A stretch of 53,844 bases of DNA from an uncultured Candidatus Saccharibacteria bacterium (GTDB lineage: Bacteria > Patescibacteriota > Minisyncoccia > JAHIHE01 > DAOWLE01), in NCBI GenBank assembly GCA_964430135.1, contig CAYSEG010000001.1, positions 5,959-59,802 of the forward strand, in the 5' to 3' direction. The translations under genes and the position numbers were made by a program. The notes under the pieces were generated by a model. It made no database searches. It worked only from the letters and a program-made list of their open reading frames with translations, and was not told the DNA's origin. Every line of letters begins with the position of its first letter. Within the stretch, counting starts at the first letter, position 1. Below, piece after piece: positions 1 to 53,844 of this stretch.

Positions 1-33
1 TGGGAAATTCTTTGAGTAGAATTTATTTTCTGC

Positions 34-1581
34 TTAATTTCTTTCAGAAACATATTTTTTCAAAACTTGCCTTATTATCTTTTCTAATTCTATTTCTATA
101 TCTTTATCTAAATCTTTTGTTTCTCTTATCCTGCTAAAAATCTCTGGCTTTTGAATTTCCAGTGTTTCAAACAAATCTTTCTCAAATTTTCTAATATCTT
201 CAATTTTTACTTCGTCTAAAAATCCTCTAGTGGCGGCAAAAATTATCGCCACTTGCCGCTCAAAACCAAGCGGAGAAAGAGTATCCTGTTTTAAAATTTC
301 TCTCATTCTTCTTCCCCGATCGATCCTACTTTTAGTTTCTGGATCTACCTCTTCGGCAAATTCCAAGAAGCTCTCCAACTCCTGAAACTGAGCCAATTCT
401 AATTTTAAAGTAGCGGCAACTTTTTTAATTGCCTTAGTCTGGGCAGCTGATCCAACTCTGGAAACTGAAAGCCCGACATTCATCTCCGGTCTTTGCCCTT
501 TTAAATACAATGAAGTATCCATATATATCTGACCATCACAGATTGAAATTACATTAGTGGGAATATATGCGGTAATATCTTCAGCTTGAGTTTCAATAAT
601 AGGAAGAGCGGTAAGAGAGCCTCCTCCTTTATTTTTATTCAATTTCCCTGCTCTTTCTAAAAGCCTTGAGTGAAGATAAAAAATATCACCAGGATATGCT
701 TCCCTCCCCGGAGATCTTCTTAAAACTAAAGAAATCTCGCGCCAAGCCCAAGCATGCTTTGTTAAATTATCAAAAACAATCAAGACATCCTTTCCTCTAT
801 CCATAAAATACTCTCCTAAAGCTGTTCCGGCATAGGGAGCCAAATACCAAAAAGATACCGGGTCGCTAGAAGTAGCTAAAACTACCGCCGTATAATCCAT
901 CGCTCCATATTTTTTGAAAACTTCCAAAATCTTAGCAATTTCGCTTTCTCTTTTTCCTATGGCTACATATATACAAATCGGCCTTTTTGGCTCCTGTTTC
1001 TGATTCAAAATGGTATCAATGGCTAAAGAAGTTTTTTGGGTGATTCTATCGCCCAAAATTAACTCTCTCTGTCCTCTGCCAATAGGAACTAAAGCATCAA
1101 CGATTTTGATGCCCGTATGAAGGGGAAAACTAACCGGCTCTCTGTCTATCACCGAAGGACCAACTTTTTCCAAAGGATAAAAATGTTTCGCTTTTATCTC
1201 CCCGCTTTCATCTAATGGTTTTCCTAGGGGATTAATTACTCTTCCTATTAATTCTTCTCCAACTGGACAAGAAAGGACCTTTCTAGTTCTTTTAACAATA
1301 TCCCCTTCCTTTATTTTTGAAAAATCACCAAGAATAATACTGCCTATTTCATACTCTTCTAAAACTGAAGCAAGGCCATATATTTCTTCCTGCGTTTCAT
1401 CCTGTCCCGAATCCTTTTTACCGGACGGTTCAAATTTTATTATCTCCAAACTTTCTACATTTTGAAGACCGGAAATCTTAGCTGTTCCATCCTTCACCTG
1501 AAGCACCCTTCCTATTTCTTCCTGCTGGGGCTTAAGCTCTAAATTTTCTATTTCTTGCTTTAGATATTCTAAAGTATCCAT
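34..1581 (-). CDS. atpA: F-type ATP synthase subunit alpha
   Basis: 515-aa ORF with conserved F1-alpha blocks (GRGQRELILGDR, RRSPGREAYPGDIFYLHSRLLERA, ITAYIPTNVISICDGQIY). It is last in the canonical atpB-E-F-H-A order. The P-loop reads GDRITQKT instead of GDRQTGKT. Confidence 0.95.
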   Translation of the reverse strand: MDTLEYLKQEIENLELKPQQEEIGRVLQVKDGTAKISGLQNVESLEIIKFEPSGKKDSGQDETQEEIYGLASVLEEYEIGSIILGDFSKIKEGDIVKRTRKVLSCPVGEELIGRVINPLGKPLDESGEIKAKHFYPLEKVGPSVIDREPVSFPLHTGIKIVDALVPIGRGQRELILGDRITQKTSLAIDTILNQKQEPKRPICIYVAIGKRESEIAKILEVFKKYGAMDYTAVVLATSSDPVSFWYLAPYAGTALGEYFMDRGKDVLIVFDNLTKHAWAWREISLVLRRSPGREAYPGDIFYLHSRLLERAGKLNKNKGGGSLTALPIIETQAEDITAYIPTNVISICDGQIYMDTSLYLKGQRPEMNVGLSVSRVGSAAQTKAIKKVAATLKLELAQFQELESFLEFAEEVDPETKSRIDRGRRMREILKQDTLSPLGFERQVAIIFAATRGFLDEVKIEDIRKFEKDLFETLEIQKPEIFSRIRETKDLDKDIEIELEKIIRQVLKKYVSERN

Positions 1582-1627
1582 AATAAAAAGTTAAAATTCA
1601 AAATGCAAAATAGCAAATCAAAAACTC

Positions 1628-2038
1628 TTAATAAGCCTTTATCCTTCTCAAAACTCCCCTTATTGAAGCATCTATTAAATAATTATTACTTTTCGCTATG
1701 AATCCACTAATAATACTTTCATCTATTTTGATCCTAAACATCTTTTTTTCTCCTAAAACTTTTCTTAAATCTCTTTTTATTTTCTCAATTTCTTCTTCAT
1801 AAATTTTTCTTGACAAGATTAATTCTACTTCATCCCTTTTTGAATATTTTTTGAATTCTTTTAAAATCCGAGGGAGAAGATAAATTTTCCTTTTATTTTT
1901 TAAAATTTCCAGAAAGTTTTTTACTATTTTTTGCTTTTCCGCATCCTTTTTATTTTCCGCGGCTAAAAATAAAGCCTCAGCTAATAGCTGCGCCTGATCT
2001 TTAACTCTCATTATTTTGGTGGACCCTATTAGAAGCAT
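1628..2038 (-). CDS. atpH: F-type ATP synthase subunit delta (OSCP), short form
   Basis: Lies between atpF and atpA. The C-terminal block DESIISGFIAKSNNYLIDASIRGVLRRI resembles the delta/OSCP C-terminus. The likely start is the internal Met (MRVKDQ) near 2011. Confidence 0.7.
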   Translation of the reverse strand: MLLIGSTKIMRVKDQAQLLAEALFLAAENKKDAEKQKIVKNFLEILKNKRKIYLLPRILKEFKKYSKRDEVELILSRKIYEEEIEKIKRDLRKVLGEKKMFRIKIDESIISGFIAKSNNYLIDASIRGVLRRIKAY

Positions 2039-2543
2039 TGTCTCTAACGGGTCGAAGATTTAATAAAAATTCTTCTATAATTTGTTTGTCTTTTTCGGCA
2101 TCAATTTTCATCTTTAAAATTTTCTCAGTCAGACCTAAACTTATATTAATTATTCCTTTTCGTTGGATCTCCTGCATTTTTTCTATTTCCATCTCTCCCT
2201 GCTTCCTTGCCATTTCCAATATTTTTTCTTTTTCTTTTTGACTTTCTTTAATAATCTGTTCGGCTTTTCCTCTCCCTTTTTCCTCTATTTGTTTTAATAT
2301 CTGAAAAGCATTCTGCCGGGCATTTTCCAAAATTTTTTCTTTCTGACTTTTTATCGCCTGAATTCTTTTTTCAATTTCTTCTGATCTTTTTATGCCCTTG
2401 TCAATCTTTTCTTTCCTTTCTCTTAAAACTTTCAAAAACGGACGATAAGCAAATCTTTTCAGTAAATACAAAATCACCAAAAAATTAATGGTTTGTGCTA
2501 ACAAAATTTTCCAGTCAATACCTAAATTTTCTAAAATTCCCAT
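2001..2543 (-). CDS. atpF: F-type ATP synthase subunit b
   Basis: N-terminal TM helix (WKILLAQTINFLVILYLL) followed by a long charged coiled coil. Lies between atpE and atpH. Confidence 0.75.
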   Translation of the reverse strand: MGILENLGIDWKILLAQTINFLVILYLLKRFAYRPFLKVLRERKEKIDKGIKRSEEIEKRIQAIKSQKEKILENARQNAFQILKQIEEKGRGKAEQIIKESQKEKEKILEMARKQGEMEIEKMQEIQRKGIINISLGLTEKILKMKIDAEKDKQIIEEFLLNLRPVRDNASNRVHQNNES

Positions 2544-2548
2544 GATAT

Positions 2549-2630
2549 GATAACAAACTCCATTTCATTCCGTTTGTCAGTCCATTGTTTAATGCGGACT
2601 GATACACGCAGCGAAGCGGAGTGTGTTATT
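2549..2630. repeat. REP-like inverted pair of a 35-nt unit (X...Y hairpin) between atpF and atpE
   Basis: gataacaaactccatttcattccgtttgtcagtcc - attgtttaatgc - ggactgatacacgcagcgaagcggagtgtgttatt. The same units occur at 29319-29434 and 36413-36483. Confidence 0.7.
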
Positions 2631-2702
2631 ATTTTTTTCTTATATAACTACTAAGCGCTTCTGTGACAAATGTTGCCGAAATGGTTAAATAGCAAAAGAT
2701 AA

Positions 2703-2942
2703 TTATACAAACTTAATTAAAATCGCAATAACTAAAACATAGATAGCGATCGCTTCGGCAAAAGCAATAGCCAAAATCATTGAGGTTTGAATCTTAGAAG
2801 AAGCTTCTGGATTTCTGCCAATTGCCTTCATTGCCTCAGATCCTATTTTCCCAATGGCAAAAGCTGGAAGTATCACTCCGAAAGCAATGGTAAAACCAGC
2901 GGCTATATTTTTAATCATTGCTGGATCTAATTCTTCTAACAT
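2703..2942 (-). CDS. atpE: F-type ATP synthase subunit c
   Basis: 79-aa two-helix proteolipid with loop RNPE and carboxylate motif AFAEAIAIY. Confidence 0.9.
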   Translation of the reverse strand: MLEELDPAMIKNIAAGFTIAFGVILPAFAIGKIGSEAMKAIGRNPEASSKIQTSMILAIAFAEAIAIYVLVIAILIKFV

Positions 2943-2999
2943 AGATTTTAACCTTTAATTAATTAGAATTTTTATTGTTCCGACCTTTTATTTATTCCT

Positions 3000-3734
3000 T
3001 CAGTGAGAGATACTCACTGCTGTAGTATAAAAAATGACTATCAGGCTTGAAAAAATCAAAGCTTGAATAAAACCAACTAAAATTTCTAAAAGTAAAAAGG
3101 GTATGGGAAGAAAGTAAACAAATAAAAAAGAGGTTGCCAACAGCAGAACCTCTCCGGCAAAAATATTTCCAAAAAGCCTTACAGCTAAAGATAAGACTTT
3201 AATAATTTCACTAAAGCCTTCCAGTATTCCGACAAAAAATAGGATTGGACTTTTAAAATTTAAAAATTTTTTAAGATGGCAACTAATTCCTAGCCTTCGG
3301 ATAGCTAATATATGAACAAATGCCATCGAAGAAATAGCCAAAGCTAAAGTAAAATTAAGATCAGAGCTTGGAGAACGCAAAAAATGAAAAATGCCAAGCC
3401 CCGGCAAAATTTCCAAAAGATTAGCAAATAAAATTAAAATAAATAAAGTTGAGGCTACTGGAAATATATCTTCTGTTTTTTTTCTGTCGCCAGTAATACC
3501 ATCTATAAAATGCAAAATACTCTCTAAAGCCCACTCTATAAAATTCTGGAATGAATTGGGTATCATCTTTTCTTTTCTTAACCCGAAATGAAGTAAAATA
3601 AATATAACCAATCCCACTATTATAGTTAAGATAAACGTATTAGTAACTTGAAAGTTAAAAACTTCAAAAATTTTTTCAGAAGAAAATGAAATATCGTGTA
3701 TACCCATACAATTAAATCCTATATTTTTATCCAC
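3000..3734 (-). CDS. atpB: F-type ATP synthase subunit a
   Basis: 244-aa polytopic membrane protein with the conserved LAVRLFGNIFAGE block (essential Arg). First gene of the atp cluster. Confidence 0.85.
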   Translation of the reverse strand: MDKNIGFNCMGIHDISFSSEKIFEVFNFQVTNTFILTIIVGLVIFILLHFGLRKEKMIPNSFQNFIEWALESILHFIDGITGDRKKTEDIFPVASTLFILILFANLLEILPGLGIFHFLRSPSSDLNFTLALAISSMAFVHILAIRRLGISCHLKKFLNFKSPILFFVGILEGFSEIIKVLSLAVRLFGNIFAGEVLLLATSFLFVYFLPIPFLLLEILVGFIQALIFSSLIVIFYTTAVSISH

Positions 3735-3756
3735 AAAAAAAATGAAAACTTATTTT

Positions 3757-3784
3757 ATTATACTCCTGTAAAATAAACTGTCAA
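3757..3784 (-). promoter_or_regulatory. sigma70-like promoter of the atp operon
   Basis: Minus strand reads TTGACA (3779-3784), a 16-nt spacer, then TATAAT (3757-3762), about 20 nt upstream of the atpB start. Confidence 0.6.
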
Positions 3785-4013
3785 GTCCTCGAAAATCCAA
3801 ATTCATTCTGTTTGTCTATCCAAGCTTTTACATCGAAGAAGAGAGAAAAATCCGCAAGCTAATTTTAAATCCCGACCCGCATTTCCGCCTCCCTATAACA
3901 ATCTTACTCTTGTTATTATCTATCTTTTGAAAATTCTTACTGAATAACGTTCTTAACTATTTTTTACAGTCATTAATTTTTAACAAACTCATTTTATTGA
4001 CAAATTAAGCAGC

Positions 4014-4042
4014 TTGACGAACCCCCCATAGAGAAATATAAT
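4014..4042 (+). promoter_or_regulatory. sigma70-like promoter upstream of gdh
   Basis: TTGACG (4014-4019), 17-nt spacer, TATAAT (4037-4042). It leaves a ~200-nt A-rich leader before the ATG at 4244. Confidence 0.5.
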
Positions 4043-4243
4043 GAAACTATATAATTAAAAAGCAAATACGAAAAAAACACAACAACCCGACAATTAAACA
4101 TTGTTAAACAGACTAGCTAATCTTATAAAAAGAGAGCTGTTAAAAAATATCAGAGCAATTTTACGCAATTAATGTTGGCCTGAAGATAATGAAGATAATA
4201 TTAGACTAAAATAATATAATTCACAACAGCATAATTTATAACA

Positions 4244-5476
4244 ATGAAAAATAAAATATTCTCCAATATAGTCAAAAAATTAAACGAAATTCAAAAAATT
4301 GAAGGTCTGACCAATAAAGAAATTCAATTGCTTTCTACCCCCAAAAAAATAAATCACACCCAGCTTAAAATTAACAACAAAAAATTTCCCGCCTGGCGAA
4401 TTCTTTTCAATGACGCTCTGGGTCCGGGCAAAGGAGGAATTAGATTTCATCCCGAAACCAGCGAAGATGAAGTTATGTCTCTGGCTTTCTGGATGATGAT
4501 CAAAAATTCATTAGCCGAACTGCCTTACGGCGGCGCTAAAGGCGGAGTTAAATTTAATCCCCAAAATGCGTCTCTTAAAACGATAGAATCAGTAAGCAGA
4601 AAATTTATAGACGCTTTTTACAAAGTTTTAGGGCAGGATAAAGATATTCCCGCCCCGGATGTTTATACCAATTCTCAAATTATGGCCTGGATGCTTGATG
4701 AATATGAAAAGAAAGTTTGCCATCACGAACCGGCAATGATTACTGGCAAGCCTTTGGAATTGCAGGGTAGCGCTCTACGCAACGACGCAACGGCTAAAGG
4801 AGGATTTATTATTGCCAAAGAGCTTGTTAAAAAATTTAAGTTAAATAAAAAAAATACGGAAATTGCCGTTCAGGGTTTTGGCAATGCTGGTTTATATATT
4901 TCAAAAATGTTGACAGATAACAGTTTCAGAATTATAGCTGTCAGTGACAGCAAAAATGGTATTTATAATAAAGAGGGATTAAACATTAATGAAGTAATAA
5001 AGAAAAAACAAAAAACAGGAAGGGTGTCAAAATATACAAAAGCAAAAATTATTACTAACGGCAATCTGCTGGAATTGCCAGTTGATATTTTAATTTTAGC
5101 TGCTCTTGAGAATCAAATTACCAAAAAAAATGCTAAAAATATAAAAGCGAAGTATATTATAGAAATAGCAAATGGTCCTATCGATTATGAAGCAGATAAA
5201 ATATTATTTAACAAAAACATAACAATAGTACCTGATGTACTAGCAAATTCAGGGGGAGTAATAGTTAGCTATTTTGAATGGGCGCAAAACAGAACGGGCA
5301 ATATTTTAGATAAAAAATATCTAGAAAATTTACTGCAACAAAAAATGATAAATTCTTGGCAAAAAGTTATCAATTTACATCAAGAAAAAAATAAAAAAAT
5401 AGATTTGAGAACAGCAGCATATATTATTGCCGTCAGAAAAATTTTAACGGCAGAAAAACTCAGGGGAAATTTGTAA
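4244..5476 (+). CDS. gdhA: Glu/Leu/Phe/Val-family dehydrogenase, glutamate dehydrogenase-like
   Basis: 410 aa. Catalytic block GPGKGGIRFHP and GGAKGG, plus Rossmann motif VQGFGNAG. Confidence 0.9.
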   Translation: MKNKIFSNIVKKLNEIQKIEGLTNKEIQLLSTPKKINHTQLKINNKKFPAWRILFNDALGPGKGGIRFHPETSEDEVMSLAFWMMIKNSLAELPYGGAKGGVKFNPQNASLKTIESVSRKFIDAFYKVLGQDKDIPAPDVYTNSQIMAWMLDEYEKKVCHHEPAMITGKPLELQGSALRNDATAKGGFIIAKELVKKFKLNKKNTEIAVQGFGNAGLYISKMLTDNSFRIIAVSDSKNGIYNKEGLNINEVIKKKQKTGRVSKYTKAKIITNGNLLELPVDILILAALENQITKKNAKNIKAKYIIEIANGPIDYEADKILFNKNITIVPDVLANSGGVIVSYFEWAQNRTGNILDKKYLENLLQQKMINSWQKVINLHQEKNKKIDLRTAAYIIAVRKILTAEKLRGNL

Positions 5477-5491
5477 ATTGGTTATAAAGTT

Positions 5492-6295
5492 ATGCCTATA
5501 AATAAAATCACAATTTTGCCCGGGATAAATAAATTCGGCAGAAAAGAAAATTTCGAGAAAATTGATATCAAAAAAGGGGAAGTAATAGCTATTGTTGGCC
5601 GCACCGGAGCGGGCAAAAGTCAACTTCTTTACGATATTGAAAGGTTAGCCCAAAAAGACACCAAAAGCAAAAGGGAAATTTTAGTCAATAACAAAACTCC
5701 CAATAGAGAATTAAGATTCAACCCTAAAAGAAAATTAATCGCTTCGCTGGCCCAAAGCATGAATTTCTTAACAGACATATCTGTTAAGGATTTTTTGCAA
5801 TTACATCTGGAATCTCGCGGGAAAAAAGCAAGGCCTGGATTGCTTAAAGAAGTAATACAAGAAGCTAATAAAATTACCGGCGAGGCGATTTTGCCTGAAA
5901 TGAATTTGCTTAATTTGTCAGGAGGGCAAAGCAGGGCGCTGATGGTCTCTGACGTAGCCAATATCAGCGTCTCACCTATTATTTTAATTGATGAAATAGA
6001 AAATGCCGGCATTAAAAAAGAACAAGCAATTAAAATTTTAGTGGAAGAAGAAAAAATTGTCTTAATTGTTACTCACGATCCGTCTTTGGCGCTAAATGCT
6101 GACAAAAGAATTATTATTAAAGACGGGGGAATTGTCAAAATTTTAAATACTTCTCTAAAAGAAAAAGGCATTGCCCATTATTTAAATTGGATAGAAAGTT
6201 ATAACTTAGAGATAAGGGAAAAAATAAGAAAAGGACAAGAAATTAAGAATATAGAAATATATTGCGAGCCGGCTAAATTTAAAAAGGAAATATGA
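5492..6295 (+). CDS. ABC-type ATPase with no adjacent permease
   Basis: Walker A GRTGAGKS, signature LSGGQSRAL, Walker B ILIDEIE, H-loop THD. Its stop overlaps the next ORF start (ATGA at 6292-6295). Confidence 0.75.
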   Translation: MPINKITILPGINKFGRKENFEKIDIKKGEVIAIVGRTGAGKSQLLYDIERLAQKDTKSKREILVNNKTPNRELRFNPKRKLIASLAQSMNFLTDISVKDFLQLHLESRGKKARPGLLKEVIQEANKITGEAILPEMNLLNLSGGQSRALMVSDVANISVSPIILIDEIENAGIKKEQAIKILVEEEKIVLIVTHDPSLALNADKRIIIKDGGIVKILNTSLKEKGIAHYLNWIESYNLEIREKIRKGQEIKNIEIYCEPAKFKKEI

Positions 6296-7173
6296 AATTT
6301 AACTCAAGATTAAATACTCATACTTTAACGAATCAAGGCTCTGCAGAACCGAAGATGAGGCAGAAACTTATAATTTTTGCCGGAACACCCGGGTCGGGCA
6401 AGACAAGCATCATTAAATATATAATCCAGGAATTAAAAAACGATTTTAAACTATTTTTTGCTAAATTTGATTGTTTACAGACATCAGATAATGAACGTAT
6501 TGCCAAGGAATATAAAATTCCAACCGTTAAAAAATTAGCTGGAGAGCTTTGCCCTGACCATTATACGGCGTTGGAAATTCCTAAAATAATCAGAGAAAAT
6601 CAGGATAAGGATATTATTATTTTGGAAACCGCCGGCTTATGTCTCCGTTGCTCTCCTTATATCAAAGAAGGTCTGGGCATTAATGTTTTAGACATTACCT
6701 CCGGAGACCCTTCTCGTTATGGTCCCATTTTAACCCAAGCAGATGTTGCGGCTATCAGTAAGGGCGATTTGATTTCTCAAGCAGAAAGGGAAATTTTTAG
6801 AGCAAAGGTTTTAAAAGTTAATCCTAAAGCAAAAATTGTAGAGATAAATGGGCTTACAGGAGAGGGAGCCATTGATATTGTAGAATACATAAAAGCGTCA
6901 TCTTGTATTAAAAAAGATAAAAAATTAACGCTAAAACATTCTATGCCTTCAGCGTTATGCGGTTATTGTTACGGAAATAAAATAATTGACGAAAAAGAAG
7001 AACAAAAAAGAGCTTCGGCGGGGAAAGAATTAAAAAATTTAATTCCCGGACTAAATTGCGGAAAATGCGGTTTTAAATCTTGTAATGAATTTATTAGAGC
7101 GGTTTTAGACGGAAAAGCAATAAAAGAACAATGTCCCTTTATTAAGCAAAAAGTCGCAAATAAAAATAATTAA
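6292..7173 (+). CDS. G3E-family (HypB/UreG/CobW-like) P-loop GTPase fused to an RnfB-type putative Fe-S domain
   Basis: GTPGSGKTS P-loop, LETAG, SKGD (NKxD-like). The C-terminus has CGYCYG and LNCGKCGFKSCNEFIRAVLDGKAIKEQCPF, which resembles the RnfB/CoFeSP N-terminal Fe-S motif. Confidence 0.6.
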   Translation: MKFNSRLNTHTLTNQGSAEPKMRQKLIIFAGTPGSGKTSIIKYIIQELKNDFKLFFAKFDCLQTSDNERIAKEYKIPTVKKLAGELCPDHYTALEIPKIIRENQDKDIIILETAGLCLRCSPYIKEGLGINVLDITSGDPSRYGPILTQADVAAISKGDLISQAEREIFRAKVLKVNPKAKIVEINGLTGEGAIDIVEYIKASSCIKKDKKLTLKHSMPSALCGYCYGNKIIDEKEEQKRASAGKELKNLIPGLNCGKCGFKSCNEFIRAVLDGKAIKEQCPFIKQKVANKNN

Positions 7174-7188
7174 AAAAAAATTAAATCT

Positions 7189-7449
7189 ATGCCATGGATA
7201 AAACAAAATAAATGTATTGGTTGCGGAGCTTGTGTCAGGGTTTGCCCGGTTGGAGCCATTTCTATAAAAAACGGCAAGGCGGTTATTGATCAAGAAAAAT
7301 GTATCAAGTGTGGTAAATGTTTGAATGTTTGTCCGCAAGAAGCAATACGGCCAAACTCCGAAAATCCAGAATTAAGAAAGCATCTATTCGGAAGTCGTGG
7401 AATGGCTCGTGGAATGAGAAAGGAAAGAAATTATGGAGTAAGAAGATGA
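7189..7449 (+). CDS. 2x[4Fe-4S] ferredoxin
   Basis: Two CxxCxxCxxxCP motifs: CIGCGACVRVCP and CIKCGKCLNVCP. Confidence 0.85.
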   Translation: MPWIKQNKCIGCGACVRVCPVGAISIKNGKAVIDQEKCIKCGKCLNVCPQEAIRPNSENPELRKHLFGSRGMARGMRKERNYGVRR

Positions 7450-7614
7450 TTTCAAAACGAATTTATACCTATACCAATTAGCTTTGAAGATAAAAATAAA
7501 TCGTTCGGCAATTTGCTCGCTTCTTTTTGTGTTTAAAATTGGTATACAGGAAGAACGCGGATTGCTATTGAGACATTAGACAAGCAAATAGAATACAATA
7601 AAGAAAATAAAAAA

Positions 7615-7911
7615 ATGGCAGATAATAGCCTTTCAAATATTAAAAAATTACTTAAAGAAGTAAGACATCCTTTTATTGACAGCACTCTTTTTGAGCTTGG
7701 ATTCTTTAAAAGCATAGAGAAGAAAAATAATAAGTTGATTATTGTTTTAGCTTTTCCTTTTGAGAATATTCCCATTAAAGACCAGCTAATTGCTTTAGTA
7801 AAAGGACCTTTAAACAAATTAAACCTAGATATAAAAATAAAAATAACAGTAATGAACCAAAAGGAATTGCAAAATTTTTTAAATAAAGAACAAAAAAACT
7901 GGATAGGATAA
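7615..7911 (+). CDS. DUF59/MIP18-like (SufT/Mrp N-terminal-type) Fe-S assembly domain protein
   Basis: 98 aa. VRHPFIDSTLFELGFFKSI resembles the DUF59 core. Sits between the ferredoxin and the metal ABC genes. Confidence 0.5.
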   Translation: MADNSLSNIKKLLKEVRHPFIDSTLFELGFFKSIEKKNNKLIIVLAFPFENIPIKDQLIALVKGPLNKLNLDIKIKITVMNQKELQNFLNKEQKNWIG

Positions 7912-7935
7912 AAAAATATTTTTTTAAAAAATAAG

Positions 7936-8637
7936 ATGGCAGAAGAGCTAATTTTAAAAGTTAAAAATTTAAGAGTGAAGGCAAATGGCGAAGAAATTAT
8001 CAAAAATCTGTCTTTCAACGTTGGAAGAGGGGAATTTTTTATAATTTTAGGACCAAACGGCGCCGGCAAGACCACGCTCTTTAAGGCACTGCTTGGGTTA
8101 ATTCCCTATAAAGGAGAAATCGCCTGGAACCGAAAGAATATTAAGTTTGGTTATCTGCCGGAACGCCTGTCTCGTTCGGAATTCAAAAAGATTCCCATCT
8201 CAATTCGAGAATTTTACAGATTTAAAGAAGATTCTGAAGAGAAAATTTCTAAAATATTAAAAGCCGTAGGATTAAAAGGGGATAAATTCCTCGAAAAAAA
8301 TCCGGGAAATTTATCATCTGGACAATTTCAGAGAATGTTGATCGGCTGGGCGCTGCTCGGAGACCCTGAAGTTTTATTTTTTGATGAACCAACCACTGGC
8401 ATTGACATCGGAGGGGAAGAAAATATTTATTCCCTTTTGCGAAAATTTTGGCAGGAGAGAAATTTAACTATTTTATTGATAACCCATGACCTGAACATCG
8501 TTTATGGTTACGCGACTAATGTTTTATGCCTTCACAAAAATGGGATCTGTTCCGGTCCTCCCCGAAAAGTCTTAACCCCGCAGCTCTTAGAGGATTTATA
8601 CGGCAACAAAATCAAATTTTATAAGCATACACACTAA
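7936..8637 (+). CDS. metal (Zn/Mn-type) ABC transporter ATP-binding protein
   Basis: GPNGAGKTT, LSSGQFQRMLIGWAL, LFFDEPTTGID, ITHDL. Resembles ZnuC/MntB-type ATPases. Confidence 0.8.
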   Translation: MAEELILKVKNLRVKANGEEIIKNLSFNVGRGEFFIILGPNGAGKTTLFKALLGLIPYKGEIAWNRKNIKFGYLPERLSRSEFKKIPISIREFYRFKEDSEEKISKILKAVGLKGDKFLEKNPGNLSSGQFQRMLIGWALLGDPEVLFFDEPTTGIDIGGEENIYSLLRKFWQERNLTILLITHDLNIVYGYATNVLCLHKNGICSGPPRKVLTPQLLEDLYGNKIKFYKHTH

Positions 8638-8639
8638 TA

Positions 8640-8858
8640 AAAATCAAAAGTCAAAATGGAAATTTAAAATGTAAAAAGAATTATTTTTTATTCTCCTATC
8701 TAATTCTAACGTTTTAGCTGAGGATTTTAAAATTCTTTTAATCCTTTTTGAATTGTGATTTTTGATTTTTGAATTATTTATAGTTTTTGTCATTTGAATT
8801 TATAATTTTGATATTGTTTAGGATCTCGATATTCGAGTTTCCTTTATAAAATAAAAGT
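8640..8858. repeat. AT-rich imperfect palindromic element between the ABC ATPase and permease genes
   Basis: Left arm aaatcaaaagtcaaaatggaaatttaaaatgtaaaaa, right arm ttgtgatttttgatttttgaatt. Same caaaat/attttg arm vocabulary as elements at 15.3, 22.4, 24.0, 24.3, 26.9 and 38.1 kb. Confidence 0.6.
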
Positions 8859-8859
8859 T

Positions 8860-9627
8860 ATGTTTTCTCAATTCTTCTTAAGCCTAATCACAGCAATTTT
8901 TATAGGAGGGGTAGCCGGATACCTTGGCTCTTTAATGATTACCAAAAGAATGGCATTAGTGGGAGGACCATTAGGCCATTTGGCTTTACCGGGCGTAGCA
9001 TTGGCTTTAATATATCATCATAATATCTTTCTGGGCGCGCTTTTAAGCATAACTATCGGAGCTATAATAATATGGCTTTTGGAAATTAAAACCAACCTGC
9101 CTTTAGAAGCCTTAACCGGAGTGGTCTTCGCCGCCGGTGTCGCCTTAGGATTTTTAATTCTGCCCCTTTCCCGGGCAAAAGAAGCGTTAATCGGAGATAT
9201 CACCCAAATAAATTCCATAGACGCCGCTTTGGCAGTAACTTTAGGATTGATTGTTTTTTTTATTATCAAGAAAATTTACCAGAAGATGATTCTTTCGGGA
9301 ATATCGGAGAATCTAGCCAGAACAGAAGGAATAAATGTAAAAAAGCACAACCTGATCTATTTAATTTGCATTACTCTAATTGTTGCTCTAGAAGTTAAAA
9401 TAGTAGGGATTCTCTTTACAGTGGCTCTTTTAGTCATTCCAGCTTCTGCTTCGAGTAATTTTAGTAAAAGCCTTTCCCTGTATTCTTGGGGAGCATTGGT
9501 TATAGGGGGAATTTCCGCTGTTCTTGGAATTTTTGCTTTTGAATTTACGGAGTTGCCAGCCGGACCTTTAATTATTTTATCGGAAACTTTTATTTTTTTA
9601 ATTTCTTTATTTTTTAAAAGTAAATAA
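8860..9627 (+). CDS. metal ABC transporter permease (ZnuB/MntC-like)
   Basis: 255-aa polytopic membrane protein downstream of the ZnuC-like ATPase. Typical ABC-3 family hydrophobic profile. Confidence 0.8.
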   Translation: MFSQFFLSLITAIFIGGVAGYLGSLMITKRMALVGGPLGHLALPGVALALIYHHNIFLGALLSITIGAIIIWLLEIKTNLPLEALTGVVFAAGVALGFLILPLSRAKEALIGDITQINSIDAALAVTLGLIVFFIIKKIYQKMILSGISENLARTEGINVKKHNLIYLICITLIVALEVKIVGILFTVALLVIPASASSNFSKSLSLYSWGALVIGGISAVLGIFAFEFTELPAGPLIILSETFIFLISLFFKSK

Positions 9628-9702
9628 ACTTAATTTTTACATCCGAAATATATATGGATGTCTGCTTTCGTCTATAGATAGAATCACAGTCCTTTATTAA
9701 AA

Positions 9703-9730
9703 ATACCGAAGAATAATTCTTCGGTATTTT
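9703..9730. terminator. bidirectional hairpin terminator
   Basis: ataccgaagaa-taa-ttcttcggtat, flanked by an A-run and a T-run. Lies between the permease gene (+) and tRNA-Ala (-). Confidence 0.6.
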
Positions 9731-9733
9731 CAG

Positions 9734-9804
9734 TGGACCTAGGCAGAATCGGACTGCCGTCTCCGCCGTGCAAAGGCGGTATTCTACCATTAAACTATAG
9801 GCCC
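9734..9804 (-). tRNA. tRNA-Ala (anticodon UGC)
   Basis: Minus strand GGGCCTATAGTTTAATGGTAGAATACCGCCTTTGCACGGCGGAGACGGCAGTCCGATTCTGCCTAGGTCCA. G3:U70 identity pair, anticodon loop TTTGCAC, no encoded CCA. The T-loop TCCGATT is atypical. Confidence 0.75.
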
Positions 9805-9888
9805 ATGCAATCTTAACCGTATTTTGAAGCGGTATTGCCGCGTCTGCTCCCCACTACAGCAAATCTTTACAAATGTTAATTAAAATAG

Positions 9889-9960
9889 CACCGCCACGGG
9901 GAATCGAACCCCGGTTGCCAGGATGAAAACCTGATGTCCTAACCACTAGACGATGGCGGC
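9889..9960 (-). tRNA. tRNA-Glu (anticodon UUC)
   Basis: Minus strand GCCGCCATCGTCTAGTGGTTAGGACATCAGGTTTTCATCCTGGCAACCGGGGTTCGATTCCCCGTGGCGGTG. Cloverleaf folds by hand, with a G1:U72 wobble. Confidence 0.8.
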
Positions 9961-10239
9961 ATTATATCTAAATTATTTTATGGCGTGAAAATAAATAAAA
10001 CCTGAAGTTCTAGACTGATTTATCATTACTACAATCTAAACAAATCTAGTGCGCGAATTAAATTCATTTAAACCACAAAGGAGTCGCTTCGCGACCCTAT
10101 GGGCATGCCTTCATTATTATTTTACTAAATTTAACCCCCATAAATTAAAATTTTAGTATAGGAAGTTTAGCCGCAAAAACTACCAAGGTCTAATTGAACA
10201 AAATTCTGATATCTTCTGATTACCCGTTTCCGAAACTAT

Positions 10240-10316
<77 letters not shown>

Positions 10317-10401
10317 ATCATCGGCAAAGTCAAAACGGGGGAATAATAGAGTTGCTTTACTGTTACTATCGCTCTTTCCTGTAATGACACCTATTAAATA
10401 G

Positions 10402-10430
10402 ATAATAATATAATCCAAAGCCTCTGTCAA
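10402..10430 (-). promoter_or_regulatory. sigma70-like promoter for the tRNA cluster
   Basis: Minus strand TTGACA (10425-10430), 17 nt, TATTAT (10402-10407). Confidence 0.5.
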
Positions 10431-10484
10431 TCTTTGCAGAACTTTTAAAAAAAGACGCTCTTGGGCGAGCGCTTATTTTTTGTT

Positions 10485-11699
10485 CTATATAAAAACTTTA
10501 GCAATTCTCCAAAGTATTCTTGGATTTTTGGCTATCAGCTTTAATATTAGCATCCGACTGTTAATCTCTGAAAGATCCTCGCTTTTCAAAGAATGAGCTA
10601 ATCTGTTTAATTTATCGTCTGACAACTCTCCTATAAATTCTGCCGCCTTTTTAAGTTTATCATTAGTTGCGCCAATTTCTTGCTGAAGCATTATTCTGTA
10701 CTCATTTAATCTTTTTTTAGATGTATCATCCTCTGAAATAGCTCTGGCTATTACATCACCGGCAATTTCTCCTGATCTCATTCCGTTATTAATGCCTCCT
10801 CCGGTTAAAGAATCAACAGAATATCCTCCAGCGGCATCCCCTACTAATACTAATCCATCTGCTGTAATATCCAGTATTTTTCCTGTTTTCAGTCTTTTTC
10901 CCGTTGGAACCATTCCGTAAATCGCTTTTTCTATTTTGCAGTCAGGAAATCTTTTTCTGACAAATTTATCCAAAAGGTCATTTAGAAAAGAAATCCCTTT
11001 CCTTCTTGTTGTTTCTAAAGAAAACCCTATTCCTACATTTGCAATATTATCTCCCTTTGGGAAAACCCATGCATAACCCTGCGGGGCTATTTCGTTTCCT
11101 AAATGAAATTCATCGTAATTCTTACCTCTAAGTTCTGGTCCTCTCAAAAGATATTCCCGACACATCATAATATTGCCATCGTGCAATTTTGTATCCATTC
11201 CTGCCAATCTGCCCACCGGAGATCCTATGCCGCCAGCATCAACTATTACTTTGGCGAACAAAGTATATTTCCTGCCTAACGAATTTACCCGGAGTTCAGT
11301 AATACCTCTATTTCTTGTCAATCCTATCGCCTCAGTGTTCTTCCTTATCTCAACTCCAGCTTTCTCTGCTTCTCTTGCTACAAATTTATCAAACACATCT
11401 CTATTTAACGTATGTCCGCAAACCTTTCCCTCTGCGACTATTTCAGTTCCATCAGGGGAATAAAGCTTTATTCCTCTAACTTTTTTAGCTATACATTCAG
11501 GACATCGTTCTTCTATTCTTGGAAATCTTTTCAGCGCATTCTCGCTTACTCCCTCTCCGCATCTGACTGGAACGCCTATTTCCGGATCTTTTTCTATCAT
11601 TAAAACGTCTAAACCGCTTTCAGCCGTTCTCTTTGCTGTAACTGATCCAGCCGGTCCTGCTCCCACTATTATTACATCATATACTTTTTCCTCTTTCAT
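10485..11699 (-). CDS. geranylgeranyl reductase family FAD-dependent oxidoreductase (archaeal-lipid type)
   Basis: 404 aa. N-terminal YDVIIVGAGPAGS dinucleotide-binding motif, RCGEG, and a GDAAG block typical of the GGR family. Confidence 0.85.
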   Translation of the reverse strand: MKEEKVYDVIIVGAGPAGSVTAKRTAESGLDVLMIEKDPEIGVPVRCGEGVSENALKRFPRIEERCPECIAKKVRGIKLYSPDGTEIVAEGKVCGHTLNRDVFDKFVAREAEKAGVEIRKNTEAIGLTRNRGITELRVNSLGRKYTLFAKVIVDAGGIGSPVGRLAGMDTKLHDGNIMMCREYLLRGPELRGKNYDEFHLGNEIAPQGYAWVFPKGDNIANVGIGFSLETTRRKGISFLNDLLDKFVRKRFPDCKIEKAIYGMVPTGKRLKTGKILDITADGLVLVGDAAGGYSVDSLTGGGINNGMRSGEIAGDVIARAISEDDTSKKRLNEYRIMLQQEIGATNDKLKKAAEFIGELSDDKLNRLAHSLKSEDLSEINSRMLILKLIAKNPRILWRIAKVFI

Positions 11700-11953
11700 T
11701 TTATCTGCCTCCTTTTATTTAATGTGCTTTTGACAACTTTCTTTTTAGTCGTCAAATAGATATTATCACCCGCTTTATTTACTGTCAATCGGTTCCCTAT
11801 AACTGCTACAATAACAATAAACGCTCCGCCAAGAATAAACAAATTATTAAAGCCCAGAAAACCAATAATCAACCCAGAAATCATAAATGTTGGTTCAAGT
11901 CTCTGACTTGAACCTTTTATTTCCTTTTCATCTTCTACAGAAAGAAACCCCAA
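11696..11953 (-). pseudogene. remnant copy of the 3' end of the MFS transporter gene, probably the ancestral C-terminus
   Basis: Residues GLIIGFLGFNNLFILGGAFIVIVAVIGNRL are nearly identical to the C-terminus of ORF 14078-15295. The annotated N-terminus starts at TTG inside a repeat element. The stop overlaps the reductase ATG (ATGA). Confidence 0.5.
11788..11883. repeat. 96-bp direct duplication, copy A (MFS 3' end)
   Basis: Matches 14086-14181 with 3 mismatches by hand alignment. Confidence 0.85.
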
Positions 11954-11997
11954 AAAAGGGGGTTCAGGTCAAAGACCTGAACCAACGAGAAGGTAAT
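11888..11997. repeat. ~110-nt double-hairpin element, copy A
   Basis: ggttcaagtctctgacttgaacc, then ttttatttcc, then ccccaaaaaagggg, then ggttcaggtcaaagacctgaacc, then aacgagaaggtaatt. Collinear with 43145-43264; the first hairpin also occurs at 44908-44931. Confidence 0.75.
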
Positions 11998-12214
11998 TAT
12001 TTGTACTTTCAATTTTAGTATTTTATCATCACTTTTTATTATCACCTTAGCATAGCATTACATAAACGATTGACGGCCGTCAGCCAAGTATGTAGTGAAA
12101 ACCGAGCACATAATATTTTCATATATTTACGAATCAAATTCTTTGCAAGTCTAGTATTTTTTAAGCAATTTCTTAAAATTTTTCTTAAAAAAAGAAGGGC
12201 GAAAATAAACGCCC

Positions 12215-12568
12215 CTATAATTTTTTATTTTTTGGTTTTCTTGGAAAGAACTTAATTTTTACCCGTCTAGTAGGTCTGCCTCTATGGTCTATTCCACAAG
12301 TCATTCTCCCTATTAAGTAACTGGCTTCCGGGTCTTTACTGTATTCTCTGTATGACTTTATATAACCATAAAATTCTGCCACTATCACAAAAATCCCCAC
12401 AGTAATCATTAGTATTGAAAAGTTTAACCAAACTCCGTAACGACCGTGTAATGGCTCAAGGAGTGTTCCACTGAAGTTGTAGCTGAAAACTAAAACTACC
12501 GCTACGAATATTACTATCCACTTCAAAGAATCTATCGCCCAACTCGCATACATCTCATATTTTGTCAT
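12215..12568 (-). CDS. hypothetical small membrane protein (2 TM, basic tail)
   Basis: 117-aa ORF with two hydrophobic helices and the tail RGRPTRRVKIKFFPRKPKNKKL. Lies inside the segment bounded by the 96-bp duplication. Confidence 0.45.
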   Translation of the reverse strand: MTKYEMYASWAIDSLKWIVIFVAVVLVFSYNFSGTLLEPLHGRYGVWLNFSILMITVGIFVIVAEFYGYIKSYREYSKDPEASYLIGRMTCGIDHRGRPTRRVKIKFFPRKPKNKKL

Positions 12569-12614
12569 TTTTAACCTCCTATTTTTAGAATATTTTATAA
12601 ATCCAAATTTGTCA

Positions 12615-14077
12615 ATCCCGTGTATTCAACATTCTAAAATGACACCGAAAAGGTATTGGTTCTGCAATATAAAATGACACCGAAATTTTATAGAATGTAG
12701 GGTGAAAATAATTGTCTGGCCTTGAAGGAATATTCTTTATGGTTTTGAAAGAAAGATATTCTCAAAAGTCAGACCACTCTACTATGGATATGTATTCTCG
12801 AAACCAATACCTAAAAGAACTAAAGAAAGAATATTTAAAACAAAAATCAAAGAAAGAGAAATCTAAGTTATTAGATGAGGCAGAAAAAAGAACTGGTCTT
12901 TGCAGAAAACATCTCATGGTTAAATTAAGACCAAAAAGTAATCTGGATAAAAGAAAAGAAGCGAGAAAGAGAAGAAAAGTATATTATGATGGCTATGTTA
13001 AAGCAGCTTTGGTTCAAATCTGGCGAATCTTTGATTATCCTTGTGGTCAGAGATTAGAACCTTTACTTAAAACTGAGGTAGATAGATTAAGGAAATTAGG
13101 CGAATTGAATTGTTCTGATGAAGTAGCTAAGAAACTAAAGAAAATTAGTTTCCGGACAATTGATGAAAAACTCAAACATCAGAAAGAAGTAGAGAGAATA
13201 AGGAAGAAATATCAGAAAAAGGTTCATCCTCTTTTGTATCAAAAGATACCAGTTAAACTCTCGGATGAATGGGATCGGTCTCAATTAGGCAATATCCAGA
13301 CAGATTTGGTTGAGCATTGTGGACAATCAGCTAGAGGAGAATATATCAATACTGTTTCCAACACTGATATTGCCACTGGCTGGTGGGAGGGTGAAGCAAT
13401 TATGAGTAGAGGGCAAATACCAACCTGTGAAGGATTAGACAGAGCCAGAAAAAGATTTCCTTTTGCTCGGCAAGAAGTCCACTCAGATAATGGCGCAGAA
13501 TATATTAATGCTCATTTATTCAACTATACCCAGAAAGAAGGGTTGGGCTTTTCCAGATCAAGACTCAACAAAAAGAATGACAATTGCTTTGTCGAACAGA
13601 AGAACTGGACCCATGTGAAAAAGTTTGTTGGCTATTTAAGATATGATACTTTAAAAGAACAAGAAGTCTTAAATGATTTGTATCATCATGAATTAAGATT
13701 ATACAAAAACTTCTTTCAGCCAGTGATTAAGTTAGTTGCTAAAGAAAGAATCGGAGGTAAAATCTATCGTAGATATGATACTCCTAAAACTCCTTATCAG
13801 AGAGTAATGGAATCAAAAGAAGTGTCAGAAAAAACAAAACAAGAATTAAAGAAAATCTACCAATCTTTAAATCCGGCTCAATTGAAAAGAGTGATTGACA
13901 AGAAATTAGATCTTCTCTACCAAGCTTATCAAAAGAAAACACAATCTCAAAAGGTCGCCTATCAAAAGAAAGTTTCGGTTAGATTTTTAATTGCTCAACC
14001 AGAGCCTATTTTGGTTAGATAGTTAAATTGCTTGACACGATATTTCTTGATTTTCAAGGTGTTACCTATGTATCTCA
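12615..14077 (+). mobile_element. putative IS element (ends uncertain)
   Basis: Single transposase ORF. The left side has two copies of aaaatgacaccgaaa (about 12636 and 12670). The right side has the inverted, similar ggtgttacc..ttcaagg region (14050-14072). No clean TIR/TSD pair could be defined by eye. Confidence 0.4.
12712..14022 (+). CDS. DDE-type transposase / integrase (rve core domain)
   Basis: 436 aa. Candidate D, D, E residues in TDLVEHCG, HSDNGAEYIN and VEQKNWTHVK, with a basic HTH-like N-terminus. ATG at 12739 is a more likely start than TTG at 12712. Confidence 0.85.
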   Translation: MSGLEGIFFMVLKERYSQKSDHSTMDMYSRNQYLKELKKEYLKQKSKKEKSKLLDEAEKRTGLCRKHLMVKLRPKSNLDKRKEARKRRKVYYDGYVKAALVQIWRIFDYPCGQRLEPLLKTEVDRLRKLGELNCSDEVAKKLKKISFRTIDEKLKHQKEVERIRKKYQKKVHPLLYQKIPVKLSDEWDRSQLGNIQTDLVEHCGQSARGEYINTVSNTDIATGWWEGEAIMSRGQIPTCEGLDRARKRFPFARQEVHSDNGAEYINAHLFNYTQKEGLGFSRSRLNKKNDNCFVEQKNWTHVKKFVGYLRYDTLKEQEVLNDLYHHELRLYKNFFQPVIKLVAKERIGGKIYRRYDTPKTPYQRVMESKEVSEKTKQELKKIYQSLNPAQLKRVIDKKLDLLYQAYQKKTQSQKVAYQKKVSVRFLIAQPEPILVR

Positions 14078-15295
14078 TCATGGACATCGGCTCCCTATAA
14101 CTGTCACAATAACAATAAACGCTCCGCCAAGAATAAACAAATTATTAAAGCCCAGAAAACCAATAATCAACCCAGAAATCAAAGAACCAATGGCAACTCC
14201 TAACGGTGAAAAAATTGTATCCAAAACGCTTACTTCTTCCGGATACTTTTTTAATTTTTGAGACAAAAACCCGCTTCTTCCTGAACCAGACATTAATCCG
14301 CCAACGGACTGACCAAACTTTATTAGAAAAATAGTCCAAAAGTTTGAAATTATACCTAAAACTCCTAAGGCAATTGAAAGCGTCCCAGTGATCGCTGCTC
14401 CCTCAAAAATATTTTTCTTGCTTTTCAACTCTCCTATTCTCTTGACGGCAAAAAACGAAATCGGCACAAATATTATAGAAAGCAAAGCAACAAAGAGTAA
14501 AATTAAGTTTTGCGTCCAACCTAAGTCTTTTAAAAATAAAATAAAAAATGCTCGATAAAATCCAGATAAAATTAAAACTGAAAAAGAAACAGCGAGTAAA
14601 ATAAAAATGTTTTTTTGCTTTAATATATTGAAAACTTTTTGGTAATTTTTAAAATAATTCTTTCCCGTAATCGAAGGCGACATTCGCCAATGTCGCCTTT
14701 CAAATTTATTTAATCGACTTAAACAAAAACCAGCATTCAAAAATTGCAAAATCAAACTGAAAACAAAAACTCCAATAAAATTAAATTGCCAGATTATTAA
14801 TGCTCCAATTGCCGGAGCAATGGCGTCAGCATAATAAGGAGACGAATAAAACCAGGCAAAAGCCCGATTAGGACTTTCCAATTTAGACACTATTAAAATC
14901 CATCTCATACTGACAAAGAACATTGCAGCGGAAATCCCCAACAAAACCTGAAAAGCAAAGAACGAAATCGGCATCTGGACAGGATGAATTAAAATCATTC
15001 CCAAACAATAAAACCCATAACCAAAGATTCCAAATGCGGCTAAAATTACTGGATTAATTTTATGATTTAAAAAACCAACTACTGGCGCAAAAACAGCAAT
15101 TGGCAAATAAATCAAAAGATAAGTATAGCCAACCTCGGGCAAAGATAAGCCCCGTGCGACCAAAAACAAAGGAAAATATAAAGAAAAAAGTTTATAGCCA
15201 AACATCAAAAGGAAATGAGACAAACTCGCGTCAAAAGTAATTTTTTCGATTTTAGGAAGGGTAAACATAATCTCTAAACCCAAAATCCAAACCAT
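14078..15295 (-). CDS. MFS-type transporter (about 12 TM)
   Basis: 405-aa polytopic protein with an MFS-like two-halves hydrophobic pattern. The C-terminal residues after the duplication (SRCP*) differ from the remnant copy at 11.8 kb. Confidence 0.7.
   Translation of the reverse strand: MVWILGLEIMFTLPKIEKITFDASLSHFLLMFGYKLFSLYFPLFLVARGLSLPEVGYTYLLIYLPIAVFAPVVGFLNHKINPVILAAFGIFGYGFYCLGMILIHPVQMPISFFAFQVLLGISAAMFFVSMRWILIVSKLESPNRAFAWFYSSPYYADAIAPAIGALIIWQFNFIGVFVFSLILQFLNAGFCLSRLNKFERRHWRMSPSITGKNYFKNYQKVFNILKQKNIFILLAVSFSVLILSGFYRAFFILFLKDLGWTQNLILLFVALLSIIFVPISFFAVKRIGELKSKKNIFEGAAITGTLSIALGVLGIISNFWTIFLIKFGQSVGGLMSGSGRSGFLSQKLKKYPEEVSVLDTIFSPLGVAIGSLISGLIIGFLGFNNLFILGGAFIVIVTVIGSRCP
14086..14181. 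repeat. 96-bp direct duplication, copy B (inside the MFS gene 3' end)
   Basis: Matches 11788-11883 with 3 mismatches. Confidence 0.85.
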
Positions 15296-15340
15296 TTCAA
15301 ATTTTCCAAATCAATATCAAAATCCAAAATTCAAATTCTT

Positions 15341-15458
15341 AGATTGTCCGAAAACTTGGAGTTCAGCCTTTAGGCTGTATAAATTATGGCTTGTTTAAGC
15401 CTTCCTGTTTTACAGGCTAAAGCCTGAACTCCAGTTGTTAGACAGTCTGTGAGGGGGA
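15341..15458 (+). repeat. MITE-like structured element E1
   Basis: Ends agattgtcc...gacagtct pair with G:U only on the + strand. Inner stem ttggagttcag/ctgaactccag. 3' tail gtgaggggga. Nested between AT-rich arms (15295-15340 and 15470-15530). Related to 20238-20369 and 43295-43434. Confidence 0.65.
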
Positions 15459-15615
15459 TTTTTGACATCTGAACTTTGAATTTATTTTGGAATAATTTGA
15501 GTTTTGGAATAATTTGGATTACTTTTTAATTCTACCTTTTTAAAAACCCAAAAGCAAATTCTTTCTCTGTCATTCCCGTGAAAATGGGAATCCAGTATCT
15601 TTTTTCAAAAAAAGA

Positions 15616-15644
15616 ACCGAGATTTTAAAAATTAAAAACTCGGT
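15616..15644. terminator. bidirectional hairpin terminator
   Basis: accgag-N17-ctcggt with T-runs on both strands, downstream of the Zn-ribbon ORF. Confidence 0.55.
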
Positions 15645-15655
15645 ATTTTTTATTT

Positions 15656-15823
15656 TTACTCCGGGAGTCTCAGCGGCTTTCCGCAATGCGGACATTTTCC
15701 TAACCGTATCAACGTTTCTTTTGAAAAAATTTCTAAGCAACGCGTGCATCTCACTAATTGTTTACCATCCCTCCATATTGGTAAAAAACTGGTTTCTCTA
15801 TTTTTTCTTCCATTTTCAATCAC
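15656..15823 (-). CDS. small zinc-ribbon protein, start/frame uncertain
   Basis: Below the ORF-track size cutoff. The C-terminal frame encodes ...VRCTRCLEIFSKETLIRLGKCPHCGKPLRLPE*. A strong AGGAGG-9nt-ATG (ATG at 15811-15813) is in another frame and would join at the T6 run (plus-strand A6 at 15783-15788). Confidence 0.35.
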   Translation of the reverse strand: MIENGRKNRETSFLPIWRDGKQLVRCTRCLEIFSKETLIRLGKCPHCGKPLRLPE

Positions 15824-15896
15824 CTCCTAAAAAATTTCAGGAGAACGAAATGAGTTTTTAGATCATTTCGCTCTCCAAGGTCTTGGTTTGCTTGTT

Positions 15897-16604
15897 TTAT
15901 TCCTGTATTGCAAAAAATGCACTTTCTATAAGAAATCGCATTCTCGGAGATATAATATTTGCGTCCCGCAGTTCTTCTTTTGAAAAAAACCGAAGCAAAC
16001 CTTTCTTCCTGAGTTTCCAATATTTCTCTGTTTCTTTAATGCAATCAAGTTCCACTGGAATTACAAAAGCCAAATCAATGAGCGGCTCTTTTAAAAGCCA
16101 CGCCGGATACATCTTCAGCTCTGGCACTTGTTGTAACAATAACCCTGTTTCTTCTTGTAATTCTCTTCTTAACGTATTAAATACTACGCTGGTGTATTTC
16201 AAACTTTCCCCTGGTATCAAAAGTTCGAAATCTTCTATATCTACCCCTCCACCTGGTAACTCTGGTCTTCCTGAAAGATCTTTCCCGTATAAAGAATCTT
16301 TTTCTGTCCTTACTCGCAATAAAACTTTTCCGTTCTCTGTGTACACCGCCGCAAATATTCCAATGCCAGTAGCTACAGCTTGTCCTCTCTCTAAATTCTT
16401 TCTCGCTACCCCTAAAATTCCTTCTATTTTCTCTTTTTTTGCTCCCATTGCCGCAAACAAAACTCTAAACGCTTCCAATGCTTCAGGCTTCACCTCCTCT
16501 CCCCTATTTTTTATTTCTTCTCTCTCTTTTTTCCCTTTCATTTTCTTTCTTTTCTTGCCTCCTTTTTGGTTCGGCCTAACTTTTTGCCCATCACTTGCAA
16601 TCAC
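15897..16604 (-). CDS. Nudix hydrolase
   Basis: Nudix box LPGGGVDIEDFE...LRRELQEETGLLL. Lys-rich N-terminal extension, so the true start may be internal. Confidence 0.8.
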   Translation of the reverse strand: MIASDGQKVRPNQKGGKKRKKMKGKKEREEIKNRGEEVKPEALEAFRVLFAAMGAKKEKIEGILGVARKNLERGQAVATGIGIFAAVYTENGKVLLRVRTEKDSLYGKDLSGRPELPGGGVDIEDFELLIPGESLKYTSVVFNTLRRELQEETGLLLQQVPELKMYPAWLLKEPLIDLAFVIPVELDCIKETEKYWKLRKKGLLRFFSKEELRDANIISPRMRFLIESAFFAIQE

Positions 16605-16746
16605 TTAATCGTATCTCTCCAGATGGCCGAAAATTATTCATCAAGAAAAACCTCAATAAATAATTCTCAGCCACCTGAAGTATTTCATTCTTATTTTAAT
16701 TTTCAAAGAACAAATTTTTATCCCCTTTTTCAAATTGACAAAATAT

Positions 16747-16835
16747 CGTCATCCTGAACGCAGTGAAGGATCTCTGAACCTGCCTACCGGACAGGCAGGC
16801 GCGAGAGATTCTTCGGATTTTGTCCTTAGAATAAC
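16747..16835. repeat. REP-like palindromic element (gtcatcctgaacgc family)
   Basis: cgtcatcctgaacgcagtgaaggatctc, then core hairpin cctgcctaccggacaggcagg, then gagagattcttcggattttgtcc. A second family member is at 24721-24780 and the core hairpin recurs at 22407-22426. Confidence 0.7.
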
Positions 16836-16899
16836 AGAAGTAAAGTTTATCAACTTGAAAAAAGGGCGGAAGCGCGGAAAAGGAAACGCTTCCCAATCT

Positions 16900-17721
16900 T
16901 TAAAATTTAATGAACAATGTTTCTCTTGGCGATTTTTTGAGTGTAATATACTCGTCAACTTTCAATCTATGATATCTTTGTCCGTCTCCCACTATAAAAG
17001 GCAAATTTGCTTTTTTCTTTGTCCGACTATGGATTTCAAATATAGTTTCTGTAGAGAACACAACTGATTTTTCTCTGGTCAACCACGAGCGAAAGCTGTC
17101 ATCAAGCACTGGATTATTAGCAGTTATGACAAAATTGTCTGTGCCTATCACTTTCCCTCCAGCATTTCTATTGTAGCCGGTACTTCCTGTTTTCGTTGAA
17201 ATAATTACTCCATCTCCTCTGATAAAACTTCCAATGGTTTTGTCTCCGTTATTGATTTTTATATCTAACGAAACCATTTTAAAAATCCCGCCAATCACTA
17301 TTTCGTTCAATGCATCAATCGTCTTAATCGGTTTGCTGTCTGCTTCTGTCTTTCTAAAAATTTCCGCCTGAATTCTTGTTCTTTTTTCAATCTCAAAATC
17401 TCCCTGAAGTATTTGTTCTATTTTTTCTTTCGCTTCGTCTGGCTGAATCCAGCAAAGATATCCCCTGAAACCATAATTAATCCCGACTATCGGAATTTCT
17501 TTGCCGCTTTGAGAAATCCTATCAGCGATATACAGAAGCAAGCCATCTCCGCCAAAAATTAATACAGCATCTAATCCCTTTTCTAATGTATTTCGCGAAA
17601 GCGTCTGATAAACTCTGTATCCTGGCTCCAACGAAATTCGACCCCTGATTTTCTCAGCCATTTTCTTTGCTTCAAACTTTTCTCCATCATATATCATAGC
17701 GATTCTTTTCATTTCTTTCAT
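16900..17721 (-). CDS. nadK: NAD kinase
   Basis: 273 aa. GGDGLLL motif, NEIVI, and the TGSTGYNRNAGG block typical of PpnK/NadK. Confidence 0.9.
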   Translation of the reverse strand: MKEMKRIAMIYDGEKFEAKKMAEKIRGRISLEPGYRVYQTLSRNTLEKGLDAVLIFGGDGLLLYIADRISQSGKEIPIVGINYGFRGYLCWIQPDEAKEKIEQILQGDFEIEKRTRIQAEIFRKTEADSKPIKTIDALNEIVIGGIFKMVSLDIKINNGDKTIGSFIRGDGVIISTKTGSTGYNRNAGGKVIGTDNFVITANNPVLDDSFRSWLTREKSVVFSTETIFEIHSRTKKKANLPFIVGDGQRYHRLKVDEYITLKKSPRETLFIKF

Positions 17722-17738
17722 TTTATGCCTCCATTATT

Positions 17739-18221
17739 TTATCCAATTTCCTTTCCTAATTTTCTATGTATCTCTTTTATCTCTGAAGCAGAAGATATTT
17801 GGTAGTAAAATCCATCTGGGCCTCTGTAGTAAAATGGTTTTCGCTTTACATATCTAATTCTGAAACCAAGCCTTGCAAGTTCTTGCTCATACCTTTTTGG
17901 TAATTTATCAGATCTGTAAAAAAAGTTCTTCGTCTCATTTGTAATTCCGCAAATTTCTTTTACATAACTCGGCCAAATATCCATCGGCTTTGGATCTACA
18001 AGATCAACGATTCTATATCTTTCTCTGTCATAACCAAGAATCTCTAACTGTTTCTGAATCCTTTGATGTCTTTCTTTTATGGAAAAAGGTTCTGATGATT
18101 GAGCAGAGCCAATACAGATAATTATTTTATTGTTTTCTCTGAATGCTAAATTGAACAGATATAGATGCCCCGGATGTAATGGCTGAAATCTCCCTAAAAT
18201 CAATCCCAATCTTTCTTTCAT
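17739..18221 (-). CDS. nicotinamide-nucleotide adenylyltransferase, archaeal type
   Basis: GRFQPLHPGHLYL and IICIGSAQ motifs of the archaeal NMNAT/cytidylyltransferase family. Confidence 0.85.
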   Translation of the reverse strand: MKERLGLILGRFQPLHPGHLYLFNLAFRENNKIIICIGSAQSSEPFSIKERHQRIQKQLEILGYDRERYRIVDLVDPKPMDIWPSYVKEICGITNETKNFFYRSDKLPKRYEQELARLGFRIRYVKRKPFYYRGPDGFYYQISSASEIKEIHRKLGKEIG

Positions 18222-18766
18222 TTTATCTCTTCTCTTTCTAAATAGCAGGCATCTTCCGGTTTCATTCCGCCGCGGATTTTTCTATCTTGCCATAACTGAA
18301 TATATTCTTTAGAACTTCTTCCTTCAATAGTAAATCCTAACATTTCGCAAGCACCCATCAAAGTATGAATTACTGTTTTTGTGCCGCTGCAATAAGCCGT
18401 AGCCAGAAAGTGCGCTTTTTTGTCGCGGAAAAATTCCCGTTGGGTATTCTCTGAATAACAACTCAACCGTGAAAGAAACGCTAATAGTTTTGGCGAAGGA
18501 AAATCCAAATATACCGGACTGCCAAACAACACTCTCTCGGCTCCCTCTATCTCTGTGGCAATCTCTTGAAATTGATCCCGAATAACACATCCAATCTGAC
18601 ATTTCTGATGATGAAGACAACCGACTAGCTGATTATCTAAAAAGAAATATCTGATTTCTTGTATTTTGTATTTTTTTCTTAATCGCTCGGCTTCTTTATC
18701 TAAACATTTCTTCATATAACCGTTTCTGCGATAACTTCCATTTATCACTACTAATTTTCTTTCCAT
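18218..18766 (-). CDS. flavodoxin-like NAD(P)H-dependent FMN reductase family protein
   Basis: LVVINGSYRRNGY N-terminus and the LFGSPVY block. GGAGGTG-6nt-ATG supports a start at 18766 rather than 18802. The stop overlaps the NMNAT start. Confidence 0.6.
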   Translation of the reverse strand: MERKLVVINGSYRRNGYMKKCLDKEAERLRKKYKIQEIRYFFLDNQLVGCLHHQKCQIGCVIRDQFQEIATEIEGAERVLFGSPVYLDFPSPKLLAFLSRLSCYSENTQREFFRDKKAHFLATAYCSGTKTVIHTLMGACEMLGFTIEGRSSKEYIQLWQDRKIRGGMKPEDACYLEREEIK

Positions 18767-18783
18767 TTTTTCACCTCCATATC

Positions 18784-20097
18784 TTATGGTCTCACATCCC
18801 ACAATTTTTCATACATTGGCCTGAACTTTCTGTATAACTCTAAAAACCTCAAGTGAAGCGTATCGTGAACAGCGAATTCCCGAACATTATTGTTGTAAAA
18901 ATCAGAAGTGAAATACAACCACTGGTACCAAAACATAAAAAAATGCATTTTTTCTCTGACAACTGGATTTCGAATTAGAAAGGCCGTCTTAGAGTTATAA
19001 TACTTGTAATCTTCTGGGCTGACATAAGCATAATAATTGTCCCAAATCTTCGTTCCTCTGAAAGGCATCAGAAAATTTCCGCAAATCATTTCTGGAGCAA
19101 GTGCATAAAATCTTGCCATCAGTTTTTCATAGAATTTTTTTCCCGCTTCTCTGCCAATAATTTTTAACGGATCAACGATAAATGAAAGATATGTATAGAT
19201 ACCGTATTTTTTTAGAAGTTTTACTACTTTATCTAAATTTATGTTTTTCTTGTATTCAACAGTAATATCTTCCAATCCCAGACAAATCATATAGACATTA
19301 TGTTCAGCCATAAATTCTATTTTCTCTTCGTTCAGTAAATTAGCACTGGCAAACAGATAAACTTTTGCTTCGGTTTGTTCAATGATTTCTAACCTTCTCT
19401 GCCAATCTTTTTGCAATGGAAAATTTTCATCCCTGATAAACAAAAATTTGGGATGCAGGGTTTTTAGGTAATCCACTTCCTTCTGGACAAGTTCAAGCGG
19501 CTTGGAAATAAGCTTCGGACACAGTATCGGCGTACAGCAGAAATCGCAGCGGAATGGACAACCTTGAGAAGTATTAATTGAAGTAACGATATCTCTCGGT
19601 TTCTTATCAGGAATAATTTGTTGGTTCCACCGAACATCATAAAGATCATAGCGCGGGACTTTTTTATAGCTGGTAATCCCAGTTACTATCTGTCCAAATT
19701 GTGCAATTGTTGCAAAAAGGTCATCGCACGGCCCCTGAACAATTTTAAAAGCATATCGCTCGAAATCCTCTGGAAAAGTCGTCGGGTGATAGCCGCCAAC
19801 AATAATTTTATTTTTATCGTGCCGCGATGCCCACCGTACAAATTCGTCGTAACCAGCAATATAAACTGAACATACATACCATTTAACATCTTTGTCATTG
19901 AAATCAATATTTTGCGGAGAATACTCAACATTACTGCCCTCTGGAAGAACTGTCAGCACCGAAGGTTCTAATCCCAAGTTCAAATCATTGGCTGGAAATG
20001 ATAGACCGATAATTCTATTTCTTTTTCTGTCCGGAAATAAATCCTCAAAATCAACTTTTCGCCAAGTTTTCTCTCCAACTGAATATCTCTCCTCCAT
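18784..20097 (-). CDS. B12-binding-domain (class B) radical SAM protein
   Basis: Radical SAM cluster motif GCPFRCDFC, preceded by an N-terminal Rossmann-like domain (IIVGGYHPT). An AGGAGAG SD favours ATG at 20097 (MEERYS...). Confidence 0.8.
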   Translation of the reverse strand: MEERYSVGEKTWRKVDFEDLFPDRKRNRIIGLSFPANDLNLGLEPSVLTVLPEGSNVEYSPQNIDFNDKDVKWYVCSVYIAGYDEFVRWASRHDKNKIIVGGYHPTTFPEDFERYAFKIVQGPCDDLFATIAQFGQIVTGITSYKKVPRYDLYDVRWNQQIIPDKKPRDIVTSINTSQGCPFRCDFCCTPILCPKLISKPLELVQKEVDYLKTLHPKFLFIRDENFPLQKDWQRRLEIIEQTEAKVYLFASANLLNEEKIEFMAEHNVYMICLGLEDITVEYKKNINLDKVVKLLKKYGIYTYLSFIVDPLKIIGREAGKKFYEKLMARFYALAPEMICGNFLMPFRGTKIWDNYYAYVSPEDYKYYNSKTAFLIRNPVVREKMHFFMFWYQWLYFTSDFYNNNVREFAVHDTLHLRFLELYRKFRPMYEKLWDVRP

Positions 20098-20237
20098 CTC
20101 AATCACTCTCCTATATTTTATTTTGGCTAATTTCACAATCAGCCCTGTCCGCATTGCCCTATAAAGAGCAGAGGGACGATGTCAAAGAACATTCTTCTGA
20201 AATATCAGAAATCCGAACTTTAAGTTCGGATTTTAAA

Positions 20238-20369
20238 TCCCCTTTAATCAGACCGTCCAAAAACTCAAAAAATCAATGGAATTTACCATTTAGGGTTTCA
20301 TAATTTGCCCCTGATTAAATCAGGGACAAAATCCAGAACGGGGCTGAATTTCAGTTCTTGGACAATCTG
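20238..20369 (-). repeat. MITE-like structured element E2, in the 5' leader of the radical SAM operon
   Basis: Minus strand cagattgtcc...ggacggtctg, where all mismatches become G:U on the minus strand. Centre caaattatgaaaccctaaatggtaaatt matches E3 (27/29). 3' tail attaaagggga. Confidence 0.65.
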
Positions 20370-20408
20370 AAATTTAGAGAACCTAAAATCCAAACTTAAA
20401 GATAGGAT

Positions 20409-20437
20409 ATTGTAGCAAATATATTTTTATTTGTCAA
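20409..20437 (-). promoter_or_regulatory. near-consensus sigma70 promoter of the radical SAM/NAD operon
   Basis: Minus strand TTGACA (20432-20437), 17 nt, TACAAT (20409-20414). It leaves a ~300-nt leader. Confidence 0.6.
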
Positions 20438-20472
20438 ACCCCTGTACTTGACGGGTACATAGGTAACACTTT
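20432..20472 (-). promoter_or_regulatory. conserved ~40-nt promoter-upstream module, copy 1
   Basis: tgtcaaacccctgtacttgacgggtacataggtaacacttt, nearly identical to 53788-53828. The core tacataggtaacac also occurs inverted at 14056-14072. Confidence 0.55.
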
Positions 20473-20720
20473 AACAAAATTATTAAAGTTAATTGGCGTT
20501 TCATAATTAAGTGTAGATATGATGCCATATGATAGAGCGGGACCAAATCATTCACTAAATGAAATCCTGATCCGTATAATTTATCGATCCCCTACATCGT
20601 TAATGAAATTTTACAAAGTAAAAGTGAATAAGAAAAATCCCTTGTATGAAGTTTAAGAAATTTCTCGTTCCCCTGAAATAACAAAATAAGCATAAAAATA
20701 AAACTTATCTCAATTATTAA

Positions 20721-20758
20721 TATAACACATATAGGACGGCCGCATTATATGTGTTATA
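20721..20758. terminator. 13-bp-stem hairpin downstream of the 16S gene
   Basis: tataacacatata-ggacggccgcat-tatatgtgttata. Confidence 0.45.
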
Positions 20759-21056
20759 AAAATTTATACAAAAAAAATACCTTATCCCTTGATTTAAAAG
20801 ATAAGGCTAATGTGTTGCATTATCGACTCTTTCTTATAGTATTACGCGGCTCTTTTCTTTAGTTAAAACAAACACTGTTCGTTCATGCTCTTCCTTGAAT
20901 CTATAAATATGGCTTTGGTTTAATTTCTAAAATATTATACTCTCTAAAAATAAGAATCATCTGCGATTCCGTTTTTTATAAAAACATCTTTCTTTATATA
21001 AAATTATATGAAGATGAATTACTTCCGCTTTTTTATTTTTTCATTCTTCTTATTTT

Positions 21057-21085
21057 CTTACAATCCTGTGTGGTTGTCCCGAACC
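21057..21085 (-). other. 3' half of the pre-16S processing stem
   Basis: cttacaatcctgtgtggttgtcccgaacc is the reverse complement (with G:U) of 24474-24499, which flanks the 16S 5' end. Confidence 0.7.
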
Positions 21086-21377
21086 GAGCGATTAAATTAA
21101 AGGTTTTAATCAAACCTGTTTTTTCCTTTTAAATAAAAGGAAAGACGACCTAAGACCGCCTATTAAAGTCTGAATTCACACACTTTAATTGGGCAATCTA
21201 TAGAAAGGAGGTGATCCATCGACAGGTTCTCCTACCGATGCCTTGTTACGACTTCACCCTTATTGCCGATCTTACCTTCGGACCCTAACGGGCACTTCGG
21301 GTATTACCGACTCTCTTGGTGTGACGGGCGGTGAGTACAAAACCTGAGAACGTATTCACCGTGACATGGCTGATTCA

Positions 21378-21410
<33 letters not shown>

Positions 21411-21660
21411 ATTGCAGACTCCAATCCGAACTGAGACCGGCTTTGATGGGATTAGCTCCGCCTCGCGGCTTGGCAAAACCCTTTGTACCGGCCATTGTAG
21501 CATGTGTGTGGCCCAGGGCATCAAGGGCCATGCTGATTTGGCGTCATCCCCGCCTTCCTCCCTGTTAACCAAGGCAGTCTTGTCTGACACTTGTAACAGA
21601 CAATAGGGGTTGCGCTTGTTTCCGGACTTAACCGAGCGATTCACACCACAAGCTGACGAC

Positions 21661-22745
21661 CATGTTATTCCATAATTACTTATGGCACGGACTATACCAT
21701 TTCCCATTTGGTAGCTGGAAAAAAGAGAGAAGAAAATAAATTTATTTTATTATTCTCTTCTTTTTTTATGTTTTTAATTCTTGGTAAAACGCTTCTCTGA
21801 TTTTTAGAATATCTTGCCGCGTATCTATGTAAAATTTCTGCCAAAATCATGGCTCTTTCTGGATCTTCTGTATAACATTTTTTCCATACTTCTTTTATTT
21901 CTGAATCGCTCGCTTTTATTACCCACTCTCTGACGATTTATTCCTGCTTATATGCTTTTTGTTCGTATTTAAGACAAGCGGCTATATGATTCATTACCTC
22001 ATCTTCTTCATTCGTTTTTGGTTCTTTGTCTTTGTACTACTAAAAACGTAACAAGAGATATTGCACTAATACTTACTACTCCTGCAATCCAAATGCCTAT
22101 CAAAAACGAAATTACCTTTAAGTAAATCAAAAATGCTATAACTATTAAAGCTCCGTCTGCTACCATCTCTATTTTTTTTATTTCTCTCATTTTTCATCTC
22201 CTTTTCCCAGCCACCAATTTTTGGGAACCAGCGTGTAATGATAGGTTAAAAGCTACCATTAAACTCTCTTAGCCCTAGCGAGAGTTAAGTCTCTACGGGG
22301 TCAAGCGCACCTCGCTACTGCTTGGTGCTAAACTCAAAAATCAAATCTCAAAAATCAAAAATACAAATGAAAAATTAAAAATTTTATATTTTACATTATC
22401 ATTTTGCCTGCCTGCCGGCAGGTAGGTATTTTGATTTTTGCATTTTGAATTTAGGTTGTTTTAAACAACCGCTGACTTCCCACGGTATCACCCATCCACT
22501 GCTCCGCAGTGGAAATTCCAAATCCCAATTTCCAAATTTCAAACAAATTTCAAATTCAAATTTTGAAAAATTCAAAACAAATTTTCTTTTCATTTTGTCT
22601 TAATCATTTGAATTCTGAATTTTAGATTTGTTTCGGATTTCGGATTTTGAATTTGGTGCTTCCATTGCGAAGCAATGGCTTGGGTTTCACCGTTATGAGC
22701 TGGTTTTTTCACTAAGGATTACTCCTTAGTGGGTCATCTTTCAAT
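21661..22745 (-). other. ~1085-nt intervening sequence, putative group I-like intron, in the GCATGGYTGTCGTCAGC region
   Basis: The upstream exon ends ...GCATGGTT (U) and the insert ends ...AACATG (G) before GTCGTCAGC. A possible P1 is GGTT|attgaaagat-GACC with a U:G at the junction. Many short hairpins. The ORF loop is closed by ggtagc/gctacc. AT-rich repeats are inserted in peripheral parts. Confidence 0.55.
22008..22190 (-). CDS. small 2-TM hydrophobic protein encoded inside the 16S intervening sequence
   Basis: 60-aa ORF MREIKKIEMVADGALIVIAFLIYLKVISFLIGIWIAGVVSISAISLVTFLVVQRQRTKNE, preceded by AAGGAG-7nt-ATG. Confidence 0.4.
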   Translation of the reverse strand: MREIKKIEMVADGALIVIAFLIYLKVISFLIGIWIAGVVSISAISLVTFLVVQRQRTKNE

Positions 22746-22842
22746 AACCATGCAGCACCTGTCACCGGGTTTCCTAAAAGGACACTCCTCCCTTTCAGGA
22801 GGATTCCCGGGATTTCAAGCCCTGGTAAGGTTCCTCGCTTAT

Positions 22843-22876
<34 letters not shown>

Positions 22877-23326
22877 AGGTCCCCGTCTATTCCTTTGAGT
22901 TTTAAGCTTGCGCTCGTACTTCCCAGGCGGGATATTTAATGCGTTAGCTTCGGCACTAAAAGGGTCGACACTCCTAATGCCTAATATCCATCGTTTACGG
23001 CGTGGACTACTGGGGTATCTAATCCCATTCGCTACCCACGCTTTCGTCTCTCAACGTCAGCTTTGCCCCAGCTGAATGCCTTCGCCTTTGGTGTTCCTTG
23101 CGATATCAACGCATTTCACTACTACACCGCAAGTTCCATCAGCCTCTAGCAAGCTCTAGTCTAAACGTTTCAAATGCGGTCCTAAAGTTGAGCTTTAGGA
23201 TTTAACATCTGACTATTTAGACCGTCTACAGACGCTTTACGCCCAGTGATTCCGGATAACGCTCGGGGTCTCTGTATTACCGCTGCTGCTGGCACAGAGT
23301 TAGCAACCCCTTATTCCTTAGATACG

Positions 23327-23700
23327 CTCAAATTAGCAGCTGATTTGTAGTTGTTAAATATTTTTATTGACTGAATTCAAGCTTTAGCCTGCAAATTTTA
23401 CACCCTAAAGGGTGAACTCCAAGAAAAAGAAAAAATAGGCGGGAGATAAAAGAAAATTTATTTATCTCCCCTTTTTACTTATTTCAAATATTTCCTCCTG
23501 TAGTTTTTTGATAGTATCAACTATCCAGCTTATCTCAATATTTCTTGGCACTGTAAAAGAAACGCCTCTGCTGCTTACTTCAAATCTTCTTCTATCGCTT
23601 AACTCTCTTATTCTTACACGGATTACCACATCCATTTTTTCTTTTCTTTCTTTTTTCATTTTTTGTGATTTTAGCAACCACAAAACAGCCACTAATCTTG
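23327..23700 (-). other. ~375-nt insertion in the V3 hairpin of the 16S gene
   Basis: Lies between ...GTAAAGCTCTTTTCTTAGAGAA and TGAGCGTATCTAAGGAATAAGG. Contains ORF 23462-23692, hairpin gggagataaa..tttatctccc (23441-23470), and an antisense partial copy of the E-family repeat (about 23345-23420). Confidence 0.7.
23462..23692 (-). CDS. hypothetical small basic protein encoded in the 16S V3 insertion
   Basis: 76-aa ORF (more likely starts MKKERKEKMDVV...). No clear SD and no recognisable family. Confidence 0.25.
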   Translation of the reverse strand: MAVLWLLKSQKMKKERKEKMDVVIRVRIRELSDRRRFEVSSRGVSFTVPRNIEISWIVDTIKKLQEEIFEISKKGR

Positions 23701-24000
23701 TTCTCTAAGAAAAGAGCTTTACACCCCGAAGGGCTTCTTCGCTCACGCGGCGTCGCTCCGTCAGGCTTTCGCCCATTGCGGAAGATTCTCGACTGCAGCC
23801 TCCCGTAGGAGTCTGGGCAGTGTCTCAGTCCCAGTGTTGGGGGCCATGCTCTCACACCCCCTAACCGTCATCGCCTTGGTAGGCCATTATCCCACCAACA
23901 AGCTGATAGTGCGTAGGCCATTCGCCAACCGGAAATCTTTGCAGATACCTTTACTGGAAGCTGATTATTTATCACGAGATATTTTGAAAATCTACGGGCT

Positions 24001-24070
24001 TAAATTCAAAATTCAAAATTTTACATTTTACATTGTCATTTTGCATTTTGATTTTTGATTTTTTAATTTT
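24001..24070 (-). other. AT-rich expansion of a V2 helix of the 16S gene
   Basis: Sits at the tip of the helix formed by ctggaagttgattattta/taaataatcagcttccag. Contains a 40-mer (24019-24058) identical to 24280-24319. Confidence 0.7.
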
Positions 24071-24207
24071 CTCTCGCGCTAAATAATCAACTTCCAGACT
24101 ATCAGGAATTAGCTACCCTTTCGAGTAGTTATGCCTGAGTTGACGGTATGTACCAACGTGTTACTAACCCGTTTGCCGCTATCGTGCCTCGCTGTCGCTC
24201 GCCACTC

Positions 24208-24330
24208 AAATCCAAAAATCAAATATCAAATATCAAAAATACAAGTCAAAATTTAAAATTATCTAAATTTAAAAAATCTTTTTACATTTTACATTGTCAT
24301 TTTGCATTTTGATTTTTGAATTTTGAATTT
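24208..24330 (-). other. AT-rich ~120-nt hairpin expansion of V1 (helix 6) of the 16S gene
   Basis: Inserted between ...CGGCACTCCC and GAGTGGCGAGCGACAGCGAGGCACG. The arms are self-complementary caaaat/attttg repeats. Confidence 0.7.
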
Positions 24331-24382
24331 AGGGAGTGCCGAACGATAGTGAGGCACGACCGCACGACTTGCATGCCTTATC

Positions 24383-24422
<40 letters not shown>

Positions 24423-24473
24423 AATAAAGTTTGTTTAGCTTTCAATCCCCTATGGGGCTGAAAGCCAGAATAG

Positions 24474-24499
24474 TTCAGGACAACCACACAAGATTGTAA
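24474..24499 (-). other. 5' half of the pre-16S processing stem
   Basis: ttcaggacaaccacacaagattgtaa pairs with 21057-21085. Confidence 0.7.
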
Positions 24500-24615
24500 T
24501 TTTATCCTCCCACTTTTTAATAATTCACAATTCGTTTTTATACACTGAAACTTAATATAAAATTTCAACGTATAATCTAATGTTCCACAAAAAAGTGCGG
24601 AGGATTATTATTTAA

Positions 24616-24628
24616 TTGTTAAAGAACA
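24616..24628 (-). promoter_or_regulatory. boxA-like antitermination element in the rrn leader
   Basis: Minus strand TGTTCTTTAACAA, against the E. coli rrn boxA TGCTCTTTAACAA. Located just downstream of the predicted promoter. Confidence 0.55.
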
Positions 24629-24645
24629 AATTTTAACTTTATTAA

Positions 24646-24673
24646 ATAATAGCGCTATTAAAATAGATGTCAA
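24646..24673 (-). promoter_or_regulatory. sigma70-like promoter of the 16S gene
   Basis: Minus strand TTGACA (24668-24673), 16 nt, TATTAT (24646-24651). Confidence 0.5.
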
Positions 24674-24720
24674 GGGCATAGTTTAATTTTTAATTTTCAA
24701 TTCTCAAATTGACACTTTGG

Positions 24721-24780
24721 CGTCATCTTGAATAAAATAAAGGATCCCGTAGAATATCCGCGAGATTCTTTGGTCGAGGC
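24721..24780. repeat. REP-like element (gtcatcctgaacgc family), second copy
   Basis: cgtcatcttgaataaaataaaggatcccgtagaatatccgcgagattctttgg. Collinear with 16747-16835 but without the core hairpin. Confidence 0.55.
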
Positions 24781-24898
24781 TAAAACCCTTTCCTTAAAAC
24801 TACACCCTAATTGAAAATTCATTGAAAAATTGAAAATTTGAAGCTTGCAACAAATTGTTAAAAATTTAATGCTTAAAATTTAATCTATTAATAAAACT

Positions 24899-25636
24899 TT
24901 ACTTCATATGCTTATTCCGCCACTCTTCAATCTTTTTATGGTTTCCAGAAAGCAAAACTTTCGGCACTCGCCAGTCTTTAAAAACTGCTGGCCTTGTATA
25001 CTGCGGATACTCTCTGCTAATTTTGAATTTTGTCCCTTGAGGGAGAATTTTGAAATCACTTTTTACTCTCTCTTTTCTTATGGAAAAACTTTCCTCCTTT
25101 AAGGAATCTTCGGCAATTACCCCAGGAACTAATCTTGCAACTACATCTACTATTATCATAGCTGGTAATTCTCCTCCTGTCAAGACATAATCACCAATTG
25201 AAATTTCCTCATCAGCAATATATTTTGCTACTCGCTCATCTACCCCTTCATATCTTCCGCAAATTAAAACTATTTGATCCAACTTTGAAAACTTCCGCGC
25301 CATTTTTTGGTCAAACTTTTTCCCTTTAGCCGATAATAAAATTACTCTTGTTTGACGAAGACGAGACTTTTGCTTGCCCGCCGAAGTCCTCTTAGGAACG
25401 AAGGCAGAACTTTTGACTCGCCGCGTAGCGGCATATATCGGCTCAACTTTCAAAACCATCCCCGCTCCTCCGCCGTAAGGAGTATCGTCAACCGTTTTAT
25501 GTTTATCAGTCGTATAATCACGCAAATTATGGATATTAATCTTGACTATCTTTTTTTCTTGGGCACGTTTAATGATACTTTCTGAAAAATAGCTTTCAAA
25601 TATCTTAGGGAAAATAGTTATAATATCAAATTGCAT
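24899..25636 (-). CDS. trmD: tRNA (guanine37-N1)-methyltransferase
   Basis: [50 protein letters not shown]. Has basic insertions relative to E. coli TrmD. Confidence 0.9.
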
Positions 25637-25647
25637 ATTAATAAACT

Positions 25648-25795
25648 GTCATTACGAGCAGGGAAAATGAAGCGGCAACGAAGCAATCCCGTAAATGCCA
25701 GAATAACCCTTACTGAAAGGTTTACCATTTTTCTATGGGATTGCTTCGTTGTTTATCTCGCCCTTTACAGGATTCCATTCGCTCATCGCAATGAC
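25648..25795. repeat. 148-nt imperfect palindrome (gtcattacgagc...gctcatcgcaatgac)
   Basis: Outer arms gtcattacgagc/gctcatcgcaatgac and inner arms caacgaagcaatccc/gggattgcttcgttg. Lies between trmD and the KH gene. Confidence 0.7.
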
Positions 25796-25878
25796 CACCT
25801 ACTATACCAAAAACCGCCTACCAATAAATAACAGATAGCGCGGCTTTTGTAATAATGTAAACTAACTAACAGAATAGT

Positions 25879-26211
25879 TTACAGTTTTAAATCGTTAACT
25901 ACATCCTCAACTTTCTTAGATGCGTTTTCTTTGGCTTCGCCAGTATTCCTTTCTGGGGAACGACCTCCTTCTGGTTCAAGAATCTTCAGATTCACTCGAG
26001 CGTTATTCTTGGAACCAATTACCCGGAGAAGCGTCCGAAGCGAGGAAACTGTTGAACCATTGTGTCCAATAACTTGGCCCATATCTTCAGGATTAACTTT
26101 TAAAGAAATAAGCACTCCTCTTTCATCAATCGTACGCTCAGATTTAACATCGTTGGGATGGTCAACAATTGCCTTAATTACGTATTCAGCAAACTCTTGA
26201 TCTTTCTCCAT
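25879..26211 (-). CDS. KH-domain RNA-binding protein (YlqC/UPF0109-like) with a C-terminal extension
   Basis: The block VIGHNGSTVSSLRTLLRVIG resembles the KH GXXG region. AAGGAG SD. Lies between rpsP and trmD. Confidence 0.8.
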   Translation of the reverse strand: MEKDQEFAEYVIKAIVDHPNDVKSERTIDERGVLISLKVNPEDMGQVIGHNGSTVSSLRTLLRVIGSKNNARVNLKILEPEGGRSPERNTGEAKENASKKVEDVVNDLKL

Positions 26212-26358
26212 TTTAGTTGCTCCTTATCTATTCTTAAATTTGTAAAATAATCCGCTCAGTAATTTTATTTCTGAGGGAATGAAAACAGCAGTTCAGTCGA
26301 CCTTTCAATAATTCAGATACCGCTATTATTTACAAGTATATATTATTAAAAAAGTTTG

Positions 26359-26805
26359 TCAAGAGTTTATTTTTTCTTGTACTTCCTCTGTTTTTTTAGT
26401 TTCTTCTTCAACTTTTGGCTTATCTTTTTCCTCTTCTGACTTTTCCGCTCCTGCCGAAGATACAGATTCTTTATCTTCAGCAGATTCTGTTTTTTTATCT
26501 TCCCGTTTCTCCTCTTTACCTTCTTTTTCTTCTTTCTTTCTCGGCTTTACTTTAATTCTAATTTTCTTTCCTTTAATAATCCCGGCAGAAATTAACATAT
26601 TATGAACTGTGTCAGACAGTTTTGCGCCATTTGAAATCCAATACAAAATCCTCTCCTTTTTAAACGACTTTTCTTTGGTATGCGGATCAAAAAACCCCAA
26701 AACTTCAATAAATTTTCCTTTGACCGCGCGAGCCCCCTCAGCAACAACTATTCTAAATTGACTTTTGTTCCTTTTACCTGTCCGGGTTAAACGTATTTTT
26801 AACAT
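26359..26805 (-). CDS. rpsP: 30S ribosomal protein S16 with a long K/E-rich tail
   Basis: MLKIRLTRTGKRNKSQFRIVVAEGARAVKGKFIEVLGFFDP, followed by a ~60-aa low-complexity tail. Confidence 0.9.
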   Translation of the reverse strand: MLKIRLTRTGKRNKSQFRIVVAEGARAVKGKFIEVLGFFDPHTKEKSFKKERILYWISNGAKLSDTVHNMLISAGIIKGKKIRIKVKPRKKEEKEGKEEKREDKKTESAEDKESVSSAGAEKSEEEKDKPKVEEETKKTEEVQEKINS

Positions 26806-26833
26806 AATTTTTATTTAAGTTAACTATGATTGT

Positions 26834-26862
26834 ATAATATAGGTATATTTAGATAGTGTCAA
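26834..26862 (-). promoter_or_regulatory. sigma70-like promoter of rpsP
   Basis: Minus strand TTGACA (26857-26862), 17 nt, TATTAT (26834-26839). Confidence 0.55.
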
Positions 26863-26873
26863 GATAACAAATA

Positions 26874-26954
26874 TCAAAATGCAAAATGACAATGTAAAGT
26901 GATCCCTTGCGAGGTCAACCCCTTGGAGGAGTCAACTTCCTTCTTGGGGGTCAA
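26874..26954. repeat. AT-rich arm plus three tandem ~17-nt units
   Basis: tcaaaatgcaaaatgacaatgtaaagtg is the inverted copy of the 16S-insert 40-mer core. It is followed by gatcccttgcgaggtcaa / ccccttggaggagtcaa / cttccttcttgggggtcaa. A single unit occurs at 38099-38118. Confidence 0.65.
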
Positions 26955-27024
26955 TTTCAATTTTTGCATTTTGCATTTTGCATTAAATCCTCTAAACAAC
27001 AATCTTCATTTTCTTCTCACAACA

Positions 27025-29295
27025 TCATTCTTTATCATCTAATTTTACTGACACCAATTTTGATACCCCATCTTCTCCCATAGTTACCCCGTAAAGAGTG
27101 TTCGCTTGCTGCATAATCTGCCGGTTATGGGTAATTAAAATAAACTGGGTAACGGGAGCAAGTTCCTTCAAAATTTTCCCAAGTTTTTGGGAATTAGCTT
27201 CGTCTAAAGCAGCATCTATTTCATCTAAAATTGAAAACGGCGGAGGATTATTGCTAATAATAGCAAATAGAATAGCAACAGAAATTAAAGCTCTTTCTCC
27301 TCCTGAAAACATAGCGATCCCTTTGATTCTTTTGTCCGGCAGGCTTACTTTTATTTCAATTCCCTTGCTAGAAAAACTGTTTGTAATTTCCGAATTTATA
27401 AATCTAGAATCATGGATATCCTCAGAATTTTCAATTTTTTCTTTTTTTGTCGAAGAATAATTCGGAACCGTCCCTGATGGAGCTTGAATTTTTAACTCAG
27501 CATGACCTCCACCGAATATCAGCCGAAAATATCTGTTAAAATCTTTATTGATATTTTTAAAAGACGCCTGAAATTGACTTTCTATTTTTTTCCTAAGCCA
27601 AGTTATTGTTTTTATAAGAGAAGCTTCGGCTTTTCTTAAATCCTCGAACTGACCGCTTAAAAAATTATAGCGTTCTTCGGTCTCGCTACACTCATCTAAA
27701 ACATTAGGATCAATTCCTCCAATTTGAGCTAACTGACCTTTCATTTTTTCAATTTGGTTTTTTATTTCCTCTTCGTCAATTTGCTCTTTCGGCTTTTGAA
27801 GCTCAGATCCACAAGAGCCTAACTCACTTTCTATTTCGCGAGTTAAATCTTCCAATCGCGTCTCAATTCTTGCCTCTTCAATCTCAATGGTTCTTCTGGC
27901 ATCTTTTTTTTTGTTGATTTCTTCAAGCGCCCTCCTTAACTGATCTTGAAAAATAAAAAATTCTTTAGATCTCGTTTGATTTTTTCTAAAATCCTCCTCA
28001 ATATCAGCTCTTGCCTTAGAAATTAATTTTTCAAATTTTTGAAGTTGTTTCTTAATTTTTTCCCTGTCTTCTTGAAATTTCTGAATTATCGCTTTATTTT
28101 TTTCTTTCAGCTTTGACGAAGAAATTTTATCGGAATTGCCGGCGCAACCAGATTTAACTTGGTTTAGAATCTGATCTAATTTTTTTCCTAAATTTTCAAA
28201 ATGTTTTTCAATGTTGGAAAAATCATTCTTCTTTTCTGCTTCACTCCATCCTTTTTTTATTATTTTATAAATTTTGGAAATTTCTTCCAATTCTTTATTA
28301 ATGTAAGAAAGGTCTACTGGAATTGTTTTTGAAAAATGGAATTCCTTCTCTTGTTCTGTCTGGAGACGGCCTTCTATTATGGCTAATTCTTTCTGCAGTT
28401 CATTTCTTTTATTTTGGAAAACTGATAATTTCTCGGTTAATTTTTTTTGAACTTCTGTGCGGGTTTGATTCGTTATCTCTGCGCTATTTAGTTTCCTTTT
28501 AATCTCTTCTATCCTATCTTGAACTGCAAAAATTCGCTTGTCTAAATTCTCTTTTTCTTTCTTAAGCTGATAGAGAGCGCTTTTTAATTTAAAAACAGAA
28601 TGAGAGTACCATTTTCTTTGAAGTTCGGTTAATCTTTTTTCTATCTCCCCGCGGCGCCTTGCTTTGTTTGCCAAACGCCTAAGCGATCTAAGACGAGGGG
28701 CAATTTCATTAAGCAAGTCTGACACTCGCGTTAAATTCCGCTGGCTTGCCTCAAGGCGGCGAAAAGTCTCGCGAGCTTTAAGCTGATATTGTTTCACTCC
28801 GGTCGCTTGATCAAATATATCCTTCCTCTCCTGGGGCGATGAGGAAAGAATATTGTCAATCATTCCCTGGCTAATTACTGAATACCCCCTTTGGCTCACA
28901 CCCGAAGCGGCTAAAAGCTCAACAATATCAGCAAGCCTGACCTTTTTATTGTTAATCAAATATTCGCCTTCACCATTTCTATAGGCGCGGCGAGAAATAA
29001 CCGTTTCTTCAAAATCTATAGGAATACGGCCTTCGCTGTTGTCTAAATACAAAGAAACTGACGCTCCGCCTTGACGGGACTTTTTTGCCGAACCGGCAAA
29101 AATAACATCCTCGGATCTTTTTATTCTAATAAGTTTTGGGCTTTGTTCTCCTAATGCCCAGCGGACAGCGTCTGCTATGTTTGATTTTCCAGAGCCGTTT
29201 GGACCAACGATAGCAGTAATGCTCCGGTCAAATTCTAAAACAGTCTTGTGGGCAAAAGACTTAAAGCCGGAAATTTCAAGTCGTTTTAAATACAT
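27025..29295 (-). CDS. smc: SMC-family chromosome segregation ATPase, short with no recognisable hinge
   Basis: N-terminus MYLKRLEISGFKSFAHKT...GPNGSGKSN. C-terminus FSGGERALISVAILFAI...LDEIDAALD...ITHN. Only 756 aa, with a continuous coiled-coil-like middle. Confidence 0.85.
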   Translation of the reverse strand: MYLKRLEISGFKSFAHKTVLEFDRSITAIVGPNGSGKSNIADAVRWALGEQSPKLIRIKRSEDVIFAGSAKKSRQGGASVSLYLDNSEGRIPIDFEETVISRRAYRNGEGEYLINNKKVRLADIVELLAASGVSQRGYSVISQGMIDNILSSSPQERKDIFDQATGVKQYQLKARETFRRLEASQRNLTRVSDLLNEIAPRLRSLRRLANKARRRGEIEKRLTELQRKWYSHSVFKLKSALYQLKKEKENLDKRIFAVQDRIEEIKRKLNSAEITNQTRTEVQKKLTEKLSVFQNKRNELQKELAIIEGRLQTEQEKEFHFSKTIPVDLSYINKELEEISKIYKIIKKGWSEAEKKNDFSNIEKHFENLGKKLDQILNQVKSGCAGNSDKISSSKLKEKNKAIIQKFQEDREKIKKQLQKFEKLISKARADIEEDFRKNQTRSKEFFIFQDQLRRALEEINKKKDARRTIEIEEARIETRLEDLTREIESELGSCGSELQKPKEQIDEEEIKNQIEKMKGQLAQIGGIDPNVLDECSETEERYNFLSGQFEDLRKAEASLIKTITWLRKKIESQFQASFKNINKDFNRYFRLIFGGGHAELKIQAPSGTVPNYSSTKKEKIENSEDIHDSRFINSEITNSFSSKGIEIKVSLPDKRIKGIAMFSGGERALISVAILFAIISNNPPPFSILDEIDAALDEANSQKLGKILKELAPVTQFILITHNRQIMQQANTLYGVTMGEDGVSKLVSVKLDDKE

Positions 29296-29318
29296 AAAGA
29301 AATTAAATTATTCCAAAC

Positions 29319-29434
29319 GGACTGACACGCGTAGCGGAGCGGAGTGTGTTATTCGTTTGCTTTGCTACGATAACAAACTTCCTTTCATTACATTTGTCAT
29401 TCCGTAATTTATATGCATTGCGTTTGTCATTCCG
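29319..29434. repeat. REP-like inverted pair of the 35-nt X unit, plus an extra half-copy
   Basis: ggactgacacgcgtagcggagcggagtgtgttatt ... gataacaaacttcctttcattacatttgtcattccg ... gcgtttgtcattccg. Same units as 2549-2630 but in the opposite relative order. Confidence 0.7.
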
Positions 29435-29494
29435 ATTTTCTTTCAACCTCTTTATATTATCATTTTTATAAATTTTGAACAAGATAAAAAAAAT

Positions 29495-29528
29495 AGAAGG
29501 AAAACGATCCCTTGAATCTTTTCCTTCT
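29495..29528 (-). terminator. hairpin + T-run terminator after the TFB-like gene
   Basis: agaaggaaaa-N14-ttttccttct with T-runs on both strands. Confidence 0.6.
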
Positions 29529-29531
29529 TTT

Positions 29532-30530
29532 TTATTTTTTGTCCAGAATATTATTATTCTTTGGCCTACCTGCATAACTGGAAACGTTTAAATCTATCCC
29601 AAGATTTAATCCCTCTGACAACTCTTTAAATCTGCCTCGTATAGTAGGCTCAGTTGTATCCGCAACTTCAGCTATTTCTTTTTGTGTCCGATGTCTCCCA
29701 TTAAAAATCGCCGAGATATAAATAGCCGCGGCTGCTATTCCTTTGGGGTCTTGACTTTTAACCAACAGCCCTTTCTTTATCGCCAAGCTTATTATTTGTA
29801 TTGCCTCTGCGCTTATCTTTCCTTCTAAGCCAAGCTCCGAACAAAAACGAGGCACATAACTGACGGCGGGCGCAGGCGGAACTTTCAGGTTAAGTTCTTT
29901 TGAAAGAAAATGAACTCTCCGAAGAATTTCTTTCTGGCTGGCCGCTCTTGATACTTCTGTGATTTCCTTAAGCATTAATGGTATTCCACGTTGTCTACAG
30001 ATAATATGTAAAAGCGCGGCGACTATTGATTCCACCCTTTTACCCTTAATCAAATTTTTTTTCATTGCTCTGCGGTATAATCCAGCTATTTCCTCTCTAA
30101 TATCCATCGGCAATCCAAGCAGACAAGACATCCGGTCTATCTCCGAAAGAGCATAATCAAAACTTGTATTTTGAATCCATTTACTGCCTGTTCGCCGCTG
30201 AGCATTTTTTAATCTATCTTCGAGGAAAAAAGAGCTTTTCCAAAGAGAAAATGTTTTTAATCCTAAATTACTCATTCTCAAAGTCGTTGGCGGCCCAACT
30301 CTTACCTTCTTTAATTTTTGTTTAGAATCAAAAGCCCGCCATTCAGGACCAAGGTCAATTACTTGTTCGTCTATTACTAATCCGCAATCAGCGCAGAAAA
30401 GACCATCGCCATTATTTACTAAATTAGAACTATTGCACTCAGGGCATTTTCGGGGCTTTGATATAAGCCTACCATCAACATCCTGGACAACTCTCTTCTT
30501 CCCATTTCCTTTATTCATTGTTTTGACCAT
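29532..30530 (-). CDS. transcription initiation factor IIB (archaeal TFB)-like protein
   Basis: Zn-ribbon CPECNSSNL...CADCG. B-linker block VIDLGPEWRAFD...VRVGPP. Two cyclin-fold repeats, and the HTH-like block RTQKEIAEVADTTEPTIRGRFKEL. ATG at 30530 is preceded by AAGGTGAT. Confidence 0.85.
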   Translation of the reverse strand: MVKTMNKGNGKKRVVQDVDGRLISKPRKCPECNSSNLVNNGDGLFCADCGLVIDEQVIDLGPEWRAFDSKQKLKKVRVGPPTTLRMSNLGLKTFSLWKSSFFLEDRLKNAQRRTGSKWIQNTSFDYALSEIDRMSCLLGLPMDIREEIAGLYRRAMKKNLIKGKRVESIVAALLHIICRQRGIPLMLKEITEVSRAASQKEILRRVHFLSKELNLKVPPAPAVSYVPRFCSELGLEGKISAEAIQIISLAIKKGLLVKSQDPKGIAAAAIYISAIFNGRHRTQKEIAEVADTTEPTIRGRFKELSEGLNLGIDLNVSSYAGRPKNNNILDKK

Positions 30531-30576
30531 TTTTATCACCTTATTGGAAAGAACAATTCATCCAAAATCTATTTAA

Positions 30577-30605
30577 AAGATAGATGAGAACTGATTTTAT
30601 GTCAA
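30577..30605 (-). promoter_or_regulatory. sigma70-like promoter of the TFB-like gene
   Basis: Minus strand TTGACA (30600-30605), 17 nt, TATCTT (30577-30582). Confidence 0.5.
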
Positions 30606-30642
30606 CCCCGTTAGTTTAACAGAACCAAGCTTCAATAAAAAA

Positions 30643-30674
30643 GTCTTACAGAAAAAATTCTATTTCTGTAAGAC
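30643..30674 (-). terminator. hairpin + T-run terminator after the DUF92 gene
   Basis: gtcttacagaaa-N8-tttctgtaagac, followed on the minus strand by ttttttatt. Confidence 0.6.
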
Positions 30675-30712
30675 TATCTTTTAATTTTTGTTTTGCCGGC
30701 AACAGCACTGAA

Positions 30713-31417
30713 TCAAAAAAGAAAAATACTCGCTATCATTGCTATAAATCCCCCTAATAAGGTCGTTATTAGATTAATCTCATGGGTATTAATTTTTTTC
30801 TTTTGCTCAAGAGTGCTTCCTAATAAGGAATCTGCCATGCAGCCAGCAAAACCCGACAAAAGACAAACTGCAAATATCCCCGTCCCGTATCCATAGAAAA
30901 TCAAAAGCGCGCTGATTATCGTCGAACCAAACAAAGCAAATAAAAATCCTTCTTTAGTTACTGCTCCGGCAGTGCCAACTGAAACTCTCTTCAAATTGTG
31001 TATAAATCTCGGATGCTTTCCCCAAACTTGTCCCATTTCTGTCGCTGAAGTATCAGCCATCGCTGTAGCTATAGCGCCAATCGATCCAATAAAAAATATA
31101 GAATCGCCGGTACAAATATAAGATAAAGCAAATATCATTGCCGCACCGCCATTAGCTCCTATATTTTTCCATGTCCGAATAGATTGTTCCACGCCTAATC
31201 GATTCTTCTTTTGTCTTTTATAATACGTCTCAAGACTCCCCCCGACGAAAAATATAAACGGCGCAATTATCCACTTACTACCCCCTGCAACCAGAAAAAT
31301 AACTCCAATCATCACTGTTGCCACTGTCGCTGTTCTGTCAATTTTTTCTTTCTTGTAGGCGTAATATAATATTCCGCCTATCAACGCTACAAGCATTCCC
31401 GTCAAAACAATTTCCAT
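30713..31417 (-). CDS. DUF92 (TIGR00297-like) integral membrane protein
   Basis: 234-aa polytopic protein with Gly-rich blocks (VSVGTAGAVTKEG, GANGGAAM) resembling the DUF92/TMEM19 family. Confidence 0.6.
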   Translation of the reverse strand: MEIVLTGMLVALIGGILYYAYKKEKIDRTATVATVMIGVIFLVAGGSKWIIAPFIFFVGGSLETYYKRQKKNRLGVEQSIRTWKNIGANGGAAMIFALSYICTGDSIFFIGSIGAIATAMADTSATEMGQVWGKHPRFIHNLKRVSVGTAGAVTKEGFLFALFGSTIISALLIFYGYGTGIFAVCLLSGFAGCMADSLLGSTLEQKKKINTHEINLITTLLGGFIAMIASIFLF

Positions 31418-31672
31418 TTTTTTCTTTTCACCTCCATTTATTTTTTATTTTATAGAGAACAAATCCCTCCCGTACTTACTATACTTACTTACCAGTCAGT
31501 AAGTATTTTACTAACAGTTTATAATTTCTTAAAATTCTGTCAAGGGTTGAATTGTGGATAAGTTCTCATTCTGATCGTCTAATAAAAAACTGACTTTACA
31601 AATATCTAGTCAGCATTGTATTTATCCGGCGTATTCCTTAAATAATGCGCTGAGTATATTTTAACGCCCAAA

Positions 31673-32359
31673 CTACCATCCTTTATTTTTCAAAGCATCC
31701 GCTGCTGCCTGACGTTGAGCTTCCTGTTTGCTTGGGCCCTTGCCCTTTCCAACAATCTTTTTTTCCAAATAGACTCCAACAACAAAATGTTTATCGTGAT
31801 CCGGACCCCATTCTTTTAAAACTTCATAAGTGGGAGTAATGCCCATTTTCCCTTGAGCTTTTTCTTGAAATTGACTTTTTGGATCTTGGTAAAGTTTTTC
31901 TTTTAATATTCTGTCAAGTTCGCCTAATAAATTTTTCTTAATAAAACTTTGAGAAGCGGCATAACCCTGATCAAGATAAATGGCTCCAATAACGGCCTCA
32001 AAAGTATTAGCTAAAATATATTGGCGAGCTCGGCCATTATCCTTAGCTTCTCCTCGACTCATAAAAAGAAATTGATCCAAGGCGAGACCGGCAGCAACCT
32101 TAGAAAGCATCTCGCTGTTAACTAAAGCGGCTCTAAAATTAGTCAGTTCCCCTTCCGGATTGGGGTAATTTTTATAAAGGTATTCAGTGGTGACTAACTC
32201 AAGCACAGCATCACCCAAAAATTCCAGCCTTTCATTGTGGCCAAGTCTAAAATTTGGATGTTCATTAAGATATGAACGATGGATCATTGCCTGATGCAAC
32301 AAATCAATATCATTAAATTTTATATTTATCTTTTTCTCTAATTCGCCGAGATTTTTCAT
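31673..32359 (-). CDS. rnc: ribonuclease III
   Basis: Signature HNERLEFLGDAVLEL and a C-terminal dsRBD (GPDHDKHFVV...GKGPSKQEAQRQAA). Confidence 0.9.
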   Translation of the reverse strand: MKNLGELEKKINIKFNDIDLLHQAMIHRSYLNEHPNFRLGHNERLEFLGDAVLELVTTEYLYKNYPNPEGELTNFRAALVNSEMLSKVAAGLALDQFLFMSRGEAKDNGRARQYILANTFEAVIGAIYLDQGYAASQSFIKKNLLGELDRILKEKLYQDPKSQFQEKAQGKMGITPTYEVLKEWGPDHDKHFVVGVYLEKKIVGKGKGPSKQEAQRQAAADALKNKGW

Positions 32360-32382
32360 GTTTCATTATTCTAAAAGTAATT

Positions 32383-32817
32383 TCATTTGTCCTTTTTGCC
32401 TGATATTTCGCGATAAATCGTCCCTAACACGCCATTGACAAATTTTCCGCTCGCTTCTCCGCCAAAAGCCTTAGCCAGTTCTATAGCTTCATTAATAGCC
32501 ACCTTCGGAGGAACCTGATCTCGATCTCCAAATTTAAGCTCATAAACCCCAATCCTAAGAATATTTCTATCAATAATTGTAATTTGTTCAATTGGCCATT
32601 CTGGAGCCGCTTTCTCGATAATCGAATCAATTTTTTCTAAATTTTTTACCACCCCTTCAGCTAACTCATAAACAAAAAGAGTTTTATTCAATCCAGGTCC
32701 AAATTCCTTAATACTATGTTCAATAATTTTACCTAACATAGCATTATTTTTGCCGTTAAAATCCCATTCGTAGAGACTTTGCATAGCGATTGAACGAGAT
32801 AGATGTCTACTAGACAT
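32383..32817 (-). CDS. nusB: transcription antitermination factor NusB
   Basis: 144 aa. [14 protein letters not shown] start and the [17 protein letters not shown] block. Confidence 0.9.
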
Positions 32818-33137
32818 AATTAAAAGTGGAAAGCGAAAAGTGAAAAATTAAAAATTACGATTAAAAATGTAAAATTATTATTTATCTTTAGAATAAATTC
32901 AAACCGCAGTATCTAATGATTCTATACCTCTAAAATATTTACAAATTGAAATATTTTTAACCGCATCTGTACTTGTGGGTATTTTCTTTCTCGCCCCAAG
33001 AATATTTATCTTGTTTCAAGTGAATTTTATTAACGTCTGTTATTAAATCAATACCTATATTAATTCCTTTGAATCCCGGAAACTTTTCCCGGTTTTTAAT
33101 TCTACATTATTATTTTTCATTTTGATTTTTTAATTTT

Positions 33138-33440
33138 TCATTTTTTAGACAGCTCTTCCATACTTAACGGTTTCTTTCCCTCTTTCTTCCTCGCTATTGC
33201 CTCTTGTTTCTCTTTTGCCTGTTCTTCTTTCGCTCTTATTTTTTTCTCTCTTTTTGAAAGTTTTGCCAAAACATCAACTACCTCTCTTCCAGCATAAGTG
33301 CCGCAACTAGAACAATAGTGATGCGGCAAAACCGCTTTTCCGCATTTAGGACATTTTGAAAGATTTATTTTTTTTAAAGAAAAATTAGCCCGACGTTTAT
33401 CTCTTCTCGATTTTGTTTGTCTTTGTTTAGGAGTACCCAT
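33138..33440 (-). CDS. rpmF: 50S ribosomal protein L32 with a K/E-rich tail
   Basis: MGTPKQRQTKSRRDKRR...CPKCGKAVLPHHYCSSCGTYAGREV, followed by a ~40-aa charged extension. Confidence 0.85.
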   Translation of the reverse strand: MGTPKQRQTKSRRDKRRANFSLKKINLSKCPKCGKAVLPHHYCSSCGTYAGREVVDVLAKLSKREKKIRAKEEQAKEKQEAIARKKEGKKPLSMEELSKK

Positions 33441-33663
33441 AGAAATTAACTCAAAAGTAAAATGTCAAAAGTTAAAACTGATATAATTTTCAATTTTCAA
33501 CAACCAATTTTCAATGAATTTTCAATTAAATCTTAAATGGTTTGAAAACTGAAAATTGGAATTTGATTGAAAATTAAAAACTGTAAATTAAAAATTTTTA
33601 AACTTTATTTTTAATTTTAAGCTATTTAAAATATATCATATACCAAAAAAAATAGCAAGATCC

Positions 33664-34326
33664 TTAGACCATTTCCTTAACCGGCCTAAATGATTTCCTG
33701 TGCAACCGACAGGGTCCATATTTTTTTAACATTTCCAAATGCAGTTTTGTGCCATATCCTTTGTGTTTAGCGAAGCCATAATTAGGATATTTTTTATCAT
33801 AGCGGACAAGCAGTCTGTCGCGGGTTACCTTGGCAATTATTGAAGCAACGGCTATAGAAAAAACGTACTTATCTCCATTGGGAATGGCTGTCTGTGAGAC
33901 AGGATAATTTTTTATTGTCCAGCGGCCGTCAAGCAGCAAAAAATCAGGTTTAATTTCTAAATTTTCCACTGCTTTTTTCATTGCCAATAAAGAAGCTTTT
34001 AAAATATTTATTTTATCTATTATTTTTTCCGAAACAATTCCAACCGCATAGTTTATATTCTTATCATTAGTCAAAACTTTATATAATCTTTCCCGTTGAA
34101 GCGGAGTTAAACATTTAGAATCCCTGACATTATTATTTTTTTTGTAAAAGGAATCAGGAAGATTTGCAGTACAATATTTATCTTTTAATCTACTCAACGA
34201 AATCACAACTGCGCAAGCAATTACCGGTCCGGCAAGAGGACCTCGACCAACTTCGTCTATTCCAGCAACAAATCTATAACCTTTCTTATATAATTGTTTT
34301 TCTCGTCTAAAAGTAGGAATGATCAT
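33664..34326 (-). CDS. rnhB: ribonuclease HII
   Basis: GIDEVGRGPLAGPV active-site block and DSKCLTPLQRE. Confidence 0.9.
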   Translation of the reverse strand: MIIPTFRREKQLYKKGYRFVAGIDEVGRGPLAGPVIACAVVISLSRLKDKYCTANLPDSFYKKNNNVRDSKCLTPLQRERLYKVLTNDKNINYAVGIVSEKIIDKINILKASLLAMKKAVENLEIKPDFLLLDGRWTIKNYPVSQTAIPNGDKYVFSIAVASIIAKVTRDRLLVRYDKKYPNYGFAKHKGYGTKLHLEMLKKYGPCRLHRKSFRPVKEMV

Positions 34327-34396
34327 ACTTTAAGTATACTATAATTTTAAAAAAGAGTTAATTAAAGAAGGAACTTTCAAGAGGAAAGTAAAAAGC

Positions 34397-34420
34397 AGGC
34401 GACATTCGCGAATGTCGCCT
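34397..34420 (-). terminator. perfect 24-nt palindrome, probable groEL terminator
   Basis: aggcgacattcgcgaatgtcgcct, followed on the minus strand by gcttttt. A nearly identical sequence lies inside the MFS coding region at 14674-14699. Confidence 0.55.
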
Positions 34421-34536
34421 ACATATTTACAATATTGGCTTCATTTCCTTGAATGGAACCATAATGTAAGTTTTCACAGAAAAGCTCCGGTCAAGAGACC
34501 GGAGCCAATGAATTCGTTAATACATTAATACGTTTT

Positions 34537-36237
<1,701 letters not shown>

Positions 36238-36412
36238 TCAGTCAAATTAAAAATTCGAAATGAAAAATTTAAAATGACTGATTGAAAATTATTAAATTAC
36301 TATTAATTTATTTTAAATTACAAAACAAAATGGTAAAATATTAGCCTGCTATTAAACTGCTGGTTCGGAGTTATACTCCGAACCAAATTGCACTAATGAA
36401 ATAAACTGACAC

Positions 36413-36483
36413 ACAACTGAGGGGAATGCGTTATCGCATTTGTCAACTTATCATAAACCCCATTTCGCTCCGCTTGCCATTCC
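36413..36483. repeat. REP-like X/Y unit pair inside the groES-groEL spacer
   Basis: aaactgacacacaactgaggggaatgcgttat ... tcataaaccccatttcgctccgcttgccattcc. Flanked by attgcactaat/attagtgcaat inverted repeats and the ggttcggagttatactccgaacc hairpin. Confidence 0.6.
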
Positions 36484-36589
36484 AGAATTTATTCCTATTG
36501 CTATTAGTGCATTGTGGTTCCAAGTACAACTAGATGTGAAGTCGCCACGGCGCTATCGTACCTCGCAAGGATAAATCCATAAATAAAAT

Positions 36590-36877
36590 TTATTCCTCCA
36601 GTATCGCCAGTATATCTTCTTCCTTAACAACTAAATATTCCTCTTCGTCAATTTTGACTTCTGTTGGCCCATATTTGGTAAATAAAACCTTATCACCGAC
36701 TTTAACGCTTAGAGGAATAATTTTCCCGTCTTCTGTTATCTTTCCCGACCCGACAGCAATCACTTCTCCCTGTTCTGGTTTTTCTTTCTCCACTGTATCA
36801 GGGATAACAATTCCAGACTTAGTTTTTTCCTCGATTGGTTTGAGAAGTATTTGATCTCTTAAAGGTTTAATATTCAT
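36590..36877 (-). CDS. groS: co-chaperonin GroES
   Basis: 95 aa. [27 protein letters not shown]. Confidence 0.95.
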
Positions 36878-36903
36878 ACTATTAATAATCAGTAAACATT
36901 AAA

Positions 36904-36963
36904 CAGTTAACAAATTTTATAATTTGTTAACTGATAATTGTTAACTGATAATTGTTAACTGAC
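36904..36963 (-). promoter_or_regulatory. palindrome plus 14-nt tandem repeats in the groES leader
   Basis: cagttaacaaatt-ttat-aatttgttaactg (36904-36933) overlaps 2.8 tandem copies of ttgttaactgataa (36924-36963). Confidence 0.5.
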
Positions 36964-36990
36964 TTAGCACTGCTCGACCAACAGTGTTTT
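36964..36990 (-). promoter_or_regulatory. CIRCE-like inverted repeat (possible HrcA operator)
   Basis: TTAGCACTG-N9-CAGTGTTTT, against the consensus TTAGCACTC-N9-GAGTGCTAA. Lies immediately downstream of the predicted promoter. Confidence 0.5.
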
Positions 36991-37011
36991 TCTGAATAAT
37001 TTTATTATATT

Positions 37012-37040
37012 ATTATATTAAAGTATAGAAAGTCTGTCAA
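37012..37040 (-). promoter_or_regulatory. consensus sigma70 promoter of groES-groEL
   Basis: Minus strand TTGACA (37035-37040), 17 nt, TATAAT (37012-37017). Confidence 0.65.
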
Positions 37041-37044
37041 GAGG

Positions 37045-38064
37045 TCACTTTACCAAGCCAGAATCTTTTTGGCAAGCCAGTTCTAAAAAGCCAAGTTTTT
37101 TCATTCGTGCGTTAAACCCCTGAATAATTCTCACTTCTGGAGAATTTGGATGAAATTCTAACTGAGTATCATCGGCAACAATCCGGCCTCCTGGTTTCCC
37201 TTTTAGGGGATTTTTTTCAATGCGTTCTTTTTCATATTTTGCCAAAATTTTCTCAATACTGTTTCCTATTCGATTATTCAAAATCATTTCTAAACATTCG
37301 GCAAAAATACTTAATCCTTTATTTCTCCTAACGATTCTTAAATTTCCTTTTCTAGACTCTGGCCAAAAAATCAGATAATCTTTTATCCAAGAATTTGCTT
37401 TTTGAAATTGCCTAAAAACAAAACCGTTTTTGTCTATTATCGGCACTAACCGCGCATAACTTTGGGCATTATAAAGGCTTTTAAATGGAATTTCTAAAGA
37501 TTTATCAATGATATAATGATTAAGACAAATTTTATCACGGGTGACATTGCCGTGACGGTGGACGCCCAAGAGAATAGTCAGAAAAGTAACAAGTGTCCGA
37601 CAAGTCCAAATTCGACCGGTTTTAGTGACAATTAAAAGGTCTAAATCAGACTCCCTGCAGGTATTGCCCAAAGCTAAAGAGCCACTAACAGTAATCATTC
37701 TTATAAATGGAATGCCCTCAAAAAACCAAATAATTCTTCTCGCTTTTTTCCATTTCTCGTCAGCAATCTTTTTCCGCCAAATATGTTTTTTTATAATTTC
37801 ATCCCGCCCTTTTAAAAAATAAAATCCATTTCTCTGGAAGATTATTTTTCTTAGTTCTAAGCTGTTTTCTAACGTCTCTATAACATCATAGAAAGAAATA
37901 TCTGCTCTGTCGTTCTGAAATTGTTTCAAAGCCTTGTCATTATGTCTTTTAATAAAATCAACATTTATAAGATATTTATAAATTTCAAAACCAGTCAACG
38001 GATAATTTAAAACATCATAATAACATACAGTGGCAATAATTGATTTTTCAAGAAAATTTGGCAC
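37045..38064 (-). CDS. hypothetical protein with a Pol-beta-type nucleotidyltransferase motif
   Basis: 339 aa. The block GSLALGNTCRESDLDLLIV resembles the GS...DxD NTase signature. GTG start. Confidence 0.5.
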   Translation of the reverse strand: MPNFLEKSIIATVCYYDVLNYPLTGFEIYKYLINVDFIKRHNDKALKQFQNDRADISFYDVIETLENSLELRKIIFQRNGFYFLKGRDEIIKKHIWRKKIADEKWKKARRIIWFFEGIPFIRMITVSGSLALGNTCRESDLDLLIVTKTGRIWTCRTLVTFLTILLGVHRHGNVTRDKICLNHYIIDKSLEIPFKSLYNAQSYARLVPIIDKNGFVFRQFQKANSWIKDYLIFWPESRKGNLRIVRRNKGLSIFAECLEMILNNRIGNSIEKILAKYEKERIEKNPLKGKPGGRIVADDTQLEFHPNSPEVRIIQGFNARMKKLGFLELACQKDSGLVK

Positions 38065-38159
38065 AATAAATCAAAAATTAAATATTAAAATACAAAATGA
38101 CCCCCCTTATGGAGTCAATTTTGATTTGTCATTTTGATTTTTACTTTTTGCATTTTGAA

Positions 38160-39395
38160 TTAACTTTTTACTCTAATAAACTTTCTCCTCCCCACCTGAA
38201 CAACCATCCCTTCTCTAATAGAAATCTTTTTCCTCCAATCACCAATTATTTTATCATCAATCTTTACCCCGCCTTGCTGAATCAATCTTCTGGCTTCACC
38301 TTTGCTTTTAGCTAATTTTGTTTGAACTAATAAATCTAAAATCGTTATTTCTTTATTTTTAATTTTTATCTCTGGAATTTTCTCCGGTACTTTATGCTCT
38401 TTAAAAATTTTATTAAATTCTTTTTCGGCGCGAGTTGCTTCCTCTTCAGAATGATAAAGTTTAACGATCTCCCAAGCCAAGAGCGCCTTGGCATCACGAG
38501 GATTAAGTTTTTTGGATTTCAAATCTCTCTCTATTTCTCTAACTTTATTGAGAGAAACATCGGTAGTTAATTTAAAATAGTGAATAATTAATTCATCCGG
38601 AATGGACATTATCTTTCCGTATTGCTCTTGGGAATTTTCAATAACCCCAATATAATTATTCATACTTTTACTCATCTTTTCTTTCCCGTCTAGACCAATT
38701 AGAAGTGGAACTGTCATCACATCTTGCAATGATTTGTCTAATTTTTTTTGAAGAGTCCTTCCCATCAGCATATTAAAAGTTTGATCAGTCCCCCCTATCT
38801 CAACGTCTGCTTTTATGATAATTGAATCGTAAGCTTGAAGAATAGGATAAAGCATCTCGTGAATACGAATATCAATATTTCTTTTCATTCTTTTAGTAAA
38901 ATCATCCCTCTCTAAAATACGGGCAACCGTAACAAGCCCAGCCAGTTTAATAACATCATCTAATTTCATCTTTTTATACCATTGGCTGTTTCTCCTGATT
39001 TCTATCTTGCTCGTATCTATTATTTTCCCCACTTGCTTAAGGTAAGTCTCAGCATTTTTTTCAACTTCTTTAGCCGAAAGCTGAACTCGCGTTTTTGATT
39101 TGCCAGAAGGGTCACCAATCTGGCCGGTAAAATCACCAATAATAAAAACAACCTGATGTCCTAATTTTTGAAATTCTTTAAGTTTTCTCAAGGGGACAGT
39201 ATGTCCTAAATGAATATCTGGTCTTGAGGGATCAACGCCAAATTTTATCCTTAGTCTTTTTCCTGAAAAAAGTTTTTTTTCTAAATCTTTCTGGACAATA
39301 ACCTTCTCCACTCTCCGTTCCAAAAGCTCTTTTATTTTTTCTTCTGATGTATTGATTTTTATTCCGTTAGACATTTTATTGATTTCACTAATCAT
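38160..39395 (-). CDS. tyrS: tyrosyl-tRNA synthetase
   Basis: HIGH-type DIHLGH, GDFTGQIGDPSGKS, KMSKS, and a C-terminal S4 domain (RRLIQQGGVKIDDK). Confidence 0.92.
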   Translation of the reverse strand: MISEINKMSNGIKINTSEEKIKELLERRVEKVIVQKDLEKKLFSGKRLRIKFGVDPSRPDIHLGHTVPLRKLKEFQKLGHQVVFIIGDFTGQIGDPSGKSKTRVQLSAKEVEKNAETYLKQVGKIIDTSKIEIRRNSQWYKKMKLDDVIKLAGLVTVARILERDDFTKRMKRNIDIRIHEMLYPILQAYDSIIIKADVEIGGTDQTFNMLMGRTLQKKLDKSLQDVMTVPLLIGLDGKEKMSKSMNNYIGVIENSQEQYGKIMSIPDELIIHYFKLTTDVSLNKVREIERDLKSKKLNPRDAKALLAWEIVKLYHSEEEATRAEKEFNKIFKEHKVPEKIPEIKIKNKEITILDLLVQTKLAKSKGEARRLIQQGGVKIDDKIIGDWRKKISIREGMVVQVGRRKFIRVKS

Positions 39396-39812
39396 ATTTT
39401 TTCACCCCCCATTAGAACAAATAAATGTCTAACGGGATGAATACTTTAATTTTAGCAGAAATTTTTATTTTGTAAATTACTTATACCAAATCATCATTTA
39501 TCTACATATTATCATACTGAATTAATTTTCCTATTTTTATTTGAGGCGAAATGAAAAATAAAATTATAGCCTGAAACAACGGAATACCCAAGAAAAATTA
39601 AAGAAATTTTTCGAATTAAAATTTCTATGGCGCCGCCAAAAGATAATACACACAAGTATTGATGCAATGGATGTAAATTTTGGTAAAAAATAACCAAGAA
39701 AATAGACAAAGCGACTCAACTGAACCGACAAAGACGATTATTTATATAAAGATAAATAAAAACTCTGCGTAGAAAATTTTTATTCTAATTTTTCGTAAAA
39801 AATATCAAATAC

Positions 39813-39842
39813 AGAAGGCGAGATTATATAATCTCGCCTTCT
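39813..39842 (-). terminator. hairpin terminator downstream of rnhA
   Basis: agaaggcgagattatataatctcgccttct, followed on the minus strand by a T-rich stretch. Confidence 0.5.
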
Positions 39843-40012
39843 GGGGGCTTTATCCTGCTTTGAATTACAAAATAGATTTTTTCTTTGTTGTTTCGACTAG
39901 AATCCTCTTAGCCGTGTTTAACGCAAAAAAAATTTAATAAATTTCCCATTCTGCTATCGCGCCCGTTCAAAGTGACAAAAGAGAGTATTCCGTAATTAGA
40001 CTCTAGAAAATC

Positions 40013-40522
40013 TTATATTCCCGGCAAACTTCTTCTTTTTTCTTTTGCATTTAACGCTTTGTTAACTAAACGATCCGCCTCACGGTTTTTTTCGCGGGGA
40101 ATATATTTAAAAGTTACCTTACCAAAATCCAACATCAAGTTCCAAACTTTAATAAAAAGTTCTATTAAATTCTTATCTTTAATTTTATATTGATGATTTA
40201 ATTGCCGAACAACCAGTTCGCTGTCCAAAAAACACTCCGCTTGGCCCTTGCCGGCAAGATCCGCTTTTTTAAAAATTCCCTTTGCTTTCCTAAGAGCAAA
40301 AATAAGTGCTTGATATTCTGCCTCGTTATTTGTCGCCTCGCCGATATATTCAGAATATTTTTTTATCATCCTTGCCGCTCCGAGCTTAGCCTGCTCTGAA
40401 TTTATCAAATAGTCGGAAGGTTTTTTCTCTTCTAATTTTTTCTCGCTGATAATAATCCCGATTCCTGCAGGCCCTGGATTGCCGCGAGCCCCGCCATCAG
40501 TATAGATATATAACTTATTCAT
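40013..40522 (-). CDS. rnhA: ribonuclease HI
   Basis: YTDGGARGNPGPAGIG, NNEAEYQALI and the REKNREADRLVN blocks. Overlaps the recJ stop by 8 nt. Confidence 0.85.
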   Translation of the reverse strand: MNKLYIYTDGGARGNPGPAGIGIIISEKKLEEKKPSDYLINSEQAKLGAARMIKKYSEYIGEATNNEAEYQALIFALRKAKGIFKKADLAGKGQAECFLDSELVVRQLNHQYKIKDKNLIELFIKVWNLMLDFGKVTFKYIPREKNREADRLVNKALNAKEKRRSLPGI

Positions 40523-42281
40523 TTTTTGATTTCTTTAAATCAATAATTTTTAATTGCAGCTGCCGCATGCCGTTCCACTCATCAGCGATAAGTTCAAAAA
40601 CAACATCAACTAAATCACCCTGGTTTATTTTTTTTATACAACCACCAAAAGAAAATCCAATCGCATCAAATGTCTTCTGAAGACTATCTCGGGAAGAAAC
40701 GACAATATTGCCGTTTCCGCCTCGCTGAGTTGTAAGTTTTAATTTCAAATGTTTGCCGCCGTTGCCGACAATTCGCATCTGGCTTATTTTTAAATTCCTT
40801 ACTAAAAATAATGGTTTTGGATTACCTTCGCCAAAAGGGGAAAATTTAGCAATCTGGTCATAAATATTCCAATTGATATCCTCTGAATTAATTTCGGCAT
40901 CAATATTAACAACCGGAACTAAATTTTCGCTTTGTATTTCTTCGCCAGCAATGGCTTCAAGCTGGTCTTTAAAATCAGCCAATTTGCTATTATCTAAAGT
41001 AAAGCCAGCCGCGCCTCTATGTCCGCCGAACTCACAAAGATGCTGACTGCACCGACTAATCGCCTCAATTAAATTAAAAGAATGGATGCTTCTGCCCGAG
41101 CCGATGCTTTGTTTTTTACCCTTAGAGAAAATTAAAGTAGGACAGTTGGCTTCATCAACTAATTTTGAAGCAACTAAGCCAACCACTCCAACCGGCCAAT
41201 TTTCACTGCCTTCAAAAATAATTTTTTCTTTGCCGGACAATCTTGATTTTACCTCCCTAACAATTTTTTCAGTAATTTTTTGTCTTTGATAATTTTTTTC
41301 TTCTAATTTTTCTGAAAGTTGCTTTGCTTCCTCTAAAGATTCGCTTATAAGAAGTTTGTAGGCGTGATTTGCATGATCTATTCGTCCGGCTGCATTAAGC
41401 CGCGGAGCAATCACAAAATTAATTTCATAAGTAGTTAAAGGGGCATGATTATTATTAATAATTCCGGTATTCTTCATTAATGTTTTAAGCCCTATCCGTT
41501 GAGTCTTTCCTAAAACAATAAGTCCGTATTTTACTAATGTTCGATTTTCGCCGACCAAAGGAACGCAATCAGCAACCGTTCCGATAGCTACTAAATCTAA
41601 AAGCCATTTTTCAAATCCTTCATTAATTTTTAATTTTTCATTTTTAATTTTTAATTTATAAACTAACCCTTGAGCTAATTTATACGCTACCCCAACACCG
41701 GCTAATTCTTTAAAAGGATATCGGCAATCATCTTGTTTCGGATTAAGAATAGCAAAAGCTCGAGGTAACTTCTCACCAACCCAATGATGATCAGTGATAA
41801 TAACCTCAACTCCTAACTGGCGGGCAAGTTCCACTTCTTCAAAATCAGAAACTCCGCAGTCAACCGTAATAATTAATTTTACCCCTAATTCTTTAAACCT
41901 TCTTATTGCCTCTAAATTCAATCCATAACCTTCTTTCGCTCTATCTGGAATATAGACATCAGGCCTGGCGCCTAAAGCTTCAAGAATTTTTACTAAGACA
42001 GCCGTTGATGTAAGCCCATCTGCGTCATAATCACCAAAAATAATAATTTTTTCTTTACTGCGGACAGCCTTAAAAATTCGCTCCACTGCTTTTTCCATCC
42101 CCTTCATTAAAAAAGGATCACAAAGACCCTCTTCATAGTCCGGGTTAAAGAATTCGTCAATGGCGTTTTTGTCTCTTATATTTCGATTAAAAAGCAGTTG
42201 TAAAACCAAAGCAGGGTATTCGGGGAATCGCTTTATAAAATCATTAGGGGCTTTTGAATTTATTTGCCATCTCTTTTGCAT
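40515..42281 (-). CDS. recJ: single-stranded-DNA-specific exonuclease RecJ
   Basis: DHH-family motifs (GDYDADGLTS, DCGVSD, ITDHHW) and the DHHA1 block GGHRGAAG. Confidence 0.9.
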   Translation of the reverse strand: MQKRWQINSKAPNDFIKRFPEYPALVLQLLFNRNIRDKNAIDEFFNPDYEEGLCDPFLMKGMEKAVERIFKAVRSKEKIIIFGDYDADGLTSTAVLVKILEALGARPDVYIPDRAKEGYGLNLEAIRRFKELGVKLIITVDCGVSDFEEVELARQLGVEVIITDHHWVGEKLPRAFAILNPKQDDCRYPFKELAGVGVAYKLAQGLVYKLKIKNEKLKINEGFEKWLLDLVAIGTVADCVPLVGENRTLVKYGLIVLGKTQRIGLKTLMKNTGIINNNHAPLTTYEINFVIAPRLNAAGRIDHANHAYKLLISESLEEAKQLSEKLEEKNYQRQKITEKIVREVKSRLSGKEKIIFEGSENWPVGVVGLVASKLVDEANCPTLIFSKGKKQSIGSGRSIHSFNLIEAISRCSQHLCEFGGHRGAAGFTLDNSKLADFKDQLEAIAGEEIQSENLVPVVNIDAEINSEDINWNIYDQIAKFSPFGEGNPKPLFLVRNLKISQMRIVGNGGKHLKLKLTTQRGGNGNIVVSSRDSLQKTFDAIGFSFGGCIKKINQGDLVDVVFELIADEWNGMRQLQLKIIDLKKSKNE

Positions 42282-42541
42282 AAAATTCTATCAGTTCAAA
42301 ACTAAAAGTTCAAAACTAAAAACTAAAAGCCTAAAGATAATTTACGATTTATGAATTAAGATTTGAGAATAAAAATAATATTTGCGATTCATAATTCGTA
42401 AATATTAAATCGTAAATCAGTTTTGAGTTTTCTTCTGTGGCCTTAAGCTCTGCGTTTTAAGTTTTAAGTTTTTAATAACATTTAGATTCTTACAGAAATT
42501 TAAAGAGTAAATTATTACCAGAAAAATTAAACGATATTAAT

Positions 42542-43111
42542 TTAAATTCGGCTGCACTTCGGACAAACAAAACTCACTTTAAAATAACCTTCTTTTGAAG
42601 ATTCTAAAGTCAAAGATAAAATGAGATGCCCTCCGCATTTTTTACACTTAAAGGAAGCGCCCTGATAAAAATCTTTAATCATCTTAGGCGCATCATATAA
42701 CTTTTCATCGATTGCCAAAAGATAGGTTATACGTTCGCCTAAATGAACCTTGATGCGGTCAACAACCTCACTAGGCCTAACCAAAGCTTTGATAATAAAA
42801 TCTTTTGCTCCAAGAGCTTCAGCATTCCTGCGATCTTCCTCTCGCCCTAAGTGAGAGGAAATAACAACTGGAATTTTAGCTGTCTTTGTATGTTCCTTAA
42901 GAGACTTCATTAATTCCCAGCCATCCATTCTCGGCATAACAATTCCAGTAAAAACGATATCTGGAATTTCTTTAAGAGCAATTTCTAAACCCTCCAGTCC
43001 GTCTCTCGCTTCTAAAACTTCAAAATTTCTTTCTTTAAAAGCATTCAGGTATATCTCACGAGTCGCTTCATCATCATCAACAATTAATATTTTTTTCTTG
43101 TTTTCTTTCAT
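42542..43111 (-). CDS. orphan response regulator (receiver domain) with a C-terminal zinc-ribbon
   Basis: ILIVDDDEATRE, the D of GIVMPRMDG, and the K of KALV. C-terminal CKKCGG...CPKCS. Confidence 0.8.
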   Translation of the reverse strand: MKENKKKILIVDDDEATREIYLNAFKERNFEVLEARDGLEGLEIALKEIPDIVFTGIVMPRMDGWELMKSLKEHTKTAKIPVVISSHLGREEDRRNAEALGAKDFIIKALVRPSEVVDRIKVHLGERITYLLAIDEKLYDAPKMIKDFYQGASFKCKKCGGHLILSLTLESSKEGYFKVSFVCPKCSRI

Positions 43112-43144
43112 TTAAAAAGAGAGTGTCATTGCAAGGGCTAATGC

Positions 43145-43264
43145 CGTTGATTCAAGTCTCTAGCTTAAACCATTTATTTATTTTTTGTTTATCCTTTATG
43201 GAAAGAAACCCCAAAAAAAGGGGGGTTCAGATCAGAGGCCTGAACTAACGAGAAAAGTTAATTT
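43145..43264. repeat. ~110-nt double-hairpin element, copy B
   Basis: Collinear with 11888-11997: gattcaagtctctagcttaaacc ... gaaagaaaccccaaaaaaagggg ... ggttcagatcagaggcctgaac ... aacgagaaaagttaatt. Confidence 0.7.
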
Positions 43265-43294
43265 GCAACAGATCTTATGAAAATAAGCTTTTCA

Positions 43295-43434
43295 CAGATC
43301 GTCTAAGAATCGAAATTTAACCTTTAGGATGTTTTGAATTTTTTGAATTTTAGCTTATTAAGCCAAATTTATGAAACCCTAAAGGGTAAATTTCTTAAAC
43401 TTTGTAGTTCTTGAACAGTCTGCAACAATAGGGA
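43295..43434 (+). repeat. MITE-like structured element E3
   Basis: Starts cagatcgtctaagaatcg. Centre caaatttatgaaaccctaaagggtaaatt. Ends gaacagtctgcaacaataggga. Related to E1 and E2. Confidence 0.6.
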
Positions 43435-43469
43435 ACGGATTACAAACCAGTTCCCGCGGAAAGCAATTT

Positions 43470-44423
43470 TTAAACTTTAGCTTGTAGCTTTTCCCACTGG
43501 CTATCCACCTCTTCCTGAATTTCTTTAATAAGACCTTTGTTTGCCGGTTTTAATAAATGCTTATACCTGCCTTGAGAAGCCAGCCATTCAATAATCGGTT
43601 TTCTTTTTTTGGGCTGGTAATTTAACTTCCAAACACCATCTTCCACTTCATAAAGCGGCCAAAAATTAGTCTCAACTGCCAATTGGGCCATTCTAACAGT
43701 CTGGTTCGTTGGAAATCGCCAGCCGCGGGGGCAGGGAGAAATAATATTTATAAAAGATGGGCCGTTAACCTTAATAGCTTTTTCTGTTTTTTTGACTAAA
43801 TCAGCCCAATGAGAGATAGAAGCTTGAGCCACGTAGCCTATGTTGTGAGCGGCAACAATAGCAGTTAAATTTTTCCTAAAAATTTCTTTTCCTTGAAGAA
43901 CTTTACCGGCCGGAGTTGTTGTCGATGACGCCCCTCTTGGCGTTGCGCTTGAACGTTGAACTCCGGTATTTGCATAAGCTTCATTATCATAGCAAATATA
44001 TAAAAATTTATGGCGCCGTTCTAAGGCGCCTGAAAGCGACTGAAGTCCAATATCATAGGAGCCTCCGTCGCCGCCAAAAGCAACAAACTTTGTTTTTGTA
44101 AATTTATTCCAATCTGAAATAAACTTAGATGAATATTTCCTATTTAATTTCTTTTTTTTTAGCAACGCTTTGTGCGCTCTCTCTATTCCGCTTATAGTTG
44201 CCGCAACATTTTCAAAAGCATTATGAATCCAAGGCACATTCCAAGCTGTATATGGATAAATAGTTGTGGCTACTTCCAAACATCCGGTAGCCGTTGCCAC
44301 AACTACCGGTTCCTTTATGGCGCTTAAAACAATTCTAACGCAAATAGCCGCCCCGCATCCGGCGCAAAGACGATGGCCAGAAACCAATCTTTCTGGCTGT
44401 ATTGCCAATTCTTGAATAGTCAT
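43470..44423 (-). CDS. porB: 2-oxoacid:ferredoxin oxidoreductase beta (TPP-binding) subunit
   Basis: CAGCGAA, GGDGGSYDIGLQSL and YDNEAYANTGVQ blocks. No alpha/gamma/delta subunit gene is adjacent. Confidence 0.85.
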   Translation of the reverse strand: MTIQELAIQPERLVSGHRLCAGCGAAICVRIVLSAIKEPVVVATATGCLEVATTIYPYTAWNVPWIHNAFENVAATISGIERAHKALLKKKKLNRKYSSKFISDWNKFTKTKFVAFGGDGGSYDIGLQSLSGALERRHKFLYICYDNEAYANTGVQRSSATPRGASSTTTPAGKVLQGKEIFRKNLTAIVAAHNIGYVAQASISHWADLVKKTEKAIKVNGPSFINIISPCPRGWRFPTNQTVRMAQLAVETNFWPLYEVEDGVWKLNYQPKKRKPIIEWLASQGRYKHLLKPANKGLIKEIQEEVDSQWEKLQAKV

Positions 44424-44475
44424 AATAATAAAATAAAAAATTCAAAATGAAAAATAAAAAGTTACAGTGCAAAAT

Positions 44476-44835
44476 TTAAAATTTTTTCTTTCCTCTAATA
44501 GTTAAAATGCTTGAAGCAAGAATATTCGCAATTTCATTAGTTTCTTTAAATAGTGGCTCTATTATATTTTTACCTGCTTGAACAAAACCTCTTAATAGTC
44601 CTAACCAAAATTTACTTTCATTAGCAGATTTAAGGGAATAGTTTAAAAAATTTGCAAAATTCTTTTTAGTACCACATGCTTGAGCTTCAATTAAATTCGC
44701 TCCTGCACTGATTGCACTTCGCAGTAATTGATCAGCAATAATTCTACAGGATTAATTTTTGGGCAAAGATTCAATAAGTTTTATAATTTCCAGTGTATAA
44801 ATATAACTTCGTTCTTTATTGTCAATTTTAAATTT
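44476..44835 (-). pseudogene. four-helix-bundle (23S rRNA IVS protein/Avd-like) gene with an in-frame TAA and no start
   Basis: Hand translation gives ...IIKLIESLPKN*SCRIIADQLLRSAISAGANLIEAQACGTKKNFANFLNYSLKSANESKFWLGLL...KKF*, with the TAA at 44752-44754. Confidence 0.6.
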
Positions 44836-44907
44836 TGAATTGTAATTTATTTGGAATTTGCGATTTTGGATTTTGAATTTATTATTTATTCAGTATCTCT
44901 TAAAGTT

Positions 44908-44931
44908 GGTTCAAGTTTTCTGATTTGAACC
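44908..44931. repeat. solo copy of the first hairpin of the double-hairpin element
   Basis: ggttcaagttttctgatttgaacc + ttttattttttt, compared with 11892-11914. Confidence 0.6.
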
Positions 44932-44988
44932 TTTTATTTTTTTCGTTTTATTTAAGAAATTTATACCATCAATCAAAAAAAATGATTG

Positions 44989-47922
44989 TTATTTGCTCAG
45001 TATATCAAAAACCGCCTTAACGATCATATAAGAAATACCTGAAACAAATAAACCAACTATCGCGTAGATGATAATTTTCTTGGCTTTTTCTAATTTTATT
45101 TCCTGCCCGGTAGCTGTCATATACATTAAACCTCCAATAATAAGCACAAAAAGAGCAAGCAACGCAATTATGCCCAGAACCCAATCAACCACATTAAGTA
45201 AAATATCAAGAAGAGGTCTATTGGCAAGGCCAAAACTGCCGGAACAATCAACATCAAATACACATTGAGTTTCTCCCGGACTACACCCTACTCCACCAGA
45301 ACATCCGGGAGGGACACAGATTTGCCCTCTTTGCGTATCAACCTTGCATCCGTGAGCGCCGCAACCGTCATCCTTCCAATGGCAACATTCCTGGGCAATG
45401 CCGTCGCAATCTTCATCTATTCCATTGCCACAGACTTCAGTTGCGGGGGCGCAAGAATTTCCACTGCAATGAGTGCCGGCATCACAGGATTTACTTTCAG
45501 TTTTACAATTATAATCACCCGACGAATCATCGCAATAGTGATCTACTAGCGAACATTCCACACAGGAATCTGAAGGGCACTGAGAATCTGTTGTGCAGCA
45601 TGTGCCGCTTGCGCAACAAATACCGCCTTGGCTGTAATTTGAACAGCACCAACTTGAATCCCCGCCATCGCTTTGCCCATTTGGAATACAATCTGTACAG
45701 CTTCCATCTGCCGCTACCAAAGTATGGCCTAAAGAACTATTACAGCATTTTGAACCATGTGCTGTTATGCCCGGACCTTCTGTAGCAAGAAATTCATCAG
45801 GATCGTCGCCGCAGCATTCTATTTCGCTTCCCGTATCATATTCGCCGAATTGGGCGGTTTCTCCGCCGGCAACCCATGCTCCGGTAATATTACAAGTAAC
45901 GAGAGCGCCACCTTCGCAAACAGACTGAGTCCTATCACAATCAACCCATGTGCCTGCTGGCGGCATTGGACCGCTGGTACAAACTGCTCCCGGACCAGTA
46001 CCTCCTAAATTAATCGTTGTAAAACAATCATAGCATGTATTATTATACACGCATTTTGGTGCACCAGCACAAGCATTAGGACCACAGCAAGCTTCATCGC
46101 TTGCATCATCTCCTCCAAAAGCACAACCTTCATCGGCAATATCATCACAAGAACTGCTTGCATCTTTTCTATATCCGTATGTTTCTCCGGGATCTCCTGA
46201 ATCTCCACAACAAGTTGTAGGAGAAGATTCTCCGCCCTTTCCCCAGCAGGTTCCTCCATTACAGGTAAACCCGGGACAAGTAGCTCCTGTTTCGCAGAAA
46301 TTTTTATTTGAATCGCAGTCGCAGTCTGCATCAGCTACGCATCGAAAAGGAGTAACCGCAGGATCGCACACTCCGCCAGAACAGCCAGCGGGCCCGCAAG
46401 ATTCGCCTCTTTCTGAAGCTGGATCACATCCATGAGCTCCGCATCCGTCATCCTGCCATGCGCAACAAACATTAGGGCAGCTTCCTCCGCAATCAGTCCC
46501 GGTTTCATCACAATCTTGAATTCCATTAATACAATGGTCCGCACAATTGGCCCAAACATTACAGTTCCCAGAGCCATCACATTGTTTGTCGCATATATGA
46601 TGCCAGCCCCCTCCTCCATCGCGGCAAAGATTTGTGTCGCAGAAATCACCAGCCCCGCAAACGCCTCCCGAGCAAGCGGTATTTGCCGGACAATTAACTA
46701 AAGAACTTTTACAATAATGGTCGGTTGTATTATCGCAATAGTTGTCAGTTAATTGGCAATCGCCCGAACAGCTATCCGCAGGACAATCAGCATCGTTTGA
46801 GCAACAAGTATGTCCTGCATCACAGCAAATTCCATTTTGGCAATTGCCAGAACAACAATCTCCGTCCACAATACAGGCTCCGCCGTTGGAGACGCAAGTA
46901 ATGATAGAACCAGTGACAGTTTGATTATATTCTTCAAAAGCCAAACCAGAACGACTACTAAAGCTTATTACTAATTTTTGGTTAGTCCCAGATACAATAT
47001 CAGTTGTATAGCTTTGAACATCAGGACCACTAGTACAATACCATTTACTATTACACAATTCTATGCTCCCATTTGTTCCATCAAACCTATAATCAATACC
47101 TGGTATTATACACGCTGCTCCAGAACCACAAGCACTCTTTTCGACGTACTCAAAACTTACATTTGTAATATGATAGTGAGCACCACTTTTAGACGGAAAG
47201 ATAAAAGTATGATTTCTATAACACGAGGATGCTGAGTGTACTGATTGCGACCCACAATTATTCTTATAACTAAAAGCTCCGGCAGGTTCTGCTTTCACAT
47301 TTATGCACCATTTGTCAGGATCAACACAACCCCAAACAGGCAAATAAACATTATTCCCTTCCCAGTCCGAAGTTGACGCCCAGTATTTGATTGTCTTGTT
47401 TGTATATAAAGAAAGGTTAAAAGATTCCGCGCAAGTCGCATTTTTAGTACCCGAAGCAAAACTGCAGGTATTTGAATGCTGGACTCCACTAACCTCCCAG
47501 TAAATTGTAATATTATGAATTCCGGAACCGACAGTTCCGTCAGCGTTGTCTATAGCGTCTACCTCAATATTAATATTTCCAAGTGTGTCAAAAGTCGTAA
47601 CCCCCCCCTTATAAGTATCTCCGTCCGAATCCCTAATCTCAAGTCGAGTAATTGCCGGAGGCTTGGTATCTGAAGACGATGCCAAAACGCTTCCAGCAAG
47701 TCCTGTCGCGGCATAAATTGCTCCGCCAGATTCAAAAGGAGAGTAGACAGTTACTGCACCAGCTAAATCGCCCGTATTAGTAGGAGCTTGAGCTTGAACC
47801 GATAACCCCTTGATAAACCCTGTGGTAAGCTTGTTGAATCCATCAGGGCATAAATTTGATAAAGACAGACTAAATAAAATAACTAATCCACTTAAAATAA
47901 TTTTTAGTTTTAGATTATGCAT
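44989..47922 (-). CDS. large secreted Cys-rich repeat protein with a C-terminal two-TM (TrbC/VirB2-pilin-like) anchor
   Basis: Signal-peptide-like MHNLKLKIILSGLVILFSLSLS. More than 100 Cys in repeated modules (CCSNDADCPADSC.../CCTTDSQCPSDSC...; CCAWQDDGCGAHGC.../CCHWKDDGCGAHGC...). The C-terminus has two hydrophobic helices. Visibly higher G+C than the flanks. Confidence 0.8.
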   Translation of the reverse strand: MHNLKLKIILSGLVILFSLSLSNLCPDGFNKLTTGFIKGLSVQAQAPTNTGDLAGAVTVYSPFESGGAIYAATGLAGSVLASSSDTKPPAITRLEIRDSDGDTYKGGVTTFDTLGNINIEVDAIDNADGTVGSGIHNITIYWEVSGVQHSNTCSFASGTKNATCAESFNLSLYTNKTIKYWASTSDWEGNNVYLPVWGCVDPDKWCINVKAEPAGAFSYKNNCGSQSVHSASSCYRNHTFIFPSKSGAHYHITNVSFEYVEKSACGSGAACIIPGIDYRFDGTNGSIELCNSKWYCTSGPDVQSYTTDIVSGTNQKLVISFSSRSGLAFEEYNQTVTGSIITCVSNGGACIVDGDCCSGNCQNGICCDAGHTCCSNDADCPADSCSGDCQLTDNYCDNTTDHYCKSSLVNCPANTACSGGVCGAGDFCDTNLCRDGGGGWHHICDKQCDGSGNCNVWANCADHCINGIQDCDETGTDCGGSCPNVCCAWQDDGCGAHGCDPASERGESCGPAGCSGGVCDPAVTPFRCVADADCDCDSNKNFCETGATCPGFTCNGGTCWGKGGESSPTTCCGDSGDPGETYGYRKDASSSCDDIADEGCAFGGDDASDEACCGPNACAGAPKCVYNNTCYDCFTTINLGGTGPGAVCTSGPMPPAGTWVDCDRTQSVCEGGALVTCNITGAWVAGGETAQFGEYDTGSEIECCGDDPDEFLATEGPGITAHGSKCCNSSLGHTLVAADGSCTDCIPNGQSDGGDSSWCCSNYSQGGICCASGTCCTTDSQCPSDSCVECSLVDHYCDDSSGDYNCKTESKSCDAGTHCSGNSCAPATEVCGNGIDEDCDGIAQECCHWKDDGCGAHGCKVDTQRGQICVPPGCSGGVGCSPGETQCVFDVDCSGSFGLANRPLLDILLNVVDWVLGIIALLALFVLIIGGLMYMTATGQEIKLEKAKKIIIYAIVGLFVSGISYMIVKAVFDILSK

Positions 47923-47976
47923 AATAATTTTCAATTTACAATTTTCAAGCACCAACAAAATTCCAAATCTCAATTT

Positions 47977-48329
47977 TCAAACCTTATTTTTGCTGGATTT
48001 TATAATATTTGAAAACATTAAAAGTAATTCTTGGACTTCCTGCCATAAGCTTCTAAATTCTTTTCTGAGCTCAGGATTTACTTTTGCTAAGAATCGTAAC
48101 CAATGCTTACTTCCTTTAATTTTTTCTTGGCAATGCTAATTTTATGTTGAAAATCATTTTTACTTTCTATCTAATTTGCCTCTCAATAATTTGCTCCGAT
48201 TGAACCTGCTGAGCCAACAGCTTATCTTGTAAAACAATTATTTATTGAATTTTTTGGCAAAACTTTGCATAAACACACAACTCTTTTGATAAACTCCGTT
48301 GTTCTTTCTTCTAAATCAAACTTATGCAT
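47977..48329 (-). pseudogene. heavily decayed four-helix-bundle (23S rRNA IVS protein/Avd-like) gene
   Basis: MHKFDLEERTTEFIKRVVCLCKVLPKNSINNCFTR*AVGSAGSIGANY*EAN... then a frameshift to ...WLRFLAKVNPELRKEFRSLWQEVQELLLMFSNIIKSSKNKV*. In-frame TAA, TGA and TAG plus at least one frameshift. Confidence 0.55.
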
Positions 48330-48443
48330 ATTTTTGTTTACTGAAATTTAGTTATTGGTTATTGATGTTTGATTGCTCTTTTGGTTATTACATCTTGGTT
48401 ATTGTATATTTTGTTTTTATTCTTTGTTTTTTTGGTTATTTCC

Positions 48444-49109
48444 TCAATTTCCTCCTATTTTAATCGGCAATCCCATTTCTCCGACGGCAAAGAGTTCAAA
48501 TTCGTCAAGGCACTTTTCTAAAGTTAAGTTGTAAACGTTATTTTCCGCTTTTTCCATTTTAAAAGTTTCGTAAGCGTTTTCTCCTGTCTTTGCCACAAAT
48601 CTGTATATTTCGCATTTTCCCTGCGTATTTACTTTTGCCTTTATAGTAAAATTATTTTCTCCTTCGCATTTTTGCTCAATGATTTCCAAACTGCCCTTGC
48701 AGTTTTCACGGATTTCTTCTCTTTTTTCTTTGGTTATTATTCCCGTCTGCTTTTGGAAAGATTTTACAAATTTGTTTGGTTTTTCATTCTCTTTTTTATT
48801 TATCACAACCCCGAAATATTCTCCGCAGTCGTATGTCTGGCAAGTTTCGTATTCTCCTTCACTCTGGCACTGCGCCAAATATTCACAGGAAGAATCTTTG
48901 CAATTCTCTGATAAAATCCGGCAATCTTTAAATTTTTCCGGCCGAGTTATTGAAGGTTCTTCTTGTTGCCATTGATAAATCCGCTTAAAAACAAAAAAAA
49001 CAAACAAAATCATTAAAATGATAATCAGCCCAAAAAACAATAAAATTAGTTTTTTGTTTTTTAATGTTTTTGTTTCTTTGAAATTTAATTCCATTTTTTC
49101 AAAATTCAA
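48444..49109 (-). CDS. hypothetical membrane-anchored Cys-containing extracytoplasmic protein
   Basis: 221 aa. N-terminal TM (LILLFFGLIIILMILFVFFVF), then 12 Cys in a soluble domain. No family recognised. Confidence 0.55.
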   Translation of the reverse strand: MNFEKMELNFKETKTLKNKKLILLFFGLIIILMILFVFFVFKRIYQWQQEEPSITRPEKFKDCRILSENCKDSSCEYLAQCQSEGEYETCQTYDCGEYFGVVINKKENEKPNKFVKSFQKQTGIITKEKREEIRENCKGSLEIIEQKCEGENNFTIKAKVNTQGKCEIYRFVAKTGENAYETFKMEKAENNVYNLTLEKCLDEFELFAVGEMGLPIKIGGN

Positions 49110-49196
49110 ATTAAATAAATAATAAATTGCTCGCGCGTTTAAGAAATTGAGTCTCTTAAAGAATATAAAGCCGAAAAAACTTAACTAAAACAATAT

Positions 49197-49595
49197 CTAA
49201 TTATAATCCACCGCACTTTTCATATGCCTTAAATTTGCTCTATGATTTTCTTCGTTTATTTCTATCGCAATAACATCAATCCTCCAATTTGTATCCTCGG
49301 GATAATGTTTTTTAAAAAGATAATTTCTGGCTGTCTGGATTATTTTTTTTCGTTTAAAAAAATTCACAGCGTCTTCAGGTAAGCCATAACTCCTATTTTT
49401 CAATTTATTTCTTGTCTTCACTTCAATAAAAACCAAATTTTTATTTCCTTTTCGATTATTTTCCCGGGCAATAATATCGATCTCGCCCCATTGCTTCTGC
49501 CAATTTAAATCAATAATTTTATAGTTTTGTTTTTCTAAATACTCTCGGGCAATCTTTTCCCCTAAATCTCCTAATTTTCTCCTCGGGGTACTCAT
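49197..49595 (-). CDS. YraN-family (UPF0102) endonuclease-like protein
   Basis: LGEKIAREYLEKQNYKII...GEIDIIA...LVFIEVKTR motifs. The internal Met (MSTPRR) is the likely start. Confidence 0.8.
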   Translation of the reverse strand: MSTPRRKLGDLGEKIAREYLEKQNYKIIDLNWQKQWGEIDIIARENNRKGNKNLVFIEVKTRNKLKNRSYGLPEDAVNFFKRKKIIQTARNYLFKKHYPEDTNWRIDVIAIEINEENHRANLRHMKSAVDYN

Positions 49596-49733
49596 AATAA
49601 TATTCACACTTATTAATAGTTTTATAATAAAACATTTTTTTAATTTTGACAAGTGGATAACTCCATAACCATTCATTGTCGCTATTGAGAAAGTGTATTA
49701 CCGCATGCCTCAACTCTTACTGACACATTCTTC

Positions 49734-49762
49734 TTGACTAATTTCTTAATTTATGGTATAAT
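49734..49762 (+). promoter_or_regulatory. strong orphan sigma70-like promoter pointing into the antisense strand of the RAYT pseudogene
   Basis: TTGACT (49734-49739), 17 nt, TATAAT (49757-49762). No plus-strand ORF lies downstream. Confidence 0.4.
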
Positions 49763-49928
49763 AAAAAAATAGCGAATTAAGCACACTATGGACAGTCTCT
49801 ACATAAATTTACACATACAAACTTTTCCTGGATTTTGTTATATAAAAACACAAATAGAAAATAATATCAAATTTGGCTGTAGGGAATAAAAATTTTCGTT
49901 CTGCATTCATATAAATAAATTTTCCGGA

Positions 49929-50598
49929 TTATTCCTGTCTAAATTCCCATCGCAGCGGATTATTTCTGACATATTCACGAATGTTATTCAAAGATTTTTC
50001 ATCCCGGATTATATGGTCGTAAAATAATTTTTGCCAATTTTGCCAAGCAAAAAAATATTTCATTTCGTATTTGATTTATCTGTTTTGTTACGGCGGATTT
50101 AAATAAACCGGTAATAACAGGCAATTTCTGATATTGTCGTTTATTTCCCATATTATGTAGGGAACAGGCATGCCTGTTCCCTACAACAATATCATCTTCG
50201 ACAATCAAAATTTCGTGCAAATGATTCGGCATTATAATACATTCATCTAATTTTGCATTTGGAAAATATTCTGGAATTTCTAACTAATATTGATTTACGA
50301 TTTTCCTATATTCATTTAAAATCATCTCACTGTCTATGATTTCGCCAAAACATTTAATTTTGTCTTTTATACAAATCGTTACAAAATAACAACCGTCTGT
50401 TGAATAATCATAATCCTTTAATCGGATTGATTGGCGATGATGGATTTGATGGATTTTTGGGTTATATTCATTTAATATACTGTTCCTGTTCTCCCTATTA
50501 TTCTGCGTATTTATTTTTATTGGATTGATTTTAAACCTGCCTCTAAAATTAACCCAGCAACAAGCCAAAAAACCAATTGTCCTGACTGAATAGTCCAA
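49929..50598 (-). pseudogene. REP-associated tyrosine transposase (RAYT / IS200-like Y1 HUH transposase), inactivated
   Basis: HHRQSIRLKDYDYSTDGCYFVTICIKDK...NQY*LEIPEYFPNAKLDECIIMPNHLHEILIV...SAVTKQINQIRNE, then a frameshift at a T7 run to FAWQNWQKLFYDHIIRDEKSLNNIREYVRNNPLRWEF. In-frame TAG where Trp is expected. No usable start, and it overlaps the upstream gene. Confidence 0.75.
50157..50184. repeat. perfect 28-nt palindrome beginning GTAG, inside the RAYT pseudogene
   Basis: gtagggaacaggcatgcctgttccctac. Confidence 0.8.
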
Positions 50599-52118
50599 AA
50601 ATAATGGTCAAATAAGCCAATAAATAAAAATCCGATAAAAATTAGAAAAAAAGGCAGAGATATATTGCAGCAAGCTTCTATTTCATCAATTTTTTCTTGT
50701 TTCAACTCACCATTTTTTGCTTTATTTAAGCTATTATTCGCCAAATGTTTCACGTGAAACATTTTTGATTGATTATTTATCGGCTCATTTAAAATTTTAT
50801 TAAAAGAAAAATTACTCAATGATTTTTGGCTTAAATAAGCCATTTTTAGAATATTTAGAATTATAAAAACAAACAAAATAAAACCAATTATTCCCAATTC
50901 AGAAAAAATTAATAAATAAATATTATGGACCGGTTGATATTGCCAAAATTCAAGTTTAACTGGGCTAAAATCAGCCATATTTAGCGTAAAATTGCCTATT
51001 CCCACGCCTTGAAAAAAATTTTCTTTTATCATAGAAAAAGCGATATTATTAAACAGCAATCTATCTGAAAATGCCTGCTCTTTGATATCTAAAGCGATTC
51101 TCCCGCTGATTTGGGGATAGATAAAGAATAAAGAATAAAGAATAAAGAATAAAATAATAAACAAAAGTGCGATTTTTGGCTTATTAAAACGAAAATTCGC
51201 AAATGTTTCACGTGAAACATTCTTATGAAAAATTAACAAAGAGAAAACACTCAGTAAAACCATTCCCGTCCAAGCGATTCGGGAAAAAGTAAGAATAAAG
51301 GCAAAAATTTGAACATAAATAACAACAAAAATGGCTAAAAATAGCCATTTTTTCTTTATTTCGTTGAATAAAAAATTTCTGAAGTAATTTGTTTTAATTA
51401 AGAATAATAGCCAAAAACTACAGATTATAGACAAAAATAGAAAACCGGCCAGCACATTCGGATGCGGAAAAGTGCCGTAAATACGGATTATTTTTTCACC
51501 ATTTACTACAATTTTAGCTACTCCGGCTAAATCAGGATTTAAAATTGACTCTCCAAGCCATTTAAAACCTATTGAATGTTGAATGAAATATTGCCAAATC
51601 CCTATAACTGCCTGTGTAAAACCTGTGGACACAAGACAAACAACTGTAAAAAAGAGAATTTTAACTGTGTTTATCCTGTGGATAACAAAAATGAGCAAAA
51701 GTATGGATTCAATTAGTTTTAAACTTTGATAGAGCCCAATTTGGCTATTTTTAGCCCAAAATGAACTAAAAAAGGACCAAAAAATAAAAGAAAATAATAA
51801 ACTGTAAATTATCAATAGCGATTTACTATTAAAAAAAGAATTAATTTTTAGTTGTGAATTATCTGTAGATAACTTTTTTCCCCTTGACTGTTGAATATAT
51901 TTGTTGTATAATATATTGACAATCCATAAAATAAGTGTTGTAATTAGCAAAATATCTGATAGATAAACAAAAAAAGTCGTATAATAAAGAAAGTGTTTTG
52001 TAAAATATGAATCCCTTGACAAAAATGTAATTTTAGTTCCTAATGGGATGGATAAGATAAAAAGATAGAAGAAAAATAATTCTGGAGAATTTTTTAAAAA
52101 TTTAGTAACAAATTTCAT
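50517..52118 (-). CDS. O-antigen ligase / Wzy_C-family polytopic membrane protein
   Basis: 533 aa, more than 10 TM. The block QPVHNIYLLIFSELGIIGF resembles the Wzy_C motif. Confidence 0.7.
   Translation of the reverse strand: MKFVTKFLKNSPELFFFYLFILSIPLGTKITFLSRDSYFTKHFLYYTTFFVYLSDILLITTLILWIVNILYNKYIQQSRGKKLSTDNSQLKINSFFNSKSLLIIYSLLFSFIFWSFFSSFWAKNSQIGLYQSLKLIESILLLIFVIHRINTVKILFFTVVCLVSTGFTQAVIGIWQYFIQHSIGFKWLGESILNPDLAGVAKIVVNGEKIIRIYGTFPHPNVLAGFLFLSIICSFWLLFLIKTNYFRNFLFNEIKKKWLFLAIFVVIYVQIFAFILTFSRIAWTGMVLLSVFSLLIFHKNVSRETFANFRFNKPKIALLFIILFFILYSLFFIYPQISGRIALDIKEQAFSDRLLFNNIAFSMIKENFFQGVGIGNFTLNMADFSPVKLEFWQYQPVHNIYLLIFSELGIIGFILFVFIILNILKMAYLSQKSLSNFSFNKILNEPINNQSKMFHVKHLANNSLNKAKNGELKQEKIDEIEACCNISLPFFLIFIGFLFIGLFDHYFWTIQSGQLVFWLVAGLILEAGLKSIQ
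50743..50764. repeat. 22-nt perfect palindrome inside the coding sequence, copy 2
   Basis: aaatgtttcacgtgaaacattt, translated KMFHVKHL. Confidence 0.85.
51202..51221. repeat. 20-nt perfect palindrome inside the coding sequence, copy 1
   Basis: aatgtttcacgtgaaacatt, translated NVSRETF in a different frame from the copy at 50743. Confidence 0.85.
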
Positions 52119-52338
52119 CTTACTTTATTAAAATTTATATTATCAAAAACAATTTAGCCATTTGGTAATTTAACAATTACAAAAATTGTACAAATTTTGT
52201 CGGTAAGATCACCATAATAAATATCTAAATGTATAGTTTATAAAAGCTAATTATATTTTTATCTTATCAGGTTATTTTATTTAAAGCAATAAAAAAGAAC
52301 CAAGATGTATTTATGCAACTTAGTTTATTTCGGAATTT

Positions 52339-52617
52339 CTATTTCTTGCTTTTTTGAAATTTCATTAAATCAAATCTGTATTTCAAAATAATTTCCCCTC
52401 GTTCAAAAGGTTCCATTACTTTTACTTCTAAGATATCTCCTGGATGCACAAAATTATCGACGGGCTTATGTTCTTTCTTAAATAATCCTATATGTGTGCC
52501 ACTATATTCACTAGTCGTATATTTTTCTATAACTCTCATTATTCTTTCTGGTGTATATTCCAACACAGATGGAAAATCTCTCAGGTCTATATCTAATATA
52601 TTTATCGTTTCTACCAA
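52339..52617 (-). CDS. hypothetical protein; probable true start at ATG 52697-52699, out of frame by one A in an A8 run
   Basis: 92-aa ORF from TTG. Upstream AGGAGGG-8nt-ATG GGA GAA AAA AAA TGA joins the long frame if the A8 run (plus-strand T8 at 52685-52692) is A7. Confidence 0.45.
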   Translation of the reverse strand: MVETINILDIDLRDFPSVLEYTPERIMRVIEKYTTSEYSGTHIGLFKKEHKPVDNFVHPGDILEVKVMEPFERGEIILKYRFDLMKFQKSKK

Positions 52618-52815
52618 AATTTCTTCAATCTCTTTGCGGATACCTAATTCTTGTTCATCTTTTCTTATTGTTTCATTTTCTTCATTTTTTTTCTCCCATT
52701 TTTTCAGCCCTCCTAATTTTTAGTGTACTTTAAAGGTAAACTATCACAAATCAAAATTCTGTCAAAATAAAAAAGAGGCTCAAACTAAATAAATTAGTTG
52801 TATTGCCCCAAACTT

Positions 52816-53721
52816 TTATTGTTTTGCGAAATGAAAAGTAAATTTCACCATACTATCAATGGTCCAATCTAAGCCGGCATCTCTGACTGCTTCAATGTTA
52901 TCCTCGATAAAAACTATCTCATCTATTTCTTCTATTTCTATTTCTTTTTGCAATCTTTGTTTGATTTCTTCGCCTGTGGACGGAATTTTTAGTTCTATAA
53001 CGAACATTGGTTGCCGGATATCTGGTACTTGAATTATCCCAAGAATTTCTAATTTGATCAACTGTTTTTCTTTAAGTTCTTCTTTTAATTCAGCCTTGAC
53101 CAACGTTTCTATCGAGGGATTTTTCTTGTGATCAATATGTTCTTTTGGGTCTAAAAATCCAGACGGCAGACTAACTGCTTTTCCTTGTGCTATAGACACT
53201 TTTTGTTTTCCGCGAATGCCAACTGGAATTTTTCCATCGGATGTTACAGTAGTCGCTCCCATCGAAATCGGAAGACAAACCTTTTTGTTGTATGACGGAT
53301 TTTCTAAATCAAGAACCGAAAATCCATTTCTTTTTGTTCCAATATATTGGTCAAAAGTCGCCTCGTTGTAGCGAATCATTATTGTTTCTCCGATCGTTTC
53401 AAAGCTATTTAAGCTTGCCACATTTCCCGGAAACGCGCCAGGAACTTTTTTGCAATGCCTTATCCATATATCCGCTATTCTTTTCAATGTCTCATTATTA
53501 AAATTCTGCAATCCCATTGATACAAATTCCACTTTCTTAAAAGGTCCAATTGCTAAAACCTGCGTATTCCTCATCTGATTCTCAAATCCCAGTTTCTTTG
53601 CTATTCTATACAAATCTTCTAATTCTATCGTTTTTATTCCTCCTATTTTTAATGTTTTAACATCTGATAGATAATAATCTATCGCCGTAGAAACATCCTT
53701 ATAGTAATCTAAAATAGCCAA
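52816..53721 (-). CDS. hypothetical protein, possibly a degenerate Nudix-like fold
   Basis: 301-aa ORF with a TTG start. C-terminal half LPSGFLDPKEHID...ETLVKAELKEELKE loosely resembles a Nudix box. Promoter TTGACA (53787-53792) lies upstream. Confidence 0.45.
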   Translation of the reverse strand: MAILDYYKDVSTAIDYYLSDVKTLKIGGIKTIELEDLYRIAKKLGFENQMRNTQVLAIGPFKKVEFVSMGLQNFNNETLKRIADIWIRHCKKVPGAFPGNVASLNSFETIGETIMIRYNEATFDQYIGTKRNGFSVLDLENPSYNKKVCLPISMGATTVTSDGKIPVGIRGKQKVSIAQGKAVSLPSGFLDPKEHIDHKKNPSIETLVKAELKEELKEKQLIKLEILGIIQVPDIRQPMFVIELKIPSTGEEIKQRLQKEIEIEEIDEIVFIEDNIEAVRDAGLDWTIDSMVKFTFHFAKQ

Positions 53722-53787
53722 CCATAAGGATGAATTTTTAAAAGAACAATTTATCCTGATAAGTTAGCATATCACCCCAAAATAATC

Positions 53788-53828
53788 TGTCAACCCTTTG
53801 TACTTGACGGGTGCATAGGTAACACTTT
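53788..53828 (-). promoter_or_regulatory. conserved ~40-nt promoter-upstream module, copy 2
   Basis: tgtcaaccctttgtacttgacgggtgcataggtaacacttt, compared with 20432-20472. Confidence 0.55.
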
Positions 53829-53844
53829 GGAAAATATATCAGAA

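What the first reader, a model, noticed from the sequence alone, without database searches (positions are those of the whole stretch)
21661..22745. ~1.1-kb group-I-like intron in 16S with repeat elements nested inside it
The boundaries fit group I rules. The upstream exon ends in U (GCATGGTT). The insert ends in G (...AACATG) just before GTCGTCAGC. A short P1 (GGTT / GACC) with a U:G at the splice site can be drawn 10 nt into the insert.

The insert contains many tight hairpins (cactaagga/tccttagtg, ccattgc/gcaatgg, ccactgc/gcagtgg, ggttgtt/aacaacc). A ggtagc/gctacc closure brackets the ORF-containing loop.

Two AT-rich palindromic repeats sit in peripheral regions (about 22340-22450, carrying the cctgcctgccggcaggtagg core, and 22530-22650). 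This suggests secondary invasion of the intron by the genome's MITE-like repeats.
Basis: partly seen in the sequence, partly recalled or inferred. Interest (0 to 1): 0.6.

Follow-up and report, generated by a model that had tools for sequence, protein, structure and literature searches.

The report
Group I intron swollen by nested repeats
The 1.1-kb insert in this small-genome bacterium's only 16S rRNA gene is a real group I intron that has lost its homing-endonuclease gene and taken up three foreign pieces in its outer loops, an unusual variant of a known kind of rRNA intron.

Summary
The insert is real. It occupies window 22745..21661 on the minus strand, inside the genome's single assembled 16S gene, between ...GCATGGTT and GTCGTCAGC....

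Rfam finds no intron in it. Homology does. 15 of 120 loci from a pattern scan carry related introns at exactly this 16S site.

The closest ORF-less relative (L144, 267 nt) shares 74.5% identity over 302 aligned columns, 40 of them exon. It scores 51.7 bits on Rfam Intron_gpI, above the 50-bit cut-off.

Covariation supports P2 to P9, including the P3/P7 pseudoknot and a P7.1/P7.2 extension.

Against these relatives, the window's intron is a roughly 250-nt core plus three nested blocks:
- a 184-nt palindrome in L5;
- a repeat in L6 from a dispersed family with about 50 genomic loci;
- a 506-nt cassette in L8 holding two orphan ORFs.

There is no homing-endonuclease gene, whereas 8 of 9 long frames in same-site relatives are LAGLIDADG_3.

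Splicing itself is untested. This is a new variant of a known kind (CPR rRNA introns; the "MITEtron").

The parts
21661..22745 (-). Whole group I intron, 1085 nt. The 5' splice site follows U22746. The terminal (omega) G is at 21661.
   Evidence: Homologs at the same site.
22732..22749 (-). P1. Exon GGUU (22749..22746) pairs with the internal guide GACC (22735..22732), with U.G at the splice site. The stem extends by AUU/GAU and is capped by GAAA.
   Evidence: The splice-site pair is UG in 14 of 16 same-site introns and UA in 2. The Rfam alignment of L144 draws the same P1.
22710..22731 (-). P2 hairpin (cactaagga / tccttagtg).
   Evidence: All 8 pairs show changes on both sides across 16 introns.
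22699..22703 (-). P3 5' strand, CCAGC. It pairs with GCUGG at 22232..22228.
   Evidence: 4 of 5 pairs have changes on both sides; 5/5 pairs appear in the core-only MFE.
22688..22693 (-). P4 5' strand, ACGGUG. It pairs with UACCGU at 22487..22482.
   Evidence: This helix is invariant in the family, because it was the search pattern.
22496..22679 (-). Nested element 1, a 184-nt AT-rich palindrome with GC-rich end hairpins. It sits in L5, between P5 strands CCC (22684..22682) and GGG (22493..22491).
   Evidence: Absent from 4 ORF-less homologs. Folds as one long hairpin closed by P5: -67.8 kcal/mol, z -7.3. A second full copy lies inside the 23S rRNA gene at C12:1367-1549.
22298..22481 (-). P6 domain. 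It comprises P6 (GGG.. / ..CCC plus UCAGCG / CGCUUGA), the P6a hairpin (22470..22454), and nested element 2.
   Evidence: fold -58.7 kcal/mol, z -5.5.
22330..22455 (-). Nested element 2, an AT-rich palindromic repeat in L6. It carries a GC palindrome (22426..22407) that is unique in the genome.
   Evidence: Absent from ORF-less homologs. The family has about 50 loci in the genome. The 12-mer core occurs once in the genome. In relatives this loop holds the LAGLIDADG_3 gene.
22288..22300 (-). J6/7 and the P7 5' strand (CCCCGUAG-A-GACU, the classical R block). G22293[A]GACU pairs with AGUCC at 21693..21689, forming a pseudoknot with P3.
   Evidence: the outer pair is AU in 12, GC in 5 and UA in 2, never unpaired.
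22238..22286 (-). P7.1 (22286..22262) and P7.2 (22259..22238), two hairpins between P7 and the P3 3' strand.
   Evidence: 7 of 7 and 5 of 7 pairs have changes on both sides. In the Rfam alignment of L144 this stretch is a 62-nt insertion relative to the model.
22228..22232 (-). P3 3' strand, GCUGG.
21701..22227 (-). P8 (UUCCCA 22227..22222 / UGGGAA 21706..21701), enclosing the L8 cassette.
   Evidence: 6 of 6 pairs have changes on both sides. P8 is a short hairpin in the relatives L144 and L116.
21710..22215 (-). Nested element 3, a 506-nt cassette in L8. It has 9-nt inverted ends, GGUGGCUGG (22215..22207) and CCAGCUACC (21718..21710).
   Evidence: Window-only run against homologs. Unique in the genome except for its terminator end. 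Present unchanged in two further metagenome contigs.
22008..22190 (-). ORF1, 60 aa, hydrophobic (two likely membrane spans by eye). AAGGAG lies 7 nt upstream, at 22203..22198.
   Evidence: No family found. Only near-identical database hits.
21692..21994 (-). ORF2, 100 codons, broken here by an in-frame TAA at 21940..21938. It is intact (GAA, Glu) in a 99%-identical contig. It ends at the TAG inside the J8/7-P7 block.
   Evidence: No family or distant relative found.
21719..21762 (-). Terminator-like AT-rich hairpin followed by UUUUUU, at the 3' end of the cassette and in the sense of the rRNA.
   Evidence: -11.3 kcal/mol, z -3.6. A match 88% identical over about 60 nt lies downstream of a small ORF next to smpB, at C4:27090-27153. 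The terminator scan did not flag it.
21689..21700 (-). J8/7 and the P7 3' strand (AUGGUAUAGUCC, the classical S block).
   Evidence: GUAUAGUCC is invariant in the 16 same-site introns.
21670..21686 (-). P9 hairpin with a GUAA loop.
   Evidence: 5 of 6 pairs have changes on both sides and 97.9% of cells are paired.

Best explanation
The insert is a group I intron of the P7.1/P7.2-bearing (IA-like) type. It sits in the 5' strand of 16S helix 34, after the U that matches about position 1060 of E. coli. It belongs to a large intron family found in the rRNA genes of small-genome (CPR/Patescibacteria-titled) bacteria.

How it most likely works:
1. It is transcribed as part of the pre-16S RNA, and its roughly 250-nt core folds (inferred).
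2. A free guanosine bound in P7 attacks the U.G pair of P1 (inferred).
3. The terminal G then takes its place and the exons are joined, restoring GCAUGGUU-GUCGUCAGC (inferred).
4. Because this is the only assembled 16S gene and the break lies within a conserved helix strand, removal with ligation must work in vivo (inferred).

What the comparisons show:
- Same-site relatives spread through a LAGLIDADG_3 homing endonuclease encoded in L6.
- This copy has no such gene, and the genome has none, so it is now inherited vertically.
- Its three outer loops have each taken up foreign DNA: a 184-nt palindrome in L5, a dispersed AT-rich palindromic repeat in L6, and a 506-nt cassette in L8 with two small orphan ORFs, a ribosome-binding site and a terminator-like hairpin.
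- Each block folds on itself or is closed by its own stem. They therefore only lengthen P5, P6 and P8 and leave the catalytic core intact.
For: Place and copy number:
- The boundaries sit at a junction that is uninterrupted in 11 of 15 relatives' 16S loci.
- All 16S matches in the genome lie at one locus.
- The genome is 96.6% complete.

Homology:
- 15 of the 120 pattern-scan loci have introns at the same site.
- The window's intron is 74.5% identical to L144 over 302 columns.

Rfam:
- The L144 intron scores 51.7 bits, E 2.7e-10, across the full model.
- RF00028 overlapped the family core in 7 of 10 loci scanned at E<=1.
- The intron in L031 scored 24.8 bits, E 0.004.

Covariation:
- On 19 ORF-less cores, 95.4% of cells are paired, against 34-43% when partners are slid by 1-3 columns. 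10 of 25 pairs have double changes, and 0 of 500 shuffles reach the observed score.
- On 16 same-site introns including the window, P7.1, P7.2, P8 and P9 are 86% paired, with 23 of 26 pairs double-changed and 0 of 500 shuffles as high.
- P1 and P2 are 82% paired, and the splice-site pair is U.G in 14 of 16.

Other support:
- The two best hits of my own family model in the whole 53.8-kb window both fall inside the insert, on the minus strand and in the right order (E 1.8e-4 and 2.7e-4).
- The core-only MFE reproduces P2, P3, P4, P5, P7.1, P7.2 and P9 in full and P8 in 5 of 6 pairs.
- The terminal base is G in 14 of 16 introns, the window's included.

Nested blocks:
- They are absent from the homologs and multi-copy elsewhere.
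- They fold as self-contained hairpins.

Not an assembly artefact:
- L168 is identical over the whole intron.
- L167 covers its 3' 804 nt with 5 changes inside the intron.

No endonuclease:
- tblastn with 8 LAGLIDADG_3 frames finds nothing in the genome at E<=1e-3.
- In the intron it finds only a 13-aa overlap with the conserved core.
Against: - Rfam gives no group I match in the window itself at E<=10, or in the whole-genome RF00028 search.
- My own model gives only two split, weak hits of 22 bits each.
- Rfam also missed three of the four ORF-less same-site homologs: L096 and L104 at E<=0.01 and L085 at E<=1.
- No RNA data could be had, so excision and ligation are unproven (no RNA holder listed).
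- A terminator-like hairpin with a U6 tail lies in the sense orientation inside the intron. If it is effective, it would cut off the 3' third of the 16S.
- 835 nt of foreign RNA might slow or misdirect folding.
- Two of the 16 same-site introns end in A rather than G, so not every family member obeys the rule.
- The core-only MFE does not draw P1, and draws P6 in a shifted register.
Confidence: 0.88

Rival explanations
1. It is a group I intron by descent, but it no longer self-splices. It needs a host or intron-encoded protein (perhaps ORF1 or ORF2), or splices poorly, because the three nested blocks and the loss of the endonuclease/maturase have crippled folding.
For: - 835 of the 1085 nt are foreign.
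- The endonuclease gene that relatives carry is gone.
- LAGLIDADG proteins can act as maturases (stated in the introduction of PMC11270868).
- ORF2 is already broken in this strain.
Against: - Every conserved core block and every helix is intact.
- Four ORF-less relatives persist at the same site without any protein gene.
- There is only one 16S locus, so removal must be efficient enough for life.
Confidence: 0.2
2. It is an intervening sequence cut out by RNase III without ligation, leaving a fragmented 16S rRNA.
For: - Long, near-perfect AT-rich hairpins of the kind RNase III cleaves are present.
- The same repeat families sit in variable loops of the mature 16S and in the 23S.
- PMC11270868 considers such sequences likely among unclassified CPR insertions.
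Against: - The insert sits within a conserved helix strand, not at a helix tip.
- It carries a complete, covarying group I core with U.G and terminal G.
- The long hairpins are internal to the insert. They do not pair its two ends.
Confidence: 0.03
3. This 16S copy is a dead gene or a mis-assembly. A working intron-less copy exists but was not assembled, or the repeats were joined in wrongly.
For: - The genome is a 60-contig draft.
- rRNA genes and repeats are often badly assembled.
Against: - Apart from the inserts, the exons match the bacterial 16S model end to end, at 760 and 282 bits.
- One further metagenome contig (L168) is colinear over the whole intron with no difference inside it. Another (L167) covers its 3' 804 nt with 5 differences inside it.
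- CPR genomes usually have one rRNA copy (PMC11270868).
Confidence: 0.04

Closest known systems
[quoted passage not shown] 2015, recalled and as cited; Tsurumaki et al. 2024, PMC11270868, sections read)
   Same: - Sits at a highly conserved rRNA site in a single-copy gene of a small genome.
- ORF-containing and ORF-less forms at one site share a near-identical core.
- LAGLIDADG_3 is the endonuclease, reported only in 16S insertions. It is found here in 8 of 9 long frames at this site.
   Different: - This copy has no endonuclease gene. Instead it holds three unrelated nested blocks.
- The paper does not mention repeats or transposable elements (0 occurrences).
- It classed insertions with the Rfam model, which misses this intron and 3 of its 4 ORF-less site-mates.
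- I could not see which numbered site (16IS1-10) matches about position 1060, because the supplements are closed.
'MITEtron': the dsrA group I intron carrying a MITE in Candidatus Thiomargarita nelsonii (Flood et al. 2016, PMC4853749, passages read)
   Same: - A genome-wide hairpin-forming repeat without a transposase is nested in a peripheral part of a group I intron.
- The intron acts as a harmless landing place.
   Different: - That case lies in a protein gene and has one MITE in the P9 region.
- This case lies in 16S rRNA and has two palindromic elements (L5, L6) plus an ORF cassette (L8).
- No direct repeats were seen at the element ends here.
L2593-type rRNA group I introns with a P7.1/P7.2 extension (Synechococcus LSU introns, PMC1995217, passage read) and the subgroup IA phage introns (Twort, recalled)
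   Same: - Short P2 and short P5.
- An extension of about 60-65 nt after P7 that forms two hairpins.
   Different: - The host site differs (16S helix 34).
- Assignment to a subgroup was not tested with subgroup models.
IStrons (group I intron plus IS element; Tourasse et al. 2014, listing and abstract seen)
   Same: A chimera of a self-splicing intron and a DNA mobile element, in which splicing makes the insertion harmless.
   Different: - There is no transposase in the intron.
- The nested blocks lie in L5, L6 and L8, not at the 3' end.
- The intron is site-specific in rRNA, not dispersed.
Self-splicing 16S introns of giant sulfur bacteria (Salman et al. 2012, not held, recalled)
   Same: Group I introns in bacterial 16S genes, some of them with LAGLIDADG genes.
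   Different: By my recall the sites differ (795, 1078, 1396, 1495), and no nested repeats were reported.

Membership tests
Group I intron | P1 formed by the 5' exon end and an internal guide, with a U.G wobble at the splice site | tested here: met
   GGUU/GACC with U22746.G22735. The splice-site pair is UG in 14 of 16 same-site introns and UA in 2.
Group I intron | Terminal guanosine (omega G) at the 3' end of the intron | tested here: met
   G21661. 14 of 16 same-site introns end in G. L098 and L144 end in A.
Group I intron | Conserved core helices P3-P8 with the P3/P7 pseudoknot, supported by covariation | tested here: met
   P4 never varies, because it was the search pattern, so it says nothing either way.
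Group I intron | P7 guanosine-binding helix with a bulged base, and the R and S sequence blocks | tested here: met
   G[A]GACU / AGUCC. The outer pair covaries (AU 12, GC 5, UA 2) and the four inner pairs are invariant. The likeness to the Tetrahymena P7 and to the R/S consensus is recalled, not computed.
Group I intron | Score at or above the Rfam RF00028 gathering cut-off (50 bits) | tested here: not met
   No match in the window at E<=10. The cut-off is met by the closest homolog without nested blocks, L144, at 51.7 bits. The miss here is explained by the 835 nt of insertions.
Group I intron | GTP-dependent self-splicing with exon ligation | not testable with these tools
   No RNA run was listed.
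Subgroup IA-like (P7.1/P7.2) | Two extra hairpins following P7 | tested here: met
   P7.1 and P7.2 lie between P7 and the P3 3' strand and covary. This stretch is an insertion relative to the Rfam consensus. Subgroup-specific models were not available.
Mobile (homing) group I intron | Intron-encoded homing endonuclease | tested here: not met
   No LAGLIDADG_3 remnant in the intron or the genome. ORF1 and ORF2 match no endonuclease family.
MITE / REP-like dispersed repeat (the nested L5 and L6 elements) | Many dispersed copies, no coding capacity, and palindromic or terminal-inverted structure | tested here: met
   108 merged loci on 29 contigs for the four rRNA-borne queries together. The elements fold as long hairpins. 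The copies seen are 50-125 nt.
MITE / REP-like dispersed repeat (the nested L5 and L6 elements) | Target-site duplication and a matching transposase | tested here: inconclusive
   I saw no direct repeats at the ends (by eye). A Y1 (IS200/RAYT-type) transposase frame exists on C56 at 48.5 bits, but no link to the repeats is shown.
RNase III-processed intervening sequence | Replaces the tip of a variable helix, and its ends pair into a long stem | tested here: not met
   The insert lies within a conserved strand, and its ends form P1 and P9 of an intron rather than a common stem.

The most novel reading that the evidence does not exclude
The intron serves as a safe harbour that gathers other mobile DNA.
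- The 506-nt L8 block, with its 9-nt inverted ends, own ribosome-binding site, two orphan ORFs and terminator, would be a new kind of small mobile cassette that rides in intron loops.
- The AT-rich palindromes, which also sit in 16S V1 and V2 and in the 23S gene, would be moved by the genome's Y1 (HUH) transposase into DNA that encodes RNA hairpin loops.
- If so, part of the long 'uncharacterised' rRNA insertions of CPR bacteria would be such composite introns that Rfam cannot see.
Probability: 0.15. Interest if true: 0.6.

Novelty: new variant of a known kind. Interest (0 to 1): 0.42.

Why it matters
- It shows how far a ribozyme's outer loops can be loaded. Three quarters of this intron is foreign, yet it sits in the only 16S gene of a 0.92-Mb genome, so it must still be removed cleanly.
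- It gives a concrete reason why model-based surveys under-count introns in CPR rRNA genes. The Rfam model missed this intron and three of its four short site-mates. The published survey classed 35% of 16S insertions as group I and left long ones unexplained (PMC11270868).
- It is a natural test case for how the loss of a homing endonuclease is followed by decay and re-colonisation of an intron.
- It would be a second example, after the Thiomargarita dsrA 'MITEtron', of repeats nesting in a group I intron.

Tried and rejected
Searches that gave nothing:
- Direct Rfam scans of the window, of the 16S stretch and of the 5' half of the insert gave no intron family. The whole-genome RF00028 search gave only two weak hits elsewhere. 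I do not read these as absence, because the homologs show the core.
- A BLAST-type search of the insert in 60 relatives found only the AT-rich repeats and the exons, never the core. Homologs came only after comparing 16S loci that were split at the same model position.
- RNA evidence: no RNA holder was listed.
- Brown 2015 and Salman 2012 are not held. What I say of them is recalled, or taken from papers that cite them.
- Supplements are closed. The numbered insertion sites of PMC11270868 (its Fig. S1 and tables) may already list this site.
- On whether repeats nested in CPR rRNA introns are in print: searches listed no paper whose title or abstract start mentions them. Of those listings I opened only PMC9297842, PMC11270868 and PMC4853749, and PMC11270868 holds neither 'repeat' nor 'transposable'.

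ORF function:
- Pfam, PHROGs, NCBIfam, the Atlas, the word-index search and the full HMMER search gave only sub-threshold or self hits.
- PADLOC was not searched.
- The weak SLATT_1 hit for ORF1 (E 0.16) and the likeness of ORF2 to the small ORF beside smpB (21 aa, E 0.011 in a two-sequence search) are not significant. I dropped both.

Ideas dropped or left open:
- The ggtagc/gctacc closure is rejected.
- A P10 pairing (GAU with exon GUC) can be drawn for the window and for L144, but by eye it did not hold in other site-mates. It was not counted.
- Preference of the repeats for rRNA genes: 5 of 108 loci lie in rRNA genes. I did not measure non-coding space, so no enrichment is claimed.
- The GC palindrome of the L6 copy shares GGCAGG...CCTGCC arms and a 10-mer with a hairpin next to the Y1 transposase frame on C56. 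This is a lead only.
- My covariance model R1 gave only two split hits and was not used further.
- Alignment A1 used 19 of the 26 ORF-less cores listed. The seven longest (L052, L074, L077, L105, L113, L122, L131) were left out to stay under 400 columns. L159 was dropped earlier as a false motif match.
Full report
WHAT IS THERE

The window's 16S rRNA gene lies on the minus strand, from about 24428 to about 21205. Rfam's bacterial SSU model covers it in pieces because of four insertions.
- About 159 nt at model position ~82.
- About 123 nt at model position ~188.
- About 356 nt at model position ~455.
- The insert under study.

The insert under study runs 22745..21661 (1085 nt). It lies between ...ACAGGUGCUGCAUGGUU and GUCGUCAGCUUGUG....

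In an E. coli 16S copy of 1544 nt, the matching point falls between T1061 and G1062. That is about 1060/1061 in the usual numbering, in the 5' strand of helix 34. Both the usual numbering and the helix name are recalled.

Eleven of 15 relatives' 16S loci that I fetched read straight through this point, among them the same-family genome G001. Two are interrupted there (L031, L032). L041 does not reach the site, and L042 was not resolved.

The genome has 924,829 bases in 60 contigs and is 96.6% complete. All of its 16S matches lie at this one locus.

RFAM SAYS NOTHING, HOMOLOGY SAYS GROUP I

No Intron_gpI or group II family matches the window at E<=10. This holds for the 3.5-kb stretch, for the 536-nt 5' half, and for a whole-genome RF00028 search. 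A DNA search of 60 relatives found only the AT-rich repeats and the exons.

Two relatives' 16S genes, however, break at the same model position. Their inserts share four blocks with the window's, and all end ...AUG|GUCGUCAGC:
- CUCAUAACGGUG
- AUACCGUGGGAAG
- CCCCGUAGAGACUU
- GGUAUAGUCC

Most are titled CPR/Patescibacteria MAGs, and they lie in both 16S and 23S genes.

Fifteen of the 120 lie at exactly this 16S site:
- Four are ORF-less, at 255-286 nt (L085, L096, L104, L144).
- One is 438 nt.
- Ten are 679-916 nt.

Eight of the nine long open frames in these introns are LAGLIDADG_3, and they lie in L6.

MEMBERSHIP

- L144's 267-nt intron scores 51.7 bits (cut-off 50, E 2.7e-10) on RF00028 over the whole model. 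Rfam's alignment draws P1, P2, P3, P4, P5, P6, P8 and P9 where I had placed them. A 62-nt insertion falls between the P7 block and the P3 3' strand.
- The window's intron, taken with 20 nt of exon on each side, is 74.5% identical to L144 over 302 aligned columns.
- RF00028 overlapped the family core at E<=1 in 7 of 10 loci scanned. It missed L085, L070 and L086. It also missed L096, L104 and L148 at E<=0.01. The Rfam model therefore detects this sub-family only weakly.

COVARIATION

On 19 ORF-less cores from several rRNA sites (alignment A1), RNAalifold found P3, P4, P5 and P6 by itself. For my structure including P7 as a pseudoknot:
- 95.4% of cells pair, against 34-43% when partners are slid by 1-3 columns.
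- 10 of 25 pairs change on both sides.
- No shuffle of 500 reaches the observed score.
- The outer P7 pair, across a bulged base, is AU in 12, GC in 5 and UA in 2, and is never unpaired.
- P4 never varies, because it was the search pattern.

On the 16 same-site introns, the window's included (A3, A4):
- P7.1, P7.2, P8 and P9 pair in 86% of cells, with 23 of 26 pairs changed on both sides.
- All 8 pairs of P2 are changed on both sides.
- The splice-site pair is U.G in 14 of 16.
- The last base is G in 14 of 16, the window's included.

These sequences are kin, so the shuffle figures overstate independence. The slid-partner control does not have that weakness.

ANATOMY OF THE WINDOW'S COPY

Helix coordinates are and in the parts list. 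Against the four ORF-less site-mates, the window has three extra regions.

1. 22679..22496, in L5.
   - A 184-nt palindrome with GC-rich end hairpins. Together with P5 it folds as one hairpin of -67.8 kcal/mol, z -7.3.
   - Its only other full copy in the genome lies inside the 23S rRNA gene on contig C12.
2. 22474..22302, in L6.
   - This region holds the P6a hairpin and a member of an AT-rich palindromic family with about 50 loci in the genome. That copy is interrupted by a GC palindrome that occurs once in the genome.
   - This is the loop that holds the endonuclease gene in relatives.
3. 22215..21710, in L8. This is a 506-nt cassette closed by GGUGGCUGG / CCAGCUACC, and it contains:
   - AAGGAG, then a 60-codon hydrophobic ORF.
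   - A 100-codon ORF that carries an in-frame TAA here.
   - A weak hairpin followed by U6.

In the relatives L116 and L144, P8 is a plain short hairpin.

With the three blocks removed inside a script, the 249-nt core (folded with 17 exon nt) gives an MFE of -95.8 kcal/mol, z -7.9 against mononucleotide shuffles.
- P2, P3, P4, P5, P7.1, P7.2 and P9 appear in full, and P8 in 5 of 6 pairs.
- P7 cannot appear because it is a pseudoknot.
- P1 is not drawn, and P6 is drawn in a shifted register.

My family model R1 gave its two best hits in the whole window inside the insert: 22512..22200 and 21768..21686, both on the minus strand, at E 1.8e-4 and 2.7e-4.

NOT AN ARTEFACT, AND A LITTLE POPULATION DATA

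Two metagenome contigs carry the same intron with its nested blocks.
- L168 covers the whole intron and is identical inside it.
- L167 covers only its 3' 804 nt (22464..21661), so it holds most of the L6 block and the L8 cassette but not the L5 palindrome. It differs from the window at six places: five in the L8 cassette and one in exon 2.
- One of L167's changes turns the TAA of ORF2 into GAA. That matches the intact 100-aa protein P0001 in the protein collection.
- The cassette therefore varies while the rest of the intron does not, and ORF2 is breaking down in the window's strain. The numbers are small.

NO ENDONUCLEASE, ORPHAN CARGO

- tblastn with eight LAGLIDADG_3 frames finds nothing in the genome at E<=1e-3. 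Within the intron it finds only a short overlap with the conserved core.
- The family's core blocks occur only once in the genome.
- ORF1, ORF2 and the ORF of the third 16S insertion match no Pfam, PHROG or NCBIfam family at useful E-values.
- ORF2 has no relative among 1.84 billion representatives other than its own fragment, and none in the Atlas.

MECHANISM

Shown:
- The site, the homology, the covarying core, the U.G pair, the terminal G and the P7 pocket sequence.
- The nested blocks are absent from homologs and multi-copy elsewhere.
- There is no endonuclease gene.

Inferred:
- The intron is cut out with ligation by the usual two transesterifications. The break lies in a conserved helix strand of the only 16S gene, so anything less would be lethal.
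- The blocks entered after the intron did.
- They are tolerated because each folds on itself distal to P5, P6 or P8.

Open:
- Whether splicing needs a protein.
- Whether the sense-strand terminator-like hairpin is read through.
- How the palindromes move.

A Y1 (IS200/RAYT-type) transposase frame exists on C56 at 48.5 bits, with a GC hairpin beside it that resembles the core of the L6 copy. No link between them is shown.

COMPARISON WITH WHAT IS KNOWN

- Group I introns with or without LAGLIDADG genes at conserved sites of CPR 16S and 23S genes are described in PMC11270868 (abstract and sections 3 and 5 read) and PMC9297842 (passages). Brown 2015 is recalled and known to me through those papers.
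- PMC11270868 used the Rfam model and classed 35% of 16S insertions as group I. It left long unclassified insertions unexplained. It mentions no repeats.
- A MITE nested in a group I intron has been described once that I found: the dsrA 'MITEtron' of Thiomargarita (PMC4853749, passages).
- A P7.1/P7.2 extension with short P2 and P5 is described for the L2593 rRNA introns of cyanobacteria (PMC1995217, passage).

The intron as such is therefore a member of a known kind. The composite of two palindromic elements and a non-endonuclease ORF cassette in three separate loops of an endonuclease-less 16S intron is a new variant.

VERDICT

Interest is moderate. The case is a neat, extreme example and a warning about model-based intron surveys, but the principle is not new.

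Noticed in passing
window 24335-24195 and 24095-23960 (minus strand): Two further insertions in the same 16S gene are copies or half-copies of the same AT-rich palindromic repeat families, which have about 84 and 53 loci in the genome. They are about 159 nt at Rfam model position ~82 and about 123 nt at ~188, in the variable regions V1 and V2 (region names recalled). They lie at helix tips, so they may stay in the mature rRNA or be cut out by RNase III.
   Followed up: partly
window 23705-23340 (minus strand): A third 16S insertion of about 356-366 nt sits at model position ~455, at a helix tip. It holds a 76-codon ORF (23692..23462) followed by a GC-stemmed hairpin and a U-run (-14 kcal/mol). 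It is unique in the genome and matches no Pfam, PHROG or NCBIfam family and no intron model.
   Followed up: partly
G000 contig C12:1367-1549: The only other full copy of the 184-nt L5 palindrome lies inside the 23S rRNA gene, between the parts that match positions 577 and 727 of a relative's 23S.
   Followed up: partly
G000 contig C56:1426-1767 (L169) and C30:270-443 (L170): There is a Y1 (IS200/IS605 or RAYT-type) transposase frame of 179 aa at 48.5 bits, and a weaker second one. The C56 stretch is GC-rich for this genome. It has a GGCAGG-CAAAGA-CCTGCC hairpin next to the gene that resembles the GC palindrome in the intron's L6 repeat.
   Followed up: partly
G000 contig C4:27395-27090 (L007): An 83-aa ORF just downstream of smpB ends in a hairpin and U-run matched at 88% identity over about 60 nt by the 3' end of the intron's L8 cassette. 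The proteins are not significantly alike.
   Followed up: partly
L096, L065/L032, L119, L070, L054: Some relatives' rRNA genes hold many introns at once. L096's 16S shows three RF00028 hits (86.7, 40.3 and 39.2 bits) and a group II domain hit, besides the Rfam-invisible intron at this site. L119's 23S shows five RF00028 hits.
   Followed up: no
relatives G001-G060: 51 of the 61 genomes scored (G000 plus 60 relatives) matched the 1201-nt query, which held the intron and 116 nt of flanking exon, at E<=0.001. Most of the listed matches fall on the AT-rich repeat parts of the query and come from several families of the class. Some matches are only to the exons, so this is not a count of genomes holding the repeats. 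Part of the likeness may come from the low-complexity UUUUGA periodicity.
   Followed up: no
window 24673-24646 (minus strand): A near-consensus promoter-like site (TTGACA, 16 nt, TATTAT; 11 of 12 matches) lies about 220 nt upstream of the 16S 5' end.
   Followed up: no
window 9734-10316 (minus strand): Three tRNA genes.
   Followed up: no

Follow-up and report, generated by a model that had tools for sequence, protein, structure and literature searches.

A complete archaeal-type basal transcription factor, TFB (TFIIB), has long been retained in tiny symbiotic bacteria of the Patescibacteria (CPR) without the rest of the archaeal machinery, within the CPR sequence searched. The gene, intact and fixed in a patescibacterial genome, is of archaeal origin, with the TFBs of the methane-oxidising ANME-1/Methanophagales as its closest relatives. 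There is, in our estimate, roughly a one-in-three chance (0.35) that the protein is a host-derived mimic whose target is an archaeal host's transcription machinery; a re-purposed regulator acting inside the bacterium itself is nearly as likely. Genes for basal transcription factors are the textbook case of genes that stay within one domain of life, since their function is limited to a multi-protein machine, and either reading would be informative, pointing to a TFB scaffold that functions in bacteria independently of its partners or to one that acts on the machinery of another cell. The bacterial TFB family is apparently undescribed to date: the literature yielded no publication on TFB or TFIIB in CPR/Patescibacteria, the single co-occurrence match being irrelevant.

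The gene lies on the minus strand of the window, that is, the whole stretch of 53,844 nucleotides analysed here, where a minus-strand open reading frame ending at 29532 was present in the ORF check. Its start and domains are placed as follows.

29532..30530, minus strand: coding sequence of the TFB/TFIIB homologue (332 amino acids plus stop), likely start ATG 30530
30535..30542, minus strand: Shine-Dalgarno AAGGTGAT, 4 nt upstream of the ATG
30381..30446, minus strand: Zn ribbon, residues C29-G50 (CPEC...CADCG), four Cys kept
30285..30365, minus strand: B-reader region, residues 56-82 (IDLGPEWRAFD ... RVG), from the alignment
30177..30284, minus strand: B-linker/connector, residues 83-118, HDKGLST replaced by SNLGLKT
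29886..30176, minus strand: first cyclin repeat, residues 119-215, from Pfam, PDB and structure
29601..29885, minus strand: second cyclin repeat and C-terminal helix-turn-helix, residues 216-310 (TEPTIRGRFKEL)

A reading made earlier from the sequence only had extended the gene over 29532-30539 (335 amino acids). Because GTG 30539 falls within the Shine-Dalgarno sequence (30535-30542), and because every close relative is annotated as starting at the counterpart of ATG 30530, which follows the Shine-Dalgarno sequence by 4 nt, this ATG is the more likely start and the predicted protein has 332 residues, not 335. Its identification as a TFB homologue, on the other hand, is borne out by Pfam, PDB-sequence and structure matches, which all agree. 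Profile HMM searches in Pfam returned both the Zn ribbon (Zn_Ribbon_TF, PF08271; 3.5e-14, residues 31-70) and two TFIIB repeats (PF00382 x2; 1.3e-30, in two stretches) as significant; the PDB sequence search found the Pyrococcus woesei TFB core (1ais_B/1d3u_B, E = 6.6e-42, residues 127-315); and the AlphaFold2 model, in which the TFB core (about residues 120-310) has a pLDDT of ~88, superposes in Foldseek on the archaeal 1d3u_B with a TM of 0.82 and an rmsd of 2.2 A. The motifs named beforehand (CPEC...CADCG, IDLGPEWRAFD, VRVGPP and RTQKEIAEVADTTEPTIRGRFKEL) were all found.

The claim that the whole TFB architecture is present holds for the domains (Zn ribbon, reader and cyclin repeats) but not for the B-linker and two loops, which are eroded, and the full-length score against NCBIfam NF001658 (PRK00423), 283.9 bits, lies below the cut-off of 384. 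The four cysteines C29, C32, C46 and C49 are invariant in the TFB alignment, and the B-reader keeps 11 of the 12 positions conserved in the donor group, including GPEWRAF and the E63/R77 pair. The B-linker, which is the DNA-opening element, keeps 3 of 7 such positions and is modelled with a pLDDT < 50; its motif (R/T)IHDKGLST is not matched, the window reading RMSNLGLKT. The first cyclin repeat retains the CRQ arginine (R179), which in TFIIB is the pairing partner of the TBP stirrup, and reads KGKRVE in place of RGRSIE and GIPLML in place of GVPRTL. The C-terminal helix-turn-helix, for which BRE reading is the predicted role, retains R298 and carries TEPTIRGRF in place of TEVTIRNRY, with the changes Y301F and G291D. 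Taken together, the alignment indicates that the Zn ribbon, B-reader, CRQ arginine and cyclin fold are kept and that the B-linker and two DNA-proximal loops are eroded.

Around the coding sequence lie further predicted expression signals.

30577..30605, minus strand: sigma-70-type promoter, -35 TTGACA at 30600-30605, 17-nt spacer, -10 TATCTT at 30577-30582
29486..29528, minus strand: intrinsic terminator, hairpin at 29495-29528, T8 run at 29486-29493
30642..30675, minus strand: terminator hairpin of the upstream DUF92 gene

The promoter (TTGACA-17-TATCTT) matches the consensus at 10 of 12 positions, and both hexamers are conserved in loci L001 and L003; the terminator hairpin reaches -16.7 kcal/mol (z = -3.5), and promoter, Shine-Dalgarno and terminator are all conserved in relatives whose TFB proteins are 96% and 86% identical. 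The promoter and Shine-Dalgarno sequence predict transcription by the bacterial machinery, and the DUF92 terminator hairpin makes TFB a separate transcription unit. With a GC3 of 0.33, as in its neighbours (0.42 in the ANME-1 gene), the gene has also adopted the base composition of its bacterial genome, so that the description of it as domesticated is upheld by signals and composition alike.

The contig itself is unmistakably patescibacterial (CPR), of the Minisyncoccales/Paceibacteria type. The window holds a bacterial 16S rRNA gene, interrupted by insertions, together with trmD, KhpA, S16, SMC, DUF92, rnc, nusB, L32, RNase HII, GroEL/ES, TyrRS, RecJ and F-type ATPase subunits, and the nearest named relatives of its GroEL are Ca. 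Pacebacteria/Patescibacteria; the bacterial context noted at the outset is thereby confirmed in 16S, ribosomal and housekeeping genes and GroEL relatives. Might the TFB gene nevertheless be an assembly chimera or a mis-binned archaeal fragment? Nothing was found in favour of this, and we give it next to no credence. The gene sits in the middle of a 54 kb window bearing a bacterial 16S, its GC3 is like that of its neighbours and unlike that of ANME-1, and it has bacterial promoter, Shine-Dalgarno and terminator signals. Above all, at least four further datasets (ERZ2433807, ERZ27227320 and two JGI metagenomes) yielded the order DUF92, TFB, SMC in assemblies of their own, giving identical junctions on both sides in five independent assemblies; this shared synteny excludes the chimera that would have undone the sequence-only reading. 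Several alleles of the window-lineage TFB exist. The contigs of the nearest GroEL relatives (79-81% identity) stop directly after groEL, too early for TFB to be scored in these sister lineages.

The archaeal ancestry rests on a consistent pattern of identities. Every CPR lineage has its nearest relatives among ANME-1 TFBs and not in another CPR lineage, with 49-73% identity to ANME-1 and at most 63% among CPR lineages; set against ANME-1/Methanophagales TFBs such as P0010, the window protein reaches 53-55% and clade B 72-77%. Neighbour-joining trees with and without bootstrap leave the CPR sequences unresolved (clade A shifts with the method, and CPR monophyly scores 0/100) and do not resolve single from multiple transfers; in place of the phylogeny proposed beforehand we relied on the identity pattern, synteny and a shared tail. 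RNase HII, the TFB neighbour in ANME-1, is also encoded 3 kb away in the window; as the two proteins are only 23% identical, its co-transfer was rejected. Several family members come from South China Sea methane cold-seep metagenomes, where ANME occur.

The shared tail and the nucleotide element within it set these genes apart.

29535..29600, minus strand: CPR-specific C-terminal extension, residues 311-332, ending NNNILDKK, predicted disordered
29536..29549, minus strand: invariant 14-nt element ATTCTGGACAAAAA (codons ATT CTG GAC AAA AA.)

By these marks the window TFB belongs to a family of TFBs that is specific to CPR and comprises at least five lineages. The tail, which in this family ends ILDK[K/N], is absent from all of ~300 archaeal TFBs and is the sole synapomorphy, there being essentially no derived residues common to CPR inside the domains. 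The underlying 14-mer does not vary across the eight CPR TFB gene regions compared, is their longest common substring and stands just upstream of the terminator; tail or 14-mer and terminator occur together in the window and in L001-L003, L084, L087, L088, L092-L095 and L204, and the tail/14-mer is absent from 85 other loci. It would represent an additional, unexplained regulatory signal at the 3' end of the gene. In L204 the 14-mer is kept but read in another frame, a change explicable by a one-base error in an A6 run. When metagenomes and viruses were scanned for the 14-mer together with a T-run, 126 loci matched, and just three of them had TFB (L104, L113 and L204); the remaining matches look like chance, so that the 14-mer is not a general repeat, and Rfam contains nothing credible at the TFB gene 3' end. 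LigT is absent from these remaining matches and no direct or inverted repeats flanking TFB were found; nothing here points to a mobile cassette or a common landing site, and no phage context was seen in the window. When contigs were scanned with the window protein, all hits were archaeal, most of them haloarchaeal, and none was a CPR locus, because short peptide patterns matched generic TFB motifs. One candidate member, P0049 (tail '...NNVLDE'), lies on an archaeal contig with CbiA-like and Sm-like neighbours and differs in its tail from the near-identical P0045, probably through a frame change; it was left out of the family.

Gene order suggests that TFB has been inherited vertically in CPR over a long time beside LigT and Mur ligase, which adjoin it in most TFB lineages. 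In clades B, C and E it is divergent from LigT and stands beside the Mur ligase/AspRS/MraY block; the full series MraY-PepS11-AspRS-Mur ligase-LigT adjoins TFB in L002, L087 and L092 (the three loci holding AspRS, which is ~77% identical among them), and L084 and L204 preserve its LigT-proximal part. The window has no LigT, and the TFB of its lineage is placed between DUF92 and SMC.

Selection on the gene is purifying but relaxed, with a dN/dS of 0.38-0.58 (47.5 nonsynonymous versus 30.5 synonymous substitutions, ~3.2:1 being expected if neutral). Between the window and L001, 15 nonsynonymous changes fall in TFB and none in five neighbouring genes (Fisher p = 1.4e-4); eight of the 15 amino-acid differences lie in residues 88-110, making the B-linker a hot spot of allelic variation. 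Among the 89 positions at least 95% conserved in the donor group, most CPR lineages keep 67-79 (67-88 overall), and the window protein has lost 19, including the B-linker HDK. Only among the 155 closest homologues does it keep fewer conserved positions than any archaeal TFB; many representatives of the wider TFB family keep as few. The eroded modules differ by lineage, B-reader W64 being lost in L204 and the linker in the window's lineage.

Is the gene, then, a largely dispensable and decaying passenger, or is it kept mainly for its mRNA 3' end, with the 14-mer and terminator under selection, for instance as a 3'-UTR-derived small RNA (a putative fragment from near ATTCTGGAC) or a protein-binding site, and the TFB protein weakly constrained? 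The longest string common to the eight gene regions is indeed this element rather than any TFB domain, four tail codons are identical across lineages even though CTG and GAC are rare here, L204 keeps the element in a different frame, dN/dS is high compared with the neighbours and the decay strikes different modules in different lineages. Yet every lineage and allele (>10 sequences) has an intact ORF, dN/dS stays clearly under 1, most of the donor-conserved positions persist after family-level divergence and the L204 frame may reflect the sequencing of the A6 run, all of which makes this explanation unlikely.

No TBP was found in 171 kb of CPR sequence, comprising the window and ~117 kb from nine to ten related loci (tblastn at E <= 10 gave noise only), and the same search detected TBP in the archaeal locus L047, its positive control; the search of the genome or bin that had been proposed was thus carried as far as these loci. 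None of the 41 window ORFs matches TBP or archaeal RNAP families in Pfam, in keeping with the earlier statement that the window encodes neither. Canonical archaeal-type initiation inside the bacterium, with genes for TBP and a matching polymerase lying elsewhere in the genome, could appeal to the archaeal-flavoured genes nearby (DUF92, geranylgeranyl reductase and a cytidylyltransferase-like NMNAT candidate), but it is very improbable in view of both these searches, of the sigma-70-type promoters carried by genes at TFB loci and of the small size of CPR genomes (~1 Mb). A genome of 1.54 Mb has been termed comparatively large for such bacteria.

If TFB is not a general initiation factor in its own cell, whose machinery would be bacterial RNAP and sigma, where might it act? 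Its ANME-1 origin and its occurrence in an order with known parasites of archaea make a host-directed role at least as likely as re-purposing in the bacterium. The mimic's putative target would be an archaeal host of ANME-1 type or a relative, in which it would dock on the RNAP and/or TBP-DNA through the retained modules and divert initiation or, as we propose for the window's lineage with its defective B-linker, block it. NCBI Minisyncoccales unites Paceibacteraceae with Minisyncoccus archaeiphilus, an obligate parasite of Methanospirillum, and with Yanofskybacteria, which live on Methanothrix; in Methanothrix filaments to which these bacteria were attached, cells whose ribosomal signal was faint or undetectable were more numerous. 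A fuller scenario, which we hold only tentatively, is that episymbiotic Minisyncoccales-group Patescibacteria captured an ANME-1-type TFB from a host and deliver it as an effector that reprograms or shuts down host transcription via RNAP/TBP, the ILDKK tail/14-mer having a putative role in export or regulation. Inspection by eye showed no N-terminal signal peptide on the protein, and the gene has no secretion system linked to it; since different modules are eroded in different lineages, no single decoy mechanism fits all.

It is nearly as likely, and is the view of the earlier sequence-only reading, that the TFB scaffold was co-opted as an endogenous, TBP-independent DNA- or RNAP-binding factor, with the tail as a contact to a new partner. 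The eroded loops correspond to the TBP/DNA interface of TFIIB, as expected once TBP is no longer a partner, and loss of donor-conserved positions fits lost ancestral partners as well as a decoy role; the stable housekeeping context suits an endogenous function equally well, and the gene's own sigma-70 promoter, its long vertical inheritance beside LigT/Mur ligase, the lack of a signal peptide and the new conserved tail all fit. Against such a regulator, it has no known partner or target in bacteria; the Zn ribbon, like the GPEWRAF B-reader (E63/R77), suits mainly the cleft of archaeal/eukaryotic RNAP, and yet both are kept in most lineages; at strain level TFB changes much faster than the genes around it, which is unusual for a core regulator; and the tail is conserved at the nucleotide and not the peptide level alone.

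To our knowledge, the order Minisyncoccales contains the only proven bacterial parasites of archaea. Together with the ANME-1 ancestry and the cold-seep members of the family, this turns TFB into a lead, open to testing, towards an association of CPR with ANME and towards a way in which parasitism might work across domains. Since the methane flux from sediments is under the control of ANME archaea, a parasite disturbing their transcription would have ecological weight. Should delivery as an effector prove true, the protein would be the first bacterial effector shown against the archaeal basal transcription machinery, and TFB would become a genomic marker predicting the archaeal hosts of uncultured CPR lineages.

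How does this protein compare with known systems? Sigma-70 is TFB's functional counterpart for recognising promoters and positioning the start site; the window protein, by contrast, has a cyclin-like fold and no Pfam match to the sigma-70 family at E <= 0.1. The ANME-1/Methanophagales TFB (P0010, 'Methanophagales archaeon'; L222), the nearest sequence relative of every CPR lineage, has the same order of Zn ribbon, B-reader, B-linker, two cyclin repeats and helix-turn-helix, but its gene ends ...EQLEIDVLL, lacks the ILDKK tail and the 14-mer and is flanked by RNase HII and Endo_dU, in an archaeal genome of 43% GC. The Pyrococcus woesei TFB core in its TBP/TFB/BRE-TATA complex (1AIS, 1D3U) superposes over 188 residues at 42% identity; the window protein differs in its recognition helix (TEPTIRGRF for TEVTVRNRY) and in the changed RGRSIE and GVPRT loops, and the TBP partner was not found near its gene. 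TAL effectors, 'nucleomodulins' and eukaryote-like Legionella proteins are bacterial effectors acting on host transcription, and the window TFB would parallel them in being a transcription protein of host type that a bacterial parasite encodes, although they have known secretion systems and eukaryotic targets, with nothing comparable at the window gene. Finally, archaeal viruses (Sulfolobales virus YNP1/YNP2, Halorubrum tailed viruses) also encode TFB homologues. The best viral matches are only 25-29% identical to the window TFB, so that the two are not directly related, and viral genes are expressed within the host cell, into which a bacterial TFB would need delivery; the viral TFBs nevertheless provide a precedent for a TFB borne by a parasite.

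The gene that a sequence-only reading had singled out as a complete archaeal-type TFB in a bacterial context does encode a homologue of TFIIB, and every motif quoted from it is found in the ORF product. Profile searches (Pfam) recovered the TFIIB zinc ribbon (3.5e-14) and two matches to the TFIIB cyclin repeat (1.3e-30); a sequence search of the PDB matched the TFB core of Pyrococcus woesei (1AIS_B/1D3U_B, 6.6e-42) and also human TFIIB over its full length (2.1e-35). AlphaFold2 models the core with confidence (blocks 120-310, pLDDT ~81-93), with the N-terminus, residues 56-118 and the final 18 residues disordered, and Foldseek superposes this core on 1D3U_B with a TM of 0.82 and an rmsd of 2.2 Å. 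The ORF stands as called except for its GTG start (30539), which falls within the Shine-Dalgarno sequence AAGGTGAT (30535-30542); the called start in all close relatives is ATG 30530, which makes the protein 332 aa long.

Features of the window around the TFB gene
21217-24420, minus strand: bacterial 16S rRNA gene in four Rfam segments with inserted DNA between them
27025-29295, minus strand: SMC homologue of 756 aa, short for its family (Pfam)
29532-30539, minus strand: TFB/TFIIB ORF as called, ending at 29532
30642-30675: terminator of the upstream DUF92 gene

The surroundings are bacterial, as had been claimed, and specifically those of CPR (Patescibacteria). Besides the 16S gene, 40 other ORFs that were searched include trmD, KhpA, S16, DUF92, RNase III, NusB, L32, RNase HII, GroEL/ES, TyrRS, RecJ, F-type ATPase a, b, delta and alpha, a geranylgeranyl reductase and a T4SS-pilin-domain protein (Pfam), and the closest named GroEL relatives (~70% identity) are from ‘Candidatus Pacebacteria/Paceibacterota’ and ‘Patescibacteria group’. 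Interruption of 16S genes by insertions is a CPR hallmark; here an insertion of ~1.1 kb lies between model positions ~873 and ~925, and a 102-aa ORF (21399-21707) overlaps the gene region. There is no 23S gene within the window, and a tRNA-Ile/Glu/Ala cluster (9733-10317) lies 11 kb from the 16S gene. A 436-aa ORF on the plus strand (12712-14022) has a weak integrase-core (rve) match, and GC reaches 0.46 across 45-47 kb, versus 0.35 for the window; the 994-aa ORF at 44989-47973 (minus strand), with the T4SS_pilin domain at its C-terminus, may bear on cell-cell contact or delivery. The absence of TBP and archaeal RNAP subunits from the window held among the 40 other ORFs searched (Pfam), and the window and ten loci, together 171 kb of CPR sequence, yielded no TBP to tblastn with P. 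woesei TBP; the query had been checked against 1PCZ (8.8e-123), and the same search recovered TBP in one archaeal locus.

Could the archaeal gene have been joined to bacterial DNA by assembly? A chimera is rejected, since four further independent assemblies contain the order DUF92/TFB/SMC/S16/KhpA (ENA ERZ2433807, here L001; ENA ERZ27227320, L003; two JGI metagenomes, L104 and L113), with TFB proteins 96%, 86% and 89% identical to that of the window, and since the GC3 of the TFB gene (0.33) fits its neighbours (0.27-0.35), as the earlier claim of a shared composition had it, and not the ANME-1 gene (0.42). The 90% cluster of the protein holds five alleles. The TFB-SMC spacer (29296-29470) carries GGAATGACAAA-type repeats, of which L003 (3433-3768) has one extra copy of ~98 bp, indicating a small repeat element whose copy number differs between strains. 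DUF92 (30713-31417) is identical in the window and L001; between the window and L003 (1543-2268) it shows a dS of 0.87 and a dN of 0.17, with flanking genes at dS ~0.1. The DUF92-TFB segment is a local hot spot of divergence or recombination.

The promoter, Shine-Dalgarno sequence and own terminator described earlier are all present and are kept in L001 and in L003, the latter with an 86% identical TFB protein. The promoter (TTGACA-17-TATCTT) matches at 10/12 positions; promoter-like matches in the region are not above chance in a scan (three observed versus 4.1 expected), and the case for it is made by position and conservation, not by the scan alone. The terminator hairpin (-16.7 kcal/mol, z = -3.5) is followed by T8, and DUF92 has its own terminator, which makes the TFB gene a transcription unit of its own. 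The remaining CPR TFB genes likewise have TTGAC(T/A)-17-TAnnAT promoters. Those of clades B and C (defined below; L002 ~9960-10060, L084 ~1870-1960, L087, L092) share TTGACTTT-N4-TCAAG(G), a palindrome-like -35 region that may be an operator; in P0048 and P0051 the annotated ATG overlaps with a -10 (TATGAT), so that their long N-terminal extensions probably reflect mis-called starts.

Beyond its own two clusters, the best matches of the window protein are TFBs of ANME-1/Methanophagales (~53% identity). Further bacterial members, which with it make up a CPR-specific TFB family, came from its match list and an exhaustive profile search.

CPR TFB lineages, with gene context and identity to ANME-1 TFBs
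Clade A, the window: DUF92, TFB, SMC; 55%
Clade B, P0048 (‘Minisyncoccales bacterium’, 134.8-kb contig), P0051 and P0071: MraY-PepS11-AspRS-Mur ligase-LigT, then TFB; 71-73%
Clade C, P0331/P0466 (‘Candidatus Parcubacteria bacterium’, 125-375 kb contigs): context as in clade B; 49%
Clade D, P0320 (411 aa, extra repeat): neighbour LytR_cpsA_psr; 61%
Clade E, locus L204: LigT and Mur ligase

Each lineage is nearer to ANME-1 TFBs than to the other CPR lineages (38-63% among themselves), the pattern that descent of all of them from an ANME-1-like sequence would produce, with each diverging faster than the donor; neighbour-joining trees do not separate one transfer from several. The clade B block is complete in L002 and L087, and L084 (the locus of P0051) retains LigT and AMMECR1 only. 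Among L002, L087 and L092 the neighbours are well conserved (AspRS 77-78%, MraY 81-86%) compared with the TFBs (46-63%); the locus is therefore inherited vertically within a family-level group, with TFB among its fastest-evolving genes. Downstream of the clade B TFB (L002 11162-14694; L084 6627-7187) lie radical-SAM, LigB(Memo-like) and AMMECR1 genes, which as a set of three are characteristic of archaea and eukaryotes and may have been co-transferred. In clade D (P0320/P0465; L095 263-1498) a third cyclin-like repeat is inserted ahead of the ILDKK end, and the LytR_cpsA_psr neighbour is a bacterial gene. P0366 (MFC1663650.1, ‘Patescibacteria group bacterium’, 66.6-kb contig) has two Zn ribbons, lacks the ILDKK tail and is only 36-41% identical to the ILDKK family; either a separate acquisition or mis-binning of the contig may account for it. 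The window gene is an ANME-1-type archaeal TFB gene captured by Patescibacteria, long retained, given bacterial expression signals and modified.

The modification common to all CPR members is a C-terminal extension ending [Y/N/L/R/K]-ILDK-[K/N], absent from the ~300 archaeal TFBs examined; inside the domains they share essentially no derived residues. A single 14-nt sequence, ATTCTGGACAAAAA, encodes the tail in eight of eight CPR gene regions and is their longest common substring.

Positions of the 14-mer
Window: 29536-29549, minus strand
L002: 11084-11097
L084: 2945-2958
L087: 10913-10926
L092: 10889-10902
L095: 1481-1494
L204: ~2529

Its four codons form the sole run of identical codons (elsewhere a single codon is used in 7/58 invariant degenerate columns) and include minority ones (CTG 5%, GAC 23% usage), and the conserved block stops mid-codon. 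It occurs once per CPR TFB locus, in none of 85 other loci and not at ANME-1 TFB 3' ends, always 8-17 nt upstream of a terminator hairpin; AUUCUGGAC is unpaired in the predicted fold, and Rfam finds nothing in this region. The 14-mer is conserved at the nucleotide level in genes whose proteins share only 38-65% identity; it might act as an sRNA seed or a site for protein binding, or encode a peptide motif under a codon constraint. In L204 it is translated in another frame, where one A fewer in the A6 run would give ...KILDKKIKK*; this is either a one-base error or a real frameshift.

Compared with its L001 counterpart, the window TFB gene shows 15 nonsynonymous and 11 synonymous differences, versus 0 and 15 for SMC, DUF92, rnc, S16 and KhpA pooled (Fisher p = 1.4e-4). 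Its dN/dS (0.38-0.58 versus 0-0.36 for neighbours) lies under the neutral value: the gene evolves under constraint, though of a relaxed or partly diversifying kind. Residues 88-110 hold 8 of the 15 changes, as clustered point substitutions with no frameshift, and form two haplotypes among the alleles. That the gene is a decaying passenger, or that its role is an RNA-level one of the 3' element, we regard as improbable.

Relative to the donor group, erosion was scored at 89 positions that reach 95% conservation or more among the 155 nearest archaeal TFBs (minimum kept 75, median 89): the window keeps 70, clade B 82-88, clade C 67, clade D 71 and clade E 79, numbers that many representatives across the whole TFB family equal. 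Losses in the window lineage cluster in the B-linker (HDK to SNL; 3/7 positions kept), which in TFIIB helps DNA opening, in two loops (RGRSIE to KGKRVE, GVPRTL to GIPLML) and in the recognition helix (EVTIRNRY to EPTIRGRF). In TFIIB the GR of KGR is the BREd ‘recognition loop’ (G153/R154). The four Cys are intact, as are GPEWRAF with E63/R77, a pair that in TFIIB sets the start site, and the CRQ arginine, which in TFIIB (R169) pairs with the TBP stirrup. In the L204 TFB (1583-2563, adjoining LigT), GSERRAF replaces GPEWRAF and the B-reader Trp is lost.

The window TFB presumably cannot serve its own cell as a general factor. What, then, might it do? Our preferred, tentative reading (roughly 35%) is a host-directed TFB mimic; in the window lineage, retained modules for docking on RNAP and TBP together with a degenerate B-linker would fit a decoy that blocks. 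This reading is weakened by the lack of an export signal or secretion link, the lack of a known host, and erosion that differs by lineage; an endogenous regulator inside the bacterium, a reading nearly as probable, would account equally well for the housekeeping context and the lost TBP/DNA-contact loops. Four related loci (L088, L093, L094, L095) come from South China Sea Site-F cold-seep metagenomes, in a study that reports ANME and 44 Patescibacteria MAGs. The NCBI order Minisyncoccales includes Ca. Paceibacteraceae, Ca. Yanofskyibacteriaceae and Minisyncoccaceae; Methanospirillum hungatei is the host of the obligate parasite Minisyncoccus archaeiphilus (PMC12281837), and Ca. Yanofskybacteria are attached to Methanothrix.

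The TFB protein family itself is already known, and CPR members are in databases under automatic names (MGB2762013.1, MCK4354906.1, MFC1663650.1); a full-text literature search found no paper describing TFB in CPR/Patescibacteria. What appears to be new is the stable presence in bacteria, together with the origin from ANME-1, the CPR-specific tail and the invariant 14-mer. Archaeal viruses likewise carry TFB homologues, but at only 25-29% identity.
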